The notes beneath the pieces are model-generated. The model saw nothing but the letters and a program-made list of their open reading frames with translations, was not told where the DNA came from and did no database searches. A stretch of DNA of 64,000 bases from a virus, in IMG/VR virus record IMGVR_UViG_3300042938_002732, positions 31,363 to 95,362 of that record; one strand, given 5' to 3'. This document shows positions 1-64,000 of this stretch, piece after piece (position 1 is the first letter of the stretch; the number at the start of each line of letters is the position of its first letter). The translations under genes and the position numbers were made by a program.

Positions 1-4
1 GATT

Positions 5-2464
5 TTGAAGGCAGCTTACGCTGTGGACGAGCTTAATAAGCAATTTCAGCAATCTAGCAAGGAGAGGCTGTCGGGGCTTACTGAATCCTATGTTGAAAGT
101 GAAACAGCGAGAACTCCTGAAGAGCGGGATTCGGCAGAGAAGAGTATCAAAGCGAGGATCACGCAGTCCAAGGATAGGGAAAAGGCGTTTAGCGACCAAT
201 TTGATAAAGGTGGTAAAATGCTCCAGTCTTGGAACCCATTTACAAAAATGGCTGGCGAATCGCTTATCGGGACGGCTAACCAGGGCGTAAGGCAAGAAAG
301 GGAATACCAGTTGCAGCAGCAGGATGCCCTGTCTGCTCTTTCTGAAAACCCAATGGGGGCAGACCAGGAGCTTTTAAAAATCTCTCAAGAGAGAGTGAAG
401 TTGGAGCAGCAAATCCGGGATGCTGCCAGGGATAGGATTCAGGCTTCGGCTACTCCTGAGAATGCCGCCAAGATGGCTGCAACACAAAAGGTGAAGGCTC
501 AAAACGAATTAAACTACGCTGAAAAGGCTACGGAAAACAAGTATAATGATACTAAGAATTTGAATTCGGCGTCAGTCAAATTTCAAGAATCACAGGAAAA
601 GCGGGATAAATATGTCGGCGATGTTGAAAAGGGTATTTCTGAGTCCCGTGATCTCATAAAAAAGAGCACCCCTAAAAGCATGAAATGGGAAGTAGATAAG
701 GCTCTCGAAGAAGGTAATTTTGATGATCTGAATAAGTTTGCTGACAAGGGGATAATAGATAAGGGGGCTCTTGCGCAATATCGCGAAGGGCTGGCTACAA
801 AGCGGAGTATGGGGGCAAGTCGGCCGGAGCTTGACTATGGGGCTTTCAATACGAACGCCGTATCTGACAGCGGGAAGATACAAGCCGAGATCGCTAAAAG
901 AACAGCGATGCAGGAAGAAGAGAAGACGGCTTTAAGGGACGGGGACTCGGTGGCATTGAATAGCGTTAGGGCTCAAATGGTTGGATTAAAGAATCCGCTC
1001 ACTGGCAAGTCCGAGCTTGAAGGTAATAAGGAATTTGATGACCTGAATAGTGAATTGGCTGAGGCATTAAAAACGATGGATGTGCCGAGAATTCAGGATA
1101 TTCAAGGGAAAATGGGCGAATTGTCCTCAAAGAGAATGGCTTTGAGTGATCAGCGGCTTCAGACTGATCTAAAAACAGCTTCTGACAAGGAGGATCCGAA
1201 TGCAAAAAGAACGGCGCTTGAAAATGCAACTATAGTAGATCAGCAAGCCAAAGAGGCTGTCGCGGCGGATACGGCATCCACTGCGGCTGGGCAGCGCAAG
1301 CTCAATGTGCAGATGCAGATCAATGCTCTGCAGGGTATGGAGGGGGGTGACGGCAAGGCGGCAGCGGCCGAGCTGGAGCCGGAAATCGCGCAGTTGCAGA
1401 AAAAGCAAGAGGCCATGAAGAGGTTGGTCGAAGCGGAGGCGGCTGTCGATGCGGCGGAAAAGGGTGGTGACAAGGGGAAGATCGCCGAGGCGCAGGCGAA
1501 TTACAACACTCAGCGGGTGGAAGCCATGAAAGCGGGCTATAAGGACGGGGATACCGAGGATTCAGTTAAACAAGAAGTCCAGGGTGTGAATCAAGTCTTG
1601 CAGATCCGGAAGCAACAGGCTGCGATCGAGCAGGCTGCGGCGCAGCGACGGCGGGATGATCTCATGAATGAAATGAAGATGGTCAACCAGATCAGCCAAT
1701 TACGACTACAGCGCACTAATGCCAAGATGGGGGATGATAATGATCAGGGTAAGACTGAGCGGGATGTGAAGCTCGGTGACTTGAAGCGCAAGGAGAATGA
1801 TCTGGAGAAGGCGCGGGGGGCGGCCAGTGAGCGAGATGCTGCCATAGAGGCCATGAATGGTGCGGCCACGAACGAGGAGCGTGATCGCTTGTCTGCGGTG
1901 GTGGCCGATAAAAAGAAAGAAATGGAGTCTCTGGGAGTAGATGGGAATGCGAGCGCAGGGGATGTGAGCACGAAGCTGGCTCAAAACAAGGATGAGCAGC
2001 AGAATGTGAAGGTGCAGCAGGTGCTTCAGCGCAAGGGTTATGAGGATGACGCGAAAATCGCCATAGCCCGCACGAAGGAAGACTATGGGGTAACGCGCGG
2101 TGAGCGCGAGGCGGGCCGTAATGAGCGCCGTGCGGCAGAGGATGATAAGATGAAAAAAACCTTGAAAGAAGATTACGAGAATAATCAGGGTATGAGCTCT
2201 GGCGAAGCGGAGAAGATGGCTGAGTTGGAGACCAAGAAGCAACGGCTTTTGGCCGATGATGCCGAGGCGGGCACGCCGCGTATTGATAGTCTTACTGCGG
2301 TGGGTGGAGGAGCGACAGGCTCGGTGGGGCCGGTGAAGGATATTCAGGCGGAAATCAAGAAGGTGAATGAAGAAATGAGGGGGTTGCTGGAATCGATCGT
2401 GGCGAGCACAAATGAGCAGATGTCTATAGTGCGTGGGTATCAACCGGATAGCCCGGGCATGTAG
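5..2464 (+). CDS. Tape measure protein, C-terminal part (5' truncated)
   Basis: Long A/E/K/Q-rich helical ORF open from the window start, directly upstream of tail genes; ends with a DSLTAVGGG-type tail. Confidence 0.75.
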   Translation: MKAAYAVDELNKQFQQSSKERLSGLTESYVESETARTPEERDSAEKSIKARITQSKDREKAFSDQFDKGGKMLQSWNPFTKMAGESLIGTANQGVRQEREYQLQQQDALSALSENPMGADQELLKISQERVKLEQQIRDAARDRIQASATPENAAKMAATQKVKAQNELNYAEKATENKYNDTKNLNSASVKFQESQEKRDKYVGDVEKGISESRDLIKKSTPKSMKWEVDKALEEGNFDDLNKFADKGIIDKGALAQYREGLATKRSMGASRPELDYGAFNTNAVSDSGKIQAEIAKRTAMQEEEKTALRDGDSVALNSVRAQMVGLKNPLTGKSELEGNKEFDDLNSELAEALKTMDVPRIQDIQGKMGELSSKRMALSDQRLQTDLKTASDKEDPNAKRTALENATIVDQQAKEAVAADTASTAAGQRKLNVQMQINALQGMEGGDGKAAAAELEPEIAQLQKKQEAMKRLVEAEAAVDAAEKGGDKGKIAEAQANYNTQRVEAMKAGYKDGDTEDSVKQEVQGVNQVLQIRKQQAAIEQAAAQRRRDDLMNEMKMVNQISQLRLQRTNAKMGDDNDQGKTERDVKLGDLKRKENDLEKARGAASERDAAIEAMNGAATNEERDRLSAVVADKKKEMESLGVDGNASAGDVSTKLAQNKDEQQNVKVQQVLQRKGYEDDAKIAIARTKEDYGVTRGEREAGRNERRAAEDDKMKKTLKEDYENNQGMSSGEAEKMAELETKKQRLLADDAEAGTPRIDSLTAVGGGATGSVGPVKDIQAEIKKVNEEMRGLLESIVASTNEQMSIVRGYQPDSPGM

Positions 2465-2485
2465 TTGACTAAAGGAAAGAGGCAA

Positions 2486-3202
2486 ATGACATCGACAATG
2501 CCTATGCGCCTGGGTAATGATGCGCCTGCTTATCTCTTAAGTGATGAAGCTGATATTGACAATGGCCGCACGATCGTCTGGCGCAAGCAGAAGGTGCTGG
2601 GAGCGAATGTTAAAATCACAGCGACAGATCTGGACCCTCCTAATCCTGGGGTTCCCTGCGGTTTAGTAAGTGTCGGCGTGCAGTGTGATGGGGGGGTGGC
2701 GGATATTATCTGGACATTCCGCTCGGAGTGGGGCAAGCCTTCCTATGAACTGCAAGGCTCCACTGGGCAAGAGCCGATCACGAGCCACCAGAAATACGCT
2801 CAACTTTACGAAAAATACGCGGTCACGGAGCGCGGAGGGGAACCAATATGGATGGAGAAGGATCCCGATGGCAAGAGTCAAGGCACGGGATTGAGTAAGG
2901 ATGGAGTGGTTGTCTCCAATATAAGCCCGCTTTACGGGGTGCGGGACTACTTGGCGGCGCAGGCTGTATATCGGTATACAGAATTTTATACAGACAGGGT
3001 GAGTATCCCGCAGGACTTGGTGAGCAAGGTGGGGAAAATCGATACGCCGAAAGAACTCAAGAACCCTGGTCCTGATGGGAGGTGGCTGCGCTGCGGGGCC
3101 AGTATCCGGCAGACAGGAGACGCTTTTCAGGTCACAATCTCGTGGATGTGCAGCCAAAGTTCCAAGCCGGAGGGCCTTTGGAAGAGCGAAATTTATGGTT
3201 AA
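2486..3202 (+). CDS. Putative tail protein (paralog family A, copy 1)
   Basis: Follows the tape measure gene; shares QEPITSH and PLYGVRDYL motifs with the next two ORFs. Confidence 0.6.
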   Translation: MTSTMPMRLGNDAPAYLLSDEADIDNGRTIVWRKQKVLGANVKITATDLDPPNPGVPCGLVSVGVQCDGGVADIIWTFRSEWGKPSYELQGSTGQEPITSHQKYAQLYEKYAVTERGGEPIWMEKDPDGKSQGTGLSKDGVVVSNISPLYGVRDYLAAQAVYRYTEFYTDRVSIPQDLVSKVGKIDTPKELKNPGPDGRWLRCGASIRQTGDAFQVTISWMCSQSSKPEGLWKSEIYG

Positions 3203-3938
3203 GATTCACGGCAAGGCGGCTGAATCCGCGCGGTTGGAGAGTATCACTTGGCGCAAGCCTGCCTTGATCGAGATTACGCTCTCGCAGTATGAGGAGCCTG
3301 GCAAGGAGGCGGCGATGCCAAATTTAGCGGATTTTACAGATTTCAAGGCGACGCATGTGGGGTCGAAGCTGGAAGTTCATGAGGGGGTTCGGCGGCGGTT
3401 TTTCATTTATCGCATGGCAAAGAATATCCCGATGTCGCCCACTGAGCGGAATAGGCAAAACTACCAGGAGCAGTGGGGTGTGAACACGGTCTTGAATCAG
3501 CAAGAGATACAGCAGCATCCGAAATTCCCGCTGATTAAAAAGAAGTATAATGGCAGTGTGGTGAATGAAGTGGTGGTCTGGCCGAGATATATCCAGGACC
3601 CTGAATCGAAGGATAAAAAAGTGATCAAAAATCCGATGTTTGGCGTTAGGGGGTTTCTTGCGCCGGAGGTGGAGGTGTCTGTAGAGATAGGATATAGTGA
3701 ATTCCCGATGGATTTCACGCAGATCAACGAAGTGGGGTATATCGATCAGCCTTTGGGCTTCGGTTTTTTTGCAGTCTCGGATCCCACGGGGGGTGGGAAT
3801 GCGGATTGGATTCTGACCGACAAATCTTTTCAAGTAGCTGGAATGGATCGCATAGAGAAGAAGTCTTGGCGCAGCCAGTGGGGCGGGTGGCCCAGGGCGG
3901 TCTATAGCGGTGGAATACAGGGAGCAAATTATGCCTAA
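3195..3938 (+). CDS. Putative tail protein (paralog family A, copy 2)
   Basis: ATG overlaps the end of the upstream gene; ESITWRKP, QQEIQQHP and NPMFGVRGFLAP motifs. Confidence 0.6.
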   Translation: MVKIHGKAAESARLESITWRKPALIEITLSQYEEPGKEAAMPNLADFTDFKATHVGSKLEVHEGVRRRFFIYRMAKNIPMSPTERNRQNYQEQWGVNTVLNQQEIQQHPKFPLIKKKYNGSVVNEVVVWPRYIQDPESKDKKVIKNPMFGVRGFLAPEVEVSVEIGYSEFPMDFTQINEVGYIDQPLGFGFFAVSDPTGGGNADWILTDKSFQVAGMDRIEKKSWRSQWGGWPRAVYSGGIQGANYA

Positions 3939-4752
3939 AGCAAGTGGAGAAATTCCGTATAAGCTGGACAGTATTTCTTGGCGCAAGCCGGGTATATTGG
4001 AGGTGGAGATATCGACTTATGTGCTTTCGGATGGTTTTACCATGCCGGCTGATCCGGATATTGCGGATTATTATGTAGCTGGGCCGGGTATCGATCCGGT
4101 GATGGAGGCGCGGCGTGCCCAGAACCAAGGCACTGCCACGCGAGTCTCGTGGGTCTTCCGGGCGGGCGAAGAGTTGCCGGACTCGCCGACTGATCGGCAG
4201 AATAGCGATACCAAGTCGCAATGGGGTATGGCGGTCTCGCTCATGCAGGTGCCGATTACCACGCATCCGAGTCTAACTCGTATTATGGAAGTGGGGGGGG
4301 GTATATTTAAGGATGGCGAGGTGGATTTTCCGAGGATTTTGAACGGGGCGAGAAATCCGTATTTTGGCCTATCGGATTTTTTGGTTCCTAGTGTAACGAT
4401 GAGCTGTGAGACTGTCGAGCCGAGTTCGCAGATGTCATTCAGCCTTATTGACGCACTGGGATACTCTAAGAAAGGTGTAGAGCAGAAGCCGACCGGAAAG
4501 GGTGGCGCGGATATCGCATTCAAGTTTGTGGACATAAGCAAAGGCTCCGGCCGTCGCCCATGGTTGCTCATTGAGCACAGCGTGCGCCGCGCTGGGCATC
4601 AGCAATACGAGGTGAAGACTTGGCGATACGGAGGGGTGTTGGGGTGGGCTGATGCGATGTATGATGATGGGTTTAATTTTTCAAGCGCGGGAGGGAGTGC
4701 CGGGGGTAGCGCTGGTGGTGGTGTATCTGGGGGGGCGCTCGGCGCGGCATGA
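3931..4752 (+). CDS. Putative tail protein (paralog family A, copy 3)
   Basis: DSISWRKP, QVPITTHP and NPYFGLSDFLVP motifs; Gly-rich C-terminus. Confidence 0.6.
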   Translation: MPKASGEIPYKLDSISWRKPGILEVEISTYVLSDGFTMPADPDIADYYVAGPGIDPVMEARRAQNQGTATRVSWVFRAGEELPDSPTDRQNSDTKSQWGMAVSLMQVPITTHPSLTRIMEVGGGIFKDGEVDFPRILNGARNPYFGLSDFLVPSVTMSCETVEPSSQMSFSLIDALGYSKKGVEQKPTGKGGADIAFKFVDISKGSGRRPWLLIEHSVRRAGHQQYEVKTWRYGGVLGWADAMYDDGFNFSSAGGSAGGSAGGGVSGGALGAA

Positions 4753-5387
4753 TTCCTCTCCTGCTTATCCCCCGCAAGGCGAAGCGGGTGCATGTGGATG
4801 CCGGGTCTGGCATGGCGGTGCGTAAAATTTCGGGGAGGAATCTGCTCTCCCTACGGCGGCAGAGTGGGGCGAGGTTTGAGGGGTCGTGGTGGGTCACGGT
4901 GGATTCTGCTGGCCCGTCGCCGAAGATTATGGTAGATCGCGGGTATGTGAATAATATGGAGCCGACGATAGGGGGTGTGCCGATCGGCGGGGTGCTGCCG
5001 GACGGGGAGCCTGCGGCGGGCGGGCAGCCCTCGCTGGCCTACAGCGGCGGTGGTGTGGCTTGGGTGTGCTTGAAGATCACGCCCGATGCCAGTGGCAAGA
5101 TCAATGCAATGGGCGCGGAGCCGAAGCTCACGGCGGATGTAACGGTGGAGATCATGGGGGCGATCTCAGGCAAGGAGGGGGGGAAGAGTTGGTATTACCC
5201 CCTGGCCGCGCTATCCCAATACGGCAAGGTTGCGCAGATGGCGTATTTTGACCTCTCGTGCAAGGCTTACAAGAAGGGTGGCGACAAGGACTGGCGGTAT
5301 CGCTTGAGCTTGGAGGCGCTGACTTGGAGGAACTTGGAGGAAATCATTGCCGAGGATGAGGCGATACGGAAGGCGATCGCATCATGA
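4749..5387 (+). CDS. Putative tail protein (paralog family B, copy 1)
   Basis: ATGA overlap; RGYVNNMEP, GGQPSL and VAQMAYFD motifs shared with the next ORF. Confidence 0.6.
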   Translation: MIPLLLIPRKAKRVHVDAGSGMAVRKISGRNLLSLRRQSGARFEGSWWVTVDSAGPSPKIMVDRGYVNNMEPTIGGVPIGGVLPDGEPAAGGQPSLAYSGGGVAWVCLKITPDASGKINAMGAEPKLTADVTVEIMGAISGKEGGKSWYYPLAALSQYGKVAQMAYFDLSCKAYKKGGDKDWRYRLSLEALTWRNLEEIIAEDEAIRKAIAS

Positions 5388-5896
5388 AAAAATTTACGGG
5401 GGCTTGGGAGGTGCGCGGCGGCCTGAATGGCGTGCAGGGGTCGAACATGGTCGAGAAGGACATGGAGGGGAATCCCAAGAAAAAAGTGGGCAACGATAAG
5501 CTCATCGTCACGGTGGGGCGGGGCACGGTGAATGGCTTTGAACCGATCGTGAATGGCAGGCCGATCAGTGGCACGGGCGCCGATGGTCGCTTGATGCAGG
5601 GCGGTCAGCCGCAGATCGAGGGGCCGCTGGAGTTTGACGAGTTTTACCGCTGCTATGTGTGCATCAAAATCAAAATAAATCGATCCACAGGCAAGATGCC
5701 CACGCCTCCAGCGGAGGATGATCTCACGGTCGTGATCTCCAAGGGCACACGGCTCGGGCACTCCTACGGCAACGAATACTGGCTGCACCCGATCGCGACA
5801 TTTTCCAAGTCGGGGGTTCTCGCGCAGGTGGCCTACTTCGACTATATGCACTACGTGAGCAATGCTGGCCGCTACCACTATTTTGCCGCCATATGA
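5384..5896 (+). CDS. Putative tail protein (paralog family B, copy 2)
   Basis: ATGA overlap; RGTVNGFEP, GGQPQI and LAQVAYFD motifs. Confidence 0.6.
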   Translation: MKKFTGAWEVRGGLNGVQGSNMVEKDMEGNPKKKVGNDKLIVTVGRGTVNGFEPIVNGRPISGTGADGRLMQGGQPQIEGPLEFDEFYRCYVCIKIKINRSTGKMPTPPAEDDLTVVISKGTRLGHSYGNEYWLHPIATFSKSGVLAQVAYFDYMHYVSNAGRYHYFAAI

Positions 5897-7017
5897 TTAT
5901 TCGCCCAAGGAAAAAGACCAAAAACACAGTGGACTCGGGCGCGGGCGTGGGCACCCGCTCGTATGGGGCCAAAAACATCTTCTACGCCCGCGACGGGGTG
6001 CAGGTGCGCGAGCGCAAACTCGGCGACCGTATCCTCTACAGCGCGGAGGCCCCGGGCAAGTGGATTCACCCATGGTTTACGACGGTGGGGTGGTTCACGG
6101 AGGAGTCGGGGGCGCTTAAAAACAACAAGGGTGTGGCGATCTCGGGATTCGCTGCTGTGGTGAAACCGGGCTTTGTGAATGGTATAGACCCGGTGTGCCC
6201 TGGTTCGCAGAAGATTAAGGTGGGCCAAAAGGAGACTTCCAGCGACCTTCTGGGCGGCGGCGACGCGCAGGATATACTGGAAGAGCCGGGGTTGATGGAC
6301 GGGCCGTTGATTCCGTTTTTTGATACTTTTGGGCTGATGAGCAGAGGTATACCGGCGGGGCTCACGGACTTGGGTGCCGTGCCTTACGTGGGATCTGAGT
6401 CTTTAAGTGGGAATGCGAGTTCTGGATATACGATCAAGCAAACTCTGCTTGGGTCGTTTGATTCGAGCGAAAGGTATGTCGCGTCGAGCGACATCTACCT
6501 GCAATGTGCGCGCCCAACGTCGCAAATGGATGTTTCGACCTATAACTATCCGTTTGAAGCGATCGAATACAATGTATCCTTCAATACGAGTGTGCTGGAT
6601 CGGCTGGGTATCAGGGCTGGCCTGCGCGTAGGCTCGATGCCTCCGAACCTGAAGCCAACGATTATGGATAAGCTCTTTGGGACGGGTTATACGGATCCTG
6701 GCATCGATTGCTTTTTGATTGCTACGGTCTATCTCCTCTCGCCCGAGAATCCCGAGATGGGCGCCATGGGGCCGATAGTCACCGAGGCGTGGGTGCCATA
6801 CGTCAAGCACCATACCTTCTGGAATCTGGAATACCGCTGGAAGCTGGTCGTGCCGGTGAACAAGCCTGCAAAAACAGACTTGTCGCTCTTGCCGATCACG
6901 GGTCGCTACACGCTGGCGGGCCAGGGAATGTTGGCGGCAGGGGGCTCTGAGTTGAATCGGCTCATGGCGGCGGTCTTTAATGCCAAAAACACAGAGGGAA
7001 AATTCTGGACGATATGA
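5893..7017 (+). CDS. Putative tail protein (distant family B member)
   Basis: ATGA overlap; VKPGFVNGIDP resembles the family B motif. Confidence 0.55.
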   Translation: MIIRPRKKTKNTVDSGAGVGTRSYGAKNIFYARDGVQVRERKLGDRILYSAEAPGKWIHPWFTTVGWFTEESGALKNNKGVAISGFAAVVKPGFVNGIDPVCPGSQKIKVGQKETSSDLLGGGDAQDILEEPGLMDGPLIPFFDTFGLMSRGIPAGLTDLGAVPYVGSESLSGNASSGYTIKQTLLGSFDSSERYVASSDIYLQCARPTSQMDVSTYNYPFEAIEYNVSFNTSVLDRLGIRAGLRVGSMPPNLKPTIMDKLFGTGYTDPGIDCFLIATVYLLSPENPEMGAMGPIVTEAWVPYVKHHTFWNLEYRWKLVVPVNKPAKTDLSLLPITGRYTLAGQGMLAAGGSELNRLMAAVFNAKNTEGKFWTI

Positions 7018-7217
7018 GTCTGAATAAAGATGCCGTATCCAAGGTGGAGTATCTCAAGAGCCTGCGTCCGGCGGCGGCGCTGGATGTTGATTTCCCGTTT
7101 TTTCATGAGTGGGCGCGGAAGACTGAAAGTTTGGGCGATGCGGGGTGGAGCGGTAAGTCTCCTTCTGGCTTCGACCCGGCGTATTATGAGGCCGAAATCT
7201 CGCTGCCTCTGCCATAG
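7014..7217 (+). CDS. Small hypothetical protein
   Basis: ATGA overlap; fills the operon gap exactly. Confidence 0.55.
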   Translation: MSLNKDAVSKVEYLKSLRPAAALDVDFPFFHEWARKTESLGDAGWSGKSPSGFDPAYYEAEISLPLP

Positions 7218-7238
7218 TTGACGTTTGGTGGGGGCAGG

Positions 7239-10200
7239 ATGGCTTCCAACGAGTATATTTACGCGAACCTCAGCACGCGCGAAGCGACGGGATCGACGGG
7301 TTCCCCGCTGACTTTTTCTTGGGTGGCGGGGCAGAGCGTGTCCTACGCGCTGCGGTTTTTGCAGCGGGATAGTGCGGGAGCGCTTGGTGAGACGGGGCTC
7401 GATATCCTGAGTCTGCGCGCAGCGATCGGGCGCGAGGGGGCTTGGCCCGAGAGCGGGTGGTATAAAATAAAGGTGGGTTTTGCGCCTTCCGACTCCGCGA
7501 ATACCACGGAGAGAATTGATTTTAATGCCGGGGCGCTCGATGTGGAGGAGGCTCTCAATGCGCTCACGGGCAAGCCTGCCGAATTCCGCTGCGATGAGGG
7601 GGCGAATACCGTCTTGATCCGCCGCGTAGATGGTGGGGAAGTGACGCTCTCTGTGGTGGGCGATGGGCTGAGGCCGACTTCTTTTGGTAAAATACTTGGC
7701 GGCAGGAGATTCCCAGAGCGAAAGGCGCGGCTGTCGCTGGGTGGTGGCAGTGGATTGACCTTCGTCAGTAGGTTGGAGGGCGAGGCGGGTAATGGGATTT
7801 CCGTGCAATATGTGGCTCCGAGCACGCTGAATGCCGCAATGTCGGTGACTGTTGCTGGCAACAAGATCACGGTGGGCCTGTCGCGGGCATCGGGGGAGCT
7901 TACGGCGACGGCGGCGACAATCAAGGCAGCGGTGGAGGCCAGTGTGGAGGCGAGTGCCTTGGTGGGGGTGGTGATCCTCGATACGGGGCTCAGTGTTGCG
8001 GCGGCGCAGGCCGAGGCATTTCTCTCGGGGGGCATGAACCCGAGTGGCTACGAATACTCACTACAGCTGGCTCAGGCACCTGTGGTCTTTACGGACTGGG
8101 CAACGCGCAATCTACCGGCCGCGCCGGTCGTAACAAGAATTCAAACTGGAGGCCGGGTAGACGCCGGTTTTGTCACTACAATCTGGAATACAATTCAGGC
8201 CCTCTCCGTGCCGACAGATTTTCGCGGGGCGTATCAATTCAAGCGCGGGCTGAAGCGCTCCTCGCTGGTGAGTAAGGATGATGGCACGGTGGCGATCGCG
8301 CGGATTCTCAACGCTCTGCTGGCTGAGGAGGGCGGCACTGTGGTGGTGACAAACCCGAACAACAATGTGGCGCATATCGAGTTTGGCGGCACTTTTGCGG
8401 GCTACGACATTGCGAATCTGGAAATTGCGGTCTACTCCACGCCTCCCCCGGACTATGTTTTCAGTCTCGACTTGGGGAGCGCGGATTTGGCGGAAATGCT
8501 GCAGGACAAGGAAAGTGTCACGCTGCCCTTTGAGGTGGAAGCCACGGTGTGGGAGGATGTGAGCGACCCGACTCTGGGCACGAAGGTCATCAAGCTTTGG
8601 AAGACCACGGCGGCGATCAAGCGTAATGTGCTCTGGGATGCGCTGGCAGTGCGCCCGCCGATTGATTGGCTGCGCAGGCCCATGCCTGTGGACTATGTGC
8701 CGTTCGCGGGCACGCAATTTCTTGTCGGCCAGCAGGCGGCTTACACGACAGTGATTGGCAACGGGAGCACAAAAGTTTTCTCGGTGGCTCACGGTTTGGG
8801 CGGCGGGCTGGAGCAGGTGGGGCAGAGCGTGATTTACAGGGACGAGGGGGTGGTCTCGGTGGATGTGAGGGAGAACAAGGCCTCGGGTCGCCAACTGCGG
8901 GATGATGAGTATGTGCTACGATTTGTCTCGGCGGGCAGTGTTTCTCTGGAGTTTGACGAGCCGCCCGATGAGGATGGCTTGGTGGTGGTCGTGCTCGGCT
9001 ACGGGCAGGAAAGCGCCTTTACGAGCCACACGCACCCCATCGACCAGATCAAGACAATCGGCTTTGACGGGGCTACTGGCGAGTCGCTGCGCGTGATTTT
9101 GGAGGACTTCCAGCGCCGTATAGCGCGCTTGGAACTATTGATTCCACGAGGCAGCATAAGCCTCGGGAGTGGGTTGGAGAAGAAAAAGACGCAGATTCCG
9201 GCGATCGGCGAGATACTGCCGGATATAGCGATGGAAGGCGGTGAGGGCGAGCCGCTCTCGCTGGCGAGCCAGATCATCGCGCCCGCGCTCAAAGGCGATG
9301 CGCCGAGGGTCGTGGCTGGCACGGAGCTGGAAGACCAGAAGAAACTTTTCGATGCCGAGTTGCTGCGGGTCAAGGCCGAGGCGGCAGCAGAGCTCAAGGC
9401 CGCGCAGGAGGCCGCCAACAAGGCGGCTGAGGAGGTGAAAGTGAAGGTGGATCAAGAGGCTGCGCAAAAGAAAACCAGCATGATCTCTCGCGTTTCGATC
9501 GCCGAATTTGCCACGCGCCTCACGGCGACTGGCACGGCATCGCTCGTCGCATTGCCCAATCTTTATCCCTCTATGCGCAACGGCAAATACGCCTGGTTGC
9601 TTCCTGCTATTCATGATGCGGTCGCGCAGGATGTGTCGGCACTGCCGACGGCTGCAGCGGGAAATGTGTATCGCAATGCGGGGTCGCTGCCACTCGTGCT
9701 GCCTGGCGGTGGCGGGCGCAAGGGGCAGAGTGTGCCTGCGGGCGGATTTTTCGGTGGCGACGGGCGCGCTCTCTATGCGCTGCGGCGGGCAGGCACGACC
9801 ACGAGCTACCACCCGATCGAGATGGAGCGCGAGCTCATTCGCTTGGTGGTGCGCGAGGGTCAGTTCCCGCTGGCCTCCGAGTTGAGCCTCGCGTGGCAAC
9901 TAAATCTTTCCTTCCTGACTGAGACGCTGGTCGCGGGGGCGGGGTATCTCATGCCGGTAGAGGTGGCTCCCCTCCCCTCGGCCAGCACACCCGCTACCAC
10001 GGGCGCAAATGTGGGTGCTGTCGGACAGGCCGTGCTCCTGGCCTCGCCGCGCATCGGATTTTCCAGAGGCGTCTCGGAGACGCGGCAATTCTCGCTCAAG
10101 CTCGCTCGCAAGCTCAACGAAAGCGGGCAGCCTGTCGGCACAAGTCAATTCACCGATTACGTCGAGTCGATCGGGCTGGAATTCCCCCAAGGGGACTTCC

Positions 10201-10313
10201 TGCTCACTGTGCGCTTGGTGCAATGGGATGTGGATGACAGCACACCTGTGCCGACTGGCCAGGTTGGCGTCTTGATGCCTGCCACTCAGATGACAGTGGA
10301 GCAAACGATATGA
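7239..10313 (+). CDS. Large tail/baseplate structural protein
   Basis: About 1020 aa, beta-rich, in the tail operon; IGNGSTKVFSVAHGLG and SHTHPIDQI fibre-type motifs; coiled-coil linker. Confidence 0.65.
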   Translation: MASNEYIYANLSTREATGSTGSPLTFSWVAGQSVSYALRFLQRDSAGALGETGLDILSLRAAIGREGAWPESGWYKIKVGFAPSDSANTTERIDFNAGALDVEEALNALTGKPAEFRCDEGANTVLIRRVDGGEVTLSVVGDGLRPTSFGKILGGRRFPERKARLSLGGGSGLTFVSRLEGEAGNGISVQYVAPSTLNAAMSVTVAGNKITVGLSRASGELTATAATIKAAVEASVEASALVGVVILDTGLSVAAAQAEAFLSGGMNPSGYEYSLQLAQAPVVFTDWATRNLPAAPVVTRIQTGGRVDAGFVTTIWNTIQALSVPTDFRGAYQFKRGLKRSSLVSKDDGTVAIARILNALLAEEGGTVVVTNPNNNVAHIEFGGTFAGYDIANLEIAVYSTPPPDYVFSLDLGSADLAEMLQDKESVTLPFEVEATVWEDVSDPTLGTKVIKLWKTTAAIKRNVLWDALAVRPPIDWLRRPMPVDYVPFAGTQFLVGQQAAYTTVIGNGSTKVFSVAHGLGGGLEQVGQSVIYRDEGVVSVDVRENKASGRQLRDDEYVLRFVSAGSVSLEFDEPPDEDGLVVVVLGYGQESAFTSHTHPIDQIKTIGFDGATGESLRVILEDFQRRIARLELLIPRGSISLGSGLEKKKTQIPAIGEILPDIAMEGGEGEPLSLASQIIAPALKGDAPRVVAGTELEDQKKLFDAELLRVKAEAAAELKAAQEAANKAAEEVKVKVDQEAAQKKTSMISRVSIAEFATRLTATGTASLVALPNLYPSMRNGKYAWLLPAIHDAVAQDVSALPTAAAGNVYRNAGSLPLVLPGGGGRKGQSVPAGGFFGGDGRALYALRRAGTTTSYHPIEMERELIRLVVREGQFPLASELSLAWQLNLSFLTETLVAGAGYLMPVEVAPLPSASTPATTGANVGAVGQAVLLASPRIGFSRGVSETRQFSLKLARKLNESGQPVGTSQFTDYVESIGLEFPQGDFLLTVRLVQWDVDDSTPVPTGQVGVLMPATQMTVEQTI

Positions 10314-11383
10314 TTATAAGTTCCATGAAATCGATCGAGTCGGTGCCGGTTCCTGCCTTGGGGCTGCTGCCCGCGATTCACGATGCCGAGGCAGAGGAAG
10401 TGCCGCTGGTTGATGGGTTGCCAGTCCTGCCGCTGGCTGAAGCCTGCAAGGGCCGCATTTTTCGCAACCAGACGGCCAAGGCGATCACGCTCCCGCAGAC
10501 GAGTAGGTGGCCGGCACGCAGCCTGGAGGCGGGCGGCGTCTTCGGGAGCGATGGGCGGCTCTTCTACAAGGTGCGCCAGAAGCTGGGAACGACGAGTTAC
10601 TACCCTGAGACTTTTGAGCGCACGCTCTATACTTTTGCCTTCTCGCCGCAGAGTTTCTCGGTCGGATCGGAATTTGAGCTCTCGCGGCTTTTTTATTTCC
10701 GCCTGCTGGCTAATACCTCCTCTGCGGTGTGGAGCGTGATCTTCGAGATCGGCGTGCGCGCTGCCCAGGTAACTCCTACGCTGGTGCTCACGATGCCGGG
10801 CACGCTCACCAGTGGCTCGGCGAATGTCGCGATCTCCGATCCTCAGCTTGGGAGCCTTTTTTACCGCATGGTCGTGGCGGGTGATGGTATCTCCAGCGGC
10901 CTCGATGGCACGACCTATATCAAGAGCATAGACCTCGCCACCAGCACGCTTGTGCTGAGCCGGGCGGCCACGCAGAGCGGGGTAGAGGCACTCACCTTTA
11001 CGGCTCCCCTGGGGCCAAACTTGGGTGATTTCCTTTGGCTGCCGCCTCTCATGGAGCAGGAGGTGCTCCTTACGGAGATGAAAACGGTAAATCCCATGGG
11101 CATCTGGATCAAGAACTGGGGCGACAAAAATGTGCTGGGGCCGGATGGCACCACCGCGCCCGACCAGTATCGCAATGATCTCGGCTACCAAGGCTATGCC
11201 AAGGCCTTTGACAAGGCGACTCCCGTGCCACTCGACTCCCTCCCAACCGACGGTGACTTCCTGCTGCGCGCGCGCATAGGCCAGTTTGACACCGAAAACA
11301 GCGTAGCCGACCCGAAGGGCTACGCCGCCTACATGGTGCGCGCGATCGATGATGAAGAGGATCCGGCAGCCTCGATGACTTAG
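10310..11383 (+). CDS. Tail protein paralogous to the C-terminus of the upstream gene
   Basis: Both proteins share LLPAIHDA, GGxFGxDGR and TTSYxPxxxER motifs. Confidence 0.65.
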   Translation: MIISSMKSIESVPVPALGLLPAIHDAEAEEVPLVDGLPVLPLAEACKGRIFRNQTAKAITLPQTSRWPARSLEAGGVFGSDGRLFYKVRQKLGTTSYYPETFERTLYTFAFSPQSFSVGSEFELSRLFYFRLLANTSSAVWSVIFEIGVRAAQVTPTLVLTMPGTLTSGSANVAISDPQLGSLFYRMVVAGDGISSGLDGTTYIKSIDLATSTLVLSRAATQSGVEALTFTAPLGPNLGDFLWLPPLMEQEVLLTEMKTVNPMGIWIKNWGDKNVLGPDGTTAPDQYRNDLGYQGYAKAFDKATPVPLDSLPTDGDFLLRARIGQFDTENSVADPKGYAAYMVRAIDDEEDPAASMT

Positions 11384-11405
11384 AGTTGACTATTTGATCG
11401 AGCGT

Positions 11406-12212
11406 ATGGCTGTTCCAGTAATCAGTAAGACGGCGGGGGTGTTGGCTTACGCGGTGGGGCGGGATTTTGTGTTCCAGCTCGCAGCGGAAAATGACCCTGT
11501 GGCATGGCGGATCGGGGAAGCGCAGCAATTGCCTCCTGGGGTGTTTTTTTCGCCGGTGTCAGGCACGCTCTCGGGCGCTGGCACTTCTCCTGGCGTATGG
11601 GGACTGACTTTTGTGGCGAGCAATGCGGATGGGGACTCCTCGCCGGAGACTTTCACGGTGGGGGTCTACGATGTGGGTGGGCAAACGGAATACTCGAAAC
11701 GGGTGCTGATCAATTTGAAGACGCTGGCGGTGACATGCGATGACCCGGCGGCGGTGGACTCGGAGAGTGCGCTGGGGGCTGCGGCGGGCCAGGTGCGCTA
11801 TGGGGATGAGGTGGTTTTCCAGATGGTGTTTACCGATGGGACGATCGCGGCGGGCACGGGCGCGAGTGCGATCTACTCGGAAATCTCGCCAAATATTCGG
11901 ATGGCGCGGTTTTCGATGAAGGGGAATGAGACGGAGCCGACATTTTTTGTGACCCCGCCGCCTGCTTTCAAGCGCAGCGCGGAATATGAGGCAGGTGAAT
12001 ATCGCACGACATATTATGTTTTCGCCCATATCGCGGGATCGGCATTGCAGTCGTATCTTGGAGATTTTGAAAATGATGCGGGGACGCAGGCGAATGTGAT
12101 TTGCGAGTTTGAGATCGAGTTTGACCGCCCGGCGGGGGCGAGCGGCCCGCTGATAACCCGCGTGACAACCCAACCTTTCCTGCTTCGCGTGAGCAGGGAT
12201 TTGATCTCGTAG
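11406..12212 (+). CDS. Ig-like (He_PIG-type) domain plus baseplate adaptor-like protein
   Basis: LPPGVFFSPVSGTLSG...ASNADG Ig motif followed by a beta-sandwich domain. Confidence 0.6.
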   Translation: MAVPVISKTAGVLAYAVGRDFVFQLAAENDPVAWRIGEAQQLPPGVFFSPVSGTLSGAGTSPGVWGLTFVASNADGDSSPETFTVGVYDVGGQTEYSKRVLINLKTLAVTCDDPAAVDSESALGAAAGQVRYGDEVVFQMVFTDGTIAAGTGASAIYSEISPNIRMARFSMKGNETEPTFFVTPPPAFKRSAEYEAGEYRTTYYVFAHIAGSALQSYLGDFENDAGTQANVICEFEIEFDRPAGASGPLITRVTTQPFLLRVSRDLIS

Positions 12213-12213
12213 C

Positions 12214-15200
12214 ATGGGCGTCATCACATCCGGGCAAACGCTGACTGGCAAAGTCGGCGTGGCGTTTTCTCAAACGCCTGCCTACACCGGAACGTTCTCC
12301 GCAAGCAATCCATGGGTATTGCAAACCAGTTTACCGCTTGGGCTGACGTTGAATTCATTGAGTGGGCTGATTTCCGGAACGCCGACGCAAAAAGGCAACT
12401 TTACTTCAGCGTTGCTGAGTTACATAGAAAACACTGACATCGCTTGCGGAACAGATGTAGGATTTAGGCTTTTTGGCGATAGGGTGCTGGGAGTGATTTA
12501 CCGATCCAGCAATCTCCCAGAGGCGAATATCCCTAGCACATTGCAAAGTGGCGTCACAGCTATTTCGGGGACGCATTATCATTTCCTTGCGTTAAAGAGT
12601 GATGGCACGGTTGTTTCTTGGGGGAGAGGCAATGCGGTGGTGCCGCCATTATCTAATGTTGTAGCCGTTTCAGCGGGGTATTACCAATCGATTGCGTTAA
12701 AGGCAGACGGCACTGTGATCGGATGGGGCGAGACATTTGGCACTTATGTCCCTCCTGCTGTTCCTGATGGCCTTGCAGGGGTAATTGCAATTTCGGCAGG
12801 GAGTCATAATCTTGCGCTCAAAAGCGATGGAACAGTTGTTGGGTGGGGGTATAGTGGAAGCTTTGCGGAGAATGTCCCAGCGGGATTGAGCGATGTAATA
12901 AAAATATCAGCAGGCGCGGTTCATTCGTTGGCGTTAAAAAGCAATGGTGAAGTTGTTGCATGGGGGGGGAATTCTTACGGGCAAAGTTCCGTTCCTGCTG
13001 ATGCGAAGTCGGGGGTAATTGCGATTGCGGCGGGAGCTAGGCATTCTCTTGCATTAAAAAACAATGGGCAGGTGATTAGTTGGGGGGAGCAAATCCCCAA
13101 CTCTGGCGTTCCGTCGGCCTTTAGTGGATCTCCGCCTACTCTTCCGGCGATAAAAATTGCGGCAGGCGGGTTTTCGATGGCTATTTCAGTGAATGGCACA
13201 AATCAGTTTGCGAATCCCGTATACCACTGGGGGATGTCCGCAAACACCAGCGGGAGCTCATTTCAAAATTCGCAAGAGACGGCCGCTACGACTATCGCCT
13301 TCTCGATCGCGGATGGCGTGCCAATCATTACAGCGGGGCAGACTGCATCCGGAACCGTTGGCACGGCGTTTACCAAGACATTTTCGCTCACCGACAGCGC
13401 GAACCGCCCTGTGACGAGCTGGAGTGCGACAGGGCTGCCAAGCTGGGCAACGCTGAATACGACCACGGGAGCGATCACGGGCACGCCGCAGGATAGCGGG
13501 AGTGCGACGATCACGCTGACGGCGACAGGGCCTGGGGGCTCGGATACGCAGACGGCGACAATTTCGATCGCGGTGGGGCCGCCGATTATTACGGCTGGGC
13601 AGAGCTTTACGGGCAAGGTTGGCGTGGCGTTTTCCCAAACTCCTGCTCTTGATGACGCGCTGGATCGGCCCGCGACCTCTTGGGGCGTGACGGGGCTGCC
13701 AGCAGGGCTGGCGCTCAATACGACCACGGGCGCGATCACGGGCGCGCCGACGGCCAAGGGATCATTTACAGCGAGCTTCACGGCCACGGGCGGCGGGGGC
13801 ACGGGCACCGCAACAAGTGTGAGCTTCACAATCGCCGAGGGCGTGCCGATTATCACGGCGGGGCAGACTGCTTCCGGAACCGTTGGCACGGCGTTCAGCA
13901 AGACATTTTCGCTCACCGACAGCGCGAACCGCCCTGTGACGAGCTGGAGTGCGACGGGGTTGCCGAGTTGGGCAACGCTGAATACCTCGACAGGTGCGAT
14001 CACGGGGGCGCCCCAGGATAGCGGGAGTGCGACGATCTCGCTCACGGCCACAGGTCCTGGGGGCTCGGATACGGAGACGGCGACAATTTCGATCGCGGTG
14101 GGGCCGCCGATTATTACGGCTGGGCAGAGCTTTACGGGCAAGGTGGGTGTGGCGTTTTCCCAAACTCCTGCTCTTGAAGATGCCTTGGATCGGCCTGCGA
14201 CTTCTTGGGCGCGGACGAGTGGCGCGCTCCCTACAGGGCTGGCGCTGAATACCAGCACAGGAGCGATTACCGGAACGCCGACAGCCAAGGGCTCGTTCAC
14301 GGCTACCTTCACGGCCACGGGCGGCGGCGGCACAAGTGCGGCGACGAGCTTGAGTTTCACGATTGCGGAGGGTGTGCCGTTGATTGTCTCCGGGCAGGGG
14401 TTTTCTGCTTTTCTGAATAGTTATTTCAAGCGGGATGTGGCGCTGGAAAATGAAGCGAATCGCTCGGTGACGGGGTGGAGTGTCTCGGGAGCGGTGTGGG
14501 CGCAAGTCTCGGCGTCAGGGGAGATTTTTGGAACGCCAGTGGATAGTGGGGACTTCACGCTGGTGGTGACGGCAACAGGTCCGGGCGGCACGGATACAGA
14601 AGAGGTATCTGTCTTGGTGCGGGCAGGAGGCAAGGTGGTCTTCCAAGTGCCGAAGTTTGATAGCCCGCCGGTGCCTACGAATGATATCTTGGTGCGTGGT
14701 GGGGAGTATATTTATGGCCGGTGGACGGGAAAGGGAGCGATCCCCCCTGGTATAAATTGGGTGGGCATGGAAGAGGGTCTTCGTTTCTGGGGCACGCCGA
14801 CGCGCACGGGGCAGTGGGAAGCGGAGTTCGAGGGGCCGTATCCAGCAAATTTCGAGAGTGATCTGACGCAGGGGGGCTCGGGTGTGCCGCCGCTGCGCCT
14901 GGATGCGGGGGATGTGCCGGAGGAGATCGTAGTGTCGAAATTCACATTGCAGTTTGAGGCGGTGGAGCAGACGGGATATACCTACGGGCAGGTATTGAAG
15001 GAGCTTTTCTCGAACCCGAGCGGCACGCAGACGGCGCGGCGATTGTCTTGGAGTGGGTCGCGGTGCATTGGCGCGCGGGGGTTGAGTCCGGTGGTGCTGG
15101 AGAGCGGTGTGGCGGCGGCGGTGGATTTGAGTGTAGCGACAAGCGGCAAGCCGAAGGCGGGGCTATGGCTGTATGCGGCGCCTGCAAACGCGGCGGTTCC

Positions 15201-15399
15201 CGAGGGAGCGACAGCGCGAGGGATCCAGAATGGGGACTTGAACGAGAATGATTATTCGGCGGCGGATTGGGTATTTTCGGAGGCGGTGGTGATCGATCGC
15301 TCTTATGGCGGGTGCTTGCTGACGGCGGGCGTGGGAGGCAGGAGCCTTTTGGATGGCGTGAAGCGGGCAGTGGCGGTGAATGGAGTGATCTCGATCTGA
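12214..15399 (+). CDS. RCC1-repeat plus putative Ig (He_PIG) repeat virion adhesin/fibre
   Basis: Repeated HSLALKSDGTVVAWG (RCC1 propeller blades) and GLPxGLxLNTTTGAITGTP (He_PIG) units. Confidence 0.85.
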   Translation: MGVITSGQTLTGKVGVAFSQTPAYTGTFSASNPWVLQTSLPLGLTLNSLSGLISGTPTQKGNFTSALLSYIENTDIACGTDVGFRLFGDRVLGVIYRSSNLPEANIPSTLQSGVTAISGTHYHFLALKSDGTVVSWGRGNAVVPPLSNVVAVSAGYYQSIALKADGTVIGWGETFGTYVPPAVPDGLAGVIAISAGSHNLALKSDGTVVGWGYSGSFAENVPAGLSDVIKISAGAVHSLALKSNGEVVAWGGNSYGQSSVPADAKSGVIAIAAGARHSLALKNNGQVISWGEQIPNSGVPSAFSGSPPTLPAIKIAAGGFSMAISVNGTNQFANPVYHWGMSANTSGSSFQNSQETAATTIAFSIADGVPIITAGQTASGTVGTAFTKTFSLTDSANRPVTSWSATGLPSWATLNTTTGAITGTPQDSGSATITLTATGPGGSDTQTATISIAVGPPIITAGQSFTGKVGVAFSQTPALDDALDRPATSWGVTGLPAGLALNTTTGAITGAPTAKGSFTASFTATGGGGTGTATSVSFTIAEGVPIITAGQTASGTVGTAFSKTFSLTDSANRPVTSWSATGLPSWATLNTSTGAITGAPQDSGSATISLTATGPGGSDTETATISIAVGPPIITAGQSFTGKVGVAFSQTPALEDALDRPATSWARTSGALPTGLALNTSTGAITGTPTAKGSFTATFTATGGGGTSAATSLSFTIAEGVPLIVSGQGFSAFLNSYFKRDVALENEANRSVTGWSVSGAVWAQVSASGEIFGTPVDSGDFTLVVTATGPGGTDTEEVSVLVRAGGKVVFQVPKFDSPPVPTNDILVRGGEYIYGRWTGKGAIPPGINWVGMEEGLRFWGTPTRTGQWEAEFEGPYPANFESDLTQGGSGVPPLRLDAGDVPEEIVVSKFTLQFEAVEQTGYTYGQVLKELFSNPSGTQTARRLSWSGSRCIGARGLSPVVLESGVAAAVDLSVATSGKPKAGLWLYAAPANAAVPEGATARGIQNGDLNENDYSAADWVFSEAVVIDRSYGGCLLTAGVGGRSLLDGVKRAVAVNGVISI

Positions 15400-15423
15400 G
15401 TTGACCGCGAGGCGCGGCGGTAT

Positions 15424-15822
15424 ATGAGCGCATTCTCTGACTTTCTTGAAAACAAGGTGCTGGACCACCTCATGGGCCGCACGACTTACACGGCCCCTGC
15501 GACGATTTATTTCGCTCTCTTTACGGCGTCTCCCTCGGACAGTGGGGGTGGCACGGAGGCGACCGGTGGGGCGTATGCGCGCGTGGCGGTGACAAATGAT
15601 GCGACGAACTGGCCTGCGGCGAGTAATGGCATTAAGCGCAATGCGAGTGTGATCACCTTCCCGGAGGCAACTGGAAACTGGGGCACGATCACGGCGATAG
15701 GGATCTACGATGCGGCCTCGGCGGGAAATCTCCTATTCTGGACGACGATCACGGCCCGCACAGTGGTGCAGGGCGATATTCCTCGCTTCAACGCCCAAGG
15801 CATCTCGATCTCGCTGAACTAA
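15424..15822 (+). CDS. Conserved phage tail-fibre-associated protein
   Basis: MSAFSDFLENKVLDH...YARVAV...ITFPEATGNWGTITAIGIYDAASAGNLLF is a common phage structural family. Confidence 0.8.
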   Translation: MSAFSDFLENKVLDHLMGRTTYTAPATIYFALFTASPSDSGGGTEATGGAYARVAVTNDATNWPAASNGIKRNASVITFPEATGNWGTITAIGIYDAASAGNLLFWTTITARTVVQGDIPRFNAQGISISLN

Positions 15823-15842
15823 CGCCGGGGAGCCGAAAAGGC

Positions 15843-15905
15843 ATGACAACCCGCGTGACAACCAAACCCTTCCTGCTTCGCGTGAGCAGGGATTTGATCG
15901 CTTAG
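15843..15905 (+). CDS. 20-aa mini-ORF, a duplicated 3' end of the 11406 gene
   Basis: MTTRVTTKPFLLRVSRDLIA versus TRVTTQPFLLRVSRDLIS; stop lies 3 nt before the next ATG. Confidence 0.45.
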   Translation: MTTRVTTKPFLLRVSRDLIA

Positions 15906-15908
15906 GAT

Positions 15909-18900
15909 ATGGGCGTAATTACTTCAGGGCAAACGCTGACGGGGAAAATCGGCGTGGCGTTTTCTCAAACGCCCGCTTACACGGGGATACTCGATTCTTG
16001 GGCCGCAACAGGGCTTCCTGCCGGGCTGGCAATCAATACGACCAGCGGGTTGATTTCGGGAACGCCGACGACGAAGGGGGGCGCGACAGCTACGGTGTCG
16101 GGAACTGCGGCTCCAACTGCGACGAAAATTGCATCGGGATACAGTCACCACCTTGCGCTGAAAAGTGACGGCACGGTTGTTGCATGGGGCGTCACCTCCG
16201 GGCTGGCGGGAGGTTTCCACGTTTCGGTCCCCGCCGGGCTTTCTGGAGTGGTAGCGATTGCGGCAGGAGGCAGTCACTCCCTTGCGCTGAAAAATGACGG
16301 CACGGTTGTCGGATGGGGTAACAACTCCAGCGGGCCACAAACAATCCCCGCCGGGCTTTCCGGAGTGGTAGCGATTGCAGCTGGGCTTAGTCACTCTCTT
16401 GCGCTGAAAAGTGACGGCACGGTTGTTGGATGGGGTAACAACGCCAACGGGCAAACAACAATCCCCGCTGGGCTTTCCGGAGTCACGGCTATTGCAGGGG
16501 GGGGTTACCACTCCCTTGCGCTGAAAAATGACGGCACGGTTGTTGGATGGGGTGGCAACGCCAACGGGCAAAGGACAATCCCCGCCGGGCTTTCCGGAGT
16601 CACGGCTATTGCAGGGGGCGATTCTCACTCCCTTGCGCTGAAAAATGACGGCACGGTTGTTGGATGGGGTGACAACGCCAACGGGCAAAGGACAATCCCC
16701 GCCGGGCTTTCCGGAGTCACGGCTATTGCAGGGGGCGATTCTCACTCCCTTGCGCTGAAAAATGACGGCACGGTTGTTGGATGGGGTAACAACTACTATG
16801 GGCAAACATCTGATTTTTATGATTTTTCCAAAGGCGATTGGGGCAGAGGAATCGTGCTTTCCGGCGTCACGGCTATTGCAGCGGGATTCACCAGCTCCAT
16901 TGCGCTTAGAAATGACGGCACACTCGCGATTGGAGGGGCATTGTCCAGTGGATACCCTTACACTTTGCCGGATGGGACAGTTGAGGCGACGGCCATTTCA
17001 TTTACGATCACCGATGGCGTGCCGATCATCGCGGCAGGGCAGACTGCATCCGGAACCGTAGGCGCGGCGTTTAGCAAGACCTTTTCGCTGACTGACACCA
17101 CTAACCGCCCGGCGACTTCATGGAGTGCGACGGGGCTTCCCGCAGGGCTTTCCATCAACGCCTCCACAGGAGCCATCACGGGCACGCCGCAGGATAGTGG
17201 CAGCGCGACGATCTCGCTTTCGGCAACCGGGCCGGGGGGAACTGGCACGGCAACGGCAACGATCTCGATCGCGGTGGGGCCACCGATCATCGTTGCTGGG
17301 CAGAGCTTTACTGGTAAGGTGGGTGAGAGTTTTTCGAATTCGATTGCCTTGGAGGATGCTTTGGATCGGCCTGCGACCTCCTGGGCGCGCACCAGCGGCA
17401 CGCTGCCTGCGGGCCTGACCCAGAATACGAGCACGGGCGCGATCACGGGCACGCCGACGACCAAGGGCTCGTTTACGGCCTCCTTCACGGCGACGGGCGG
17501 CGGGGGCACAAGCGCGGCGACGAGCATCGCCTTCACGATTACCGATGGCGTGCCGATCATCGCGGCAGGGCAGACTGCATCCGGAACCGTTGGCACGGCG
17601 TTTAGCAAGACCTTTTCGCTGACTGACACCACGAACCGCCCGGCGACTTCATGGGGCGCGACGGGGCTTCCCGCAGGGCTTTCCATCAACGCCTCCACAG
17701 GAGCCATCACGGGCACGCCGCAGGATAGTGGCAGTGCGACGATCTCGCTCACGGCGACAGGGCCTGGCGGCTCGGATACGGAGACGGCGACAATTTCGAT
17801 CGCGGCGGGGGCGCCGATTATTACGGATGGGCAGAGCTTTACGTGTAAGGTGGGCGTGGCGTTTTCCCAAGCTCCTGCGCTTAATGACGCGCTGGATCGG
17901 CCTGCGACTTCTTGGGGTGTGACGGGGCTGCCAGCAGGGCTGGCGCTCAATACGACGACAGGCGCGATCACAGGCACGCCGACAGCCAAAGGCTCGTTCA
18001 CTGCTTCGTTTACGGCTGCAAATAGTAGCGGCACAAGCGCGGCGACGAACATTTCTTTCACGATCGCCGAAGGCGTTCCAATCATCACAGCGGGGCAGAC
18101 TGCCTCGGGGGCGGTAGGCACGGCGTTTAGCAAGACCTTTTCGCTGACTGACAGCACGAACCGGCCCGTGACGAGCTGGAGTGCGACAGGGCTGCCAAGC
18201 TGGGCAACGCTGAATACTTCCACGGGAGCGATCACGGGCACGCCGCAGGATAGCGGGAGTGCGACGATCTCGCTCACGGCCACAGGTCCTGGGGGGTCGG
18301 ATACGGAGACGGCGACAATTTCGATCGCGGCGGGGGCGCCGATTATTCAGACTTCCGTTTTCCCCGACCCGAACGGCTCGTCATTAACATGGACGGGGCA
18401 GTTGCTTCACGGCACGGTGGGTGTGGCGTTTAGCCAAACTCCTGCTCTTGTTGATGCCTTGAATCGTCCTGCGACTTCTTGGTTAGTGACGAGTGGCTCG
18501 CTACCTGGAGGCCTAACGCTGAATGCCGCCACGGGGGAGATATCAGGCACTCCCACGCGGGGAGGATCACAATGGGGGAATAATGGTGGTTCGTTTATAG
18601 CCTACTTCACTGCTACGGGGCCGGGTGGAACCAGTGCGGTAGCGGCTATTCTTTTTCAATTCGGCCCTGGTGCGCCGATCATTATGGCGGGGCAGACTGC
18701 TTCCGGCAAAGTAGGCGTGGCTTTTAGCAAGACACTTTTGCTCACCGACAACAACAGCACGGACCGTCCGGTAACAGGCTTGGCGGCGACGGGGTTGCCT
18801 GCGGGGCTAGTGATCATTTTCACGGAAGCCAGGATGGGGCTTTCATCCACGGGGGCGATTACTGGGACGCCGCTGGACGGAGGGGAATATACGGCTTCGC

Positions 18901-20045
18901 TAACGGCGACAGGGCCGGGAGGGACGGATACGAAGACGGCGGTGATCTCGATCGCGGCGGGGGCGCCGATTATTACGGCTGGGCAGAGCTTTACGGGCAA
19001 GGTGGGTGTGGCGTTTTCCCAAACTCCTGCTCTTGAGGATGCGCTGGATCGCCCTGCCACTTCTTGGAGCGCGACGGGGCTCCCCGCAGGGCTGGCGCTG
19101 AATACCAGCACAGGAGCGATTACCGGAGCGCCGACAGCCAAAGGATCGTTTACGGCTACCTTCACGGCCACGGGCGGCGGCGGCACAAGCGCGGCGACGA
19201 GCTTGAGTTTCACGATTGCGGATGGCGTTCCAATCATCACGGCGGGGCAGACTGCATCCGGAACCGTTGGCACGGCGTTTACCAAGACATTTTCGCTCAC
19301 CGACAGCGCGAACCGCCCTGTGACGAGCTGGAGTGCGACAGGGCTGCCAGCAGGGCTGGCGCTCAATACGACCACAGGCGCGATCACGGGGGCGCCGCTG
19401 GACGGAGGGGAATATACGGCTTCGCTAACGGCGACAGGGCCGGGAGGGACGGATACGAAGACGGCGGTGATCTCGATCGTAAGGGACTTGAATCTGAGTG
19501 TATCGCTCTCGGCGACAGCAGTGGTGGGAACTTCGCTGGTGATCGACTACCGGGCGGCGTTGGCGGGGGTGACGGCGCTGGATGCGGGTGGGTCGTGGGA
19601 GTTATATCGGGATGTGGAGCCTATTTTCCTCGGCGAGTCGCGGTGGGGTGGTTCACCCGGGGTGCAGGAGCCGGGCTTTGTGACGATTGATTTGGTGAGG
19701 TTTGTGTGGGGAGAGTTTGATATTGTGCGGGGGTTCACGGGGCGTGTGGGGGTGTTTTGCTTCACGACGCTGGATGGCAGGATCACGCCGGAGCCATTGG
19801 TGCAGGTGGGATTGCGATTTTTGGAGGGGCGGGGCGCGGAGCGGTTGCAATACAGGTCGGCGTTCACGGGGCCTGGAAGGCCGTTTGATTATGTATCTGT
19901 GCCTGAGGGCGGTAGCGTGATCGAGGATGAGATCGTGATCACGGAGGGACGGGCCTACGGGGTCTATAATATATGGGCAACAGAGAACCTGCCGCCGGGG
20001 CAGGTGAAGGTGCATTTCTCAGTGCATCTCTATCGGGATGCGTGA
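15909..20045 (+). CDS. Second RCC1-repeat plus He_PIG repeat virion adhesin/fibre
   Basis: Same N-terminus (MGVITSGQTLTGK) and architecture as the 12214 gene, more Ig units, different C-terminus. Confidence 0.85.
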   Translation: MGVITSGQTLTGKIGVAFSQTPAYTGILDSWAATGLPAGLAINTTSGLISGTPTTKGGATATVSGTAAPTATKIASGYSHHLALKSDGTVVAWGVTSGLAGGFHVSVPAGLSGVVAIAAGGSHSLALKNDGTVVGWGNNSSGPQTIPAGLSGVVAIAAGLSHSLALKSDGTVVGWGNNANGQTTIPAGLSGVTAIAGGGYHSLALKNDGTVVGWGGNANGQRTIPAGLSGVTAIAGGDSHSLALKNDGTVVGWGDNANGQRTIPAGLSGVTAIAGGDSHSLALKNDGTVVGWGNNYYGQTSDFYDFSKGDWGRGIVLSGVTAIAAGFTSSIALRNDGTLAIGGALSSGYPYTLPDGTVEATAISFTITDGVPIIAAGQTASGTVGAAFSKTFSLTDTTNRPATSWSATGLPAGLSINASTGAITGTPQDSGSATISLSATGPGGTGTATATISIAVGPPIIVAGQSFTGKVGESFSNSIALEDALDRPATSWARTSGTLPAGLTQNTSTGAITGTPTTKGSFTASFTATGGGGTSAATSIAFTITDGVPIIAAGQTASGTVGTAFSKTFSLTDTTNRPATSWGATGLPAGLSINASTGAITGTPQDSGSATISLTATGPGGSDTETATISIAAGAPIITDGQSFTCKVGVAFSQAPALNDALDRPATSWGVTGLPAGLALNTTTGAITGTPTAKGSFTASFTAANSSGTSAATNISFTIAEGVPIITAGQTASGAVGTAFSKTFSLTDSTNRPVTSWSATGLPSWATLNTSTGAITGTPQDSGSATISLTATGPGGSDTETATISIAAGAPIIQTSVFPDPNGSSLTWTGQLLHGTVGVAFSQTPALVDALNRPATSWLVTSGSLPGGLTLNAATGEISGTPTRGGSQWGNNGGSFIAYFTATGPGGTSAVAAILFQFGPGAPIIMAGQTASGKVGVAFSKTLLLTDNNSTDRPVTGLAATGLPAGLVIIFTEARMGLSSTGAITGTPLDGGEYTASLTATGPGGTDTKTAVISIAAGAPIITAGQSFTGKVGVAFSQTPALEDALDRPATSWSATGLPAGLALNTSTGAITGAPTAKGSFTATFTATGGGGTSAATSLSFTIADGVPIITAGQTASGTVGTAFTKTFSLTDSANRPVTSWSATGLPAGLALNTTTGAITGAPLDGGEYTASLTATGPGGTDTKTAVISIVRDLNLSVSLSATAVVGTSLVIDYRAALAGVTALDAGGSWELYRDVEPIFLGESRWGGSPGVQEPGFVTIDLVRFVWGEFDIVRGFTGRVGVFCFTTLDGRITPEPLVQVGLRFLEGRGAERLQYRSAFTGPGRPFDYVSVPEGGSVIEDEIVITEGRAYGVYNIWATENLPPGQVKVHFSVHLYRDA
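16143..16790 (+). repeat. 117-bp near-identical tandem repeats encoding RCC1 blades
   Basis: CTTGCGCTGAAAA(A/G)TGACGGCACGGTTGT recurs six times, five of them at a 117-nt period. Confidence 0.9.
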
Positions 20046-20048
20046 GCT

Positions 20049-21392
20049 ATGAGCTGGATTCGCGTGAAGGAGGTGGGGTCGGTGCCTGGCGGGGGAAGTA
20101 GATTGGTGCGCTATGAATCGGGCGAGGCGGGAGGGCTGGATGCTCGTGGGGTATGGGTAGAACAGATCTTGGAGGAGAGGCCAGAAAAGATATATCTTAC
20201 TGATGAAGTGACTCTTGAGCAAGGCGATTGGGCGAGCCAGGAGATGGAGGCTCGGGAAAAGAGGGATTTCTGCCCTGAGGTGGCTCAGGAGGTGGCGGAT
20301 GCGGTGTATCATGAGGGGCTGAGCAGGCCGGTGCGGCGGGTGGCGTGGGACTTGTGCGATGATCGCCCTGATCTCTGCGGGGTGCTGCCTGCTGGGTGGG
20401 GGCCAGGATCTGAGGGCGTGCCGACTCCGACGATTTTCTTGCAGTCGAATCCTGTGATGGCTGAAAATTGCCTGCCGCTAAATAGGCTGGTGCGGGGTGT
20501 GGGGCCTGCGGCTTGGATTGCGCACTTAAAGAATCAAGGGTCTGTGGTGGCGAATTTTGCTCAAGGTAATGAGGTATTGATGTTCGTGGAATTTGATGGG
20601 GCGGGGTCGCTTGCGGGGGTTTTGCTGACGGGCTTGTGGAGTCCTGCTGATATCGCGACGGGGCTATGGCTGGATGCAGCGGATGAGGCAACGGTGACGC
20701 TGACGCTTGATGGTCTTGTATCGCAGTGGGTAGATAGGAGTGGGAATGGCGTTGTCGTGGATCAGACAAGCAATCTCTTGCGCCCGACTTACGATGGGCA
20801 AATTGGCGGGGTCAAGGCGCTAAACTTCCTTGGTAGCAATGAATTCTTGGAAGCGCGGAGTTATGTCAAGTCGCCCGGGTTTTACATTATCCTGGTCGCA
20901 AAGCATGACCTGAGCCTCCCTGACGCGCCGGTTTTTTCGTATTTTGATTCAAATAATTCCAATGAGCGTGTAAATCTGAGGTCGCGATCTGGGCGAAGTA
21001 GCATGCAGGTGATATCGAGGGGCGTGAATGAGGGGGATGGTGATACTGAGGGTTTCTTTCTCTACGATCTCCCAGGGATGGGTCAAGGTTTTGTGCTCTC
21101 GATGTCAGATACGGGAGGGGCAGGGTCATTTATCAATTATAATGCAAATCAAAAGGTGGCGAGCGGGAGTTTAGGAAGCGAAAGATTGCTGGGGCTGCGA
21201 ATCGCCAATTCAGTAGGGGCGGCTGGGTCGCTTGGCGGTGCGCTTGGCGAGTTTATTTTGCTGGACCAAGTGCCGGATGCGGACACGCAACGAAGGTTGG
21301 AAGGTTACTTGGCTCACAAGTGGGGGATAGCGGGGCAGATTCCAGAGGACCATCCTTACAAAGTAAATCCTCCGACTCCAAGGGCTGGTTGA
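20049..21392 (+). CDS. Virion protein with C-terminal LamG/concanavalin-like domain
   Basis: WSPADIATGLWLDAAD...VSQWVDRSGNG...LEGYLAHKWG...HPYK motif set. Confidence 0.7.
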   Translation: MSWIRVKEVGSVPGGGSRLVRYESGEAGGLDARGVWVEQILEERPEKIYLTDEVTLEQGDWASQEMEAREKRDFCPEVAQEVADAVYHEGLSRPVRRVAWDLCDDRPDLCGVLPAGWGPGSEGVPTPTIFLQSNPVMAENCLPLNRLVRGVGPAAWIAHLKNQGSVVANFAQGNEVLMFVEFDGAGSLAGVLLTGLWSPADIATGLWLDAADEATVTLTLDGLVSQWVDRSGNGVVVDQTSNLLRPTYDGQIGGVKALNFLGSNEFLEARSYVKSPGFYIILVAKHDLSLPDAPVFSYFDSNNSNERVNLRSRSGRSSMQVISRGVNEGDGDTEGFFLYDLPGMGQGFVLSMSDTGGAGSFINYNANQKVASGSLGSERLLGLRIANSVGAAGSLGGALGEFILLDQVPDADTQRRLEGYLAHKWGIAGQIPEDHPYKVNPPTPRAG

Positions 21393-21410
21393 CGCCTGGC
21401 ACTTCTGCAA

Positions 21411-21875
21411 ATGCGCATCTCGATAAATTTAGATACTCTTGCGGTGGGTGACTCTACGGGGAGCGCCCTGCAAACGCTCTCGACGAGGCGGAGCGATGCC
21501 TTCCCTATCCGGTTGGGATTTCTGCAAGGGGGCGTGGGCAAGGAATTACCGAGCGGCGCGGTCGGGAGGTTGGCTATAAAGAACACCCGTGACTACTCGG
21601 GCGTATTGGTGGCGGGAAGTCCGGCTTGGCGCAAGGTCGGGTATGGGTCTTCGGCATACTATGTTTTCATCTTGAATCTTGCCACGCAGCAGATGGATGA
21701 GGCTTTTTTCACCCTTAGCGGAGAGCTCGCCCAAGTGAGTTTTACGATGGAAATCGAGTGGGCCTATCGTGGCGTGCGTCAAACAAGTCGCCCTGTGGCG
21801 TTTGTGGTGGATAACGACTATACCCGCTCCGGCGATGTGCCTCCCACGCCCATAGCTGGGGCGTCGGGGAGTTGA
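21411..21875 (+). CDS. BppU-like baseplate/fibre adaptor (copy 1)
   Basis: Beta-sandwich pattern; clearly paralogous to the next ORF. Confidence 0.55.
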   Translation: MRISINLDTLAVGDSTGSALQTLSTRRSDAFPIRLGFLQGGVGKELPSGAVGRLAIKNTRDYSGVLVAGSPAWRKVGYGSSAYYVFILNLATQQMDEAFFTLSGELAQVSFTMEIEWAYRGVRQTSRPVAFVVDNDYTRSGDVPPTPIAGASGS

Positions 21876-21891
21876 CGTTTGCTGAATCTGT

Positions 21892-22485
21892 ATGCGGATA
21901 GCTATTGATCTCGACAGCAGGAGGGTTTTGACGTGGACGGGCGTCGCTGTCGAGGTGTTGGCTATGACTTGTCGGGATAAGTTCCCTGTGGATGTGAAGT
22001 TTATCAGCTTGGGGAGGTATGTAGATCTTCCGTCGGGGGCTCTGGGGGCGCTCTCTCTGAAGGTGCCTGGTTCTTGGTCGGGCGTGGTTAGGGCTACGGG
22101 AGGTCAGTGGACGAAGACGGGTGTAGGCAAGGACGCGGTGTATGGATTTTTCCTGCGGCTCGACACGGTTGAGCTTCTGGAGTTGTTTGCCGGTGAACCG
22201 AGTAGCGTGGATTTGGCGATGGAATTGGAGTGGTCGTATGGAGCTCCTTCCGTGCGCAGCACCTCTGTTCCGGTGCCTGTGGTGGTGTCCAATGATTATA
22301 TCCGTGAAAACGATGGCGTGCCGGTCGAGGCGATCGATCGCAAGGCGACTCAGGCTGAGGCCGAAGAGGGCCTTGTGAACGACAAGTGGATGACTCCGCT
22401 GCGTGTGGCGCAGGCGGCTGCGAAAATTTTAGGGGGCTCCGATGGTTCCGGCGGGATCGCTGTGATCGATGCGGGAGTCTACTAA
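21892..22485 (+). CDS. BppU-like baseplate/fibre adaptor (copy 2)
   Basis: LPSGA, MExEW and NDY shared with copy 1; KATQAEAEEGLVNDKWMTPLRVAQA fibre motif; ends IDAGVY. Confidence 0.6.
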   Translation: MRIAIDLDSRRVLTWTGVAVEVLAMTCRDKFPVDVKFISLGRYVDLPSGALGALSLKVPGSWSGVVRATGGQWTKTGVGKDAVYGFFLRLDTVELLELFAGEPSSVDLAMELEWSYGAPSVRSTSVPVPVVVSNDYIRENDGVPVEAIDRKATQAEAEEGLVNDKWMTPLRVAQAAAKILGGSDGSGGIAVIDAGVY

Positions 22486-22529
22486 CAACAAACAACAAAC
22501 AACAAACAAAAAACAAATAAATAAATATC

Positions 22530-23636
22530 ATGGCGAACCCAATCATCAAAATCTTGCGCGGCGTTACCCCTCCTCCGACTCTGGAGGCAGGACGCATCGC
22601 GATTGACCAAGCGGCTAAAAATCTTTACGTCGGCATAGACGACGGGGACGGCGGAACGATTAACGAAATCGTCGGCGGCTCAGGCACATTCGCGACCAAG
22701 GCGTTCGTTGCGGATGCGATCACCACAGCCACAGGCGATCTCGGCACGATGTCCACGCAGAATGCCGATGCGGTTGAGATTACTGGCGGCACGATTGACG
22801 GGACAGCTATCGGCGCGACTACCCCTTCGACGGGTGCATTTACTAGTGTTGCGACACCCGAACTTACATCACCTACTGGTTTCATAGAGGCTGGGTTAGT
22901 CATAATCCAAAATACATCCCTAACTAATGCGGTTCTGGAGGGTTCGGTAATTCGGAATGGGTCAGAAATAGATGATTCACCTATCGGCAGATTTACCCCT
23001 TCGACTGGTAAGTTTACCACGCTCAAGGCATCATCTGCCCCCGTTGACCCGACTGATGTTGTTCGCAAAACCGAACTCGATTCTGCCGTTTCCGCTCTCG
23101 GTTCGGTATTCCACTTCGTAGGTGATGTTAGCTCCGCATCCACTCCCCTTGACCTAAGCACTCTGAGCGATCAAACTACTGGTTCTTACTACAAAGTTGA
23201 TGTTGCTGGAACCTACACGGCAGGAGAGAATAGCTTCGCGGCCAAGGCGGGCGATGCGTTTGTAAAAACCTCAACAGGCTGGCAAAAGCTCGACAATGTG
23301 GACGTCGAAGTCCTCGGCACCGCAAACGAAATCTCCGTAACTGGCGGCGAGAATGCTGGCTACACAGTTGCCCTCGATTCTGTTTTCTCAGGACGGGTTA
23401 CGACTGCGGAAGGTGACATCGATGACCTCGAAACCAAGACGCAGAACATTACCGCCGACGCTAACATGACCACGGTCGCTGGTGCCATGCGGAGCGGAAA
23501 CGGAAGCAGTGTCGTTGATTTCGGCAACGGGGAGTTGATATTTGGCGCGGCAAATTTCGGATCGGCTTTTGTCAGCGGCGACCTTTCGGTAACAGGAGAC
23601 ATCACTGACGCCATCATCGACGGTGGAGTTTACTAA
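22530..23636 (+). CDS. Tail fibre protein
   Basis: LGTMSTQNADAVEITGGTIDGTAIGATTPSTGAFT fibre motif; ends IDGGVY. Confidence 0.75.
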   Translation: MANPIIKILRGVTPPPTLEAGRIAIDQAAKNLYVGIDDGDGGTINEIVGGSGTFATKAFVADAITTATGDLGTMSTQNADAVEITGGTIDGTAIGATTPSTGAFTSVATPELTSPTGFIEAGLVIIQNTSLTNAVLEGSVIRNGSEIDDSPIGRFTPSTGKFTTLKASSAPVDPTDVVRKTELDSAVSALGSVFHFVGDVSSASTPLDLSTLSDQTTGSYYKVDVAGTYTAGENSFAAKAGDAFVKTSTGWQKLDNVDVEVLGTANEISVTGGENAGYTVALDSVFSGRVTTAEGDIDDLETKTQNITADANMTTVAGAMRSGNGSSVVDFGNGELIFGAANFGSAFVSGDLSVTGDITDAIIDGGVY

Positions 23637-23655
23637 AAATCCCTAACCCAAAAGA

Positions 23656-23682
23656 CCCTCGCGGGTTCCAATCCCGCGAGGG
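23656..23682 (+). terminator. Strong intergenic hairpin (terminator or stabiliser)
   Basis: CCCTCGCGGG-TTCCAAT-CCCGCGAGGG; no clear U-tract. Confidence 0.45.
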
Positions 23683-23696
23683 CAACCCATTCTATA

Positions 23697-25022
23697 ATGG
23701 CTTCTCCAAAAATAATTCCGAAGAAGAGCACTATTGCTGACAAGGTTCCTCTCCCAGAGCAACTTGAGGGGGGAGAGGTATCCGTAAACTGGGCCGATCA
23801 GGTCTGGCACGGCAAACACCCGTCCTCGAATGCCGTAGTGCCGATTGGTGCGCCTGCCTTGCACAGCCACGACGAGTTGTATTCGCTCGATAAGTCCCAG
23901 CACATTGAGTTGCAAAATAATGGCGATTTAACTTTACCCAACGGCGGCACGATTTCGGATTCTGCCGCCGATGAAGGATCGCTCACCCTCACCCCTCCAA
24001 ACGCCACTGCGGGTCAAGGGCTTGTCATTCGACCAACTGTGGGCGTCGCGCTCACAAACGATATTGGGTTTTCTGCTGGAGCAACCATAACAGTCACTCT
24101 TACTGACGCTGGTTCCCATATCTCCGACGATTGGACAGCTAATGGCGGCAAGGATGCTAACTGGGCTTACACCATCACCGGAATCACCTCTGGCAATCTC
24201 GGCTCCGCTCTGACTGGAATTTTTGCCGCTGGCGATTGGTTTATTTCTGGTGGGAATTACGTAAATCAAAAAGTATTTACCATCCCAGCAGGCAGCACGG
24301 GAACAGGATTCAGTATACGATTAGACGATCCGATCACATCCGCTTACTCAGGGTATCCAACCCCACCTAATTTGGAGCTTACTGTTGGGGCAACCTCAAT
24401 GCTCCCTGAAACGGGACATCTTCACTTAGTTACAGCAGACCCCGGCAATGTTGATCTCTACTTGGGGGATGATTACCAATTTGTAAAAATCGAGCGGAAC
24501 TCAGGCGGGATTGTTATTGGGAATAATAATAACACGAACCAATGGAGTTTTAAGACGGACGGGACTCTTGAGTTGCCTTCCGGGGGAGATATAACGCTCG
24601 GCGGAACTTCGGTTTTGGGTGGTGGCACACAAGCAAATTGGGCTTCCACATCTGGGCCTTCTGAAATTCTCAACAAGCCCACCCTCGGCACGGCGGCGGG
24701 GACCAATTCAACTGATTACGCAACTGCCGCTCACACGCACCCGCTTTCTGAGATCACTCAGTCTAATGCTATCAATGGCCAAGTAGCCACATGGGACGGG
24801 GCTGCATGGGTTCCATCAACCCCGGCGGCGGCGGGGGTATCTTCTGTGGCTGGTCGCACGGGTGCTGTCACTCTCGCTGTGGCCGATGTCGCGAACGCAG
24901 TCGGGTCGCTTACAACGGGGATCGCTAACACAACGCCGATCACAAACATGATGCAGATCACGCAAGCGGGCTACAGCGCACTAACTCCTGAGACTAACAC
25001 CCTCTACATAATCGTTGGATGA
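23697..25022 (+). CDS. Tail fibre protein
   Basis: ILNKPTLGTAA, AHTHPLSEI, VSSVAGRTGAVTL and NTLYIIVG fibre motifs. Confidence 0.75.
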   Translation: MASPKIIPKKSTIADKVPLPEQLEGGEVSVNWADQVWHGKHPSSNAVVPIGAPALHSHDELYSLDKSQHIELQNNGDLTLPNGGTISDSAADEGSLTLTPPNATAGQGLVIRPTVGVALTNDIGFSAGATITVTLTDAGSHISDDWTANGGKDANWAYTITGITSGNLGSALTGIFAAGDWFISGGNYVNQKVFTIPAGSTGTGFSIRLDDPITSAYSGYPTPPNLELTVGATSMLPETGHLHLVTADPGNVDLYLGDDYQFVKIERNSGGIVIGNNNNTNQWSFKTDGTLELPSGGDITLGGTSVLGGGTQANWASTSGPSEILNKPTLGTAAGTNSTDYATAAHTHPLSEITQSNAINGQVATWDGAAWVPSTPAAAGVSSVAGRTGAVTLAVADVANAVGSLTTGIANTTPITNMMQITQAGYSALTPETNTLYIIVG

Positions 25023-25864
25023 TTTTGAACAATTCCAGTGCGGCAAAAGTAGGAACCAGCAATGTAACTGCAATTGCATCTGCAACAACATCATTTCGGC
25101 AATTCATGTGCTACTCCGCGACAACTATTTCGCATGCAATTGGCGGCACAATTGGTCTTGTAAAAAATGGAATCGGAGGTTTAACATTAACGGGAGGAGC
25201 TAACTATACTGGGCCAACAATAATTAATCAAGGGCAACTTATAATTTCATCAATCGTCACGCTCAATGGGGTTATTAGTGGAGCGGGATCGATTTTTAAA
25301 AACGGCTCTCATGCTATAACTATTGGCGGCAACAATACTTATACTGGTGGAACAATATCTGCGGGTGGGACGATAACATATTCGTCTGGCAATGCTTTTG
25401 GAACTGGATCGTTTACGGCTCAGACAGCATCGCAAATTATTACACCAAACAATGTAACTTTGCCAAATAATTTTATAATAAACGCTGGAGCTACTTTGCA
25501 ATATCGCACCACAGGCGCACCTACGATAACAGTTACAGGCAATATCACAGGTAGCGGAAACCTAAACAAAACAGCAAATGGAATTCTCATTCTGTCTGGA
25601 ACATTAACCTACACAGGGCAAACAATTATTACAGCGGGAACAATACGAGCTTCAAAAACAACTGGCTCTTCAACAGCAACGGCATCGTTTACAACAGCTA
25701 CAACTTTAAGCGTTTCGTTCAATGCCCCCCCTGATGCTGGAACTCAAGCCTTCCGCTTCTTCCAAGGTTCTACGAATAGAACATATACAGCGGTGACATT
25801 AGTAAATGCACCGGGACGAACAGCAACATACAACTCTACAACTTCAACCCTAACAGTAACATGA
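25019..25864 (+). CDS. Autotransporter-associated beta-strand repeat protein
   Basis: Three LxKxGxGxLxLxGxNxYTGxTxIxxGxL-like repeats; AT-richer DNA. Confidence 0.75.
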   Translation: MILNNSSAAKVGTSNVTAIASATTSFRQFMCYSATTISHAIGGTIGLVKNGIGGLTLTGGANYTGPTIINQGQLIISSIVTLNGVISGAGSIFKNGSHAITIGGNNTYTGGTISAGGTITYSSGNAFGTGSFTAQTASQIITPNNVTLPNNFIINAGATLQYRTTGAPTITVTGNITGSGNLNKTANGILILSGTLTYTGQTIITAGTIRASKTTGSSTATASFTTATTLSVSFNAPPDAGTQAFRFFQGSTNRTYTAVTLVNAPGRTATYNSTTSTLTVT

Positions 25865-26070
25865 TAATTCAACCCAACGAAAACGGATGGTCATTTGACG
25901 AATCAAACTCATGGAAACTCGTCCATGATGGAGCCAATATTATTTTTTTTGAGCAAACCGACAAAGCAATATCGACACAAAGTATTTTATTTGTGGGAAC
26001 AAAAGAGGAATGTGATCCGGAAATCGAGCGTTTAGGGCTGAAATTCACACACGAAAACGACGAGCTATGA
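25861..26070 (+). CDS. Small hypothetical protein
   Basis: ATGA overlaps at both ends. Confidence 0.6.
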   Translation: MIIQPNENGWSFDESNSWKLVHDGANIIFFEQTDKAISTQSILFVGTKEECDPEIERLGLKFTHENDEL

Positions 26071-26312
26071 GCATCGAAAATATAAATAAAACTCTGGACG
26101 TTGCATTGAAATTAAGCGCCCCAATCGGCGTTGCGGTAATGCTTTATCTCCAGACGCAATTTGTCACGCGCCCAGAGTTTCTAAAAGCTTATGAGCGAAC
26201 CGACGTGCGCCTAACCAAAATCGAAGAACTGCTCATTCGCATGGAGCGACATGACAAGATTTTGGCCGACCATGAAGACAGGCTTAGAATTGTTGAAAGA
26301 ACCATCAAATGA
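26067..26312 (+). CDS. Small membrane-anchored coiled-coil protein (lysis region)
   Basis: N-terminal hydrophobic segment then coiled coil ending DHEDRLRIVE; directly before the holin. Confidence 0.6.
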   Translation: MSIENINKTLDVALKLSAPIGVAVMLYLQTQFVTRPEFLKAYERTDVRLTKIEELLIRMERHDKILADHEDRLRIVERTIK

Positions 26313-26713
26313 CTTGGGATATACCGGCCACGATTAGCGCTGTAACGAATCTTGTAAACAAATTCGTCCCCGACCGGGACGCGCAGATTCAGTTGCAAGC
26401 CGAGCTTCATCGGCAGCTCATCCAAATCGAGAGTGACGGAGCAAAGGCTCAGGCGGCGATAAATCAGACGGAGGCGGCATCCAGCAACATCTTCGCTTCG
26501 TCCTGGCGTCCGGCGGTCGGCTGGGTGTGTGCGCTCGCGTTCGCCTGGCAATTTGTGGGCCAGCCGTTTTTCAGCTTTTTCTACACGCTCGCTACCAAGC
26601 AGCCCGCACCTGTGGTCGCGCTCGACTCCGAGGCTCTCAATACCGTTCTCTTTGGTCTCCTCGGGCTCGGCGGCTTCCGCACATGGGAAAAAATCAAGGG
26701 GGTCGCCAGATGA
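26309..26713 (+). CDS. Holin (GTA-type 3TM holin family)
   Basis: SWRPAVGWVCALA and LLGLGGFRTWEKIKGVA signatures. Confidence 0.85.
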   Translation: MTWDIPATISAVTNLVNKFVPDRDAQIQLQAELHRQLIQIESDGAKAQAAINQTEAASSNIFASSWRPAVGWVCALAFAWQFVGQPFFSFFYTLATKQPAPVVALDSEALNTVLFGLLGLGGFRTWEKIKGVAR

Positions 26714-26790
26714 GCGATGCCTCCAAAATCGCTCTCGCGCTCATTCTCCTGAGCTTTCTCTTCCTGAGCCTCGCCTTCCTCACACGATGA
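26710..26790 (+). CDS. 26-aa single-transmembrane peptide between holin and endolysin
   Basis: MSDASKIALALILLSFLFLSLAFLTR; ATGA overlaps on both sides. Confidence 0.5.
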   Translation: MSDASKIALALILLSFLFLSLAFLTR

Positions 26791-27371
26791 CAACCGAGCA
26801 AATCCAAAAAATGCAGCGCATCATCGGCGTGAATCCCGATGGGTTCTGGGGGCCAAAGTCGCAGGCCCGATGCCGCGAGCATCTCAAGAGCCTCATGCCG
26901 ACCCCGAATCCCTGGCCTTTCTCAACGAGGGAGGGGCTGCGCGATTTCTACGGCGAGCCGGGGGATGAGGGCAACCTCGTCACCATCGAATTCCCCTACC
27001 CCATGTATTATGGCGGTCAGCGCGTGACAAAATCCCGCTGCCACAAAAAGGTCGCCGCCTCGCTCCTCCGCATCCTCACCGCCATAGGCCAGCGCGGCGC
27101 AGGCACACGCGAGATCATGGAGCCCGCCGAGGACTACGGCGGCATCTACAACTTTCGCAACAAACGCGGCGGCACGAGCCTCTCCGTCCACGCCTGGGGG
27201 GCCGCAATCGACCTCGATGCGGACGACAATTCCTTCCGCGATCCCTGGCCGCTTGTGGCCGATATGCCGCTGGCCGTCATGGAAGAATTCGCCAAAGAAG
27301 GATGGCAGTCGGCCGGGGCGTTCTGGGGGTTCGACGGGATGCATAGCGAAGCAACGCGCCCAAGAGTGTAA
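26787..27371 (+). CDS. Endolysin, M15 family peptidase with short N-terminal peptidoglycan-binding motif
   Basis: QRIIGVNPDGFWGPKS; YNFR...SVHAWGAAID; DGMHSE. Confidence 0.85.
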   Translation: MTTEQIQKMQRIIGVNPDGFWGPKSQARCREHLKSLMPTPNPWPFSTREGLRDFYGEPGDEGNLVTIEFPYPMYYGGQRVTKSRCHKKVAASLLRILTAIGQRGAGTREIMEPAEDYGGIYNFRNKRGGTSLSVHAWGAAIDLDADDNSFRDPWPLVADMPLAVMEEFAKEGWQSAGAFWGFDGMHSEATRPRV

Positions 27372-27406
27372 AAAAAATGCTTGACACCCGCAGAAGCCGA
27401 TAAAAT

Positions 27407-27565
27407 CTACTTCTCCGGTCTTTCGTGTTTAATACCGAGATCTTTTTCAACAAGATTTCGCAGGTATCCAGCAAGGCTTCGGTTTTCAATTTTAGCCTGG
27501 GCTTTGGCTCGGGCTGCGAGGCTTTTAGATGCGCGAAATCCAACAAACTTTATTTGCTTTTCCAT
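27407..27565 (-). CDS. RHH (Arc/CopG-like) regulator 1, 52 aa, not in the ORF track
   Basis: Hand translation MEKQIKFVGFRASKSLAARAKAQAKIENRSLAGYLRNLVEKDL... Confidence 0.75.
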   Translation of the reverse strand: MEKQIKFVGFRASKSLAARAKAQAKIENRSLAGYLRNLVEKDLGIKHERPEK

Positions 27566-27648
27566 AATGTAAGTTCCGTTTTTTCAAAAGGGGTTCAACA
27601 TTTTTTGCGTTTGCAAAATGAGCACGCTTTGCTAACAACAATGGCGAG

Positions 27649-27813
27649 ATGAAAAAAACGGGTGAAGTATTGGGCTTCCACTGCGAAGTGGAGCTTGCCG
27701 CTCTCATAGAGAGCCGGGCAAGGGACGAGGGGAAGACCGTCTCTGAATACATCCGAGAGGTTTTAATTCGCGGGCTGGAGGATGAGTCTCCAGCAGAGGG
27801 GCAACACTCTTAG
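27649..27813 (+). CDS. RHH regulator 2, 54 aa, not in the ORF track
   Basis: Hand translation MKKTGEVLGFHCEVELAALIESRARDEGKTVSEYIREVLIRGL... Confidence 0.75.
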   Translation: MKKTGEVLGFHCEVELAALIESRARDEGKTVSEYIREVLIRGLEDESPAEGQHS

Positions 27814-27844
27814 AGAATAATTCCATTTAGCCCCCCAGGCCCCC

Positions 27845-28051
27845 TCAGGCGCGCCGTTTCATTTCCTCCCGCACAATCGCGCGAATCTGATCCACGCCCA
27901 AAGCGGGCTCCCCGTCTGTCTGGGCGATCAGAATCTCAATGAACTGGCTCACACTCAATCCCCGTTTCTCGGCAAGGCGCGCAGCCTTCTTCTTCAGCTC
28001 CAGATCAAGCCGGAGCGTGATCTTGGGGTCGTCAAGATTTATTTTTCGCAT
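27845..28051 (-). CDS. RHH regulator 3
   Basis: KITLRLDLELKKKAARLAEKRGLSVSQFIEILI. Confidence 0.8.
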   Translation of the reverse strand: MRKINLDDPKITLRLDLELKKKAARLAEKRGLSVSQFIEILIAQTDGEPALGVDQIRAIVREEMKRRA

Positions 28052-28145
28052 ACGTCTAATATACGGCAAAGAGTTTTTTTCGCAAATTTATCTTTGAGCG
28101 GAAAAGAAAGTCCGATAGAAAACATTCCGTCATCAAAAAGTATTC

Positions 28146-28397
28146 ATGACCTTAAAAAATATGAAATCAGGAGATCACCCCACCAAAAAAAGGCCACTCA
28201 AGATGGCAGTCCGCAAGCCTTCGGAACCCCGGCTGGCAACCGCCAAGCGGGGCCGTGCAGTGCGGCGGGACAACCCGCAAACCCTCACCCTCCACCTCGC
28301 TCTCGAATTCAAGCGCCGGGCCTTCGATCTCGCCACGGCGCGCCGCTGCTCGATCAGCCGACTGGTCGAGGATTTGATCGCGGCCTGCAGGGAGTAG
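28146..28397 (+). CDS. RHH regulator 4
   Basis: TLTLHLALEFKRRAFDLATARRCSISRLVEDLI. Confidence 0.75.
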   Translation: MTLKNMKSGDHPTKKRPLKMAVRKPSEPRLATAKRGRAVRRDNPQTLTLHLALEFKRRAFDLATARRCSISRLVEDLIAACRE

Positions 28398-28453
28398 TTT
28401 TTTTTTATAGTTGGGGAAAACCACGTCAAATAATCCGTCATCAAAAAGTATAC

Positions 28454-28741
28454 ATGGCCAATAAAAACATGAAATCAGGGGAACACCCCATAACGGTAAA
28501 AACGCTGGCTTGCATGCCATCGGTGCGGGCGGCACGATCGCTCGCGTTTGCCAACTCCCCCAAGTCCGAAAGCAGTGTCGGCGCGTTCAAGCGGGGGCGC
28601 CCTCAGCGGCAGGACAACCCGCAAAAAACCACCCTCAATATCGCACCGGCAATAAAGGCGAAGGCCTTCGACCTCGCGACAGCCCGCCGATGCTCAATCG
28701 GCCGCCTGGTCGAAGACTTGATCGCCGCCTGCAAGGAGTAA
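28454..28741 (+). CDS. RHH regulator 5 (duplicate of regulator 4)
   Basis: KTTLNIAPAIKAKAFDLATARRCSIGRLVEDLI; upstream DNA is duplicated too. Confidence 0.75.
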   Translation: MANKNMKSGEHPITVKTLACMPSVRAARSLAFANSPKSESSVGAFKRGRPQRQDNPQKTTLNIAPAIKAKAFDLATARRCSIGRLVEDLIAACKE

Positions 28742-28745
28742 GAAT

Positions 28746-29003
28746 ATGGCGAGCTATTCTGTCATTATGGCCGAGCGGCGCGGCGCAGTCGGTGTCGAGG
28801 ACGCTGAGCGCATCGTGGGTGGGGCTCAGATGCTCTCCCTTGTGCGGCGAGCTGGATGGCTCACTCCGAAGGTGCAGGGCAACCGGCTCACCCTTTTCGA
28901 CTACGACGAGTGCCTTGGGGCTTGGAAGCGCGTGTGTCTGGAGGGTGTGGAGGCGTTGCGAGCGGCGGCGACCGGAACCCCACTTCAATCTCCGAATCAT
29001 TAG
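28746..29003 (+). CDS. Putative excisionase/recombination directionality factor
   Basis: Small winged-HTH-like protein (AGWLTPKVQGNRLTLFD) convergent with and overlapping the integrase. Confidence 0.5.
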   Translation: MASYSVIMAERRGAVGVEDAERIVGGAQMLSLVRRAGWLTPKVQGNRLTLFDYDECLGAWKRVCLEGVEALRAAATGTPLQSPNH

Positions 29004-30051
29004 GAAGAAGATGAGCGTAATGTTTTTGAACCACTTTCACATCGTCGCCCATCCACTCCGCGATCTTGAAGATCGAGCAGCCAGCGCTTGCGAGCAGGCT
29101 CGCAAAGGTGTGGCGCATGACGTGGGGCGTGACCCACGGGCATCCCTTCCCCTCCATGTATTGGGCGAAGGGTCGTTTGAAGTCGTATCTGTAGCGGCTG
29201 CGGCCCTTCTTGGTGTCGGGGGCGACGATGTAGGGCTCCTCCAGTTCGAATTCCTTCAAAAAAGCACGGAATGCCGCCGTGAGAGGGATCGTGCGCTCCT
29301 CGCTATCCTTGAAGGCGATTCCAGCGTGCTTGGTCAAGTGCAGCAGGCCCGCCTTCAGGTCGAACCACTCGGCCTTGGACTCAATAATTTCATTTTTCCT
29401 CAAACCAGCATGAAATCCACAAAGCAAAATATATTTAAGTTGTGCGTCCCTGCACTCAGCGATCAGGCGGTCGCGAAGCTCGGGGCGGCAGAATTTTTTT
29501 CTAACGCCCGTCTTCGGGGTCTTGATCTTCTGTTTGCTCCTGCGCGTCGTCAGCGGGATCACGGGGTTCGAGGCGCAGGAGCGTTTGATCTCGGTGCACC
29601 AGTTGAAAAAACTCTGAATGGTCATCAGGTTCCCGTAAGCCGTGCTCGGCTTGACGCTCTTGCAGCGCATGTCGTGGTAGGCTCGCATGTCCTCCGTCGT
29701 GACTTTGGAGGGCGGAATCCTTCCCGCCCATTTCGCCCATTGGCGCAGCACGCAACGCTTCGCCTCCAGCGACGCCTCCGTCCAGTTGCCTGTGCGCACG
29801 CAGAACGCAGCGTAATCATCGACCGCGAACTCAAGGTGGGAGCCATCGCTCAAAACCTCCGCTCCGTTAAGCGCGGCGATCTTTTTAACGGCCTCGAAGG
29901 GGTCGTTAGTCTCCAGGGACACGAAATCCCTCTTGCCGTTGAGCTGGCGGGCATACCAGTAAAAGGCCCCGCGCTTGTAGAGACCCTTCACTTTGATCGT
30001 CGGTGCGGTGCTGGCCTGGGTTTGCGGCGGTTTTCGGGGCGGTGTTCTCAT
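28888..30051 (-). CDS. int: Tyrosine recombinase/integrase
   Basis: AGLRKNE, PHVMRHTFAS and KHYAH catalytic motifs; adjacent to a tRNA-derived att core. Confidence 0.95.
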   Translation of the reverse strand: MRTPPRKPPQTQASTAPTIKVKGLYKRGAFYWYARQLNGKRDFVSLETNDPFEAVKKIAALNGAEVLSDGSHLEFAVDDYAAFCVRTGNWTEASLEAKRCVLRQWAKWAGRIPPSKVTTEDMRAYHDMRCKSVKPSTAYGNLMTIQSFFNWCTEIKRSCASNPVIPLTTRRSKQKIKTPKTGVRKKFCRPELRDRLIAECRDAQLKYILLCGFHAGLRKNEIIESKAEWFDLKAGLLHLTKHAGIAFKDSEERTIPLTAAFRAFLKEFELEEPYIVAPDTKKGRSRYRYDFKRPFAQYMEGKGCPWVTPHVMRHTFASLLASAGCSIFKIAEWMGDDVKVVQKHYAHLLPNDSEIEVGFRSPPLATPPHPPDTRASKPQGTRRSRKG

Positions 30052-30053
30052 AA

Positions 30054-30267
30054 AAGTGTTACAATTTCACTGTCACACTTTGCTGTCACACTTTCAAGTT
30101 CCGTATGGGGACGTATGGGGCTATATGGGCTTGGGGAGTGGTGCGCGGTACAGGGTTCGAACCTGTGGCCCCTACCGTGTCAAGATGGGAAATCAGTAGG
30201 CAATGTAACACTTCCATGTAACACCGGCTTTTTCTTCGCCTCCGGCACTACCGCAAATGTAACACTT
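30054..30267. repeat. Integrase arm-type binding repeats TGT(A/C)ACAC(TT)
   Basis: Copies at 30054 (inverted), 30071, 30084, 30204, 30217 and 30258 flank the att core. Confidence 0.75.
30139..30184 (-). other. attP core: 3' half of tRNA-Val(GAC)
   Basis: Reverse complement CTTGACACGGTAGGGGCCACAGGTTCGAACCCTGTACCGCGCACCA has the anticodon loop, T-arm and CCA; no 5' half present. Confidence 0.9.
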
Positions 30268-30284
30268 TTCGGGGGGGTGGCCTT

Positions 30285-31418
30285 ATGAGCGTGGATGACG
30301 AGTATCACGCTCACAAGCGACGGGAAGAGGCGCGCTACGTTCTTGCTTTTGACGAGTTCGAGCAAAACCTCACTCCTGAGCAGCGCAGGATGCTGGGTTC
30401 GGCGGCGGTGCCGGATGTCGAGGATACGCGTTCACATGGGTCGAGGCGCGTGTCGCTGGGCGTGTTGACGGATGCGGCGGAGCGCGTGTCCGCCTCCTAC
30501 ACCCCTAATATGACGGAGGCGCTGGATGGGACATTTGATAATCCTTCGCCTGAGTTGCTGGCGGAGATGCTGGGGGTTCCTCTGAATGTGGTGGCGGAGG
30601 CTGTGCTGGAGGATTTGAAGCCAACGCCAGAACTCTTGGCTGAGAAACTGGGGGTGTCCCTGGATGTGGCGCAGAGGATTTTCGATTGGCACAACGCGGC
30701 GGCGGCACGCAATGCAGAGAGAATCAAGATGCGGGCGATCGTTCGTATCGCGGGGGTTTTCCTCGATTGCGCGAATTCCAAGCTATCTGCGGCGGGGCTC
30801 ACCTTCGCTGGCGGCTTGGCTCTACAGTATGGGATCGGCTCGATCCAAGATTACGCAGCAAGCATCGATGTGTCTCGGGCGGCCATCTACAAGAATGTGA
30901 AGTTCTGGCAAAGCGAGTTGGATTTGCCTGAGCGTTTTGCTCCAGGGCTGCGACATCCGAATCTTTCGGATCAGCATTATCTCCTCGTCCAAAAACTGGC
31001 TTTCCCGAGCGAACAAAAGCTCGCCTCGGGGGTTCGCGGGATTCTGGCTTGGCACAGGCGGGCTTCGGCGCGGAAGGCTGAGAATATCAAGGTGCGTGCG
31101 ATCGAGCGGATTGCAGGAGCGTTTCTCGATTGCGCAAATTCGAAGCTCACGGCGGCGGGTCTGGCTTATGCGGCGGACCTCGCTCTCACGGCGGGGCTCG
31201 GAACCATGCAGGATTACGCTCTCAAGATCGCGGTGTCGCGGGCGGCGATATCCAAGAATGCAAAATTCTGGCAACGCGAATTGGACCTGCCTGCGGCGTC
31301 CAATATGCGGGCTGCCGAAAAATGTCGGGCCTATAGCGAGGCTCAGAAAGCCAAACACTGGCGCAACCAAAAATTCACCTTGAGCCACGAGGCACTTAAG
31401 CGCTTCGCCGGGGTGTAA
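30285..31418 (+). CDS. Multi-HTH DNA-binding protein with internal duplications
   Basis: PxPELLAExLGVxLxV twice, and an about 85-aa unit ending VSRAAIxKNxKFWQxELDLP twice. Confidence 0.65.
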   Translation: MSVDDEYHAHKRREEARYVLAFDEFEQNLTPEQRRMLGSAAVPDVEDTRSHGSRRVSLGVLTDAAERVSASYTPNMTEALDGTFDNPSPELLAEMLGVPLNVVAEAVLEDLKPTPELLAEKLGVSLDVAQRIFDWHNAAAARNAERIKMRAIVRIAGVFLDCANSKLSAAGLTFAGGLALQYGIGSIQDYAASIDVSRAAIYKNVKFWQSELDLPERFAPGLRHPNLSDQHYLLVQKLAFPSEQKLASGVRGILAWHRRASARKAENIKVRAIERIAGAFLDCANSKLTAAGLAYAADLALTAGLGTMQDYALKIAVSRAAISKNAKFWQRELDLPAASNMRAAEKCRAYSEAQKAKHWRNQKFTLSHEALKRFAGV

Positions 31419-31436
31419 CACGCAGAAATAAAAAAC

Positions 31437-32123
31437 ATGGAAAACACAAAAGAAAAAGAAATCTGGGAGTTGATGCTCTCGGTATCGGTTGATGGCAAGG
31501 AACTGGAGGACGGGGCGAAGGCCCGGTGGACTCCGATGGGGCTTGATTTGCCCGAAACGACGACGCTGGAAAACATCAAGGAAATCCTCACGGCCTTCAA
31601 GGCTTGGGATACGGCTGGCGCTGTGGCGCTGGCGGATCTTTTCACTTTCGTCCGTGCGAATGGCTGGGAGCGCGAGGTGGAGGTGTTTCTGGCTCAGATG
31701 GAATTTGACCTCGCCTTGGTTAAGCGAGCTCGGGCGGTGAGCGATGTTCCTCGCGGGCTGCGGCATTCGAGGCTGACGGCGGAGCATTATTTTGTCGTCG
31801 CTGGGCTCGAGTATGATTGGCAGGCGCATTGGCTCCATAAGGCGGTGAAGCACAAAATGACGGGGCTTGTCCTGAAGCGTTCGATCGAAGCCAAGAGGGT
31901 GTTGAGCAAGGAGCAGATTGAGATGATGAGCGGCCAGGGCAGCGGAATCCTGAACTACCACGGGGTGCTGAACCGCTGGGAGCGTTGGGAGAAGAAGGTC
32001 GGCGGCGAGGAGGGGATTCTCTCCTGGCCGACCGATACGCTGGAGCGTTGGATCGAGGATGTGGCTCCGATCGCGAAGCTCCATGACAAGGCTGTGGCCA
32101 AGGTGAAGGAGGCATTGAAATGA
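31437..32123 (+). CDS. Hypothetical protein
   Basis: 228-aa ORF in operon with consistent codon usage. Confidence 0.7.
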   Translation: MENTKEKEIWELMLSVSVDGKELEDGAKARWTPMGLDLPETTTLENIKEILTAFKAWDTAGAVALADLFTFVRANGWEREVEVFLAQMEFDLALVKRARAVSDVPRGLRHSRLTAEHYFVVAGLEYDWQAHWLHKAVKHKMTGLVLKRSIEAKRVLSKEQIEMMSGQGSGILNYHGVLNRWERWEKKVGGEEGILSWPTDTLERWIEDVAPIAKLHDKAVAKVKEALK

Positions 32124-32605
32124 GTTACACACCTGAGACGGATTCGATGGTTGAAGAAAGTTTTCATCGAATAAATTTCCCGACCAGTCCAGTTCCTGCC
32201 GAATTTGCTCGCCGCTTGGAGCGCGAGCGCGACGAGGCGAGAACCTTGGGCGCGGATTTGCAAGACGTGCTGTTGGAGGCGTTGGATTTTTCCTCAACAG
32301 GGCGCGAGGAGACAGCGGCGAAGGCTGCGGTGTTGACCGAGCGCGGGGCGCATGTGTCGGGCTTCGTATTGAGGCCCGACGATGGAATCTCGGATGTGGC
32401 GATCGTGTGCAACGGCTGCACGCGGCGGCTCTCGCCTGCGGAGATGCAGTGGCTCATGCACGAGTCGCACTCGCCGATCACGATGGATGTGGCTGGGCTT
32501 CTGGAAGAGAACCGGAAACTGGCTCGCAGACTGGATGACATGACTTCGGTGAACATGCTGCAGCAGGCGGTGGTGCGCGAGCTGCGGGCAAAACTTAAAA
32601 AATAA
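32120..32605 (+). CDS. Hypothetical protein
   Basis: ATGA overlap; TPETD and FARRLERERDEAR phage-type motifs. Confidence 0.7.
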   Translation: MSYTPETDSMVEESFHRINFPTSPVPAEFARRLERERDEARTLGADLQDVLLEALDFSSTGREETAAKAAVLTERGAHVSGFVLRPDDGISDVAIVCNGCTRRLSPAEMQWLMHESHSPITMDVAGLLEENRKLARRLDDMTSVNMLQQAVVRELRAKLKK

Positions 32606-32618
32606 GGAGGCTAAATCT

Positions 32619-33965
32619 GTGGTGGATGTGAGCGAAATAAAAGCTCGGGTGACTCTGCGTGAGTTGCTGGAGCGAGATGGGGTGTCCCTGCGTCGAGCAG
32701 GGACATCTTGGGTGGCGTGCTGCCCGATACATAATGAGACGACACCTTCATTCCACCTGCATGAGAAGGCGGGTGGGGATTGGTTCAAATGCTTTGGCTG
32801 CGATGCCAAGGGGGATGTGGTGGAATACATGCAGTTGGCGCATGGCATGGATTTCATCCAGGCAAAGGATGCACTGGCGGCAATCGCGGGGTTGGGTGGT
32901 TCGGCGGATGCGATCCCGAGGCCGCTGCCGAAGCGGGAGTTACCGCAAGAGGGGGCGGTGGTGATCGAGGCTCTGGAGGGTGATGCTGCTCTGAAGTGGG
33001 AGCGTGCTTGCTCGGAGCTCTACACGGATGGGGCTGAGGTGGCGCGCTGGGCGGCGTGGAGGGGCTTGCGTCCTGCGGTGATCGAGTGGGCGGCGAGGCG
33101 AGGCCTGTGTGGACGGGTGATGATGTATGGGGAGTGGCGGGAGGCGTTTCTGATCCGTGATGTTGCGGCGGCCGCCGGATTCGAGGACTTGGGGGGCACC
33201 TGCATGAGGAACATAGGTTTCCATGTGCGATTAGCTCCACGAAAGGAGGGGGAGAAGGCGAGCTGGCGCTACTCGAATCGCTGGGTGCAAGGCGAGAGGC
33301 TGGAGTGCGAGGCTTCGCGGGGGCTGGGGGCGTGGCCTTTTGTGGTGCTGCCGGAGGGCTTTGAGCGCGAGTGGAAATATATTTTCTGCTGCGAGGGGCA
33401 GTGGGATGCTCTGGCACTGATCGATGTGATGGGTTGGGAAACGAGGTGGCCGGCGCAAGTGGCGGTTTTTGGGATGCGGGGGGCGACGAGCTGGAAGCGG
33501 ATGCTGGACTATACGATGCGGACTGATGCGACGGCTTTTCTCATGGCGGATAATGATGAAGCAGGAATGGGATGGTTTGTTGGTGAAGAAAATTTTGCAG
33601 ATACCCTGCGGAAGCGGGTGAAGGCGGTGCATGGATACTCACCCCTGGCGAAGGATCTGAATGACGATGTGCGCGGGTGGGATGAGGCGGGCCGCGAGGC
33701 TTTCCGCGCAAATCTCCGAAAGCGGATCGCGAAGCAGAAGGGCTTTGCGAAGATGAAGCCGACTTTTCTGAAGTGGCTCTCTGGCGAGAAAAAGAAGGAG
33801 CGCACGGATGGGGTGGTGGAATTTGCGAGGGTGGTGACGCGGCGTGGGGCGCAGGTGCCGAAGGGTCGGGCACGCAAAAAGGTGTGGGTGAGATTCATGC
33901 AGGCTTGGCCGGAGCATGAGGGGGCGTTTTTCAAGGCTTGGGCTGAGTGGGAGGCGATCAAGTGA
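32619..33965 (+). CDS. DNA primase (CHC2 zinc finger plus TOPRIM)
   Basis: CPIHNETTPSF...FKCFGC; CEGQWDAL, ADNDEAG, KDLND; AAGGAGG RBS. Confidence 0.9.
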   Translation: MVDVSEIKARVTLRELLERDGVSLRRAGTSWVACCPIHNETTPSFHLHEKAGGDWFKCFGCDAKGDVVEYMQLAHGMDFIQAKDALAAIAGLGGSADAIPRPLPKRELPQEGAVVIEALEGDAALKWERACSELYTDGAEVARWAAWRGLRPAVIEWAARRGLCGRVMMYGEWREAFLIRDVAAAAGFEDLGGTCMRNIGFHVRLAPRKEGEKASWRYSNRWVQGERLECEASRGLGAWPFVVLPEGFEREWKYIFCCEGQWDALALIDVMGWETRWPAQVAVFGMRGATSWKRMLDYTMRTDATAFLMADNDEAGMGWFVGEENFADTLRKRVKAVHGYSPLAKDLNDDVRGWDEAGREAFRANLRKRIAKQKGFAKMKPTFLKWLSGEKKKERTDGVVEFARVVTRRGAQVPKGRARKKVWVRFMQAWPEHEGAFFKAWAEWEAIK

Positions 33966-34465
33966 GCGCAGCGGCGAATACGGCTGTGCAGGCAAGTGCG
34001 TCTCTCGGGCTGCATGAGGTGCTGACTGGCTCGATGGCGGCTCAGTATGGAACATTGCCACTGATCCCTCTGCCTCAAGAGGAGGATTTGCTGTTGAAGT
34101 TTATTCGACAAATGGGTGCAGTATTGAGCGACAAGGGGGTATATCGAAGAGATACGGTGGTCGTGCTGGTGGATGCGGAGCTACCGAGGATGAACATCTT
34201 GGAGCCGGAGGTGTTCTGCTCTTGGGCGCAGAACTATGTGGTGAACTATAAGCTCCGCTACGACAAGAATGGTGAACCTTTTACGACATACAAGGATATG
34301 CCGACTGAGATCGCTAAGAAGACGCTGATGAGCCCGACATTTACGCCATTTGTGCCGAGAATTGATGAGCTTTTCCCAATACCGATGCCTGGGAAAGATG
34401 AGGACGGCATAATGTTAATGCCGCCGGGGTTTGATGCCGGAAAATTTATATTTGGATTTGAATGA
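33962..34465 (+). CDS. Putative N-terminal half of a primase-associated replication ATPase
   Basis: GTGA overlap with primase; ends LMPPGFDA. Confidence 0.5.
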   Translation: MSAAANTAVQASASLGLHEVLTGSMAAQYGTLPLIPLPQEEDLLLKFIRQMGAVLSDKGVYRRDTVVVLVDAELPRMNILEPEVFCSWAQNYVVNYKLRYDKNGEPFTTYKDMPTEIAKKTLMSPTFTPFVPRIDELFPIPMPGKDEDGIMLMPPGFDAGKFIFGFE

Positions 34466-34468
34466 TTT

Positions 34469-34789
34469 ATGCAGTCGCAGCTTAAATTTAACCTTGATGT
34501 GCCCATCAAGCCAAAAAGTAAAACGCTAAAAAGCCGCTTGCCACGGCGCTGGTGGGCTTGCAAGTGCTGTGGCAAAGATTGTTATGCAGACAATAAAGAT
34601 TACTACATGCTGAAGGATGAAGTTTGGGAGAAAATTTTCCCCATGAATAATGGCATGCTTTGCATGAGTTGTGCGGAAAGCAGGCTGGGCAGAAAACTAC
34701 AGAAAGAGGATATTCTGGTTTGTCGTCTTACTGCGGAGGATAATTTTTATACGCGGTCTATTCTTTCCCCAGATTTGAATAATTTATGA
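34469..34789 (+). CDS. Cys-rich hypothetical protein (AT-richer insert)
   Basis: CKCC...YYMLKDEVW...LCMSCAESRLGRKL. Confidence 0.7.
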   Translation: MQSQLKFNLDVPIKPKSKTLKSRLPRRWWACKCCGKDCYADNKDYYMLKDEVWEKIFPMNNGMLCMSCAESRLGRKLQKEDILVCRLTAEDNFYTRSILSPDLNNL

Positions 34790-35229
34790 AAAAAACAACA
34801 GCAGTTAAAAAAGACAAGAAATTAGGGGTAGAATTGTATGAACAGTTGAAGTCCGAGACATCCCCAATTTTAGATGAGTGGAAGATGATGTGCGAGGTGC
34901 TGAAGGCTAAATCGGTAGAGGATCGTATCTCAAGAGAGAATCTTAATAACTTTATGAAAAAAAATAAACCTAAAGGTAATCCAATAAAAGCAGAAGGAAC
35001 TCCAGTCTATGCAGTGATGAAAGTCGCTGTATTCCCGAAGGGGACGGGTCTTTATTCTGATCAATTAACAGAGGTTGAATTCATCGATGAGGGCGGTAAT
35101 GGATATATCCAGATAATTCAAGAAGATCGTTTTATAAACATAAATTTCGAAGAATGGCCAGCTTTACGCAGTGCCATAGAACTTACTTTGAATGGGGCTG
35201 ATAAGTTCTTACCTAATGATGCTTTTTGA
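34786..35229 (+). CDS. Hypothetical protein (AT-richer insert)
   Basis: ATGA overlap; 147 aa. Confidence 0.65.
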   Translation: MKKTTAVKKDKKLGVELYEQLKSETSPILDEWKMMCEVLKAKSVEDRISRENLNNFMKKNKPKGNPIKAEGTPVYAVMKVAVFPKGTGLYSDQLTEVEFIDEGGNGYIQIIQEDRFININFEEWPALRSAIELTLNGADKFLPNDAF

Positions 35230-35230
35230 T

Positions 35231-36478
35231 ATGGAAATAAGAAAAACACCAGTAACAAGGGAGAACCCTTACTATGAATGGACATTGCAAGAGTCTACGG
35301 ATTATATGCGATGGTTTTTAAGGGAGTTCCCGTTTCAGGATTGGAAGACAGTGGAGGTTTCGGATACTGATGGGGGTAATGGCGAACCAATTCGTCAGAG
35401 TCGCTCGCAGGCTGTGCAGGTGGCGGCGATGTTGTCGCTTTTCTGTATGGGGATCATACCGAAGGGGTCTAACCGCATGGGATTCATTTACAATGCGAAT
35501 AGTCAGAGGTCTGGTAAGACGCTGCTGGCAAAGTTGGCAATTATGACGATCACGGGAACCTTTAAGGCGCAACCTTGGAAGGGAAATGAGGATGAGTTGA
35601 ACAAGTTGCTCGATTCCGAGATGTTGGCCGGGTCGATGTATGTGTGCTTTGACAATGTGCGGGGTTTTATGTCGAGCCAAACGCTGGAGGGGTTGATGAC
35701 ATCGCCTCAGTGGACGGGGCGCGTATTGGGGCGGACGCAGATGTTCACAGCGGAGAATCGCATGAATCTCTTCATAACGGGGAACGACTGCATTGTGTCG
35801 CCGGATATGTCGCACCGGTGCTTGATTTGCGACCTTTTCGTGGAGCAAGGTGATGTGCAGGAGCGCCAAGTGGAGAACCTGATCGATGAGCCGTGGCTGA
35901 TGGATAAGGAAAACCGGCGTAATACCCTGTCGGCCTTGTGGGGAATCGTTAGGGCTTGGGGTAAGGCAGGGGAGCCGAAGGCGGCAAGCTTTGGATATAA
36001 GCCGCGCTTGGGATTTGAGCGTTGGGGAGAGATTATTGGAGGAATTGTGGGGTTTGCCGGGTTTGGCAATCCGCTCGAAAAAGTTCAGTTGGAGCAGGCT
36101 GGTGATTCGGAGGAGCGCAATATCCGCAAGCTGATAGATCGGATGCGTGAAATGGCGTTAGGCGATAATCGTGGTGAGTTCAGCTTCCAGCAAGTCGTTG
36201 ATTTTTGCCACGATGATGGGTTGTTTGACTACATGCTGGATGGTCGAGACACACAGGATGGCTACAAACTCAACGCGTCATCATCAAGTCGGTTTAGCCT
36301 TACACTTGGTCGATACGCGCCGAAGGTGAGTGGGGGGTTCTGTGGTAAGGATAGTGATAAGTCTCGCCCCCCGCGCAAATATCGAAGAAAGACAGAAAGT
36401 AGCGAGGAAGTTGTTTATTTTGGGTGCTTTGGTGATGGAAGGGGAAGAAAGTATTTTATCGAATGGGCTGCGGCATAA
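35231..36478 (+). CDS. P-loop replication ATPase/helicase-like protein with C-terminal winged-helix-like domain
   Basis: SQRSGKTLLA Walker A, VCFDNV Walker B, FITGND and HRCL; downstream of primase. Confidence 0.75.
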   Translation: MEIRKTPVTRENPYYEWTLQESTDYMRWFLREFPFQDWKTVEVSDTDGGNGEPIRQSRSQAVQVAAMLSLFCMGIIPKGSNRMGFIYNANSQRSGKTLLAKLAIMTITGTFKAQPWKGNEDELNKLLDSEMLAGSMYVCFDNVRGFMSSQTLEGLMTSPQWTGRVLGRTQMFTAENRMNLFITGNDCIVSPDMSHRCLICDLFVEQGDVQERQVENLIDEPWLMDKENRRNTLSALWGIVRAWGKAGEPKAASFGYKPRLGFERWGEIIGGIVGFAGFGNPLEKVQLEQAGDSEERNIRKLIDRMREMALGDNRGEFSFQQVVDFCHDDGLFDYMLDGRDTQDGYKLNASSSSRFSLTLGRYAPKVSGGFCGKDSDKSRPPRKYRRKTESSEEVVYFGCFGDGRGRKYFIEWAAA

Positions 36479-36499
36479 ATCAAGTTACATTCAGGTTTG

Positions 36500-36531
36500 G
36501 GGTGACAGGGGCTTCCCTGTCACCCTTTTTT
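36500..36531 (+). terminator. Rho-independent terminator
   Basis: GGGTGACAGGG-GCTT-CCCTGTCACCC-TTTTTT. Confidence 0.9.
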
Positions 36532-36568
36532 ATTTGTATAAACCTATGCTTATCAGCGCTTGCAAAGG

Positions 36569-36742
36569 TAACGCGCAGGTATGAATGGACCTGCGCGTTA
36601 TGCAATACCTTCGATGTTAGGCTTTTTCTGATATGAAATCATAGGTAGCGTAGGTAGCACAGGTTTTTTGCACTATAAAAAAAATCAAAGAAATGTAATA
36701 AATAAATATTTTTTTATAACAGAGAAAAAACCTGTGCTACCT
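36569..36742. promoter_or_regulatory. Candidate replication origin (inverted repeats around an AT-rich core)
   Basis: 12-bp IR at 36569-36600; 18-bp IR AGGTAGCACAGGTTTTTT at 36652-36669 and 36725-36742 flanking 55 very AT-rich nt. Confidence 0.55.
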
Positions 36743-36961
36743 GCGCGGGCTGTGCTTCTGGCATTACAAACCACGATGAATCTGATGTTTGCTCCGTGCA
36801 TAGGTTCTCTTTAGCCTATGCGTTACCTAAGCAAAATTCAACCACCACCATGGTAAAGGAATCTTTTACTACAGGAAACAGCGAGGTTTCCCGAAGGGAC
36901 ATGGCAAGTTATCTTATGCGTTGGTTACTGGTTGACAAGTTACAAGAGGGAGTGACTCCGT

Positions 36962-37645
36962 ATGGATCCTTCAGAACCTGTCAAAAAATCGTTAGTTTCG
37001 CAAATCGCCCAGGAATGGGGGACAACGCGAGCCTACGTTTACAAGCTGGCGAAGAAGGGATGCCCGACTGATTCGATCGAGTCGGCTACCGAGTGGAGGA
37101 GCGCGAATGCAAAGTTGGGTGTGGGGTATCGGAGTTCTGGCGGCCTGCGGCCGGACGCTGAGTTCTCGGAAGATAAAAATTCCGAAAGCGGATTAGGTGC
37201 AGGGGTCGCGAAACAAACACCAAGCTGGGGCGCGGGGTCTTATCGAAAGACGCGGATAAATGTAAATACTGTTGAGAAGTCTTTGCGGCAGGCGATACGG
37301 ATGGAAACTATCGCTGCCGAGGTTGCGGAGGCTGCGCGGTCGAATCCTGAGAAGCTGCTGACCGCACTGAATGTTTACAATAAGGCTCAGGCGAACCGTA
37401 TGGAGACGGAGAAGCGGGTTTTGGAGTATCTGCAGGCTCGCAGGGAGTTAATTACATCCGATGAGGCTAAGTCTATGATGGCTAAGGGGTGGATGCCTAT
37501 CCTGGCGAGGTTGAGAAGCGTGCCGGGGAGGGCCGCGATGAAGGCAAATCCTTCTGATGATGCGCTGGCTAAAATGGCAATCGAAGAGGAAATCGAGGCC
37601 GCTATTGCGGAGGGGCAGGCAAGTTATGCCGAAGTTGTCGCCTGA
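36962..37645 (+). CDS. terS: Terminase small subunit (Nu1-like)
   Basis: N-terminal HTH (SQIAQEWGTTRAYVYKLAKKGCP) and coiled-coil C-terminus; overlaps terL. Confidence 0.75.
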   Translation: MDPSEPVKKSLVSQIAQEWGTTRAYVYKLAKKGCPTDSIESATEWRSANAKLGVGYRSSGGLRPDAEFSEDKNSESGLGAGVAKQTPSWGAGSYRKTRINVNTVEKSLRQAIRMETIAAEVAEAARSNPEKLLTALNVYNKAQANRMETEKRVLEYLQARRELITSDEAKSMMAKGWMPILARLRSVPGRAAMKANPSDDALAKMAIEEEIEAAIAEGQASYAEVVA

Positions 37646-39482
37646 ATTGAATAAGTTGTCTGCCGCGATGTTCGCGACGCTTTCGCGCCCGCCTGAAATG
37701 ACGGTTTGGGAATGGCTGGAGCAAAACGTGACGCTGACTGAGCGCGAGAGTCAGAGCGAGCCAGGGAAGTTTTCTACGCGTTCGAGGCCGTATATGCGTG
37801 AGCCGCTGGATTGTTTCCGCGATAAAAGAGTCACGGACTTAGTGCTTTGTTTCGGAACGCAGACAGGGAAGACGATGACTGTGATGGGAGGGGCTGGCTA
37901 CCGCATTGCCGTTGATCCGATGAATGCCCTCTGGGTGATGCCGAACCGTGATCTCTGCAAGAGTTTCACGCAGAATAGATGGTTTCCCTTTATTGAAAAT
38001 TGCGCGCCGTTGGCGGCAATGAAACCTGCCGGGTCTGAGAGGCATCTCTGGACTCGGTTGGAGCAATTCTTTGCACGCTCGACACTTACGTGGGTAGGGT
38101 CCAACTCTCCCGCGAATTTGGCATCAAGGCCAGCTGGGTTACTCCTTATGGATGAGACAGATAAGATGGAGCTTAAGAGCGACCGCGAAGCCGGAGCTTT
38201 GCAGAACGCCGAGGAACGCACGAAGGCATTCCCCTATCCTCTTCGCGTGAAGACAAGCACTCCGTCCACGCGGCATGGAGAGATTTGGAAAGAATTTGAA
38301 ATGGGCGACCAGCGCTTCTTCTTCCTGCCTTGCCCTCATTGCAAGGAGAGGATTCGCCTGGAGTGGGGGCAGGTTCGTTGGTGGGATCTGGAAGAAGGCG
38401 AAAGTAAAACCAATGGCGACTGGGATTTGGAGAAAGTCCGGCGCAATACCTACTACCGCTGCCAGAAGTGCGAGCAGAAGATTTACGACTCACAGAAGAC
38501 CGCCATGCTGCGCGAGGGCGTGTGGATTCCCACAGCCACAAACGGACTCCTCGGACGCCGCAGCTATCACTTGAATTCCCTCTACGCCCCGCTCAAGGAA
38601 ACGCAATGGGGCAACCTCGCTGTGAAGTGGTTAATGACCAAAGGCAGCGCGACCCGTCGCCAGGCATTCATCAACTCCACCCTCGCCGAGCCGTGGGATA
38701 ACGAGCTTCTGGTCGATGACGAGACGATCAATGTCATCACCTACTCGCCGAGTGAGCTTCCCGAGGATCGCATCCCGATAATGACCGTCGATGTGCAGGA
38801 GAACCACTTTTGGGTCATCGTCCGCTGTTGGGGAAATCCGAAGATGGAGGGCGGGCAGCAGAGCTGGTTGTTGCACGAAGGGCGCATCGAGACCATCGAG
38901 GAGGTCGAGCAACTGGCTCGACATTACAATGTCGATCCGAAGCGCGTCGCGCTCGACATGGCGCATAAGCCGAATACCGTCTGCTCCATTCTCATTCGGA
39001 ATGGCTGGCGCGGCCTGTGGGGCAGCGACAAAGGCGGGTTCCTGCATAGCGGCATCGGAGCCGATCGGGTCATCAAAGATTACTCGCCCATCCAGTATCG
39101 CGATCCGCACCTCGGCACGGTGAATCAATCCGATTCCAACCAGAAATCCATGTTCGTGTATTGGAGTAACGACCGCATCAAGGATCGCCTCGCCGTGCTG
39201 CGTGCAGGCGGGCGCTGGCATGTGAATGCCAATGTCAGCAAGGCATACATCCATCAGCTCAATGCCGAGCAGAAGGAATCCAAGCGCAGCCCAGTCACAG
39301 GGCGCATCACTTATTACTGGAAGCGCGTCCGCAAGGATAACCATATGTTCGACTGCGAAGCCATGCAGGTCGCTCTGGCTCTTGTGGGCGGAGTGCTGGA
39401 GGACGACACCGGCGCGCCCGAGGTGCCTGTCCAGGCCACGCTCGACTTGACGCCAGTGGCGGAAGCGACGCCTGACCTATGA
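37626..39482 (+). CDS. terL: Terminase large subunit, lambda GpA family
   Basis: PYMREPLD, GTQTGKT, LLMDETDK, KTSTP, GDQRFFFLPCPHC, TVDVQ and DNHMFDCE motifs. Confidence 0.95.
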   Translation: MPKLSPELNKLSAAMFATLSRPPEMTVWEWLEQNVTLTERESQSEPGKFSTRSRPYMREPLDCFRDKRVTDLVLCFGTQTGKTMTVMGGAGYRIAVDPMNALWVMPNRDLCKSFTQNRWFPFIENCAPLAAMKPAGSERHLWTRLEQFFARSTLTWVGSNSPANLASRPAGLLLMDETDKMELKSDREAGALQNAEERTKAFPYPLRVKTSTPSTRHGEIWKEFEMGDQRFFFLPCPHCKERIRLEWGQVRWWDLEEGESKTNGDWDLEKVRRNTYYRCQKCEQKIYDSQKTAMLREGVWIPTATNGLLGRRSYHLNSLYAPLKETQWGNLAVKWLMTKGSATRRQAFINSTLAEPWDNELLVDDETINVITYSPSELPEDRIPIMTVDVQENHFWVIVRCWGNPKMEGGQQSWLLHEGRIETIEEVEQLARHYNVDPKRVALDMAHKPNTVCSILIRNGWRGLWGSDKGGFLHSGIGADRVIKDYSPIQYRDPHLGTVNQSDSNQKSMFVYWSNDRIKDRLAVLRAGGRWHVNANVSKAYIHQLNAEQKESKRSPVTGRITYYWKRVRKDNHMFDCEAMQVALALVGGVLEDDTGAPEVPVQATLDLTPVAEATPDL

Positions 39483-39640
39483 TCAAAGAAATCGCCCTCT
39501 CCATCATCCTCGCACTCACGCTGGTGAGTTGCAGCCTGAGTTATCACTTTGGCACTCTGGCCGGGCGCCTCCACGAGCGCGAGATTCAGCGCAGGCTACG
39601 CGAGCGGCAGATTCGCTGGCGCGAGTTCGAGGAGGAATAA
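39479..39640 (+). CDS. 53-aa membrane or lipoprotein-like ORF
   Basis: ATGA overlap with terL; MIKEIALSIILALTLVSC hydrophobic N-terminus. Confidence 0.5.
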   Translation: MIKEIALSIILALTLVSCSLSYHFGTLAGRLHEREIQRRLRERQIRWREFEEE

Positions 39641-39661
39641 AAAAGGCGGATGCCTTTGAAG

Positions 39662-39862
39662 TTAGACCTTGGACGTTTTGCTTTGCGGAGATTCTTCGGC
39701 CTTCTTTTTTTTAAACTCGTTGATAGTCTCCTGAATCAATGCGGAAACGGTAAACCTTGAGCCTCTGTTTTGGCTCTCTTTTTCGGCTTCGTGAATAAGC
39801 CATTTATGGACATTTGCGGGTAAGGAAACGCTGACTTTTTTGCACAAGGAGTCTGATTTCAT
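39662..39862 (-). CDS. RHH-like regulator 6
   Basis: KKVSVSLPANVHKWL...TVSALIQETI. Confidence 0.65.
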   Translation of the reverse strand: MKSDSLCKKVSVSLPANVHKWLIHEAEKESQNRGSRFTVSALIQETINEFKKKKAEESPQSKTSKV

Positions 39863-39870
39863 ATGAACTT

Positions 39871-40350
39871 TCATTTCTCCTTTTGCGCTCTGACTTGTTC
39901 CAGTGCGCGCTCTGTGCTGTTGATGGCGTCTGTCTCAAAAAAATCTTTCAGCTTTTTGTTGTTGGGGGCTTCTTTGAAATGTTTTTCAAAGGCATCGATG
40001 TCGTTTGCGGTGAGATTGATCGTGTAGGCAATTCTGACTTTCATAATTTTTTTGATGATTCTTGGGGGAAGTAGTTTGATTGTGATTATTCCCGCCGCTA
40101 CGGCGTAGCGGGTTATGTCGGCCGTATTCCTCAGGTTGAGTTTTTGCATGGCGTTTCCGCGATGCTTTTCTACGGTTTTTATGCTGATTTGAAGAGTCTC
40201 GGCGATATCCTTGTTCGCGAGTCCGAGGGCGATTAGGCGAATGACTTCTATCTCCCTGTTGGTTTCTTCGTTTGATGCGGCTTTCTTTTCTGTCTTCGCC
40301 ATTACCGCATGAACGAAGGCTGTTGGGCCTTCGCGCTCTATTCGTTTCAT
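39871..40350 (-). CDS. LuxR-type HTH transcription regulator (no receiver domain)
   Basis: TNREIEVIRLIALGLANKDIAETLQISIKTVEKHRGNAMQKL. Confidence 0.9.
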   Translation of the reverse strand: MKRIEREGPTAFVHAVMAKTEKKAASNEETNREIEVIRLIALGLANKDIAETLQISIKTVEKHRGNAMQKLNLRNTADITRYAVAAGIITIKLLPPRIIKKIMKVRIAYTINLTANDIDAFEKHFKEAPNNKKLKDFFETDAINSTERALEQVRAQKEK

Positions 40351-40357
40351 GCCTTCA

Positions 40358-40699
40358 TTATGGGGTAGTTAGATTTTTTTTAAGATTTTTTTTGGTGAGG
40401 ACACTGATCTTGATTGGGGATTTGTCTTGTTCGCATAAGAGCAGGTCTCCGTCAGAGTCGATTTTTACCTGAGTGTTGTGCTCTGCGGAGAAGCACATCG
40501 CGTCGTTGTCTTGCTCGGTGTCTCCGAGTATCAAGAAATAGCTGTCGCAATCCTTTACTTGAATAATGTCCTGCCAGTCTTCCGCGAGTTGAATGTATTG
40601 AAGCGGAGTGCTAAGCCTGCCGACAGTGTTATCGTTCACAATGACTGCATCTGCCTTGTCCAGTATTTGGCAGGCTTTTTTAAGTGTGATTGTTTTCAT
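40358..40699 (-). CDS. Hypothetical protein (paralog of 49730-50041)
   Basis: MKTITLKKACQIL...AVIVND versus MKTISLKGAYEIL...AVVIDD. Confidence 0.7.
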   Translation of the reverse strand: MKTITLKKACQILDKADAVIVNDNTVGRLSTPLQYIQLAEDWQDIIQVKDCDSYFLILGDTEQDNDAMCFSAEHNTQVKIDSDGDLLLCEQDKSPIKISVLTKKNLKKNLTTP

Positions 40700-41007
40700 A
40701 TCTGTATCTTTCTTGGGGTTTGTCCTAAATACTCCTCGACCATCTTTTGAGCTATCTCTTCCCAGGCTTGCCGTGTTGTTAGAATCAAGGTTTCTTCATC
40801 TCCCTGATATCCGTCTCTTGCTACTTTATCGGTTATCCTTTCGACATCCTCTGGCCCTATTTCAAGGGCTTTTGCGGCGTCTTCAATGGCGGCCGCTTCG
40901 GTTGGTCCGAGGCCCATTATGTTGCCTTCACTGTCTGTGACTAAGTATGCGTGAGGGTCAGTTGTGATTTCTTTTGTATCTTTCATGTCCTTGTCGATTC
41001 GTTTCAT
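40696..41007 (-). CDS. Hypothetical protein
   Basis: Overlapping start/stop chain. Confidence 0.65.
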   Translation of the reverse strand: MKRIDKDMKDTKEITTDPHAYLVTDSEGNIMGLGPTEAAAIEDAAKALEIGPEDVERITDKVARDGYQGDEETLILTTRQAWEEIAQKMVEEYLGQTPRKIQI

Positions 41008-41444
41008 GTCATTTCGTGATGATAGGTGAAGCCTGAGTCATACTCCTCTCGCGCTTCAAGGAACTCATAACGCCTTCCTGTTTCTTGGAAGTGTGACGAC
41101 ATTTGAATGTAGCAGGGGTCACTAACGCCGTGATATTTTTCCATCTCGATTTCGAGTGCATTCCGTTCGTCTTGGCTCATGGGGAATTCGCAGGCGTTGA
41201 GGTATGATGCGATTGATTCGGGCACAGTGACGCTTAGGTAGTTGTATTGTCCTCGTTCTTCTATGGGTATTTGGGACAGGTCTACAGGTCTGACTCCGGC
41301 TGCAATGAGTTTGCTCTCATTTTCGCGGACTGCTGATGCCATGCTGCGGTTTGTTTTTGGTTTTAATTCTTGCGGCAAGATCTCGCTGATCATGCTCAAG
41401 ATGTCGTCTGTTACTGCTTCTTTATTTTCTTCTTCGATATTCAT
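41004..41444 (-). CDS. Hypothetical protein
   Basis: ATG just after the helicase stop. Confidence 0.6.
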   Translation of the reverse strand: MNIEEENKEAVTDDILSMISEILPQELKPKTNRSMASAVRENESKLIAAGVRPVDLSQIPIEERGQYNYLSVTVPESIASYLNACEFPMSQDERNALEIEMEKYHGVSDPCYIQMSSHFQETGRRYEFLEAREEYDSGFTYHHEMT

Positions 41445-41446
41445 GA

Positions 41447-43411
41447 TTATTTCTTCTTTCTTTTGATTCGTTCTACGGAGTCTTTGATCTGCGCGTCGGT
41501 GATCTTTATTCCCTTTTTGTTGTGCTTGCGGCAGATGTCGATGGTGAGTTGGGTGGGGCTTGGGATGGCGAGGGCTTCGAGGGCTTGCTCCACATCCTCT
41601 GGGGTTGGCGGGTTGTCTACTGCGGTGTGTTCCAGGTATTGCAGGTAGGCGTGGCGGAGTTGTCTTGCCAGTGTGACCTCCCATTGGGCCATGAGGATTT
41701 CCTCGTCCTCGGTTTTTACATCGGCCTTGAAGATGCGCATCGCCTCTTTGATGAGCCATTCCATGTCGATGTCGGCGGCGGGTTCTGTGAAGAGGCGTCC
41801 GTCGATGGCGAGGTTGGAGGCGTCGCCCTTCTCTGTGAAGATTTCGTGCAGGTTTTGATCGATCGATCCTTCCATCACGATGGGGTAGATGTTCACGGGG
41901 CCGGGGCTGGTGAGTCGCCAGATGCGGTGGATGAATTGCTCGTTCTCGTCGTAGGCGTAGGATAGGCCTGGTAGGATGAGGTGGGCGCAGTTCTCGAAGC
42001 TGTGGCCCTCGCCCATGGCTTTGAGTCCGGCGATGAGCACTGCGTGTTTGCCTTGTTTGAACTCATCGGCGAGCAGGCCGCGTTGCTCGGGCGAGGTGTC
42101 GCCATCGAGCAGCACGGAGGCGACCTCGGCCTCCAGTAGCTTGGCTTGCAGGGTTTGGCTGAAGTCGCGGAAGGGCGATCCCACGATGACCTGTTTCCCG
42201 TTTGCGAGGCACTCGCGTATGATCTGGATTGTGGTGAAGAGCTTCGGCGTCCACTCTGTCCAGGATCGCTTCGTGCCCTTCACGCCTGTCTTGGCGAGGG
42301 AGAGGTTTTCGGCGTTGGGGCATAGGGCGGCGAGGCGCAGGTTGGTGATCTGCATCCCGACTTGTGTGCGGCGGTGGGCGATTTGGGCTCCAGGCTTCTT
42401 GCCTGCGAGCGGTGCGTTTTGTAGGTGGTATTGGTATACGGCAAGCTGTGCTGTGCCGGGTTTTACGAGTATTGGGGTCACGGTTTTTTGTGCGATTTCT
42501 TCGCCGCAGTCTGCTTTTCTACGGCGGATAATAACTGGTGCAAGTGTTTTCCACAGGCGATGGATCGAGCAGATTCGAGCCGATCGCTTGGTGATAGAGC
42601 GCGCGGCTCTTTTTTTGGCCGCTTCCTCTTCTTTGGTGAGGAAGCGTTCCTTTTGGAGAAATGTGTCTGCGAATCGCTCCTTGGCGGTGTCGGTGGATTC
42701 ATAGGGCCAGCGGCCCGTATGTCCGGCTGCCCACGCGCAGAGCCAGAAGATGGATTCGAGTCGGTTTTTGATCGGTGTGCCTGTGAGCACGAGGCGGTAG
42801 CGCGGCTCCAGCGTCCGGACGCTGGCTCCTATGCGGCTCTCGGTGGCCTGCAGGCGCGTGCCTTCGTCCACCACTACGCAGTCGAAGCTGCTGTGTGTCT
42901 GCGCGATGCGAGCCATTGTAGGCTCCCACACGCAGGTTATGCCGTTGAATGTGCTCCCTACGGAATCACCGGCATTGGCATCGTAGCGCACGCGGTGCAG
43001 CTTGCACCATACCTTGCGCCGCTTCACAAGCAGCTTGTTCGGGCGTGGTTGCCCCTTGTGGCCGAAGGTTTCGCTCCACTCGTCGGCTTCATTGAGGCCG
43101 AGCGCCTGGTAGCTCGTCAGGTAGAAGCGCGGTGGCCCGTTGGCTGGGGGAGGCGAGTCGAGCTTGAGGCGGTAGAAGTCCTCCTTGTTTTTGACTTGGC
43201 GCAGGGAGACTTTGAAGAATTTCGCCGCCGAGGCCATCATTTGGTAGTGCAGCGAGCCGGGGGCTACTACGAGAGTGCGGCGGGCTTTCTTGACCAGCGG
43301 CCAAGCGATGGCTGCGAGGCTCTTGCCCATGCCTGGCTCCCAGGCTATGATTGCGCCGTCTTGCAAGGCCGCGCGGGCGAGGTCTTCGATTTGGAAGGGT
43401 TTGAGTGGCAT
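41447..43411 (-). CDS. SNF2-family helicase
   Basis: WEPGMGKS, VVDEG, LTGTPIKN, GEGHSF and QFIHRIWR motifs. Confidence 0.9.
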   Translation of the reverse strand: MPLKPFQIEDLARAALQDGAIIAWEPGMGKSLAAIAWPLVKKARRTLVVAPGSLHYQMMASAAKFFKVSLRQVKNKEDFYRLKLDSPPPANGPPRFYLTSYQALGLNEADEWSETFGHKGQPRPNKLLVKRRKVWCKLHRVRYDANAGDSVGSTFNGITCVWEPTMARIAQTHSSFDCVVVDEGTRLQATESRIGASVRTLEPRYRLVLTGTPIKNRLESIFWLCAWAAGHTGRWPYESTDTAKERFADTFLQKERFLTKEEEAAKKRAARSITKRSARICSIHRLWKTLAPVIIRRRKADCGEEIAQKTVTPILVKPGTAQLAVYQYHLQNAPLAGKKPGAQIAHRRTQVGMQITNLRLAALCPNAENLSLAKTGVKGTKRSWTEWTPKLFTTIQIIRECLANGKQVIVGSPFRDFSQTLQAKLLEAEVASVLLDGDTSPEQRGLLADEFKQGKHAVLIAGLKAMGEGHSFENCAHLILPGLSYAYDENEQFIHRIWRLTSPGPVNIYPIVMEGSIDQNLHEIFTEKGDASNLAIDGRLFTEPAADIDMEWLIKEAMRIFKADVKTEDEEILMAQWEVTLARQLRHAYLQYLEHTAVDNPPTPEDVEQALEALAIPSPTQLTIDICRKHNKKGIKITDAQIKDSVERIKRKKK

Positions 43412-43414
43412 GAT

Positions 43415-43705
43415 TTATTGCTCCCAGAGAGATTCAAGGTGGTTGAGGAGGTAGTCTTCGATTGTTAAGTAGTTTTCGGTTATCCGCTCCCGCCATTCGC
43501 GAGCAGCCTCCCAGCGGAGGCTTCCGAACTTATTGGGTAGATAATCTCGGCTGTTAAACTCGATCTTCTCAAAGGCTTCGCAGGCCGCTAAGAGTGCCTC
43601 GTAGGCTTTGCTGTAGTCATTGAGGAGTTGTGGCGCGTTCGTGCCGCCGATGTGAATTTGCGGCAGCGCACCTTCGGGCGCGCCTCGCGGTGTTACGGTT
43701 TTCAT
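43415..43705 (-). CDS. Hypothetical protein
   Basis: Coupled ORF; PQIHIGGT motif. Confidence 0.6.
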   Translation of the reverse strand: MKTVTPRGAPEGALPQIHIGGTNAPQLLNDYSKAYEALLAACEAFEKIEFNSRDYLPNKFGSLRWEAAREWRERITENYLTIEDYLLNHLESLWEQ

Positions 43706-44091
43706 TCGCCGAAGTAGAATTGCTGGCAGTATCGCAGCAGGGCTTGCTCCTGTTCTTCGCTCATGTCGTAGAGTGGTTCCCATGGGGTGAACCAATCTTG
43801 GTATTCCAGTCTGGCCCTGTCGGGTTCGTTGTATTGCCCGAGTTCACCATAGATCCGCACGGCGGGGCCTCCGGTGCAGAGGAGGATCGTGAATTCCTCG
43901 GGTTCCATATCTCGTTTGGAGTTGCACCAGCCTGAGCGCACTTGCACGCTCAGGGGGGATTCTTGGATGCGTTCTTGCGCCGCTTCTCGGGCCTCGTCAT
44001 CGGGGGAGTCGAGGTCGGACACCATCTCTACGATGGATTCGAGTTTTGATCTGGCTTGCTGTTCTGCGCGATTGTCTTCTTGTGTTGTCAT
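43702..44091 (-). CDS. Conserved phage hypothetical protein
   Basis: ILLCTGGPAVRI...YQDWFTPW motif. Confidence 0.7.
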   Translation of the reverse strand: MTTQEDNRAEQQARSKLESIVEMVSDLDSPDDEAREAAQERIQESPLSVQVRSGWCNSKRDMEPEEFTILLCTGGPAVRIYGELGQYNEPDRARLEYQDWFTPWEPLYDMSEEQEQALLRYCQQFYFGE

Positions 44092-44300
44092 AGGTTTGTG
44101 GCCTCGGCCCATGTCCAATAAATGACTTTGCCAAGGCCGAGTGAGTCTATTTTATGGTCTTCGTCCGGCAGGTCGCGGCCATTGTCGCCTTGATCTAATT
44201 CCACTGCGACGCATTCATTGCCATACATAAATCTGCCTGAGTAAGATACCGGCGTTCTGCCGGTATCTCTGATGAGTTTGATGAGTTCTTGTGTTGTCAT
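44088..44300 (-). CDS. Conserved phage hypothetical protein
   Basis: YSGRFMYGNECVAV...DSLGLGKVIYW. Confidence 0.7.
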   Translation of the reverse strand: MTTQELIKLIRDTGRTPVSYSGRFMYGNECVAVELDQGDNGRDLPDEDHKIDSLGLGKVIYWTWAEATNL

Positions 44301-44303
44301 AAT

Positions 44304-44492
44304 TTAATCTCGGGATCCCCTGTCGTCTTCTGCGAAATCCGACAGAAAATCGAAGGTGTTGATTAGTCCATCGATGGAAAGCTCATGTCCCTTCCAGTCA
44401 TGTGCGTGTATGTCCAGTTGGTTGCGGGCTTGCAAAGCTCCGATCAAGTCGGCGCAGGCGCACCGGATGGCGAGTATTTGGTCTTCGTTCAT
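44304..44492 (-). CDS. Hypothetical protein
   Basis: Fills the operon gap. Confidence 0.6.
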   Translation of the reverse strand: MNEDQILAIRCACADLIGALQARNQLDIHAHDWKGHELSIDGLINTFDFLSDFAEDDRGSRD

Positions 44493-44494
44493 TA

Positions 44495-46051
44495 TTATTC
44501 AATAGGTTGGAGTGTGTGTGGATCGACCTTGCCCCAGGATTTGGGGGGCAGGACTTCGAGATCGGCGGCTGTCTTCTCCTCGTTGATGGGGAATCCGATG
44601 AGCGTGGAGATTTCGCGATAGGTTGTTTCGAACTTATCGGCATCCGAGACGCGGCTGGGTTTCGGGATGAGGCCGAGTAAGACTTTCTTCACCGAGGGCC
44701 AGAGGGCTTGTTCGCGTGTGCCGTCTTCTCCGGTGAGGCAGAATGACCAATTCTTGTAGCCGTAGGTCTCTTTCTGTGAGTCATCTCGGATTGGGAAGGC
44801 CGTGGGGTTGTGGATGTAGCCCCACAGATTCTCGTTCACGGGGGTGCTTTGCATGGACTCGGCCTTGAAGGGGAGGCCGAAGACGGCAATGAGGTGGTCG
44901 ATGGGGGTGGTGAGCTTGTCGAGCGTGGCATCCTTGAGCGCGGTTTCGAGCTTGTCGCGCACGATGACCCAGCGTTTGCCTTGGAGCATACTGGCCTTGG
45001 CCTTCTGTTTGTCTTCGGGGCTGGCAGGGGCGTCGTCTTGGTTGCGCTCCTTCTTTTCCGATAGGAGGTAGCGAAGGGTGAATTTGCTATTTTCAAAGAT
45101 GAGCACCTTCTTGGCTCCCTCTTCCGGCGCGTCGGAGAAGCGTTGGTTCCATTTCTCCCACTCGCGTTGGTAGTGAGTGCCTTGGATCGTTACGGAGTCG
45201 CGGGCTATGACCGGGAGTTGTTCGCCCTCGCAGAGTCGGGTGTATTCCGCGTCGATGTGCAGTTGGCGGCGCGCCATGAAGCAAGCGGTGTTCATGCAGC
45301 GTCCGCAGTCTTCTTTTGCCGAGAAGTCGAAGAGGGACTTCTGCTTGGAGGAGTCGCAGGCGCAGCCGGGGCCGCAACCTTCCACGAAGGTGCAGGGATC
45401 ATTGAGCCACTCGCTGTTGGCGAGCGAGGCGAGGTATGGCGAGAGGCGATCTTCCAAGTCCTTGCGCGATGTCGCGAGGCGGATGCGGTTGGGGAAGTTC
45501 TCGTCTGCGTGTGGCAGGTTCGGCAGCGAGGCGAGGAGTTCCATCATCTCCGCGCTGAAGTGGTGCAACTCTCCCTTTGGCCCCCATGCTTTCAGGAGAC
45601 TCTCTGGCAGCGTGGCGAGTTGGTAGCGGCGGGATGTCCACTTTTCCGATTTGCCAAGGGCTGCGGCGAGGTGCTTGATGCCCTTCTCTCCGCGATCGAT
45701 GAGACGCTTGAGCAGGAGTGCCTCGGCGTAGGGATCGGGGTCGAGGCGCTGCAGGTTCTCGGTGAGGATCGTCTCTTCGAAGGTGTCGTCATCGTATTCC
45801 CGCACGATGGCTTTGAGCGCCTTCATTTCCGCTGCCATAGCGGCGGTGTAGCGGCGTGCGCCAGCGGCGATTTCGTAGTGCCCTTTTTTCTCGGGGTGTG
45901 GCCGGACGAGGATCGGGGTTTTCTGTTCCGCCTTGAGGGACTTCGCGAGTTCCTTGATGGAGGGTTCCGTCGGCTTGGGTTGCCGTGTATTCTGCGTGCT
46001 GATGTGGAGTTTTGCCAGCGGGATGAGCTGGACTTGTTCTGTTGTTGTCAT
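44495..46051 (-). CDS. parB: ParB/RepB/Spo0J family protein (PRTRC ParB-like architecture)
   Basis: PILVRP, EIAAGARRYTAA, ENLQR, HTH, then Cys cluster CGPGCAC...CGRCMNTACF. Confidence 0.85.
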   Translation of the reverse strand: MTTTEQVQLIPLAKLHISTQNTRQPKPTEPSIKELAKSLKAEQKTPILVRPHPEKKGHYEIAAGARRYTAAMAAEMKALKAIVREYDDDTFEETILTENLQRLDPDPYAEALLLKRLIDRGEKGIKHLAAALGKSEKWTSRRYQLATLPESLLKAWGPKGELHHFSAEMMELLASLPNLPHADENFPNRIRLATSRKDLEDRLSPYLASLANSEWLNDPCTFVEGCGPGCACDSSKQKSLFDFSAKEDCGRCMNTACFMARRQLHIDAEYTRLCEGEQLPVIARDSVTIQGTHYQREWEKWNQRFSDAPEEGAKKVLIFENSKFTLRYLLSEKKERNQDDAPASPEDKQKAKASMLQGKRWVIVRDKLETALKDATLDKLTTPIDHLIAVFGLPFKAESMQSTPVNENLWGYIHNPTAFPIRDDSQKETYGYKNWSFCLTGEDGTREQALWPSVKKVLLGLIPKPSRVSDADKFETTYREISTLIGFPINEEKTAADLEVLPPKSWGKVDPHTLQPIE

Positions 46052-46079
46052 TGGGTTTGTTTGGTTTTGGGTTGGTATG

Positions 46080-46104
46080 AAAAAGCCCGCCGTGAGGCGG
46101 GCTT
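46080..46104 (-). terminator. Rho-independent terminator
   Basis: GCCCGCC-TCAC-GGCGGGC-TTTTT on the minus strand. Confidence 0.8.
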
Positions 46105-46132
46105 CGGTGATTGGTTGTGATGGGTGGGGGTG

Positions 46133-47026
46133 TTAGTAGAACCAGTCATCAGTCGAGAGTTTCATGATCTCGATCTTGGTGGATGGGATTGTGGTTGGCT
46201 TGTCTTCCTCCAAGTCATTGTCTTGGAGAAACTTTGTTACTATGCCTCGTAGTTTTGTGGGTAGTTTGGTCATCTCTTCGCCCCAGCCCGATTCTATGTA
46301 GTATTTTGTCTTGCCATTTGTGATGGAGTAGTGGTCAAGGTTGTCTCTGTTCCAGTAGAAGCTCGCTTCGTCGTCGATGCCTTTGACATATTCATCAAAT
46401 CCCTGCCCCGTGAAGGGGAACATCATCGGGTCGCGATCCACATAGGCTTCGCTGCCCTCCACGATGCTGCCCATCTTGATGCCAGCGCACTCGGCTAGCG
46501 TTTTTGCTTCGTCTGATTCGTAGTAAACTTCACGATAAGAGGGTTCCTCAATGCGGTGTAGGGTAATACATACCTGCTTGACGCCTCGGCCCATGCCCAG
46601 TTCAGGTTGTCGCTCGGGGTGAAGTAGTAGCGTGTATAGATTTGTGGTGTCTCCGATCGTGTTGCTTACTCCATTGAGTCGGTCTTTCTTGAGAAAGTTC
46701 TCGATTGTTCGGCGATAAGCGTCGAGGGTTTTGCCAATCTTGTCCTCACGGCGGGGTGATCCGTCCGCGTGAAATCCAAGTAAGCTCAATGCTTTGGGGG
46801 CTTGTTCGTTCTCGTGGTCAAATAAGGATTCTTCAACCGAGGCGTGAAGTTTCTTGTCTTTGATACGCACTGAGACTTGCAGCGTGGTGCTGCGCTTCGG
46901 CGTTTCTTCCACAAGATACACGATCCATGGCCCGCATCCGGTAGATTTGTAGAGACCCCTGCCTGCTCTGTAGGCGTTGTCTCCGCCGACATGGGACATG
47001 AAATCTTTAAGGTTTGTGATGTTCAT
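46133..47026 (-). CDS. Hypothetical protein
   Basis: About 297 aa; LYKSTGCGPW and GSIVEGSEA phage-type motifs. Confidence 0.7.
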   Translation of the reverse strand: MNITNLKDFMSHVGGDNAYRAGRGLYKSTGCGPWIVYLVEETPKRSTTLQVSVRIKDKKLHASVEESLFDHENEQAPKALSLLGFHADGSPRREDKIGKTLDAYRRTIENFLKKDRLNGVSNTIGDTTNLYTLLLHPERQPELGMGRGVKQVCITLHRIEEPSYREVYYESDEAKTLAECAGIKMGSIVEGSEAYVDRDPMMFPFTGQGFDEYVKGIDDEASFYWNRDNLDHYSITNGKTKYYIESGWGEEMTKLPTKLRGIVTKFLQDNDLEEDKPTTIPSTKIEIMKLSTDDWFY

Positions 47027-47037
47027 TTTGCTAAGGG

Positions 47038-47646
47038 TTAAAAATCCCACCTGTGTTTGAGCCAGTGGGGGCTTTCTTGGTTCGGTGAGCGGAGTTGGCG
47101 CGGGTATGGGGAGTCGGTGCGCTTGGCCACGAAGCCCTCGAAGACCTCGGCGCTCCAGAGTTTGTTGCACGTTTGTAGTGTCTCCCATATCTCGTTAAGG
47201 CCTTCGCTTTCGCGGTGCGAAGGTAATAGCATGAGTCGGTTGTTGGGGAGGGATGCGGATTCTGAATAACCGATTTCCCATGTTCTGCTATGCAAGCGAT
47301 TGTAAATGTTCTGGCGGCGTTCGTCGTAGGTCGCCTTGTCGGGAGCGAGGTAGTCGAGGATGACGAGGCTGCCGCGCCCGAGGGCGTGGCGGCGCTCCAG
47401 AGCTTCGCAGTCGAGCCATTCCATTTCGGGCGGCAGGTCGGCGGTGCGGATCGCTTCCAGCACAGCGGCAAACTCCTTTTCTATCGAGAGGCGCTTACCT
47501 TGCCGGTTCCACATTTCGCCTGTGGGTGCGTGGACGACGGCCCGCCAGCCATTGACTTTGGGTTCGTAGGCCCACAGGCCGCGCTTGAGGCGATCCGGTT
47601 TGAATGGGCCGCCATTGATAGGACGGAGAGGATAGGATGGGATCAT
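47038..47646 (-). CDS. Minimal ATP-dependent ligase-like nucleotidyltransferase
   Basis: Motif I EPKVNGWR, III LDCE, IIIa ILDY, IV EGFVAKR, V WLKHR. Confidence 0.8.
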   Translation of the reverse strand: MIPSYPLRPINGGPFKPDRLKRGLWAYEPKVNGWRAVVHAPTGEMWNRQGKRLSIEKEFAAVLEAIRTADLPPEMEWLDCEALERRHALGRGSLVILDYLAPDKATYDERRQNIYNRLHSRTWEIGYSESASLPNNRLMLLPSHRESEGLNEIWETLQTCNKLWSAEVFEGFVAKRTDSPYPRQLRSPNQESPHWLKHRWDF

Positions 47647-47654
47647 GGAGAGTT

Positions 47655-48062
47655 TTACTTAATAATCAGAGCTAAGTGCTCTATGAGTTTTTCTTTCGCT
47701 AATTCGAGGGGGACTGGACACGCTCCGAAGATGCTGCGGTTTTCAACAGACACTCTGAATGTCCCGTCTTCTTTAGCGTGGATGCCGAGACCTGTGTTTC
47801 CCCTATGCCACTGCCAGAACTCCACATGGTCAGATAAATCCTTGTTGAAATACATGGATATGTGATCTCTCACAAGGGGACGATCCCTGCCGTTGCCGTA
47901 GCTTTTTGCGGGTAAGTCCAAGACATCCTTCACTATCTCTCGGAGAGGAGTGAAGGTGCGGATGCGGGCTTCTTGATCCGCGTTCTCCTTGGCTTTATTT
48001 AAGTCCGCTTCGGCTTGGATTGCGTTCTGCTTTGCTTTGATAAGCTCTAATGTTGTATTCAT
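47655..48062 (-). CDS. Hypothetical protein
   Basis: In-operon ORF. Confidence 0.65.
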   Translation of the reverse strand: MNTTLELIKAKQNAIQAEADLNKAKENADQEARIRTFTPLREIVKDVLDLPAKSYGNGRDRPLVRDHISMYFNKDLSDHVEFWQWHRGNTGLGIHAKEDGTFRVSVENRSIFGACPVPLELAKEKLIEHLALIIK

Positions 48063-48259
48063 TTACTGGTTGGATGTTGTGTTTCATTTCTTTGAGGAGG
48101 GCGCGTGTCTGCTGCGCCCAAAGGTAGGTCGAATCGTTCGCCCCGAATTGGTCGCGGAGCTTTTGGAGGGTGTCGCCGTCTGTGATGAGCGTGTCGGCAT
48201 CAATCAAGAGTTCGGTGATGGACTGGAGCGTTTCGATGGGGAGTGAGAATCGAGTCATT

Positions 48260-48721
48260 TTATGCGGCTTGAGCGAGGTGTTGAGCGATGGTGAAGACTC
48301 GGTGGCGACCGCAGCCACGGCGCATGAGCGCCAGGCCGTTGTGTTTCCGGTTGAGTTGGCGCTCGCAGAGCAGGCCGAAGCGACTCATCGAGGAGTAGCT
48401 ATCGGCATTTTCTGAGGTGAGCCATGCCCGGAATAAACCAAGCTTTACAGCCACGGCCCGTATTTCCGGGCTTTGCCACTCGCGGGTGGCGTCTTGTCCG
48501 TATAGCTCTAAGAGCATGGTTCGGAAGTCGCTTGTCTCCGAGTCGATCGGGATCGGGCCTTCCATCGAGGGTTCGTTGTCGTATTGGATTTGCAGGAGAC
48601 GAATGCCATGAAATATGGCATTCGCCTTGGAGACCTTGCATTGGCCCTGCACAAGCTCGCGCAGGGTGGAGACGATGATCTCGTTGATCTCCTCAGTTGT
48701 TGATGGGTTGTCTGTATCCAT
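48260..48721 (-). CDS. Protein resembling the C-terminal domain of the 35231 ATPase
   Basis: DSE, GLF, SxSRF and GxGRxR blocks align in order. Confidence 0.6.
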   Translation of the reverse strand: MDTDNPSTTEEINEIIVSTLRELVQGQCKVSKANAIFHGIRLLQIQYDNEPSMEGPIPIDSETSDFRTMLLELYGQDATREWQSPEIRAVAVKLGLFRAWLTSENADSYSSMSRFGLLCERQLNRKHNGLALMRRGCGRHRVFTIAQHLAQAA

Positions 48722-48731
48722 GCTGAGTCCT

Positions 48732-48764
48732 CTCCGTGCTCTCTGTGTCCTCTGTGGTTAATTT
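48732..48764. repeat. CACAGAG-type REP-like mini repeat (copy 1)
   Basis: Nearly identical to 50520-50552; related copy inverted at 59219-59245. Confidence 0.75.
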
Positions 48765-49429
48765 CATTTCTCCTTCCTCCCCTTGGTCTTGACCATCGCG
48801 ATGATCGGGCAGGCGGCATCGACGGCCATGTTCTCCTCGATCGTGAGGGCGGTGTGGCGGGCGGTGTGGAAGTCGGGTGTGGGCTTGATGACCGCTTTGG
48901 CGCTGAGGGCTTCGGGGCAGTTGTGGCTGGCGAAGAGGTTTTGGATCTCGCCGATGAGTTCCTCGGCGCGGTCGGCGGGGATTTTGTCGCCGTCGATCTT
49001 GAGTTCGAAGCTCTGGCGAAAGAATTGGGCGGTGAGTTCAGGGCCGAGAGCCTCGATCAAAGGGTATTCGTCCGTGAGGGTCGAGTAGCGGGAGGAGAAG
49101 GTGACGAGCACTTTCTCATCCGGTTTCTCACCCTTGATTTCCACGGAGCTGGGGATTTCGTGCTTGCCGTGGAGGTGTTGGAAGTAAAACTCTTGCGACC
49201 TGGCTCGGAGTTCATGCTTCTTGAGCTTGAGGCTGCCTTCGATGGTTTCAAATTCGCGTGTCTCCGAGATGATCTCGGAAGCGAGTTTGGCGACATCGCC
49301 GGACGGGTCTGGCAGCAGAGGGTAGTCTGTGCCCTTCTTCTCGGTCTTGGTGGCGATGCCTCCAAGGTTGATTTTCTTGATTCCCGCTGCGGGAGCGGCG
49401 GCTGGTTTGGCTTTTGTGGCTGTTGGCAT
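48764..49429 (-). CDS. Hypothetical protein
   Basis: 221 aa, strong codon bias, A/C-rich leader. Confidence 0.75.
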   Translation of the reverse strand: MPTATKAKPAAAPAAGIKKINLGGIATKTEKKGTDYPLLPDPSGDVAKLASEIISETREFETIEGSLKLKKHELRARSQEFYFQHLHGKHEIPSSVEIKGEKPDEKVLVTFSSRYSTLTDEYPLIEALGPELTAQFFRQSFELKIDGDKIPADRAEELIGEIQNLFASHNCPEALSAKAVIKPTPDFHTARHTALTIEENMAVDAACPIIAMVKTKGRKEK

Positions 49430-49451
49430 GGTTTGGGTTTTTGGGTTGGGG

Positions 49452-49733
49452 TTAAAGTGAGGCGGTTTCGAGCATTTTATTTTGGGTGAGGTAGTCTAAG
49501 AGGCATTCAGCGTCCTCTTCGGTAAGGATTTTGTCCTCATACCTGGCGAGGTCTATGTTCGTGTCGGGGTAAATGAGGCCGTCAGCTTCCTCGCGGGTGA
49601 GTGTGAGGGTATCCTCATCATCCAGATGAACAGCGAGCAAAAGTCTTTCCAGCTTGCCGTTACGCCAGTCTTCTTCCGGCAGGGAGGCCATAAGGTGGGC
49701 GGCGGCGATGGTGGTGTAGGTGGTAGGTTTCAT
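49452..49733 (-). CDS. Hypothetical protein
   Basis: Coupled ORF. Confidence 0.6.
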   Translation of the reverse strand: MKPTTYTTIAAAHLMASLPEEDWRNGKLERLLLAVHLDDEDTLTLTREEADGLIYPDTNIDLARYEDKILTEEDAECLLDYLTQNKMLETASL

Positions 49734-50041
49734 AAAGCGAGGTGCTCGATCAGCGTGATATCGAGTATTGTGAGTTGAGTTTGGTCTGCATCCGTTTCTG
49801 CATCATCATCATTCAAAAACATGGATGATCCTGAGACTTTCACGCTTTGGTTTTTCCCCTCGCTGAATTTTAGCGAATACTCCAGCCCTTCGTCTTCCCA
49901 GCTCAGATAAAGAAATTCATTGTCTTCGCTGTCTTTTAATTCCGAGAGTCTTGGATATACTAATACGGAATCGTCGATAACGACTGCCGTTGTGTATCTT
50001 TCAAGTATTTCGTAAGCTCCTTTAAGTGATATGGTTTTCAT
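49730..50041 (-). CDS. Hypothetical protein (paralog of 40358-40699)
   Basis: Shared N-terminus and FSxxxNxxVK motif. Confidence 0.65.
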   Translation of the reverse strand: MKTISLKGAYEILERYTTAVVIDDSVLVYPRLSELKDSEDNEFLYLSWEDEGLEYSLKFSEGKNQSVKVSGSSMFLNDDDAETDADQTQLTILDITLIEHLAL

Positions 50042-50270
50042 TTTTGTGGTGTAAGGCGCAGGCTTTTGATTGGGTGGGTGGACTTCGTAGATCATGGATT
50101 TTGTAGGCTGACCCTCACGACATCTTGCTCGTATTTTTCGGGCACATCGAACTCATGCCCGATGTTAAATGTCTCATTTGCTTCCTCGATTGCGGCTTCT
50201 CGCGACTCGGCTTCGATGGTGAAAGTTTTTATGATTGTGGCTTTTATGGTGACTTCGTAGGCTTTCATTT

Positions 50271-50510
50271 TTAGGGATTTATAATAAAGTCGCCATAGAA
50301 GATCCCGTCGTGTTCGATGAGGTCGTCTTTCCAAAAAACATCTAAGATGCACTCCGAATTGAGGTATACTATTAAATGTTGCCCATAAGTTACTTGAACT
50401 TGGTCGCACTCGATGGTCTTGTCTTCTGGTTTCCAGTCGTCGATGAAATGAGGGCTATCCTCATTCCATGCGTCTTTCGTTTTTGCTCCGTTGAATAAAC
50501 ATAGTTTCAT
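50271..50510 (-). CDS. Hypothetical protein
   Basis: VQVTYG...HDGIFYGDF; GAGG RBS. Confidence 0.6.
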   Translation of the reverse strand: MKLCLFNGAKTKDAWNEDSPHFIDDWKPEDKTIECDQVQVTYGQHLIVYLNSECILDVFWKDDLIEHDGIFYGDFIINP

Positions 50511-50519
50511 GGCGTATTC

Positions 50520-50552
50520 CTCTGTGCTCTCTGTGTCCTCTGTGGTTAATTT
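50520..50552. repeat. CACAGAG-type REP-like mini repeat (copy 2)
   Basis: CTCTGTGCTCTCTGTGTCCTCTGTGGTTAATTT. Confidence 0.75.
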
Positions 50553-50929
50553 TCCTTCCAGCCCCGTAGTTCTTCGTGATGAATGGGTGTGAAGTAGACA
50601 TCAATCTCGATGCCGATGCTGAGGCGGCCTTTGATGTCGGAGAGTTCTTGGAGGGAGAAGCTGCCCCACTCGTTCTCGATTCCTGTCACATAGCCGAAAC
50701 AGATGTCTTGGCCGTCCCAATCCTGGATATACCAGGTGAAGCTGCCGCAGGGGTCGAAGAGTTTGACGCGGAGGAGTTGTGATTTGGTTTCGCCCTCGTC
50801 GGTGAGGTTGTCCGTAGGCACTTCCATGAGGCGGCAGGCCTGCTGCATGAGGGCGAGTTTCTGCGGGCCGTAGGTGATGCCGGATTGGTTGATGTGGTCT
50901 TGGAGGTTGGGGTATTGTGGTGTTGTCAT
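50546..50929 (-). CDS. DUF2958-like protein
   Basis: VKLFDPCGSFTWYI...FGYV...EWGSFSLQEL...IEIDVYFTP. Confidence 0.8.
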   Translation of the reverse strand: MTTPQYPNLQDHINQSGITYGPQKLALMQQACRLMEVPTDNLTDEGETKSQLLRVKLFDPCGSFTWYIQDWDGQDICFGYVTGIENEWGSFSLQELSDIKGRLSIGIEIDVYFTPIHHEELRGWKEN

Positions 50930-50946
50930 GTTGTTTGTTCTATGAA

Positions 50947-50963
50947 AGTCTTATCATAAGACT
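50947..50963. promoter_or_regulatory. 17-bp palindrome AGTCTTATnATAAGACT (representative copy)
   Basis: Further copies at 51933, 56593, 58839, 59389, 59562, 61770, 61871 and 62301; half-site at 63691. Confidence 0.85.
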
Positions 50964-51020
50964 AAAGGCCGCAACGCTTTCGCGCTGCGACCTTTTGGTT
51001 TGTCCCAAATTTGGAAGTGG

Positions 51021-51623
51021 TTAGTAGGAGGCGAGCTTGAGCTTGTGAGCCTCGTAGGTTGCTGGATATATTTGTGTTATGTCTGGAGCTTCGGGGATAT
51101 GGAAATGGATGATGAGCGGGGTGAGCGCGTGGTTTGCAAAGATGCGGGGATCCTCTGGCACTTCGCCGTGGCAGAAGGTGTGGGTGCGCTCGAAGTCGTC
51201 ATCGAGGGCGACGATGAGTTCTTCTCCGGTGATGAGGACTTCCTCTGGCTTGCCTTGGAGCGACTTTCGCACGATGAGGCGTTTTATGAGAATCGTGTGC
51301 GTGCGGATCGGGTAGTCTATGCCAGCGGTGAAGCTGTCGCCCATATTGTGGCGGCAGGTCAGGTGGCTGACTTCATCGAGCCAGCCGAGGCGTTGCTCCT
51401 CGTTGAGCGGCATGAAGGGGGCCATGTGCCGAGCGCGGTGGCGCAGGGCGGCTTCTATGGATTTGCGGAGATCTTCGCAAATGGTTTGGGTGGTCAGGAG
51501 ATCGGTCAGAGCCTTGCGCGTTTCAGTCATCACGACCAATTCGTTTGGGCTTTTGCCGGTAAGGGGTGAGCGGTGCTTGCAGGATATGGTGCCGTGCTTG
51601 TTGAGCCAGTAGGTATATTGCAT
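51021..51623 (-). CDS. Hypothetical protein
   Basis: 200-aa in-operon ORF. Confidence 0.7.
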   Translation of the reverse strand: MQYTYWLNKHGTISCKHRSPLTGKSPNELVVMTETRKALTDLLTTQTICEDLRKSIEAALRHRARHMAPFMPLNEEQRLGWLDEVSHLTCRHNMGDSFTAGIDYPIRTHTILIKRLIVRKSLQGKPEEVLITGEELIVALDDDFERTHTFCHGEVPEDPRIFANHALTPLIIHFHIPEAPDITQIYPATYEAHKLKLASY

Positions 51624-51932
51624 TTAGATAGTAAGATAGAGAAATTCCCTCGCCAGCGTCTTGAGCCGGGCCATGTGGTGGGAGTTGAGCGGGTGCAGGT
51701 TGGTTGCTGCCTCAAGGGCTGCGATGTCGCCTCCGCTGGGGCGGTGTAGATCGAGGATGCGGCGAGCGGTTTCGGCGTAGATTGCGGCCAGTTCTTCTTC
51801 TATGGCTCGCAGTTTGCGTTGAAGGATTGTGACCTGGTTTTCGTTGGCCAGCATCTCGTCGTGGAGGGCTTGATTCTCCATGATGAGGCTGCTGATCTCT
51901 GCTGCGAGGAGTGGTATTGTCATTGTTTGCAT
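51624..51932 (-). CDS. Hypothetical coiled-coil protein
   Basis: ATG abuts the palindromic motif. Confidence 0.65.
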   Translation of the reverse strand: MQTMTIPLLAAEISSLIMENQALHDEMLANENQVTILQRKLRAIEEELAAIYAETARRILDLHRPSGGDIAALEAATNLHPLNSHHMARLKTLAREFLYLTI

Positions 51933-51949
51933 TGTCTTATGATAAGACT

Positions 51950-52372
51950 CTAAATTCTGAACCAACCCCACAATGCTCCGTCGTTTTTGTGCGCTCCGAA
52001 ATAGAAACCCTCTGGAGAGTGCTCGTCCAGAATGTCTTTGAGAGATTCCAGCAGCGAGTCAGCGGCCTCCGAGTGCCACCACTTCGAGGAGCGGCCTTCG
52101 TCTTGGACATAGGCAGGGATCGGGCCGAAGGATGAGGCCATAAACCCCTCGTAGTGAGCCGGAGCGAACTCCGATACGGCGTCAAGAAAGCAGGGGATGA
52201 GGTCTTGTGGGTGTGTCGTGCCGCCTATGAGCGGGCCGGTGTATGGTGGTATTTCTCTGATCTCTTTGAAGTCGATTTTTTGTCCTGTGCCTTCGCACTC
52301 GGGGCAATTGTCTCTGGCGGTTCCAAGCCTGCAATGGCAGGGTTCTCCGGTTTTAGGCTGGTATGGGTTCAT
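51950..52372 (-). CDS. Conserved phage hypothetical protein with N-terminal Zn-finger-like motif
   Basis: CHC...CPECEGTG; PEGFYFGAHKNDGALWGW. Confidence 0.7.
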   Translation of the reverse strand: MNPYQPKTGEPCHCRLGTARDNCPECEGTGQKIDFKEIREIPPYTGPLIGGTTHPQDLIPCFLDAVSEFAPAHYEGFMASSFGPIPAYVQDEGRSSKWWHSEAADSLLESLKDILDEHSPEGFYFGAHKNDGALWGWFRI

Positions 52373-53426
52373 GGTGTCGTAGTTGGATGATGTGTAGGTT
52401 TTTGCGGAATCCTGTTATGCGGATGGTGTAGGAATCGGCATCGCGCTGGATCGTGTCGCCTCCATTTTCGAGCGCGTCGATGAGGTAGCGTGGCTCGACG
52501 CGGAATGGCGTGGGGCGTCCAGTGGTTATGGCCTTGTCGCGGATGAGGGTGTTCTTGGTTTGCAGGGTTATCGAGTCCCCTTCGGGAATAATCGCTATAT
52601 TTTCGGGTTTTTCTGTTTTTATGAGTTTCCGCAAGGCGTTGAGTGTGGTGTCGCTGGCGATTTGCAGGCGATTTTCGGACGGCTCGGGGATGATGCCGAC
52701 CCAATTCGGGTATTTTGTGGCCAAGGCGATGGATGTGATGCGTGTTATGACATCCTCCTTGGTTGAGACGAGGTGGATATGGCTTGCATTAAAGGAAATG
52801 CTCGCCCCCTCTTCCATAAGGGCGGCAATCGGCTGGGGAATGCTGATTCCTGCTGGCTCAGGGCAGTGGGAGGAGACTTGCTCCATGTGCAGCCTTTGGC
52901 CGTCGCATCCTACGAGGGAGTTGCCTTGCCAGAACACGCCTTCTATAGCTGGACGCAGGGCTTTTTTCTCTGCCACGCATTTGAAGCAACGCTTTACGGC
53001 GCTCGCGTCGAGTTCGCAGCTATCGTGATCTGCCTGGAAGGGGATCGGGTCTGGAAATTCGAGGTCTTGCGACTCCCATGGCACATCGGAGAGGGTGTTG
53101 CCGATCTGGATTTGAATGGACTCGGCGGTGATCGTCACATTGCTGTCTTTTTCCGCGCTCACGGCGCAGTTCAGCAGGGTGGCTGCGGGGATGAGGAATG
53201 TCTCTGGCTCTATCGGTTTGGCAAGTGCCTTGGCGAGCTGGCCGATCGGTTGTGTGCGGGGAATGCCGATCTCGATCTCGGTTTCCAAGTTGGTCGCGCG
53301 CAGGCGCGTTCCCGACCAGTCCGAGGTGGCGTGAATACACGCCAGCCCGGGGTTTACTGGCTTGGATGGGATGATTTTCGCGAGCTTGCGGCAAGCGGCG
53401 AGGAGGATGGGCTGTGGGATTTGCAT
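52353..53426 (-). CDS. DNA polymerase III beta sliding clamp-like protein
   Basis: About 357 aa; LRATNLE, GCDGQRL, YPNWVGIIP and PRYLIDAL match DnaN-family motifs. Confidence 0.75.
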   Translation of the reverse strand: MQIPQPILLAACRKLAKIIPSKPVNPGLACIHATSDWSGTRLRATNLETEIEIGIPRTQPIGQLAKALAKPIEPETFLIPAATLLNCAVSAEKDSNVTITAESIQIQIGNTLSDVPWESQDLEFPDPIPFQADHDSCELDASAVKRCFKCVAEKKALRPAIEGVFWQGNSLVGCDGQRLHMEQVSSHCPEPAGISIPQPIAALMEEGASISFNASHIHLVSTKEDVITRITSIALATKYPNWVGIIPEPSENRLQIASDTTLNALRKLIKTEKPENIAIIPEGDSITLQTKNTLIRDKAITTGRPTPFRVEPRYLIDALENGGDTIQRDADSYTIRITGFRKNLHIIQLRHHEPIPA

Positions 53427-53427
53427 A

Positions 53428-53634
53428 TTATCGAGGAAGTTTGGGGCCGACTCCGACAATCAACTTTTGCTCAAAGTCGAAGGCAGCGGCGGAGGGGTAG
53501 GTGGTGGGTATGTCGAAGTCTTCAAACATCAGTTCAAGCTCGGAACGAGCTTTTGCGTGTTTGTCGCTGAGGCCGATGCAATACTCGATGAGTTGGAGGA
53601 CTTCTTGGTTTGTCCAGTTGTTGCGTTTGATCAT
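53428..53634 (-). CDS. Hypothetical protein
   Basis: Coupled ORF. Confidence 0.55.
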   Translation of the reverse strand: MIKRNNWTNQEVLQLIEYCIGLSDKHAKARSELELMFEDFDIPTTYPSAAAFDFEQKLIVGVGPKLPR

Positions 53635-54002
53635 GTTTTTCGGGATGGTAGTGTTGTGGGCAGGTCGTGAATGTGGGCAAGCCGCCGCTCAATGTGGCGG
53701 CTAATGAATTGCCATGAGGCAATTACAGGTTCGAATGATGATTCAATATTTCCAATGTCATCATTGTAAACGCAATAAACATTGTATTTCCATGCTTTTC
53801 GGCTGCCTATTATTTTAGTTTCTTCAACTTGGATTTCAACAAACCCATCAGTTGATCGGACGATCTCATTCTCTCCGTCGTTTGTGATTTCAAAGCACAT
53901 CTCAGGTCGAAAGGCGTTGACCCAATTTTGGCCTAAGATTTTGCTGTAAGTTTCTACAAGCGCATCATAAGCAGCACTTATTGCTTCGTCGTGGGACTTC
54001 AT
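53631..54002 (-). CDS. Hypothetical protein (AT-richer)
   Basis: Coupled ORF. Confidence 0.6.
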   Translation of the reverse strand: MKSHDEAISAAYDALVETYSKILGQNWVNAFRPEMCFEITNDGENEIVRSTDGFVEIQVEETKIIGSRKAWKYNVYCVYNDDIGNIESSFEPVIASWQFISRHIERRLAHIHDLPTTLPSRKT

Positions 54003-54277
54003 TTGTTTCGAGGGAGATATTCAAAATTGCGTTCAACTCCATCTACCGCGCTACTGCGGTAGAGCGCCGCGCAAATGCCGTGTTTCTTGAGGAAATCAAG
54101 CAACCATTTAGCGTTTAATTTGTCGGAGGAAGTATCGTAGTCGAGACGGATACTTCTTAAAGGTTCGTTATCCTTTTCCCCTGACCTTGGATGCTCCGCA
54201 TAGAGATGAAGCGTTCTTTGGTTGTTGTATTTGTTGGCTTTATTTTCAAGCTCAACGAGGTGTTGAATTATGCTCAT
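53999..54277 (-). CDS. Hypothetical protein (AT-richer)
   Basis: Coupled ORF. Confidence 0.6.
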   Translation of the reverse strand: MSIIQHLVELENKANKYNNQRTLHLYAEHPRSGEKDNEPLRSIRLDYDTSSDKLNAKWLLDFLKKHGICAALYRSSAVDGVERNFEYLPRNK

Positions 54278-54287
54278 AAAAAAAGTG

Positions 54288-54512
54288 TCATTTTAGGTCG
54301 ATTGAGCAAAGTCTTACGGCAGGCAGTGTTTCACCTTCTTCCTTTGTCACCGGCAACAGGTCTTCCTTGCTGCATGAGGTGCCCCACCCCGAGTGCCACC
54401 GCACCCTTGGGTTCAGCGGGTCGTGTTTGCCTCGGTAGTGCACCACCACCCCGTGCGTGATCGCTTCGGTGGGGTGGATGGCTTTTACCCTGTCGCCGGG
54501 GGTTGTGATCAT
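54288..54512 (-). CDS. Small SH3-like hypothetical protein
   Basis: PGDRV...GVVV...VRW...EDL pattern. Confidence 0.55.
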   Translation of the reverse strand: MITTPGDRVKAIHPTEAITHGVVVHYRGKHDPLNPRVRWHSGWGTSCSKEDLLPVTKEEGETLPAVRLCSIDLK

Positions 54513-54697
54513 GTCTTCTTGGCCTTGCGGCGGGCGCGCTTCGGGGTCTCTGGTGTGGCGGGGAGTTCCAGAGTGCGTGGTGGGAGGGTGGATTTGAATG
54601 GCTCTGTGGCGAGTATGACTTCCACAGCGAGGTTGGCGGCACAGATTGCCGCCATGCGGAGCAGGCGCTCCTGGTCTTGTTGGTTTATGTATATCAT
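54509..54697 (-). CDS. Small basic hypothetical protein
   Basis: ATGA-coupled to the JAB gene. Confidence 0.55.
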   Translation of the reverse strand: MIYINQQDQERLLRMAAICAANLAVEVILATEPFKSTLPPRTLELPATPETPKRARRKAKKT

Positions 54698-55773
54698 GTT
54701 AGTTGCATTAAGATTTCATCAAATCCCATTCCTGCATCATTGCAGAGGCCAAGGGTCTCTTCGGCGATGGCTGTTTCCTCTGGGGACAAGTTAGCGCCCA
54801 TGTGTGAGAGGTTTATGATGCCGGTGAGAGTGGCGATTGATATGCGCTCGCGCAGCATGAGCGCATCTATGTAGCACACGGCCATGTCCAGCTCGTGGTC
54901 TCCCATTCCGTAGTCATCTCGCTCGGGCATGGCGAGCAGGTGGGCGGGGGTGGTCTCTTTGGCGAAAGCGGTGCGGGGCACCCATTCTTTTTCGTTTTCC
55001 AAGCCGTTGTAGCCTCGGTAGTCACGAGTGGGCGTGGTAGCTACTGGCTTGATGGCCTCTTTGATGAGGTTTTCCGCCCAGCCTGGGGGGAATTGGAGTC
55101 GATCCTTGGGCACGGGCGTGCAGAGTTGGTATTTCACGATGTCCTCGCGGATACTTTCCGGCAGGGGCATAGGGAGTGGCGGTGCGTGGAACCAGTCGGA
55201 GAGCACGGCGGTGTAGTAGGCATGGCTGGCCTTGGAGGCCACGGAGCCATCTTCAGCAAGTGTGCCTGGGATCGTGAGAGAGACGCGGGCGTGGATGGTG
55301 TGGGCGGGGCTGTTGATGTTGCCGAGGGTGATGTGGATGCCCATCTCGGTCTCATCGGCGGAGTCTGTGCCGCTTTGGAAGGCTCCGGTGGAGCAGTGGT
55401 GGTGCGCTGTGCCGAACTTGATCCAGTTTCCGCCTGCCATCTGCTCGTTGAGTTGGCGCTCGTAGTCGGGGTTGTCGGAGAGTTCCTTGGCGGTCATGCC
55501 TGTGCCGTATTTCTGCGGGAAGGCGTGGGCTTTGAACTCGCCTGTGTCGGTATTAAGCATCAGTCGCACTTGGGTTTCCGACTTGGTTTCCTCGTAGCTC
55601 CATTGGAAGAAGGACACGATCTGCTGCCAGACGGCATCGGGAATCTTGGCCCCTGTCCATCGCATAGACGGCGAGGCTTCGGTGATCGTGACTTTGGACG
55701 GCACATGGCCGATAAAGCCATTGCCGAGATTGCGGAGTTCGTAGAGGGACTTGCTGTGGGATATGAGTTTCAT
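54694..55773 (-). CDS. JAB/MPN-family metalloprotease (deubiquitinase-like)
   Basis: SETQVRL catalytic Glu and HHHCSTGAFQSGTD, matching HxH-x7-SxxD. Confidence 0.85.
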   Translation of the reverse strand: MKLISHSKSLYELRNLGNGFIGHVPSKVTITEASPSMRWTGAKIPDAVWQQIVSFFQWSYEETKSETQVRLMLNTDTGEFKAHAFPQKYGTGMTAKELSDNPDYERQLNEQMAGGNWIKFGTAHHHCSTGAFQSGTDSADETEMGIHITLGNINSPAHTIHARVSLTIPGTLAEDGSVASKASHAYYTAVLSDWFHAPPLPMPLPESIREDIVKYQLCTPVPKDRLQFPPGWAENLIKEAIKPVATTPTRDYRGYNGLENEKEWVPRTAFAKETTPAHLLAMPERDDYGMGDHELDMAVCYIDALMLRERISIATLTGIINLSHMGANLSPEETAIAEETLGLCNDAGMGFDEILMQLT

Positions 55774-56015
55774 TTGTGGTGAGTGAGGTTGGGTCTGCGG
55801 TGTGGGCTTGGTGTGCGTGGCGGGGGTCTGCGGTATTGTGTGGGCGGTGTGGGTGGCGGGGTTGGCGCGCGGTCTTCGCTATCGGGCGGCGGTGGGCTGC
55901 TGCGCGATTGCCACGCAGCAACAAGCCAGATCACCCCTATGGCGAGCAGGAGCGGGGCGGCTCCTATGAAGAACGAGGCGATGAAGAAGAGGCCGAAGAC
56001 GGCGAAGTTTTTCAT
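55770..56015 (-). CDS. Small membrane protein with Pro-rich tail
   Basis: Hydrophobic N-terminal 35 aa; ATGA-coupled on both sides. Confidence 0.65.
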   Translation of the reverse strand: MKNFAVFGLFFIASFFIGAAPLLLAIGVIWLVAAWQSRSSPPPPDSEDRAPTPPPTPPTQYRRPPPRTPSPHRRPNLTHHK

Positions 56016-56581
56016 TCCTCGTCTTCGTCTGCTCCGTCCCGCTGGCTGATCAGCCTTTCGGCTTCTTCCATGAGGTCGTCGAGGTCGCTTTCGATGCAGA
56101 AATCCGTATCGTCTCCGCTTGTGTCGAACTCATAGTCGGAGCCATCCTCATCTTCAGTGTATTCAGAGATTTCGTTGGCAACATAGTCGCGCACCTCATC
56201 CATTCCCTGTTCCCAGATGGAGAGCGGGACTTCTATGCGGCCTTGCTTTACCCAGTCTCGGGTGTATCTGTTGTATCCTGTCTCTTTGGCATCCACTTCC
56301 ACAAACTCGCCCCGGCGGATTTCGTCTGCTTCGGGGTTGTGGGGGGGGGTCCAAGCTTTTTCCGGAGCGGGTATCGGCTTGAGGGGCTTGAGGGTCGCGA
56401 GCCAGGCTTCGATCTGCTCAAAGTTGGTCGCGCCATCCGGCACGGGGCAGTTGAACTTGATGCGCAGGAGCGCGCGGGTGTAGGGAGACATGGGCGCAAG
56501 CAGGACGAGATTTTTCAAGTCATGCGAGGGCCACTTGTAGGGTAGCGCCTCGGGGCGCAGGGTGTCGGTATTTGTTTCCAT
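56012..56581 (-). CDS. Acidic protein, paralog 2 (inside the Ubl cassette)
   Basis: WPSHDLKNLVLLAPMSPYTRALLRIKFNCPVPDGATNFEQIEAWLATLKP identical to paralog 1; D/E-rich C-terminus. Confidence 0.75.
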   Translation of the reverse strand: METNTDTLRPEALPYKWPSHDLKNLVLLAPMSPYTRALLRIKFNCPVPDGATNFEQIEAWLATLKPLKPIPAPEKAWTPPHNPEADEIRRGEFVEVDAKETGYNRYTRDWVKQGRIEVPLSIWEQGMDEVRDYVANEISEYTEDEDGSDYEFDTSGDDTDFCIESDLDDLMEEAERLISQRDGADEDEE

Positions 56582-56607
56582 AAATTATTGAAAGTCTTAT
56601 TGTAAGA

Positions 56608-57162
56608 CTAATCTTCCGTTTCGTCGTTGGTTCCGTCGCGTTCGGCAACCATGTCTTCGGCTTGCTCCATGAGGTCGTCGAGGTCGTCTTCGATGTCGAA
56701 GTCGTTCAAGATTGTTTCTGAGTAGTCGTAGTCGTTATAGCTATCGTCGGCATCTTGATCTCCGATTACATCTCTCACATAATCCCTGACGGCTCTCTTG
56801 CCTTGCTCGAAGACGGAAAGGGGCACTCGGATTTCGTCCCGCTTTTCGTAGGAACGATTGTAGACGCAGTATCCTGTCTCTACGCCAGTCACTAAAATGA
56901 ATTCCCCGAGGTCAACCTCGTTGCGGCGTCTCGGAGGCGCTGGCGGCAGCGGCGGTGGCGTGGGCGGCTTGAGGGTCGCGAGCCAGGCTTCGATCTGCTC
57001 AAAGTTGGTCGCGCCATCCGGCACGGGGCAGTTGAACTTGATGCGCAGGAGCGCGCGGGTGTAGGGAGACATGGGCGCAAGCAAGACGAGATTTTTCAAG
57101 TCATGCGAGGGCCAGTGGTAGGGCGGTGCCTCGGGGCGAGGGGCTTCGATGTTTGTTTCCAT
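56608..57162 (-). CDS. Acidic protein, paralog 1 (inside the Ubl cassette)
   Basis: As paralog 2; starts METNI directly after the ThiF stop. Confidence 0.75.
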   Translation of the reverse strand: METNIEAPRPEAPPYHWPSHDLKNLVLLAPMSPYTRALLRIKFNCPVPDGATNFEQIEAWLATLKPPTPPPLPPAPPRRRNEVDLGEFILVTGVETGYCVYNRSYEKRDEIRVPLSVFEQGKRAVRDYVRDVIGDQDADDSYNDYDYSETILNDFDIEDDLDDLMEQAEDMVAERDGTNDETED

Positions 57163-57166
57163 AGGG

Positions 57167-57871
57167 TTAGGCAGCGTCGGCATAGCGGGTGGTCTCGGTG
57201 GAGGTGGCGGTGTTGGAGAAACCCAGCGGCCAGAACGGGCGGGTTATTTGCGGGTCGAGCTTGGGTTTTTCGATGAAGACGAAGTTCCACAGCAGGAGCA
57301 AGTGGGCGGATGCCATGTGGTTGGCGATAGGGGTTTGTGGCACTTCGCGCAGACGGGCCTCGGAGTTGCAGCCGCTGGCATGGACGGGCGAGCCGCTGTC
57401 GTCGGTGAGCATCTCGGGCCAGCGCACGCGCGGGTCGCGGGGCGTGCCTTTGTCGGAGGGGGAATACCACCAAGACTCTGCGCCGATTGTCGAGTTCGCG
57501 GCAGAGAGCACGGTGACTCTCGCAGCGGCATCCGCCGCATCGAGTGCGTGCAGACGGGCCAAGTGGTTATCGGCCATTATGATGATGCTGTCGCCATCCT
57601 TGACGCGGAAGGCGCTGTCGATGTAGAAGGTGGATGTCTTTAATCTCCCATACCAGGGGAACTGAGCTGCCAGCGCGGTCGCCTTGTAGGCGTCGATGTG
57701 TTCGCGGTCGAAGTTCTGCCTGCGCAGGTTGTGCTCTTCGAGTCGGTCGCCATCGTGCAGGATGACGCGGTGGCTGCGGATATCGTCGTCCTGACAATAC
57801 CGGAGCGTGCGGAGGAATGGCGGCAGGAAGTAGCTGGCTACGCCGCCGCAGCCGATGATGTGGGTCGTCAT
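57167..57871 (-). CDS. ThiF/E1-like adenylyltransferase
   Basis: IIGCGGVAS, HDGDRLEEHNLRRQNF, YKA, ADNHLAR, candidate catalytic SGC and QTPIAN. Confidence 0.9.
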   Translation of the reverse strand: MTTHIIGCGGVASYFLPPFLRTLRYCQDDDIRSHRVILHDGDRLEEHNLRRQNFDREHIDAYKATALAAQFPWYGRLKTSTFYIDSAFRVKDGDSIIIMADNHLARLHALDAADAAARVTVLSAANSTIGAESWWYSPSDKGTPRDPRVRWPEMLTDDSGSPVHASGCNSEARLREVPQTPIANHMASAHLLLLWNFVFIEKPKLDPQITRPFWPLGFSNTATSTETTRYADAA

Positions 57872-58110
57872 AGGTTTTGGATGGCTGAGAGGATTTCTTG
57901 GTTTTCGTTGTGCTTCTTTTTCATCTGCTCTTTGTGGTAGTCCCTCTTGTGGAGGTAGTCGGCAGTATCCATAAACTTCCGTAGTGCGCGCACGCTGGCC
58001 TTGTCTGTGAGGTGCGCTCGCAGGGTTTCGTGGAGAAATTTCTGGTCTGCTGAGTCCTCATCCAAGTCAGGAGTCTGCAGTTGGCATTTCAGCTTGTCGT
58101 AGAGGTTCAT
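57868..58110 (-). CDS. Small hypothetical protein between E2 and E1
   Basis: ATGA-coupled on both sides. Confidence 0.65.
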   Translation of the reverse strand: MNLYDKLKCQLQTPDLDEDSADQKFLHETLRAHLTDKASVRALRKFMDTADYLHKRDYHKEQMKKKHNENQEILSAIQNL

Positions 58111-58838
58111 ATAGCGATAGATTTGAAGAATTTGTCAAAGATGTCGTTGGATACCGAACGGGCGCTGTCGCGGTAGCGGCGCTCCTCCCAGCCTTGGTAG
58201 TCGGGGGTGAGTTCCTCGCCAGGAGTCCAGAGGAGCAGCGGGATGGGGTTCGTGACTGGGTGTAGGTCGTTGTTGGAATTGGCGGATTGAATCCAATCCA
58301 CAGCGGCTTCGAAGGCTTCCAGTATCGGCAGTGTCTGGACGCGGGTGTGCTCGTCGCGCCAGGCATTGCCCATGCAGATCCGGCCATCGTCGTAGGTATT
58401 TGAGAAAGGCGGGCGGTAGATGTTTTCGCCCACGGCGTGCCAGCACATATATGGCTCCCGCTGCATGGTGAGTCGGCCATCCACATCGAGGTCGAATCTG
58501 GCGAAGAACCACATCTCGTGCCCTGGCGGCGGGGTAAAGTCGAGGCTCTGGTGGATCGACATGCTGTTGTCGTAGAAGACGGCATGCACCTTGGCCGTGC
58601 CGTCGGGAAGGGTGATGGGGGCGAAGTGTGTTTTGAGGCGCACGCTCTCCAGCTTGCGGCCAAGCACAAGCTGCTGGGATGAGATTTTGGCTGTGTATCC
58701 CAGCGAGGGGAAATCGCGGATCACCACCGGCTCGCTCCGCGCGATGTTGCGGAGCATCTCGTTGGCGTTGGCGATGGGCGTGAGGTCGGCGCGGCGGAGT
58801 TGGCCGTCTGTGGCGTCGATGAGGTAGAATGAGTTCAT
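58107..58838 (-). CDS. Prokaryotic E2-like protein (family D / PRTRC protein B-like)
   Basis: YRPPFSNTYDDGRICMG active-site motif and SANSNNDL. Confidence 0.8.
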   Translation of the reverse strand: MNSFYLIDATDGQLRRADLTPIANANEMLRNIARSEPVVIRDFPSLGYTAKISSQQLVLGRKLESVRLKTHFAPITLPDGTAKVHAVFYDNSMSIHQSLDFTPPPGHEMWFFARFDLDVDGRLTMQREPYMCWHAVGENIYRPPFSNTYDDGRICMGNAWRDEHTRVQTLPILEAFEAAVDWIQSANSNNDLHPVTNPIPLLLWTPGEELTPDYQGWEERRYRDSARSVSNDIFDKFFKSIAI

Positions 58839-58871
58839 AGTCTTATGATAAGGATGAAGTAAGGTGGGACG

Positions 58872-58899
58872 AGTCGCCGCAGTGGGGGCTGCGGCGACT
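58872..58899. other. Strong hairpin between Ubl and E2 genes
   Basis: AGTCGCCGCAG-TGGGGG-CTGCGGCGACT; no U-tract. Confidence 0.7.
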
Positions 58900-58906
58900 T
58901 GTCGGA

Positions 58907-59131
58907 TCAGGCGGCCTTCGAGTGCGCCAGCTTCTGGATGAGGAGGGTGTCTCCTGCATACAGCGTGGTGTTCGATTCCGCCTTGGCGCCGGAGATGAGA
59001 CCTTCGACATTGCTGGTGTCGAAGTTCAGGACTGCGGCGTAGTTAGCGTTGGACAGGATTTGTCCAACCGTCGTGCCTTCCAGCACATCCACTGCGAGGG
59101 TGTTGAGACCCGATTTGAGATTTACGAGCAT
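58907..59131 (-). CDS. Ubiquitin-like (beta-grasp) protein, 74 aa
   Basis: VDVLEGTTVGQIL...LISG...TTLYAGDTLLIQ ThiS/MoaD/Ub pattern; AGAAAGGA RBS; first gene of the E2-E1-JAB cluster. Confidence 0.75.
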   Translation of the reverse strand: MLVNLKSGLNTLAVDVLEGTTVGQILSNANYAAVLNFDTSNVEGLISGAKAESNTTLYAGDTLLIQKLAHSKAA

Positions 59132-59262
59132 GGTCGTATTTCCTTTCTGTTGTTGTGCGCGTGGATAACTCGACGCGCGCGAGTGGGGCAGCGGCCCAAA
59201 GTGAAGATGGGGGGAATGACCACAGAGGTCACAGAGGACACAGAGTGGAGAGGGGGGGGGGA

Positions 59263-59388
59263 TTGCAGATGGTGGCCTTGCCGAGTAACCTCGGTCCGAC
59301 GCTTGCGTCGCTTCCTGTTTTCCGGCGATCAACCCTTCTTGGGAGCGAACCACATCCCGTCCAAAGATTGGACGCGACTTATCTGCAA
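59263..59388 (-). ncRNA. Candidate structured RNA or leader upstream of Ubl
   Basis: 8-bp closing stem TTGCAGAT/ATCTGCAA enclosing several perfect hairpins. Confidence 0.45.
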
Positions 59389-59405
59389 AGTCTTATCGTA
59401 AGACG

Positions 59406-59561
59406 CTAATAGTCAACGCACCGGAATTTTCCGGTGAGTTGCTGCACGATCTCTTGAATCTCGCGGCGGTGATCTTCTTTTTTCACCTTGTGCGGGCGCG
59501 ATGGCGGGAGTGTCGGCTTACGAATGCTTTGAAGGCATTCGAGTTGTGTAGGAGTTTTCAT
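59406..59561 (-). CDS. Small basic hypothetical protein
   Basis: ATG abuts one palindrome, stop abuts the next. Confidence 0.55.
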   Translation of the reverse strand: MKTPTQLECLQSIRKPTLPPSRPHKVKKEDHRREIQEIVQQLTGKFRCVDY

Positions 59562-59577
59562 AGTCTTATTGTAAGAC

Positions 59578-59901
59578 TTATTCGCTATCCCCTTGCCACG
59601 CATCGCGGGCTTGGCAGATGAGGTTCAGCGCTTCGCTGGCCTCTTTTGTGTCAAGGCTTTGCAGGTAGCTGCCGACATAGTTAAAGCAGTCCTCGGCGGC
59701 CTCGCGGTTTTCGTCGGCCTGGGGGCGATTGCGAAAAACGAGGGATTCCAAGTTCTCTTCGGGATCGTAAGTTTCCGCTATGTCATTGATGGATACCGAT
59801 TCCGAGTCGGAGTCGGCTTGGAAGTCCAGATGGATTTGTGAGGGGCAGTGCCCCTTCTCTTCGATATCGGCGGCTATGTTGATAATATCTTGTAGTGTCA
59901 T
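59578..59901 (-). CDS. Acidic hypothetical protein
   Basis: 107-aa coupled ORF. Confidence 0.65.
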   Translation of the reverse strand: MTLQDIINIAADIEEKGHCPSQIHLDFQADSDSESVSINDIAETYDPEENLESLVFRNRPQADENREAAEDCFNYVGSYLQSLDTKEASEALNLICQARDAWQGDSE

Positions 59902-60041
59902 GATTTGTATGCGTAAAGCTGGATTGCAAGGACGGCCAGAATGACCAGTAAGATGCGGAGCCGCCGGAAAAACCTCGCCTTGGCGGCGCGGTATTCCCGT
60001 TGCTCACGGTCTTCCCAAAGGAGGTTGCGATATTGATTCAT
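59898..60041 (-). CDS. 47-aa membrane peptide, not in the ORF track
   Basis: MNQYRNLLWEDREQREYRAAKARFFRRLRILLVILAVLAIQLYAYKS; A/C-rich leader; ATGA overlap. Confidence 0.55.
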   Translation of the reverse strand: MNQYRNLLWEDREQREYRAAKARFFRRLRILLVILAVLAIQLYAYKS

Positions 60042-60235
60042 GGTGTTGGTTTGGTTGGTGTTGGCACAGAGTGGAGTGGAAAATTCGCGGCTGCTTGAAT
60101 CAGCCTGTGAGGGCGAAGCAAGCTATCGCTGGCCGACAGCGGGCGGCGGTCGCCACCCCCCTTATTACTGGAACGACCAGCTTCATCTCATCAGTGGGTT
60201 CTGATTAGGGCTCGTGAGGCCCTCGGCTCGTTTGC

Positions 60236-60532
60236 TTATGGCAAGTTTTCTTGTCGCAGAAATTCATCCTCTGCCGGATCGTATGGCGGATTGAGGATGT
60301 CGCAGGCGGCATTTTCCTCATCAGTCAGAACGATTTGACGGATCCAGACATCCACATGGTCGAGGCCCCAGCAGGGTTCTTGGCCTGGGATGAAGAAGCC
60401 CGTCCCGCAGGGGGAGACATGAACCACATTGGTGCGGCACTCCACGATGACGAGCCACAGGGAGCCCGGCTCGGGGATAAAGGGCGGGAGTCCAGCGGCG
60501 CGCTGGTTTTGGTTGCGGATGGGTAAGTTCAT
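60236..60532 (-). CDS. Hypothetical protein
   Basis: MNLPIRN start overlaps the upstream stop. Confidence 0.55.
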   Translation of the reverse strand: MNLPIRNQNQRAAGLPPFIPEPGSLWLVIVECRTNVVHVSPCGTGFFIPGQEPCWGLDHVDVWIRQIVLTDEENAACDILNPPYDPAEDEFLRQENLP

Positions 60533-60774
60533 TCGGCTTCGCAGGTCACAATCACCAGTTCCCTCATGGCGAGTTCCTCCAGTCCGTAGACTTTCGGTTG
60601 GTTGCAGGCCTCGCAGGTGTATTTGCTGGCGTCGGGTTCGACCCCATAGGCTTCTGTGCCACAGGCGAGGCACCAGCCGGTGCCTTCGTCGCTGAGGGCG
60701 CTGAGTTCCTCTTCGGTGCATTCGGGCTTGAATTGTTTCTTACCGGATTTGGTCGTGTAGGGTATGGCGTTCAT
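60529..60774 (-). CDS. Zinc-ribbon protein
   Basis: CLACG...EPDA..Y.CEAC...VYG; GAGGTG RBS. Confidence 0.75.
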   Translation of the reverse strand: MNAIPYTTKSGKKQFKPECTEEELSALSDEGTGWCLACGTEAYGVEPDASKYTCEACNQPKVYGLEELAMRELVIVTCEAE

Positions 60775-60815
60775 CGTTTCACCTCTATGGATTGGACGGC
60801 TAAGTTTGTGTTGAT

Positions 60816-60851
60816 AAAAAGGGAGGGAGCGGGGCTTGCGCCCCGCTCCCT
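60816..60851 (-). terminator. Rho-independent terminator
   Basis: 12-bp GC stem with GCAA loop followed by CCCTTTTT. Confidence 0.8.
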
Positions 60852-60858
60852 TGTGGGG

Positions 60859-61731
60859 TCAGGCTTTGATCGTCGCGAGTTCGGCGAGTTCCACGATGCG
60901 GGCTGTCACCCGATCCTGGTCGATCTCGGAGAGGCGGGTCAACCCAGCCTCTACCTCGTCGAGCAGGCGCAGGAGATCCTCCGCTGTGATCTTCGCGGCG
61001 GGCGCGGGCGGGGTGTTCGCCTTGGGAGCCTCGGGCGCAGCCTCGGGTTTCTTGGCGTCCGGCTTCTTGGCGTCCGTCTTGGCGTCGGGCTTGGCCTCGG
61101 GCGTCTTGGCCTCGGGTTCGTTGCCGGCGGCATCGAGTGCGGCCTTGCGATTGCGGAGTTCCTCCAGCTCGGCCTTTTCGGCGACGAGTTTCTCGGCGGC
61201 GATCTTCTCGGCGGCGAGCTTGGCGGCCTTGGCTTTCTCCTCGGCGGCGGTGCGTTCCTCTGCTGTCAGTCCCGTCTCGTAGAGACTGGAGAGATCATCT
61301 GCGAAGTCGGCGGAGTTGCGGATCACCGCAACCGTCTCGGCGGGCGTGAGCTGCCGCTTGCTGGTCTTGGTCTGCACTCGGCAGATTTGCCAGCAGTCGT
61401 TGAAGGCGAGGCTGTTGTATTCCTCCTCGGTGAGGTGCTCGGCTTCCACCAGGTCATAGACTTTGGCGGCATAGCTGGCGTTGCTCACAGTCCCCTTCTT
61501 GATCCCCGCATCCTGCAGGAGTCGGAAGATGGACTGTCCGGCTTCGAGATTGCGCTCGATGACGCGGAACAATTTCCCCATCGCGCTGAAAGCGCGCTGG
61601 GCGGACAACGCTTCGATGGCGAAGCGTTCGATGCGTTCGGACTGCGGAAGCGCAACGGCCTCCGCGAAGGAGAGTGCCATGAGGGCACTTGCAGATGCGC
61701 CAGACGGCGCGGTTTTTCTTTTAGCTGGCAT
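60859..61731 (-). CDS. Hypothetical protein with A/K/E/P low-complexity linker
   Basis: Strong codon bias, own terminator, two palindromes upstream. Confidence 0.75.
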   Translation of the reverse strand: MPAKRKTAPSGASASALMALSFAEAVALPQSERIERFAIEALSAQRAFSAMGKLFRVIERNLEAGQSIFRLLQDAGIKKGTVSNASYAAKVYDLVEAEHLTEEEYNSLAFNDCWQICRVQTKTSKRQLTPAETVAVIRNSADFADDLSSLYETGLTAEERTAAEEKAKAAKLAAEKIAAEKLVAEKAELEELRNRKAALDAAGNEPEAKTPEAKPDAKTDAKKPDAKKPEAAPEAPKANTPPAPAAKITAEDLLRLLDEVEAGLTRLSEIDQDRVTARIVELAELATIKA

Positions 61732-61949
61732 ATATTTACTTTCTAACCCGCTCAATACGATTGCGTTTGAGTCTTATGATAAGACTCAAAAACGAATCGC
61801 AGGAGACACAACGCGGGCGGGTGTCGCGCTGTGCGGAAATTCAAAAATCACCAATAACCGATTGCGTTTGAGTCTTATGATAAGACTCAAATCCGAATCA
61901 CCGATTCGGGATGGACGGCTATTTAAGGGGGGGGAGGAAAAGGCGCGGG

Positions 61950-62435
61950 TTACGCGCCTTGCACTTTCTTCACGAGGCTGTCGAATTTTTCGGCAGCGGA
62001 TTCGCCGCAGGTGCGGGCAATCTTCGCGCGCATGGGGCGCAATTTTTCGCAGGATGTTTTCCTAACGATGCTGGCACTAAACACGCAAGCGGGCGGTCCG
62101 AAAAATCCCTCGGAAAGTTCGTTTAGCAGGTAGATCCTGCCGATTTTAAGCGGCATTAAAACTTCTTTTAATTCGCCTTTTTTATTCTTTTCCTTTTTAC
62201 CGGTCGGAGCAAACTTCACTTCGTAATCGGTTTCTAAAGTATGGCGATCCGTCCACCAGGCGGACGGCGCGCGGCGCGTGGATACGGGCGCGCGCTTTTG
62301 AGTCTTACGCATAAGACTGAAATCATAGACGGGCATTTCCACTTCTTTGGACGGGCGCGCAAAGTTAAGCGCGGCGTGTTCGCAGGCGGTGAGCGTGGAG
62401 GATACGGGGAATCCTCTTGGGTTCGGTGTTCTCAT
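61950..62435 (-). CDS. Basic hypothetical protein (true start may be 62312)
   Basis: ORF between terminator and palindromes; internal ATG lies within a palindrome copy. Confidence 0.55.
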   Translation of the reverse strand: MRTPNPRGFPVSSTLTACEHAALNFARPSKEVEMPVYDFSLMRKTQKRAPVSTRRAPSAWWTDRHTLETDYEVKFAPTGKKEKNKKGELKEVLMPLKIGRIYLLNELSEGFFGPPACVFSASIVRKTSCEKLRPMRAKIARTCGESAAEKFDSLVKKVQGA

Positions 62436-62466
62436 TTTTTATATGGACGGGTATTGTATTCTACTT

Positions 62467-62506
62467 AAAAAAAGAAGGCGCGCGCCGCTTTTCAGCGGCG
62501 CGCGCC
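62467..62506 (-). terminator. Rho-independent terminator
   Basis: GGCGCGCGCCGCT-GAAA-AGCGGCGCGCGCC-TTCTTTTTTT. Confidence 0.85.
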
Positions 62507-62513
62507 GCGCTTA

Positions 62514-63692
62514 TTAAAGCGCGGGAATATCGCGGAAACTTTTCAATTCTAATGATTTCCACCCCGCGCCGCTTAAAATATATTTTCTGAATACCTCGCT
62601 TGCCATTGCAAGCGCGGCCGCGCGCGCTTGCGCGTCGTTGCTTTGTGAATTTATAATATCCGCGCTTCCGGCGCGCGTTGCTATCGCGCGAATCTTAGAA
62701 AGCGCGCTTTTGAAGTTGGCTTTAAATTTACGCGCTCCATTTCCTTGCTCTTTATTCTTCGCATCAATAGCGGCGCGAATTAAAAACCGAACAAGCGCGG
62801 CGCGCTTTTTATCTTCAGTATGGCAAGCGGCCACCATTGTAGAAAAGGATTTATTTTTCTCCATTGTCACGGATTGTGCATCATATTCGCGCGATATTCC
62901 GTCCGCCCCTTTATGAGTTAAAACGAGCGGCCGAATAGCGGCGCGCGCGGCTGAATAAAGTATTTTCCACGCTTTTAGATTCGGCTTTTCTCTATTGAAA
63001 AGATGACTCTCATCATATCCCTGTTTTATTATCGCGCCGATAACATTTTGAATAACATTTTCCCTATCGGCTATTTGAAGTTTAACGAGCGATATTTTTC
63101 GCTTCGCGGCCGCGCGCGTCAATCTCGCAATTTTCTTGCGAGGGCTTCCGTATTCGATTCTGTGGGCGATTAAAGAGCCTACGCGCGCGGAGAAAAGCGC
63201 GGCGCGCCGCTCTTTAATGATTGCGGAAAAGCGCGCGCTATTAAATAGCGCGCCGCGCTTTGCGGCCGCGCTTTTCATCGCGCGCCGAATGTTCATTAAT
63301 TCTCTGAAGATCGCGCCGCGCGTGGGAAGAATAGCTTTTAACGCGTATTCTGCGCTTAATTCAACGCGCGCTTTAAAATTATCGGGTTCAATGTCTAAAA
63401 GTTTTTCGGCGTTGTATTTTCCGCGCGCCGCGCTTTCAAGGGCGCGCAATTTTTCATTTTCCGCGCGCCGGAATTTTTTAGCAACGCGCGGAATTTTTAT
63501 CGGCTTAGTCGCCTGCTTTTCAGTCGCGCGGCCGCTTGCGCGGAGCGCGGCCGCTTCGGGATTTTTAATATCCGCTTCAGGCGGTTGCGCGGCGCGCGGT
63601 GTTGCATGAAAAGCGTATTCGCGCCCGTCAATTTTAATGAGCCGATCACGCGCAATAAAGCGCGTTGTGGGATTTAATGTTAGCTTTGACAT
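62514..63692 (-). CDS. Very basic A/R/K-rich hypothetical protein
   Basis: 392-aa ORF with its own promoter-like element and terminator. Confidence 0.7.
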   Translation of the reverse strand: MSKLTLNPTTRFIARDRLIKIDGREYAFHATPRAAQPPEADIKNPEAAALRASGRATEKQATKPIKIPRVAKKFRRAENEKLRALESAARGKYNAEKLLDIEPDNFKARVELSAEYALKAILPTRGAIFRELMNIRRAMKSAAAKRGALFNSARFSAIIKERRAALFSARVGSLIAHRIEYGSPRKKIARLTRAAAKRKISLVKLQIADRENVIQNVIGAIIKQGYDESHLFNREKPNLKAWKILYSAARAAIRPLVLTHKGADGISREYDAQSVTMEKNKSFSTMVAACHTEDKKRAALVRFLIRAAIDAKNKEQGNGARKFKANFKSALSKIRAIATRAGSADIINSQSNDAQARAAALAMASEVFRKYILSGAGWKSLELKSFRDIPAL

Positions 63693-63701
63693 AAGACTTT
63701 T

Positions 63702-63730
63702 AGGTTAAAGAAAAGCGCGCGCGATTGCAA
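63702..63730 (-). promoter_or_regulatory. Sigma70-like promoter for the 63692 gene
   Basis: TTGCAA-N17-TAACCT, 9 nt upstream of ATG. Confidence 0.55.
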
Positions 63731-63739
63731 GCGCGTTTT

Positions 63740-64000
63740 CTTTGCTTATTACTATCGCGCCGCGCGCTAAAAGATTCGCGCCGCGCGCCGCGCCGCTTGC
63801 GCGCCGCTTTGCTTATTACTATCGCGCCGCGCGCTAAAAGATTCGCGCCGCGCGCCGCGCCGCTTGCGCGCCGCTTTGCTTATTACTATCGCGCCGCGCG
63901 CTAAAAGATTCGCGCCGCGCGCCGCGCCGCTTGCGCGCCGCTTTGCTTATTACTATCGCGCCGCGCGCTAAAAGATTCGCGCCGCGCGCCGCGCCGCTTG
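63740..64000. repeat. Perfect 67-bp tandem repeat, at least 3.9 copies, truncated by the window end
   Basis: Unit starts CTTTGCTTATTACTATCGCG at 63740, 63807, 63874 and 63941. Confidence 0.95.

Follow-up and report, generated by a model that had tools for sequence, protein, structure and literature searches.

Organization of the cassette

The cassette lies in a phage genome, an IMG/VR record of 95,362 bp that carries direct terminal repeats and has a CheckV completeness of 100. The window, that is the whole 64,000-nt stretch of this record that was analyzed, also encodes terminase and tail proteins. The original prediction had described a co-oriented and mostly translationally coupled cluster of eight open reading frames, and all eight were present on the minus strand between 54694 and 59131. 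Read in the direction of the genes, they begin with a 74 amino acid ubiquitin-like (Ubl) protein (58907..59131), followed by a GC-rich hairpin on the same strand immediately 3' of the Ubl stop codon (58868..58903; -26 kcal/mol in RNAfold), which falls within the 68-nt gap that separates Ubl from the 243 amino acid E2-like protein (58107..58838). Downstream are the small orf80 (57868..58110), a minimal ThiF/MoeB-type adenylating enzyme (E1) of 234 amino acids (57167..57871), acidic proteins A (acidA; 56608..57183) and B (acidB; 56012..56581), the 81 amino acid membrane peptide TM81 (55770..56015) and a 359 amino acid JAB/JAMM-type metalloprotease (54694..55773). Overlaps of 4 bp join E2 to orf80, orf80 to E1, acidB to TM81 and TM81 to JAB. 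The probable start of acidA is Met8 (57162), which would leave a 4-nt gap after E1, and 26 nt lie between acidA and acidB. The gene string runs beyond the end originally predicted, with further 4-bp overlaps between JAB and the small minus-strand orf62 (54509..54697) and between orf62 and orf74. The cassette sits in a replication and early gene block, as the predicted placement in the early arm had it, and its neighbors in the replication/recombination block of the window are clamp, ParB and SNF2 genes. None of the single cassette sequences reached a curated family cut-off among the PRTRC/NCBIfam and Pfam models.

The accessory proteins were conserved to differing degrees. An ORF of about 80-125 amino acids occupied the orf80 position in nearly every related locus, its sequences falling into unrelated clusters. 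The two acidic proteins are paralogs, as had been noticed, and 27 related loci carry homologs in the interval from E1 to JAB; acidA had no family match in the model searches. The acidB counterparts in four relatives (L002-L005) were 50-69% identical, L005 having a single copy. The hydrophobic N terminus of TM81, predicted to be a membrane peptide, and its Pro-rich basic tail can be read directly from the sequence; the peptide is conserved in L002-L005, and orf62 is kept at the same position in all four. Nothing in the cassette was recognized as an E3 or a target-recognition component.

The Ubl protein and its C-terminus

The AF2 model of the 74 amino acid protein had a pLDDT of 93.4, and its best Foldseek matches in the PDB were ubiquitin, NEDD8 and SUMO, with TM scores of 0.67-0.75. 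This confirms the beta-grasp assignment of the original prediction, the ubiquitin fold of the model being a confident one. Ubl is also the most conserved part of the cassette, being 83-95% identical in relatives whose E2 proteins share 51-84% identity. Over 62 loci K72 was invariant and the terminus was K-A, with K-G in a few and K-Q, K-N or K-E in three. Beyond the K-A or K-G terminus, these loci encode 0-30 additional residues, often 1-30, and five of them encode a tandem di-Ubl in which each unit ends in ...KA. The variable extensions and the di-Ubl forms past a fixed Lys-Ala imply that Ubl is processed at its C-terminus. A conserved end followed by variable tails appears to be the pattern of a modifier that is matured at a fixed C-terminus, and the mature C-terminus would be A73. 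The Ubl of this phage ends in ...AHSKAA and so lacks the C-terminal Gly (Gly-Gly) that serves as a criterion for ubiquitin-like modifiers. An Ala-ended E1 substrate has nevertheless been proven, namely the E. cloacae CD-NTase, which ends in ...GRFA and forms an AMP adduct in Cap2 (bioRxiv 10.1101/2022.03.31.486616).

A hairpin of other sequence was found at the same site after Ubl in L003-L005, where a T-run follows it. The post-Ubl hairpin may possibly be a partial terminator, which would set the level of Ubl above that of the enzymes.

The E2-like protein

The E2-like protein contains the catalytic-loop motif PPFSNTYDDGRIC(155)MG. Within the motif FSNTYDDGRICMG, N147 and C155 were invariant in 50 relatives that ranged from 18 to 91% identity, in agreement with the intact Cys motif first reported, and the motif aligned with the NPNLYEDGKIC of a solved E2 (HPN...C loop). 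The protein matched the Pfam family Prok-E2_D (PF14460) with an E value of 3e-4 at 21 bits, the cut-off being 25, and 30 of the 50 relatives matched this family at E<=0.01 (best 1.5e-8). With the AF2 model (pLDDT 90.7), VIA-align gave UBC E2s as the best matches, but these matches were weak (Z 4.8-3.8) and a Foldseek search with the model gave no match.

The E1 protein

In 37 E1 sequences the residues G7xG9G10, D40, D42, N48-L-x-R51-Q52, K63, D101-N102...R106 and C168 were invariant, which bears out the predicted Rossmann and NLxRQ motifs and shows the candidate catalytic Cys to be conserved. A profile of these sequences matched SAE2 (1.5e-13), UBA3, UBA5, ThiF, MccB, BubCD, Cap2 and MoeB, the SUMO and NEDD8 E1 matches having E values of about 1e-13. 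All adenylation residues are kept, and the protein belongs to the E1/ThiF-MoeB adenylating superfamily. C168 lies 67 residues past D101, a spacing that we take to be like that of ThiF and MoeB, and judged from spacing only it may be the counterpart of their crossover-loop Cys; no alignment of the E1 profile to a solved E1 extended to the C168 region.

E1 is minimal and MoeB/ThiF-sized, its profile matches ThiF, MoeB, Uba4, TcdA and MccB with E values of 1e-8 to 1e-12, and its relatives in cultured phages are annotated as thiamine biosynthesis protein ThiF. These features would suit a sulfur-carrier or other acyl-adenylate pathway in the style of ThiS/MoaD, TcdA or MccB, in which E1 and Ubl act with no protein conjugation. 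Nucleotides, tRNA or a peptide are examples of substrates for such a pathway. We consider this explanation improbable, since an E2 with the invariant Asn...Cys and a JAB are present in every complete locus, the best E1 matches are the protein-conjugating SAE2 and UBA3, the di-Ubl precursors are polyubiquitin-like, and model searches found no rhodanese, cysteine desulfurase or sulfur-insertion enzyme in the cassette.

The JAB protein

The zinc-site motif of JAB, H124-x-H126-x7-S134-xx-D137, was invariant in 49 relatives together with E66, and the motif seen at the outset is intact in all of them. The core of the protein lies at about residues 40-240, and the C-terminal part is variable and helical. 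The best named match was PRTRC_A, with an E value of 1.8e-3 over the HxH...SxxD region alone; Prok-JAB was weakly matched by 24 of the 49 members (best 8e-4), and a profile search by sequence found no solved JAB.

The module might instead mainly erase or hijack host Ubl marks, with JAB stripping Bil-type conjugates off virions, an alternative raised in the original prediction, and with E1, E2 and Ubl serving as decoys or competitors. Host Bil is reported to tag phage tail proteins (10.1101/2023.09.04.556158). We regard this explanation as very improbable. It would make a highly conserved Ubl of the phage's own, with a fixed processed terminus, superfluous; the catalytic residues of E1 and E2 do not vary even between clades that share about 30% identity; and JAB is not detectably close to the BilC or Cap3 models. 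The constant presence of a separate Ubl, E1 and E2 likewise argues against a role of JAB only as an eraser.

Distribution and gene order

The JAB of the cassette is encoded by at least 95 uncultured phage contigs in IMG/VR. The order Ubl-E2-E1-JAB was found in 62 of the 62 examined loci whose contigs extend sufficiently upstream; 18 further loci are cut by contig ends and stand outside this count. This synteny among related phages, a survey of which the original prediction had proposed, places the cassette far beyond chance. Flanking genes are not shared among the loci, indicating that the four genes move together. The related loci always lie within replication/recombination gene blocks, which in other, unrelated phages contain DNA pol A plus primase, Rad52-like or AAA_24 genes, and distant loci and other phage clades have no ParB close to the cassette. 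The ESM Atlas clusters nearest to JAB are 88-97% viral, and among 185,579 species genomes the cassette occurred on 23 MAG contigs only and in no isolate. BLAST matches in GenBank were marginal and partial and came from phage records; plasmids gave none. The lineage of the cassette is almost purely viral and keeps all of its catalytic residues.

These data bear on the explanation that the genes are anti-phage or superinfection-exclusion cargo of a temperate phage, which would tag the structural proteins of competitors in a Bil-like manner for the lysogen. The known bacterial Ubl/E1/E2/JAB sets, Bil and CBASS Cap2/Cap3, are defensive and often carried on mobile elements, according to two reports (PMC10557695; 10.1101/2023.09.04.556158). 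The E1 weakly matches the CBASS E1-E2 models, but PADLOC gave no match for Ubl, E2 or JAB, the E2 is of family D and not of the Bil type, and neither a CEHH protein nor a CD-NTase was found. Defense cargo is usually located in variable islands, whereas this cassette runs in the same direction as replication genes, is translationally coupled with them and has the same place in the replication blocks of unrelated phages. Together with the viral JAB clusters and the few MAG contigs, this makes a function as defense cargo unlikely.

Proposed function

We think it probable that the cassette is a phage-encoded, self-contained and reversible ubiquitin-like conjugation module that is expressed with the replication and early genes. 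JAB would first trim the residue or residues beyond Lys72-Ala73 of Ubl, and in relatives it would cleave longer tails or di-Ubl precursors as well. The ThiF-type E1 would then use ATP to adenylate the Ala exposed at the C-terminus, probably taking Ubl onto Cys168, and Ubl would next move to Cys155 of E2. E2 would join Ubl to lysines of target proteins, and JAB could take it off again. With the hairpin, the tag would be produced in excess of the enzymes. Its targets could lie among phage replication or recombination proteins or among host proteins, and the co-conserved acidic protein is a further candidate. The most likely reading is reversible protein tagging early in infection. For the purposes suggested in the original prediction, which were takeover, counter-defense or removal of host Ubl marks from virions, the evidence is confined to the position of the cassette in the replication/early block of very different phages and to the constant retention of Ubl, E1 and E2. 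More tentatively, tailed phages of many lineages may carry their own Ubl writer and eraser for covalent, Ala-ended tagging of host or phage proteins early in infection, reprogramming replication or disarming host defenses, and the co-conserved acidic protein could then be an adaptor or a substrate.

To our knowledge, bacterial ubiquitin-like conjugation has so far been shown solely for host defense (Bil, CBASS, Bub). If the cassette conjugates proteins, phages would be turning this chemistry to purposes of their own, and a writer and eraser of this kind would be a viral counterpart of host Bil and CBASS conjugation. The fixed Lys-Ala end also provides a practical handle, as modified lysines would retain a lone Ala (+71 Da) after trypsin digestion, and with the four genes expressed this remnant would let mass spectrometry locate the targets.

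Comparison with known systems

The cassette fits no named family, and the model cut-offs of PRTRC, Bil and CBASS were all unreached. The original prediction had named these three as known systems with such gene sets; PRTRC stands as the nearest named system, but membership fails for all three.

The cassette resembles type II CBASS (Cap2/Cap3) in combining E1 adenylation, an E2 cysteine and reversal by a JAB, and the CBASS substrate of E. cloacae is Ala-ended, as the phage Ubl would be. The phage E1 weakly matches Cap2 models, but Cap2 is an E1-E2 fusion whose substrate is a CD-NTase, whereas the phage E1 and E2 are separate proteins and the putative substrate is a beta-grasp protein. A CBASS type II assignment was rejected on the separate E1 and E2 and because no CD-NTase or effector was found. 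Bub (BubAB/BubCD, operon type 6e) is similar in using multi-Ubl precursors that an operon-encoded peptidase cuts, and the BubCD E1 and the E2-like BubB were among the sequence and structure matches. Bub enzymes have no catalytic cysteines and use an oxyester route and a serine protease (PMC11601596), in contrast to the phage cassette with its two invariant cysteines and JAB-type protease.

Bil (BilABCD) also has Ubl, E2, E1 and a JAB deubiquitinase as four separate proteins. It corresponds to operon type 6d of Iyer, Burroughs & Aravind 2006 (PMC1779556). It differs in being a host-encoded defense with a Gly-ended Ubl, another prokaryotic E2 family and a helical CEHH protein, and membership was rejected because there was no Bil-type Pfam or PADLOC match and the context is a phage replication arm. 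We know of no other bacterial system of such a layout that has been shown to conjugate Ubl onto protein targets.

PRTRC, the ParB-Related, ThiF-Related Cassette (NCBIfam TIGR03734-03742), is found in plasmids, ICEs and some prophages. The single proteins could not be assigned to it: JAB scored 17.8 bits against PRTRC_A (TIGR03735; cut-off 101.8), E2 14.7 bits against PRTRC_B (TIGR03737; 131.45) with the Cys-loop alone aligned, and E1 18.8 bits against PRTRC_ThiF (TIGR03736; 144.75). Among representatives of the E2 family, PRTRC_B was matched by 0 of 50 at E<=0.001 and, weakly, by 6 of 46 at E<=0.01. The ParB at 44495-46051, 8.6 kb from the cassette, was rejected as a PRTRC-type ParB (TIGR03734), scoring 83.7 against a cut-off of 278.6 in its N-terminal half only. 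A search of all 95 kb of the genome with PRTRC_C (TIGR03738) gave nothing at E<=1, while in one control genome it scored above the cut-off. The search of the cassette proteins likewise gave no PRTRC_C match, and no match for the PRTRC D, E and F proteins. The acidic protein and membrane peptide of the phage are in turn without PRTRC counterparts. One canonical PRTRC has been described in Burkholderia gladioli prophage AB2 (PMC13366799). Another is reported from a prophage of Phocaeicola vulgatus; there, protein B is a hotspot of recurrent mutation, which is linked to a diversity-generating retroelement (bioRxiv 10.64898/2026.10.01.756045). Given these 2026 papers, the phage cassette is not a first. 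Common to PRTRC and the phage cassette are a stand-alone small Ubl, an E2-like protein of the Prok-E2_D type, a short ThiF-type E1 and a JAB-type protein, as well as carriage on mobile elements and a ParB in the same genome arm. The lineage appears to be a phage-specific relative of PRTRC, of the Prok-E2_D type.

Organization of the cassette

The carrier record is 95,362 bp long, has direct terminal repeats and is given a CheckV completeness of 100 in IMG/VR. The window is its final 64 kb, with genes for a large terminase, for tail and virion proteins and for a primase on the plus strand. The minus-strand arm, which starts at the genome end and contains the cassette, also carries genes for ParB, an SNF2 helicase and proteins resembling a ligase and a beta clamp. 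All genes of the cassette are on the minus strand, where the ubiquitin-like protein (Ubl; 58907-59131, 74 aa) is followed by an E2-like protein (58107-58838, 243 aa), a small protein, orf80 (57868-58110), the E1 (57167-57871, 234 aa), two acidic paralogs (56608-57183 and 56012-56581), a hydrophobic, proline-rich peptide (55770-56015, 81 aa) and the JAB (54694-55773, 359 aa). The ORFs claimed in the original prediction are therefore present, and the co-oriented string that it described was seen, with overlaps of 4 bp at the majority of junctions and, as the exception, a 68-nt spacer 3' of the Ubl gene.

The overlapping string runs on beyond the JAB (54288-54697) with orf62 and orf74, both of which share 4 bp with the gene before them; orf62 is kept in all four close relatives (L002-L005). 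The same gene string also encodes, some 1.2 kb downstream of the JAB, a sliding-clamp-like protein (52353-53459), which matched the dnaN model at an E value of 6.5e-11, under the cut-off. The ParB (44495-46051, 518 aa) passed a generic ParB model at 116 bits.

Family assignment and predicted folds of the proteins

No single cassette sequence reached a curated family threshold, and none of the eight proteins had a match in PHROGs. The family-level evidence is much stronger than these single-sequence scores. The Ubl, which as a single sequence matched no curated family, gave an AlphaFold2 model with a pLDDT of 93.4 when 16 relatives were used as the alignment. The model has the order beta-beta-alpha-alpha-beta-beta-beta with a floppy tail, and its best Foldseek matches in the PDB were ubiquitin, NEDD8 and SUMO, at a TM score of approximately 0.7.

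The E2-like protein scored 21 bits against Prok-E2_D (cut-off 25) and 14.7 bits against PRTRC_B (cut-off 131). An exhaustive profile search gathered 199 cluster representatives at E<=1e-3, and in 50 representatives, with identities of 18-91%, the sole invariant residues were N147, C155 and L192; 30 of these 50 touched Prok-E2_D and none touched PRTRC_B (E<=0.001). The cysteine loop aligns to NPNLYEDGKIC of a solved E2. The AlphaFold2 model (pLDDT 90.7) consists of a helix, a beta-meander, the cysteine loop and two helices; Foldseek returned nothing for it from the PDB, and VIA-align ranked UBC enzymes at the top with modest Z scores (4.8-3.8), along with FANCL, RWD domains and BubB. The structural comparison favours a UBC fold without proving it.

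As a single sequence the E1 reached 16.7 bits against ThiF (cut-off 28) and 18.8 bits against PRTRC_ThiF (cut-off 145). A profile built from 37 relatives matched the SUMO E1 (1.5e-13) as well as the NEDD8 E1, UBA5, UBA6, Uba4, TcdA, ThiF, MccB, MoeB, BubCD and Cap2. Residues G7, G9, G10, D40, D42, N48, R51, K63, D101, N102, R106 and C168 were invariant across the 37 sequences. The JAB scored 17.8 bits against PRTRC_A (cut-off 102), 24 of 49 relatives touched Prok-JAB weakly, no precomputed Pfam domain was found in 69 clusters of relatives, and JAB profiles retrieved nothing relevant from PDB sequences. Its JAMM motif (E66, H124, H126, S134 and D137) was nevertheless invariant in 49 relative clusters. 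The beta-grasp-like fold first proposed for the 74-aa protein, the Rossmann and NLxRQ motifs of a ThiF/E1 and the intact HxH-x7-SxxD of the JAB are thus borne out by the model and its structural matches, by the invariant adenylation residues with profile matches to canonical E1s, and by the JAMM conservation, respectively.

We consider it likely that the cassette works as a conjugation and deconjugation module that serves the phage early in infection or during its replication. A sulfur-carrier pathway, or another that does not act on proteins, would leave the JAB as well as the invariant cysteine of the E2 unexplained, and we regard it as improbable.

The Ubl terminus and the spacer behind the Ubl gene

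Among the aligned loci, G48 and K72 were the only invariant residues of the Ubl. The position after K72 is alanine in most loci, glycine in a few and glutamine, asparagine or glutamate in three. The Ubls of a marine clade stop exactly at ...SSKA, and those of other clades continue for 1-8 residues past the KA end (A, V, SA, LA, ELACA, TVELALA and others). One single Ubl (L034:4023-4334) has a 30-aa tail after KA, and five loci encode a tandem di-Ubl (L011:3284-3730, L012:2863-3366, L014:2676-3152, L015:3878-4369 and L031:2581-3084) in which both units end in ...KA and are joined by a linker of 2-5 residues. Judged by their sequences, these di-Ubls would be polyubiquitin-like precursors, and the terminus pattern is that expected of a modifier in which cleavage would expose a fixed C-terminus for activation. 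The fixed terminus, together with the variable extensions and the di-Ubls, argues for a maturation role for the JAB, which in the conjugation module would make this cut before activation. The terminal alanine should be no obstacle, since structures of Cap2 show its E1 site occupied by an AMP adduct of the ...GRFA tail of the E. cloacae CD-NTase (bioRxiv 10.1101/2022.03.31.486616).

The Ubl is also the most conserved gene among the close relatives, at 83-95% identity, compared with 72-93% for the E1, 55-77% for the JAB and 51-84% for the E2. If the cassette were purely an eraser of host marks, the conservation of its own Ubl, E1 and E2 would have no explanation, and we think this reading very improbable.

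The 68-nt spacer after the Ubl gene (58839-58906) contains an 11-bp GC-rich hairpin. The Ubl stop is followed by a stable hairpin in the window and in L002; in the other three (L003:7916-7994, L004:4830-4915 and L005:755-846) this position is taken by a different and longer hairpin, which includes the palindrome GTCTTA...TAAGAC and has a T-run behind it. The hairpin may be an attenuator, through which more tag than enzyme would be made. An inverted repeat, GTCTTAcgaTAAGAC, is found upstream of the Ubl leader (59380-59410), and the related CTTATCATAAGAC lies directly before the E2 start codon (58839-58855). In the closest relative (L002:7839-8000), approximately 160 nt of extra open frame run from the hairpin to the E2 start, in frame with E2, and could be an N-terminal extension of E2 or an inserted small ORF.

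Distribution and genomic setting

A pattern scan of IMG/VR identified at least 95 contigs with this JAB, 80 of which were fetched for analysis; locus HMMs were iterated on the fetched loci, and their E values refer to that small set. The E1 was found in 76 of the 80 loci, the E2 in 70 and the Ubl in 62, and the 18 loci lacking a Ubl were all cut by a contig end. Synteny in these related phages was constant, the genes always standing in the order Ubl-E2-E1-JAB on one strand in the loci carrying them. A small ORF sits between E2 and E1 in nearly every related locus, its sequences falling into unrelated clusters. In 27 loci, members of the acidic protein family, for which the ESM Atlas gave no usable match, stand between E1 and JAB; the marine-type clade has none, and its E1 directly adjoins JAB. 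The cassette is real and well conserved.

Outside the cassette, the window shares no gene with the distant loci, and the cassette therefore travels as a unit. It lands in a like kind of place despite its unshared flanks: in L038 it precedes genes for DNA polymerase A and for an AEP primase, in L021 it precedes a gene for a Rad52/Mgm101-like protein, and in L014 an AAA_24 ATPase gene is close by. The ESM Atlas clusters closest to the JAB were 88-97% viral. Carriage as defence cargo would fit the known bacterial systems, but neither the conserved position in replication operons nor the viral restriction fits it, and PADLOC gave no defence-model matches beyond weak Cap2-type ones for the E1; we hold it to be unlikely. 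The conjugation module is the stronger reading against each of these alternatives.

A scan of 185,579 species genomes, made with a JAB alignment smaller than the 49-sequence set, yielded 23 MAG contigs, mostly Verrucomicrobiota, and no isolates, which hints at this phylum as host of at least one clade. The verrucomicrobial ones among the contigs (L087-L109) came from Limisphaerales, subdivision 3 and one Akkermansia MAG, and two cassettes on contigs of 125 and 188 kb could be prophages.

The cassette had no blastn match among GenBank phages, nor did the window E1 and JAB have tblastn matches among GenBank phages and PLSDB plasmids. A marine-clade JAB matched one unannotated faecal phage fragment and nothing else. 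E1s of other clades gave marginal matches (E value 7e-4 to 7e-3, 28-30% identity) to cultured phages, namely the Flavobacterium FpV4 group, Bacteroides DAC15/DAC17, Ralstonia YO105_4 and Salmonella Arash. With the cassette HMMs, a distant ThiF-type E1 was found in FpV4 (63878-64564 of NC_041872.1) and in DAC15 (75859-76869 of NC_055832.1), the latter also with a weak JAB match, and no E2 or Ubl of the lineage was detected in either; the cultured phages were therefore rejected as models. The E1 genes of FpV4 and DAC15 adjoin primase, UDG and exonuclease genes, and the weak JAB match in DAC15 is the gene upstream of E1.

Relation to known systems

Several types of operon with E1, E2, JAB and Ubl were predicted by Iyer et al. 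2006 (PMC1779556), of which Bil, CBASS and Bub have since been tested. Papers of 2026 mention prophages that carry canonical PRTRC, still with no function assigned to it (PMC13366799; bioRxiv 10.64898/2026.10.01.756045). The phage cassette is of moderate to high interest as a defined four-gene system whose mass-spectrometry signature could be used to test for ubiquitin-like marking by phages. PRTRC is the nearest named system, to which the phage set corresponds in its four kinds of protein and probably also in the family of its E2. However, all PRTRC models fail on the phage cassette, PRTRC_C finding nothing, and PRTRC_parB is the second-best match of the 518-aa ParB, over its N-terminal half only and at 83.7 bits against a cut-off of 278.6. 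The ParB is also unlinked to the cassette in other clades, none being found near it in the distant phage clades. These differences make the lineage a sister of PRTRC and not a member; systems of this kind are known but functionally unexplored, and the cassette is a variant specific to phages.

Follow-up and report, generated by a model that had tools for sequence, protein, structure and literature searches.

Concerted evolution of one domain in a tandem pair of acidic genes within a divergent ubiquitin-like cassette of an uncultured phage

The window analysed here is the right-hand 64 kb (64,000 nucleotides) of a complete virus record of 95,362 bp with terminal repeats, whose phage genes include a gpA-type terminase, RCC1/Ig-repeat fibre proteins, a primase, an SNF2 helicase and ParB. 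Within it, two tandem genes encode acidic proteins that are almost the same, base by base, over a short N-terminal stretch and differ strongly further on, and both lie among the genes of a putative ubiquitin-like (Ubl) cassette. The locus raises two questions: what has kept one part of these paralogues the same and let the other diverge, and what use a phage may have for such proteins in that company. An earlier note on this DNA had described the pair as a constant module followed by a divergent domain, and had likened it to substrate adaptors or DNA mimics.

Two tandem genes and their shared block

Both genes are located on the minus strand. Copy B (56608..57162) codes for 184 aa from a start at METN, position 57162, that was set by alignment with 30 homologues, although its reading frame is open back to 57183 (56608-57183, 191 aa). 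Copy A (56012..56581) is a 189 aa ORF, with its stop codon overlapping the start codon of the following gene (ATGA). From nucleotide 49 to 197 of each gene the two copies are identical at 148 of 149 positions, the sole difference being a synonymous C/T at gene position 79. This block, at 56385..56533 in copy A and 56966..57114 in copy B (both on the minus strand), encodes the stretch from WPSHDL to ATLKP of the N-terminal module (N-module). The near-identical block claimed by the earlier note is therefore found precisely where it had been placed, with much lower identity on both sides: on the 5' side 37 of 48 nucleotides are identical and directly 3' of the block the identity collapses, reaching 57% for the DNA of the C-terminal domain (C-domain). 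The longest run of identical codons between the copies is 38, a length reached in none of 20,000 column shuffles. Among codons that specify the same amino acid in both copies, 2 of 49 differ in the module, and the C-domain shows differences in 21 of 45 (Fisher p = 1.4e-6). At the protein level the copies are 57% identical overall (E = 2e-58), with residues 17-66 identical and the C-domains 45% identical.

The AlphaFold2 model of copy A (pLDDT 86, built with a 54-sequence alignment) has two domains. A Pro-rich N-terminal peptide (residues 1-19) is predicted to precede the N-module, a three-helix bundle (helices 20-28, 33-43 and 54-63), which is followed by a Pro-rich linker (residues 64-82) and by an alpha/beta C-domain (residues 93-183), which starts with a long beta-hairpin (93-119) and continues through two helices, an acidic loop and a third strand to a last helix; an acidic tail comes after residue 183. 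The Pro-rich linker and the diverged D/E-rich domains of the earlier description were thus borne out, the linker being 33-62% Pro (its length varies in the family) and the C-domains of copies A and B containing 31-35% Asp+Glu, with net charges of -23 and -27. The N-module has a slight positive charge (+1 to +2).

Five residues are invariant across the family, P30, R36, R40, P48 and P119, and the two arginines lie on helix 2 of the N-module, one helical turn apart. The label of a Cys-containing module turned out to be misleading: the cysteine (in FNCPVPDG) gives way in many homologues to Arg, Ser, Asn, Lys, Val or Asp, and a catalytic role for it was rejected since it is not conserved. A conserved acceptor lysine was rejected as well, as no lysine is invariant in the family. 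We also discarded the idea that the acidic protein is itself the real modifier, processed after a C-terminal R-D-G, because the glycine is found in only about 60% of the members; several of them terminate in RGLI, RDN or RDED. Many distant homologues carry an extra N-terminal extension of about 100 residues, modelled (pLDDT 75) as a generic SH3-like barrel (best Z 5.3) that gave no functional clue.

The cassette and the fixed place of the acidic gene

The order of genes along the minus strand is putative Ubl, E2-like, a small 80-aa gene, E1, copy B, copy A, an 81-aa protein and JAB. The putative Ubl (58907..59131, 74 aa) has no family match and was named by its size, its position and the earlier note. 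It ends in LAHSKAA, and in the seven loci checked the C-terminus was always LAHSKAA or LAHSKAV and never Gly. The E2-like protein (58107..58838, minus strand) gives weak matches to Prok-E2_D (21 bits against a cut-off of 25) and PRTRC_B (14.7 against 131), and both cover the cysteine motif GRICMGN. The 80-aa gene between E2 and E1 (57868..58110, minus strand) is variable in sequence. The ThiF-type E1-like adenylating enzyme (57167..57871, minus strand) has the adenylation motifs, namely a GCGGVA loop, NLxRQ and a DN motif, together with an invariant Cys168, although its scores with TIGR03736 (18.8 bits versus a cut-off of 144.75) and with Pfam ThiF (16.7 versus 28.1) are low; it also weakly matches the E1-E2 models of PADLOC. 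On the far side of the pair, the 81-aa membrane/Pro-rich protein (55770..56015, minus strand) combines a single hydrophobic helix with a tail that is Pro-rich and basic, and the JAB/JAMM peptidase (54694..55773, minus strand) consists of an N-terminal domain with a conserved MRW, the HxHx7Sx2D motif and a hypervariable C-terminal helical domain. The JAMM motif and the MRW are kept in 7 loci; with PRTRC_A the JAB scores only 17.8 bits against a cut-off of 101.8. The spacing is tight throughout: copy B starts 4 nt past the stop codon of E1, copy A overlaps the 81-aa gene, and this in turn overlaps JAB. The 81-aa gene is translationally coupled to both neighbours.

Between copies A and B lies a 17-bp palindrome, AGTCTTAnnnTAAGACT (56593..56609), which on the coding strand contains a -10-like TACAAT. 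It occurs eight times in the early arm, versus 0.05 expected, and every locus with two copies has it between them. It is likely an operator and promoter, and possibly also a junction for shuffling. The acidic genes share this early arm with ParB, the helicase and the clamp; a ParB_N domain protein is encoded on the same strand at 44495-46051, about 8.6 kb from the cassette.

PRTRC stands for the ParB-related, ThiF-related cassette (NCBIfam TIGR03734-03742), and the phage genes resemble it in that Ubl, E2-like protein, ThiF-type E1 and JAB occur together on a mobile element, with ParB in the same arm. JAB, E2 and E1 weakly match PRTRC_A, PRTRC_B and PRTRC_ThiF respectively, but all these matches are far below the curated cut-offs; the E1 is a distant relative and, by the curated score, not a member. 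The conserved Arg-Trp in the N-terminal domain of the phage JAB is a feature also described for the JAB of operon type 6d (Iyer et al., 2006; PMC1779556). On the other hand, no alpha-helical type-6d protein was recognised in the phage cassette, and the Ubl of PRTRC and type 6d operons has a highly conserved C-terminal Gly that the phage Ubl lacks. Another difference is the acidic two-domain family itself. Copies A and B matched nothing in NCBIfam at E up to 0.1, PRTRC models included (PRTRC_C, D, E and F among them), and for this reason we regard the family as an addition of this phage branch.

We have compared 11 distinct related loci (L001-L012, in which L004 and L009 are the same contig). 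The acidic gene directly follows E1 in all 11 and precedes JAB wherever the contig extends that far, in some loci with the gene of a TM protein between the acidic gene and JAB. The earlier statement that the pair lies inside a Ubl cassette is sustained by these loci, and among those with readable context there was none in which a homologue was unlinked to Ubl genes. The four IMG/VR contigs matched by this E1 subtype are also those matched by the acidic family, and the more distant acidic homologues are tied to E1 homologues (48-66% identity) by longest contigs of equal size (7617, 5157 and 5147). The acidic family is an accessory gene with a fixed position in a Ubl-E2-E1-JAB cassette that is of PRTRC type but very divergent. 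Its copy number in the relatives, for which the earlier note had suggested a check together with C-domain diversity, is one or two: two copies are present in the window and in L001, L002, L003, L010 and L012, a single copy in L004, L005, L006, L007 and L008, and in L011 the count is cut off by the contig end.

These loci also bear on the rival explanation that the block is a mis-assembled or collapsed repeat and that the phage really has one such gene, or two unrelated ones. In one database protein from a 722-nt contig (P0001), residues 1-66 match copy A exactly and residues 67-184 match copy B exactly. This chimera came about either by true recombination or by a wrong join at the repeat, and it illustrates that assemblers or the phage do recombine at the block. 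However, two copies are found in the same place in another five metagenome contigs, which belong to three phage lineages and have near-identical modules of their own. Besides, the block in the window contains one internal difference and has unique flanks on both sides, and the complete 95-kb record with terminal repeats has exactly two matches to the family. Assembly collapse is unlikely in view of these observations, and we consider the chance that the pair is an artefact to be very slight.

A word-indexed search collected 48 clusters, all of them metagenomic and unnamed, and an exhaustive HMMER pass found 18 representatives among 1.84 billion proteins. Copies A and B have no match in Pfam, NCBIfam, PHROG or PADLOC; 54 family members compared with Pfam gave scattered chance matches alone, and no usable match for the family was obtained in the ESM Atlas. 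Copy A searched by tblastn found nothing in cultured phages or plasmids, E1 and JAB had no match in the cultured phage collection, and the GTDB genomes scanned with the acidic family and with E1 gave no match. Fused forms were sought among proteins of 546-2000 residues and none was found, nor was either domain seen with an unrelated partner domain, save in two or three database entries which are short or truncated and possibly chimeras. The acidic family is thus a two-domain, unnamed family so far found in uncultured phages alone.

Purifying selection, gene conversion and exchange of C-domains

A way to understand the sharp boundary inside the genes is to compare synonymous (dS) and nonsynonymous (dN) divergence of each domain, both within and between genomes. 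Between lineages, the dS of the N-module is 1.1-3.5, that is, saturated, and dN is at most 0.18. This near-constant protein despite saturated synonymous sites shows that the N-module is under strong purifying selection across the family. The saturation also rules out a DNA or RNA element within the block as the reason for its conservation.

Within genomes the picture is different. In the window pair dS is 0.06 for the N-module versus 1.36 for the C-domain, and the same contrast appears in L002 (0.33 and 1.8), in L003 (0.25 and 1.36) and in L001 (0.25, with a saturated C-domain). Fisher tests on codons for the same amino acid gave p values from 1.4e-6 to 1.3e-3 for the window, L001, L002 and L003. 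The two-copy lineage of L010 and L012 showed no homogenisation of the module by either dS or the Fisher test, both domains of the L010 pair being saturated. A recent duplication followed by fast change of the C-domain was rejected by the C-domain dS of 1.36. The module DNA has instead been homogenised within the genome by gene conversion, and since both ends of the tract lie inside the gene, a conversion patch is favoured over a single crossover. The earlier note had offered gene conversion or strong selection as the origin of the boundary; both act, the former reflected in a dS of 0.06 versus 1.36 and the latter in the low dN between lineages.

The phylogenies of the two domains point in the same direction. 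In the tree of N-module DNA, copies A and B of the window group as sisters with support 100/97, and a grouping of copy A with L001_2, its relative by C-domain, is rejected (p-AU 0.0014). The C-domain tree has two deep clades (support 92/95), and both window copies belong to clade I. Within-genome pairs of C-domains are rejected for L001 (p = 0.003) and for L002/L003 (p = 0.02). For the window pair a within-genome origin is not rejected (p = 0.42), and there the case for conversion is built on the contrast in dS and on a tract bounded on both sides.

The comparison of the window with L001, its closest relative, gives a view of how the C-domains move. The backbone dS is 0.15-0.32 and the N-modules are at 0.24-0.28, whereas the C-domain of copy A is at 0.73, that of copy B is saturated and is an unrelated allele, the JAB C-terminus is at 1.63 and the 80-aa gene at 0.85. 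The divergent parts are a mosaic of exchanged modules. Within the cassette, omega between L002 and L003, which are a very close pair, peaks in the acidic genes (0.59-0.67), compared to 0.05 for E1 and 0.15 for E2. The C-domains therefore belong to two old clades, have been exchanged between phages and change fast at the amino acid level. C-domain diversity in the relatives, which the earlier note had proposed to check, falls into these two deep clades.

Concerted evolution and exchange of modules are familiar in phages, in tail fibres with a constant N terminus and a variable C terminus and in the promoter-stem-loop shuffling of T4-type phages. As in those cases, a conserved repeat would anchor swaps of divergent downstream domains, and a regulatory palindrome is located at the junction. 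Unlike tail fibres, the acidic genes are non-structural and early, and lie within a Ubl operon. Taken together, we are highly confident in this evolutionary part of the explanation.

What the acidic proteins may do

The pattern that has to be accounted for is a strict linkage to E1 and JAB, a constant non-acidic module, exchangeable acidic C-domains of two old types and a variable copy number. It would best suit an accessory subunit that docks by one module and binds its partner by a variable domain. The constant N-module, which is conserved about as well as Ubl and E1, might dock onto a conserved component of the cassette, the best candidates being E1 or Ubl, and the variable acidic C-domain might engage a variable host or phage protein, probably a basic or DNA-binding one. 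The acidic protein would then be an exchangeable target-recognition subunit, following a logic like that of E3 or F-box proteins, that brings its partner to the tagging machinery, and two copies would provide two specificities. The likeness to F-box proteins and other exchangeable ubiquitin-ligase receptors is one of pattern only (a constant docking module, divergent target-binding domains and paralogues); no relation in sequence or fold was found. Uncharacterised genes of such operons have already been proposed as possible E3-like adaptors (Iyer et al., 2006; PMC1779556). Both ideas of the earlier note, E3-like adaptors and DNA mimics, would agree with an invariable module joined to a hypervariable acidic domain with raised dN/dS.

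A profile run against the sequences in the PDB had no match with E under 0.16, and Foldseek of the copy A model against the PDB had a best E of 1.0. Against BFVD the same model retrieved a single phage protein, uncharacterised, with E = 1.4e-3 and a TM of only 0.23-0.26, and a VIA wide fold search reached a best Z of 3.4, with no convincing match. The N-module weakly resembles carrier proteins (Z 3.0 or lower) and has no match to a known ubiquitin-binding or E1/E2-binding domain, with fold scores of Z 3.4 or lower. No adaptor or DNA mimic was among the matches of the sequence and fold searches. The lack of a known ubiquitin-binding match in the module and of a C-terminal Gly in the Ubl weighs against a simple adaptor story. 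We also looked at whether the C-domain clade co-varies with the variable C-terminus of JAB, an idea that was rejected as no co-variation was seen in the loci compared. The reading of the acidic proteins as adaptors, drawn from the sequence pattern, is accordingly put forward as tentative, and the whole explanation, evolution and adaptor function together, as plausible at somewhat less than even chances.

The charge of the C-domains suggests a different role. In the family their median charge is -27 over 105 residues (range -19 to -35 over about 105), with 34% Asp+Glu and poly-acidic tails, and they could be decoys that imitate DNA and block a host DNA-binding protein of defence or repair, as do Ocr (T7 gp0.3) and ArdA. 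Under such a reading the cassette would regulate the decoys or be merely co-expressed with them, and the N-module would serve for oligomerisation or stability. Like the acidic genes, Ocr and ArdA combine an extreme negative charge with early expression from a mobile element, and the location of our genes in the early arm beside ParB, helicase and clamp agrees with this. A C-domain that evolves fast and is swapped between phages is also what an arms race predicts. Yet there is no match in fold or sequence to Ocr, ArdA or other solved mimics, although mimics have many folds. Ocr and ArdA, moreover, have neither a constant non-acidic module nor a link to a Ubl cassette, whereas the acidic family has both. 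Decoys would also leave unexplained the fixed position between E1 and JAB (where both flanks are visible) and the fact that conservation is highest in a module that is not acidic. We consider such decoys rather unlikely. A combination of the two roles may be envisaged from the sequences, in which DNA-mimicking C-domains capture host DNA-binding defence proteins and the module hands them to E1/E2 for tagging, conversion keeping the docking compatible during arms-race swaps of C-domains; this more elaborate scheme appears improbable.

The remaining explanation places the partner within the operon. The acidic proteins might themselves be tagged with Ubl, or they might restrain E1 or JAB until the conditions of infection change. 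A precedent is provided by CBASS, in which Cap2, an E1-E2 fusion, conjugates the in-operon CD-NTase and a JAB (Cap3) reverses the conjugation. The phage cassette is similar in that an E1/E2/JAB set has a dedicated in-operon partner protein, but here E1 and E2 are separate genes, there is a separate Ubl, the partner has no nucleotidyltransferase and the system is borne by a phage and not by a host defence island. Strict linkage, with translational coupling that joins the pair to E1 upstream and to the TM protein and JAB downstream, is what would be expected from substrates or regulators of this kind, as is a conservation of the N-module similar to that of Ubl and E1. The set of invariant residues, in which there is no lysine, speaks against it. 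Substrates or regulators would also leave the hypervariable C-domains and their two old clades unaccounted for. We judge substrates or regulators of this type unlikely, and keep the target-recognition subunit as the working explanation.

Ubiquitin-like cassettes of the PRTRC type occur widely, both on plasmids and in phages, and our literature search found no experimental test of one. The acidic family is specific to a phage branch of these cassettes, and its evolutionary feature is real and well supported: a clean and statistically supported case of concerted evolution restricted to one domain of a phage gene pair. For the question of what PRTRC-type cassettes may tag, the family provides a concrete handle. 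Being specific to the cassette, and joining a conserved module to a fast-evolving and swappable acidic domain, these proteins are the most plausible place to look for the choice of target, and they could be used as baits for the partners of the cassette.

A repeated palindrome and a chimeric acidic protein

Between the two tandem acidic paralogues of the window (copy A and copy B) lies, at 56593-56609, a palindrome of 17 bp, AGTCTTAnnnTAAGACT, that contains a -10-like hexamer. Further copies are located at 50947, 51933, 58839, 59389, 59562, 61770 and 61871, and the early arm contains eight occurrences, versus 0.05 expected. Among the related loci, the palindrome separates the two acidic genes in each of those with two copies (for example at 7973 in L001, the closest relative of the window, 739 in L010 and 2476 in L012), and none adjoins the acidic gene of the one-copy loci.

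One database homologue of the acidic family, P0001, is an exact chimera, matching copy A over residues 1-66 (56384-56581) and copy B over residues 67-184 (56608-56964). It comes from a contig of 722 nt and arose either by natural recombination within the near-identical 149-nt block of the two copies or through an assembly mis-join.

Mosaic segments and inserts relative to L001

Compared with L001, the window backbone has a dS of 0.15-0.32. The last ca. 100 residues of the JAB protein (54694-55000) reach 1.63 and the 80-aa gene (57868-58110) 0.85; both are mosaic. L001 also carries two additional inserts, non-coding or containing small ORFs, one of ca. 290 nt between the Ubl and E2 genes (5283-5571) and another of ca. 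170 nt that separates E1 from the first of the acidic genes (7239-7411).

The putative Ubl and nearby genes

The putative Ubl (58907-59131) is present in L001, L002, L003, L004, L008 and L012 as well, with a conservation of 81-95%. All of these proteins, that of the window included, end in LAHSKAA or LAHSKAV, and none has a C-terminal glycine. Upstream of the Ubl, the window encodes a 298-aa protein (60859-61755) with a Lys/Ala/Glu-rich segment and a weak histone-H1-like match, kept at this position in L001, L002, L003 and L008. The 81-aa gene (55770-56015), overlapping both the copy A stop and the JAB start, encodes a protein with a single hydrophobic helix and a tail that is basic and rich in Pro; counterparts are found in L001-L004 and are missing from L005-L008.

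Distant members of the acidic family

Several distant members (P0038, P0042, P0043, P0049, P0050, P0053 and P0055-P0058) have an additional N-terminal domain of ca. 100 residues. Modelling predicts an SH3-like beta-barrel, the best structural match being the integron cassette protein 3g1j (Z 5.3).
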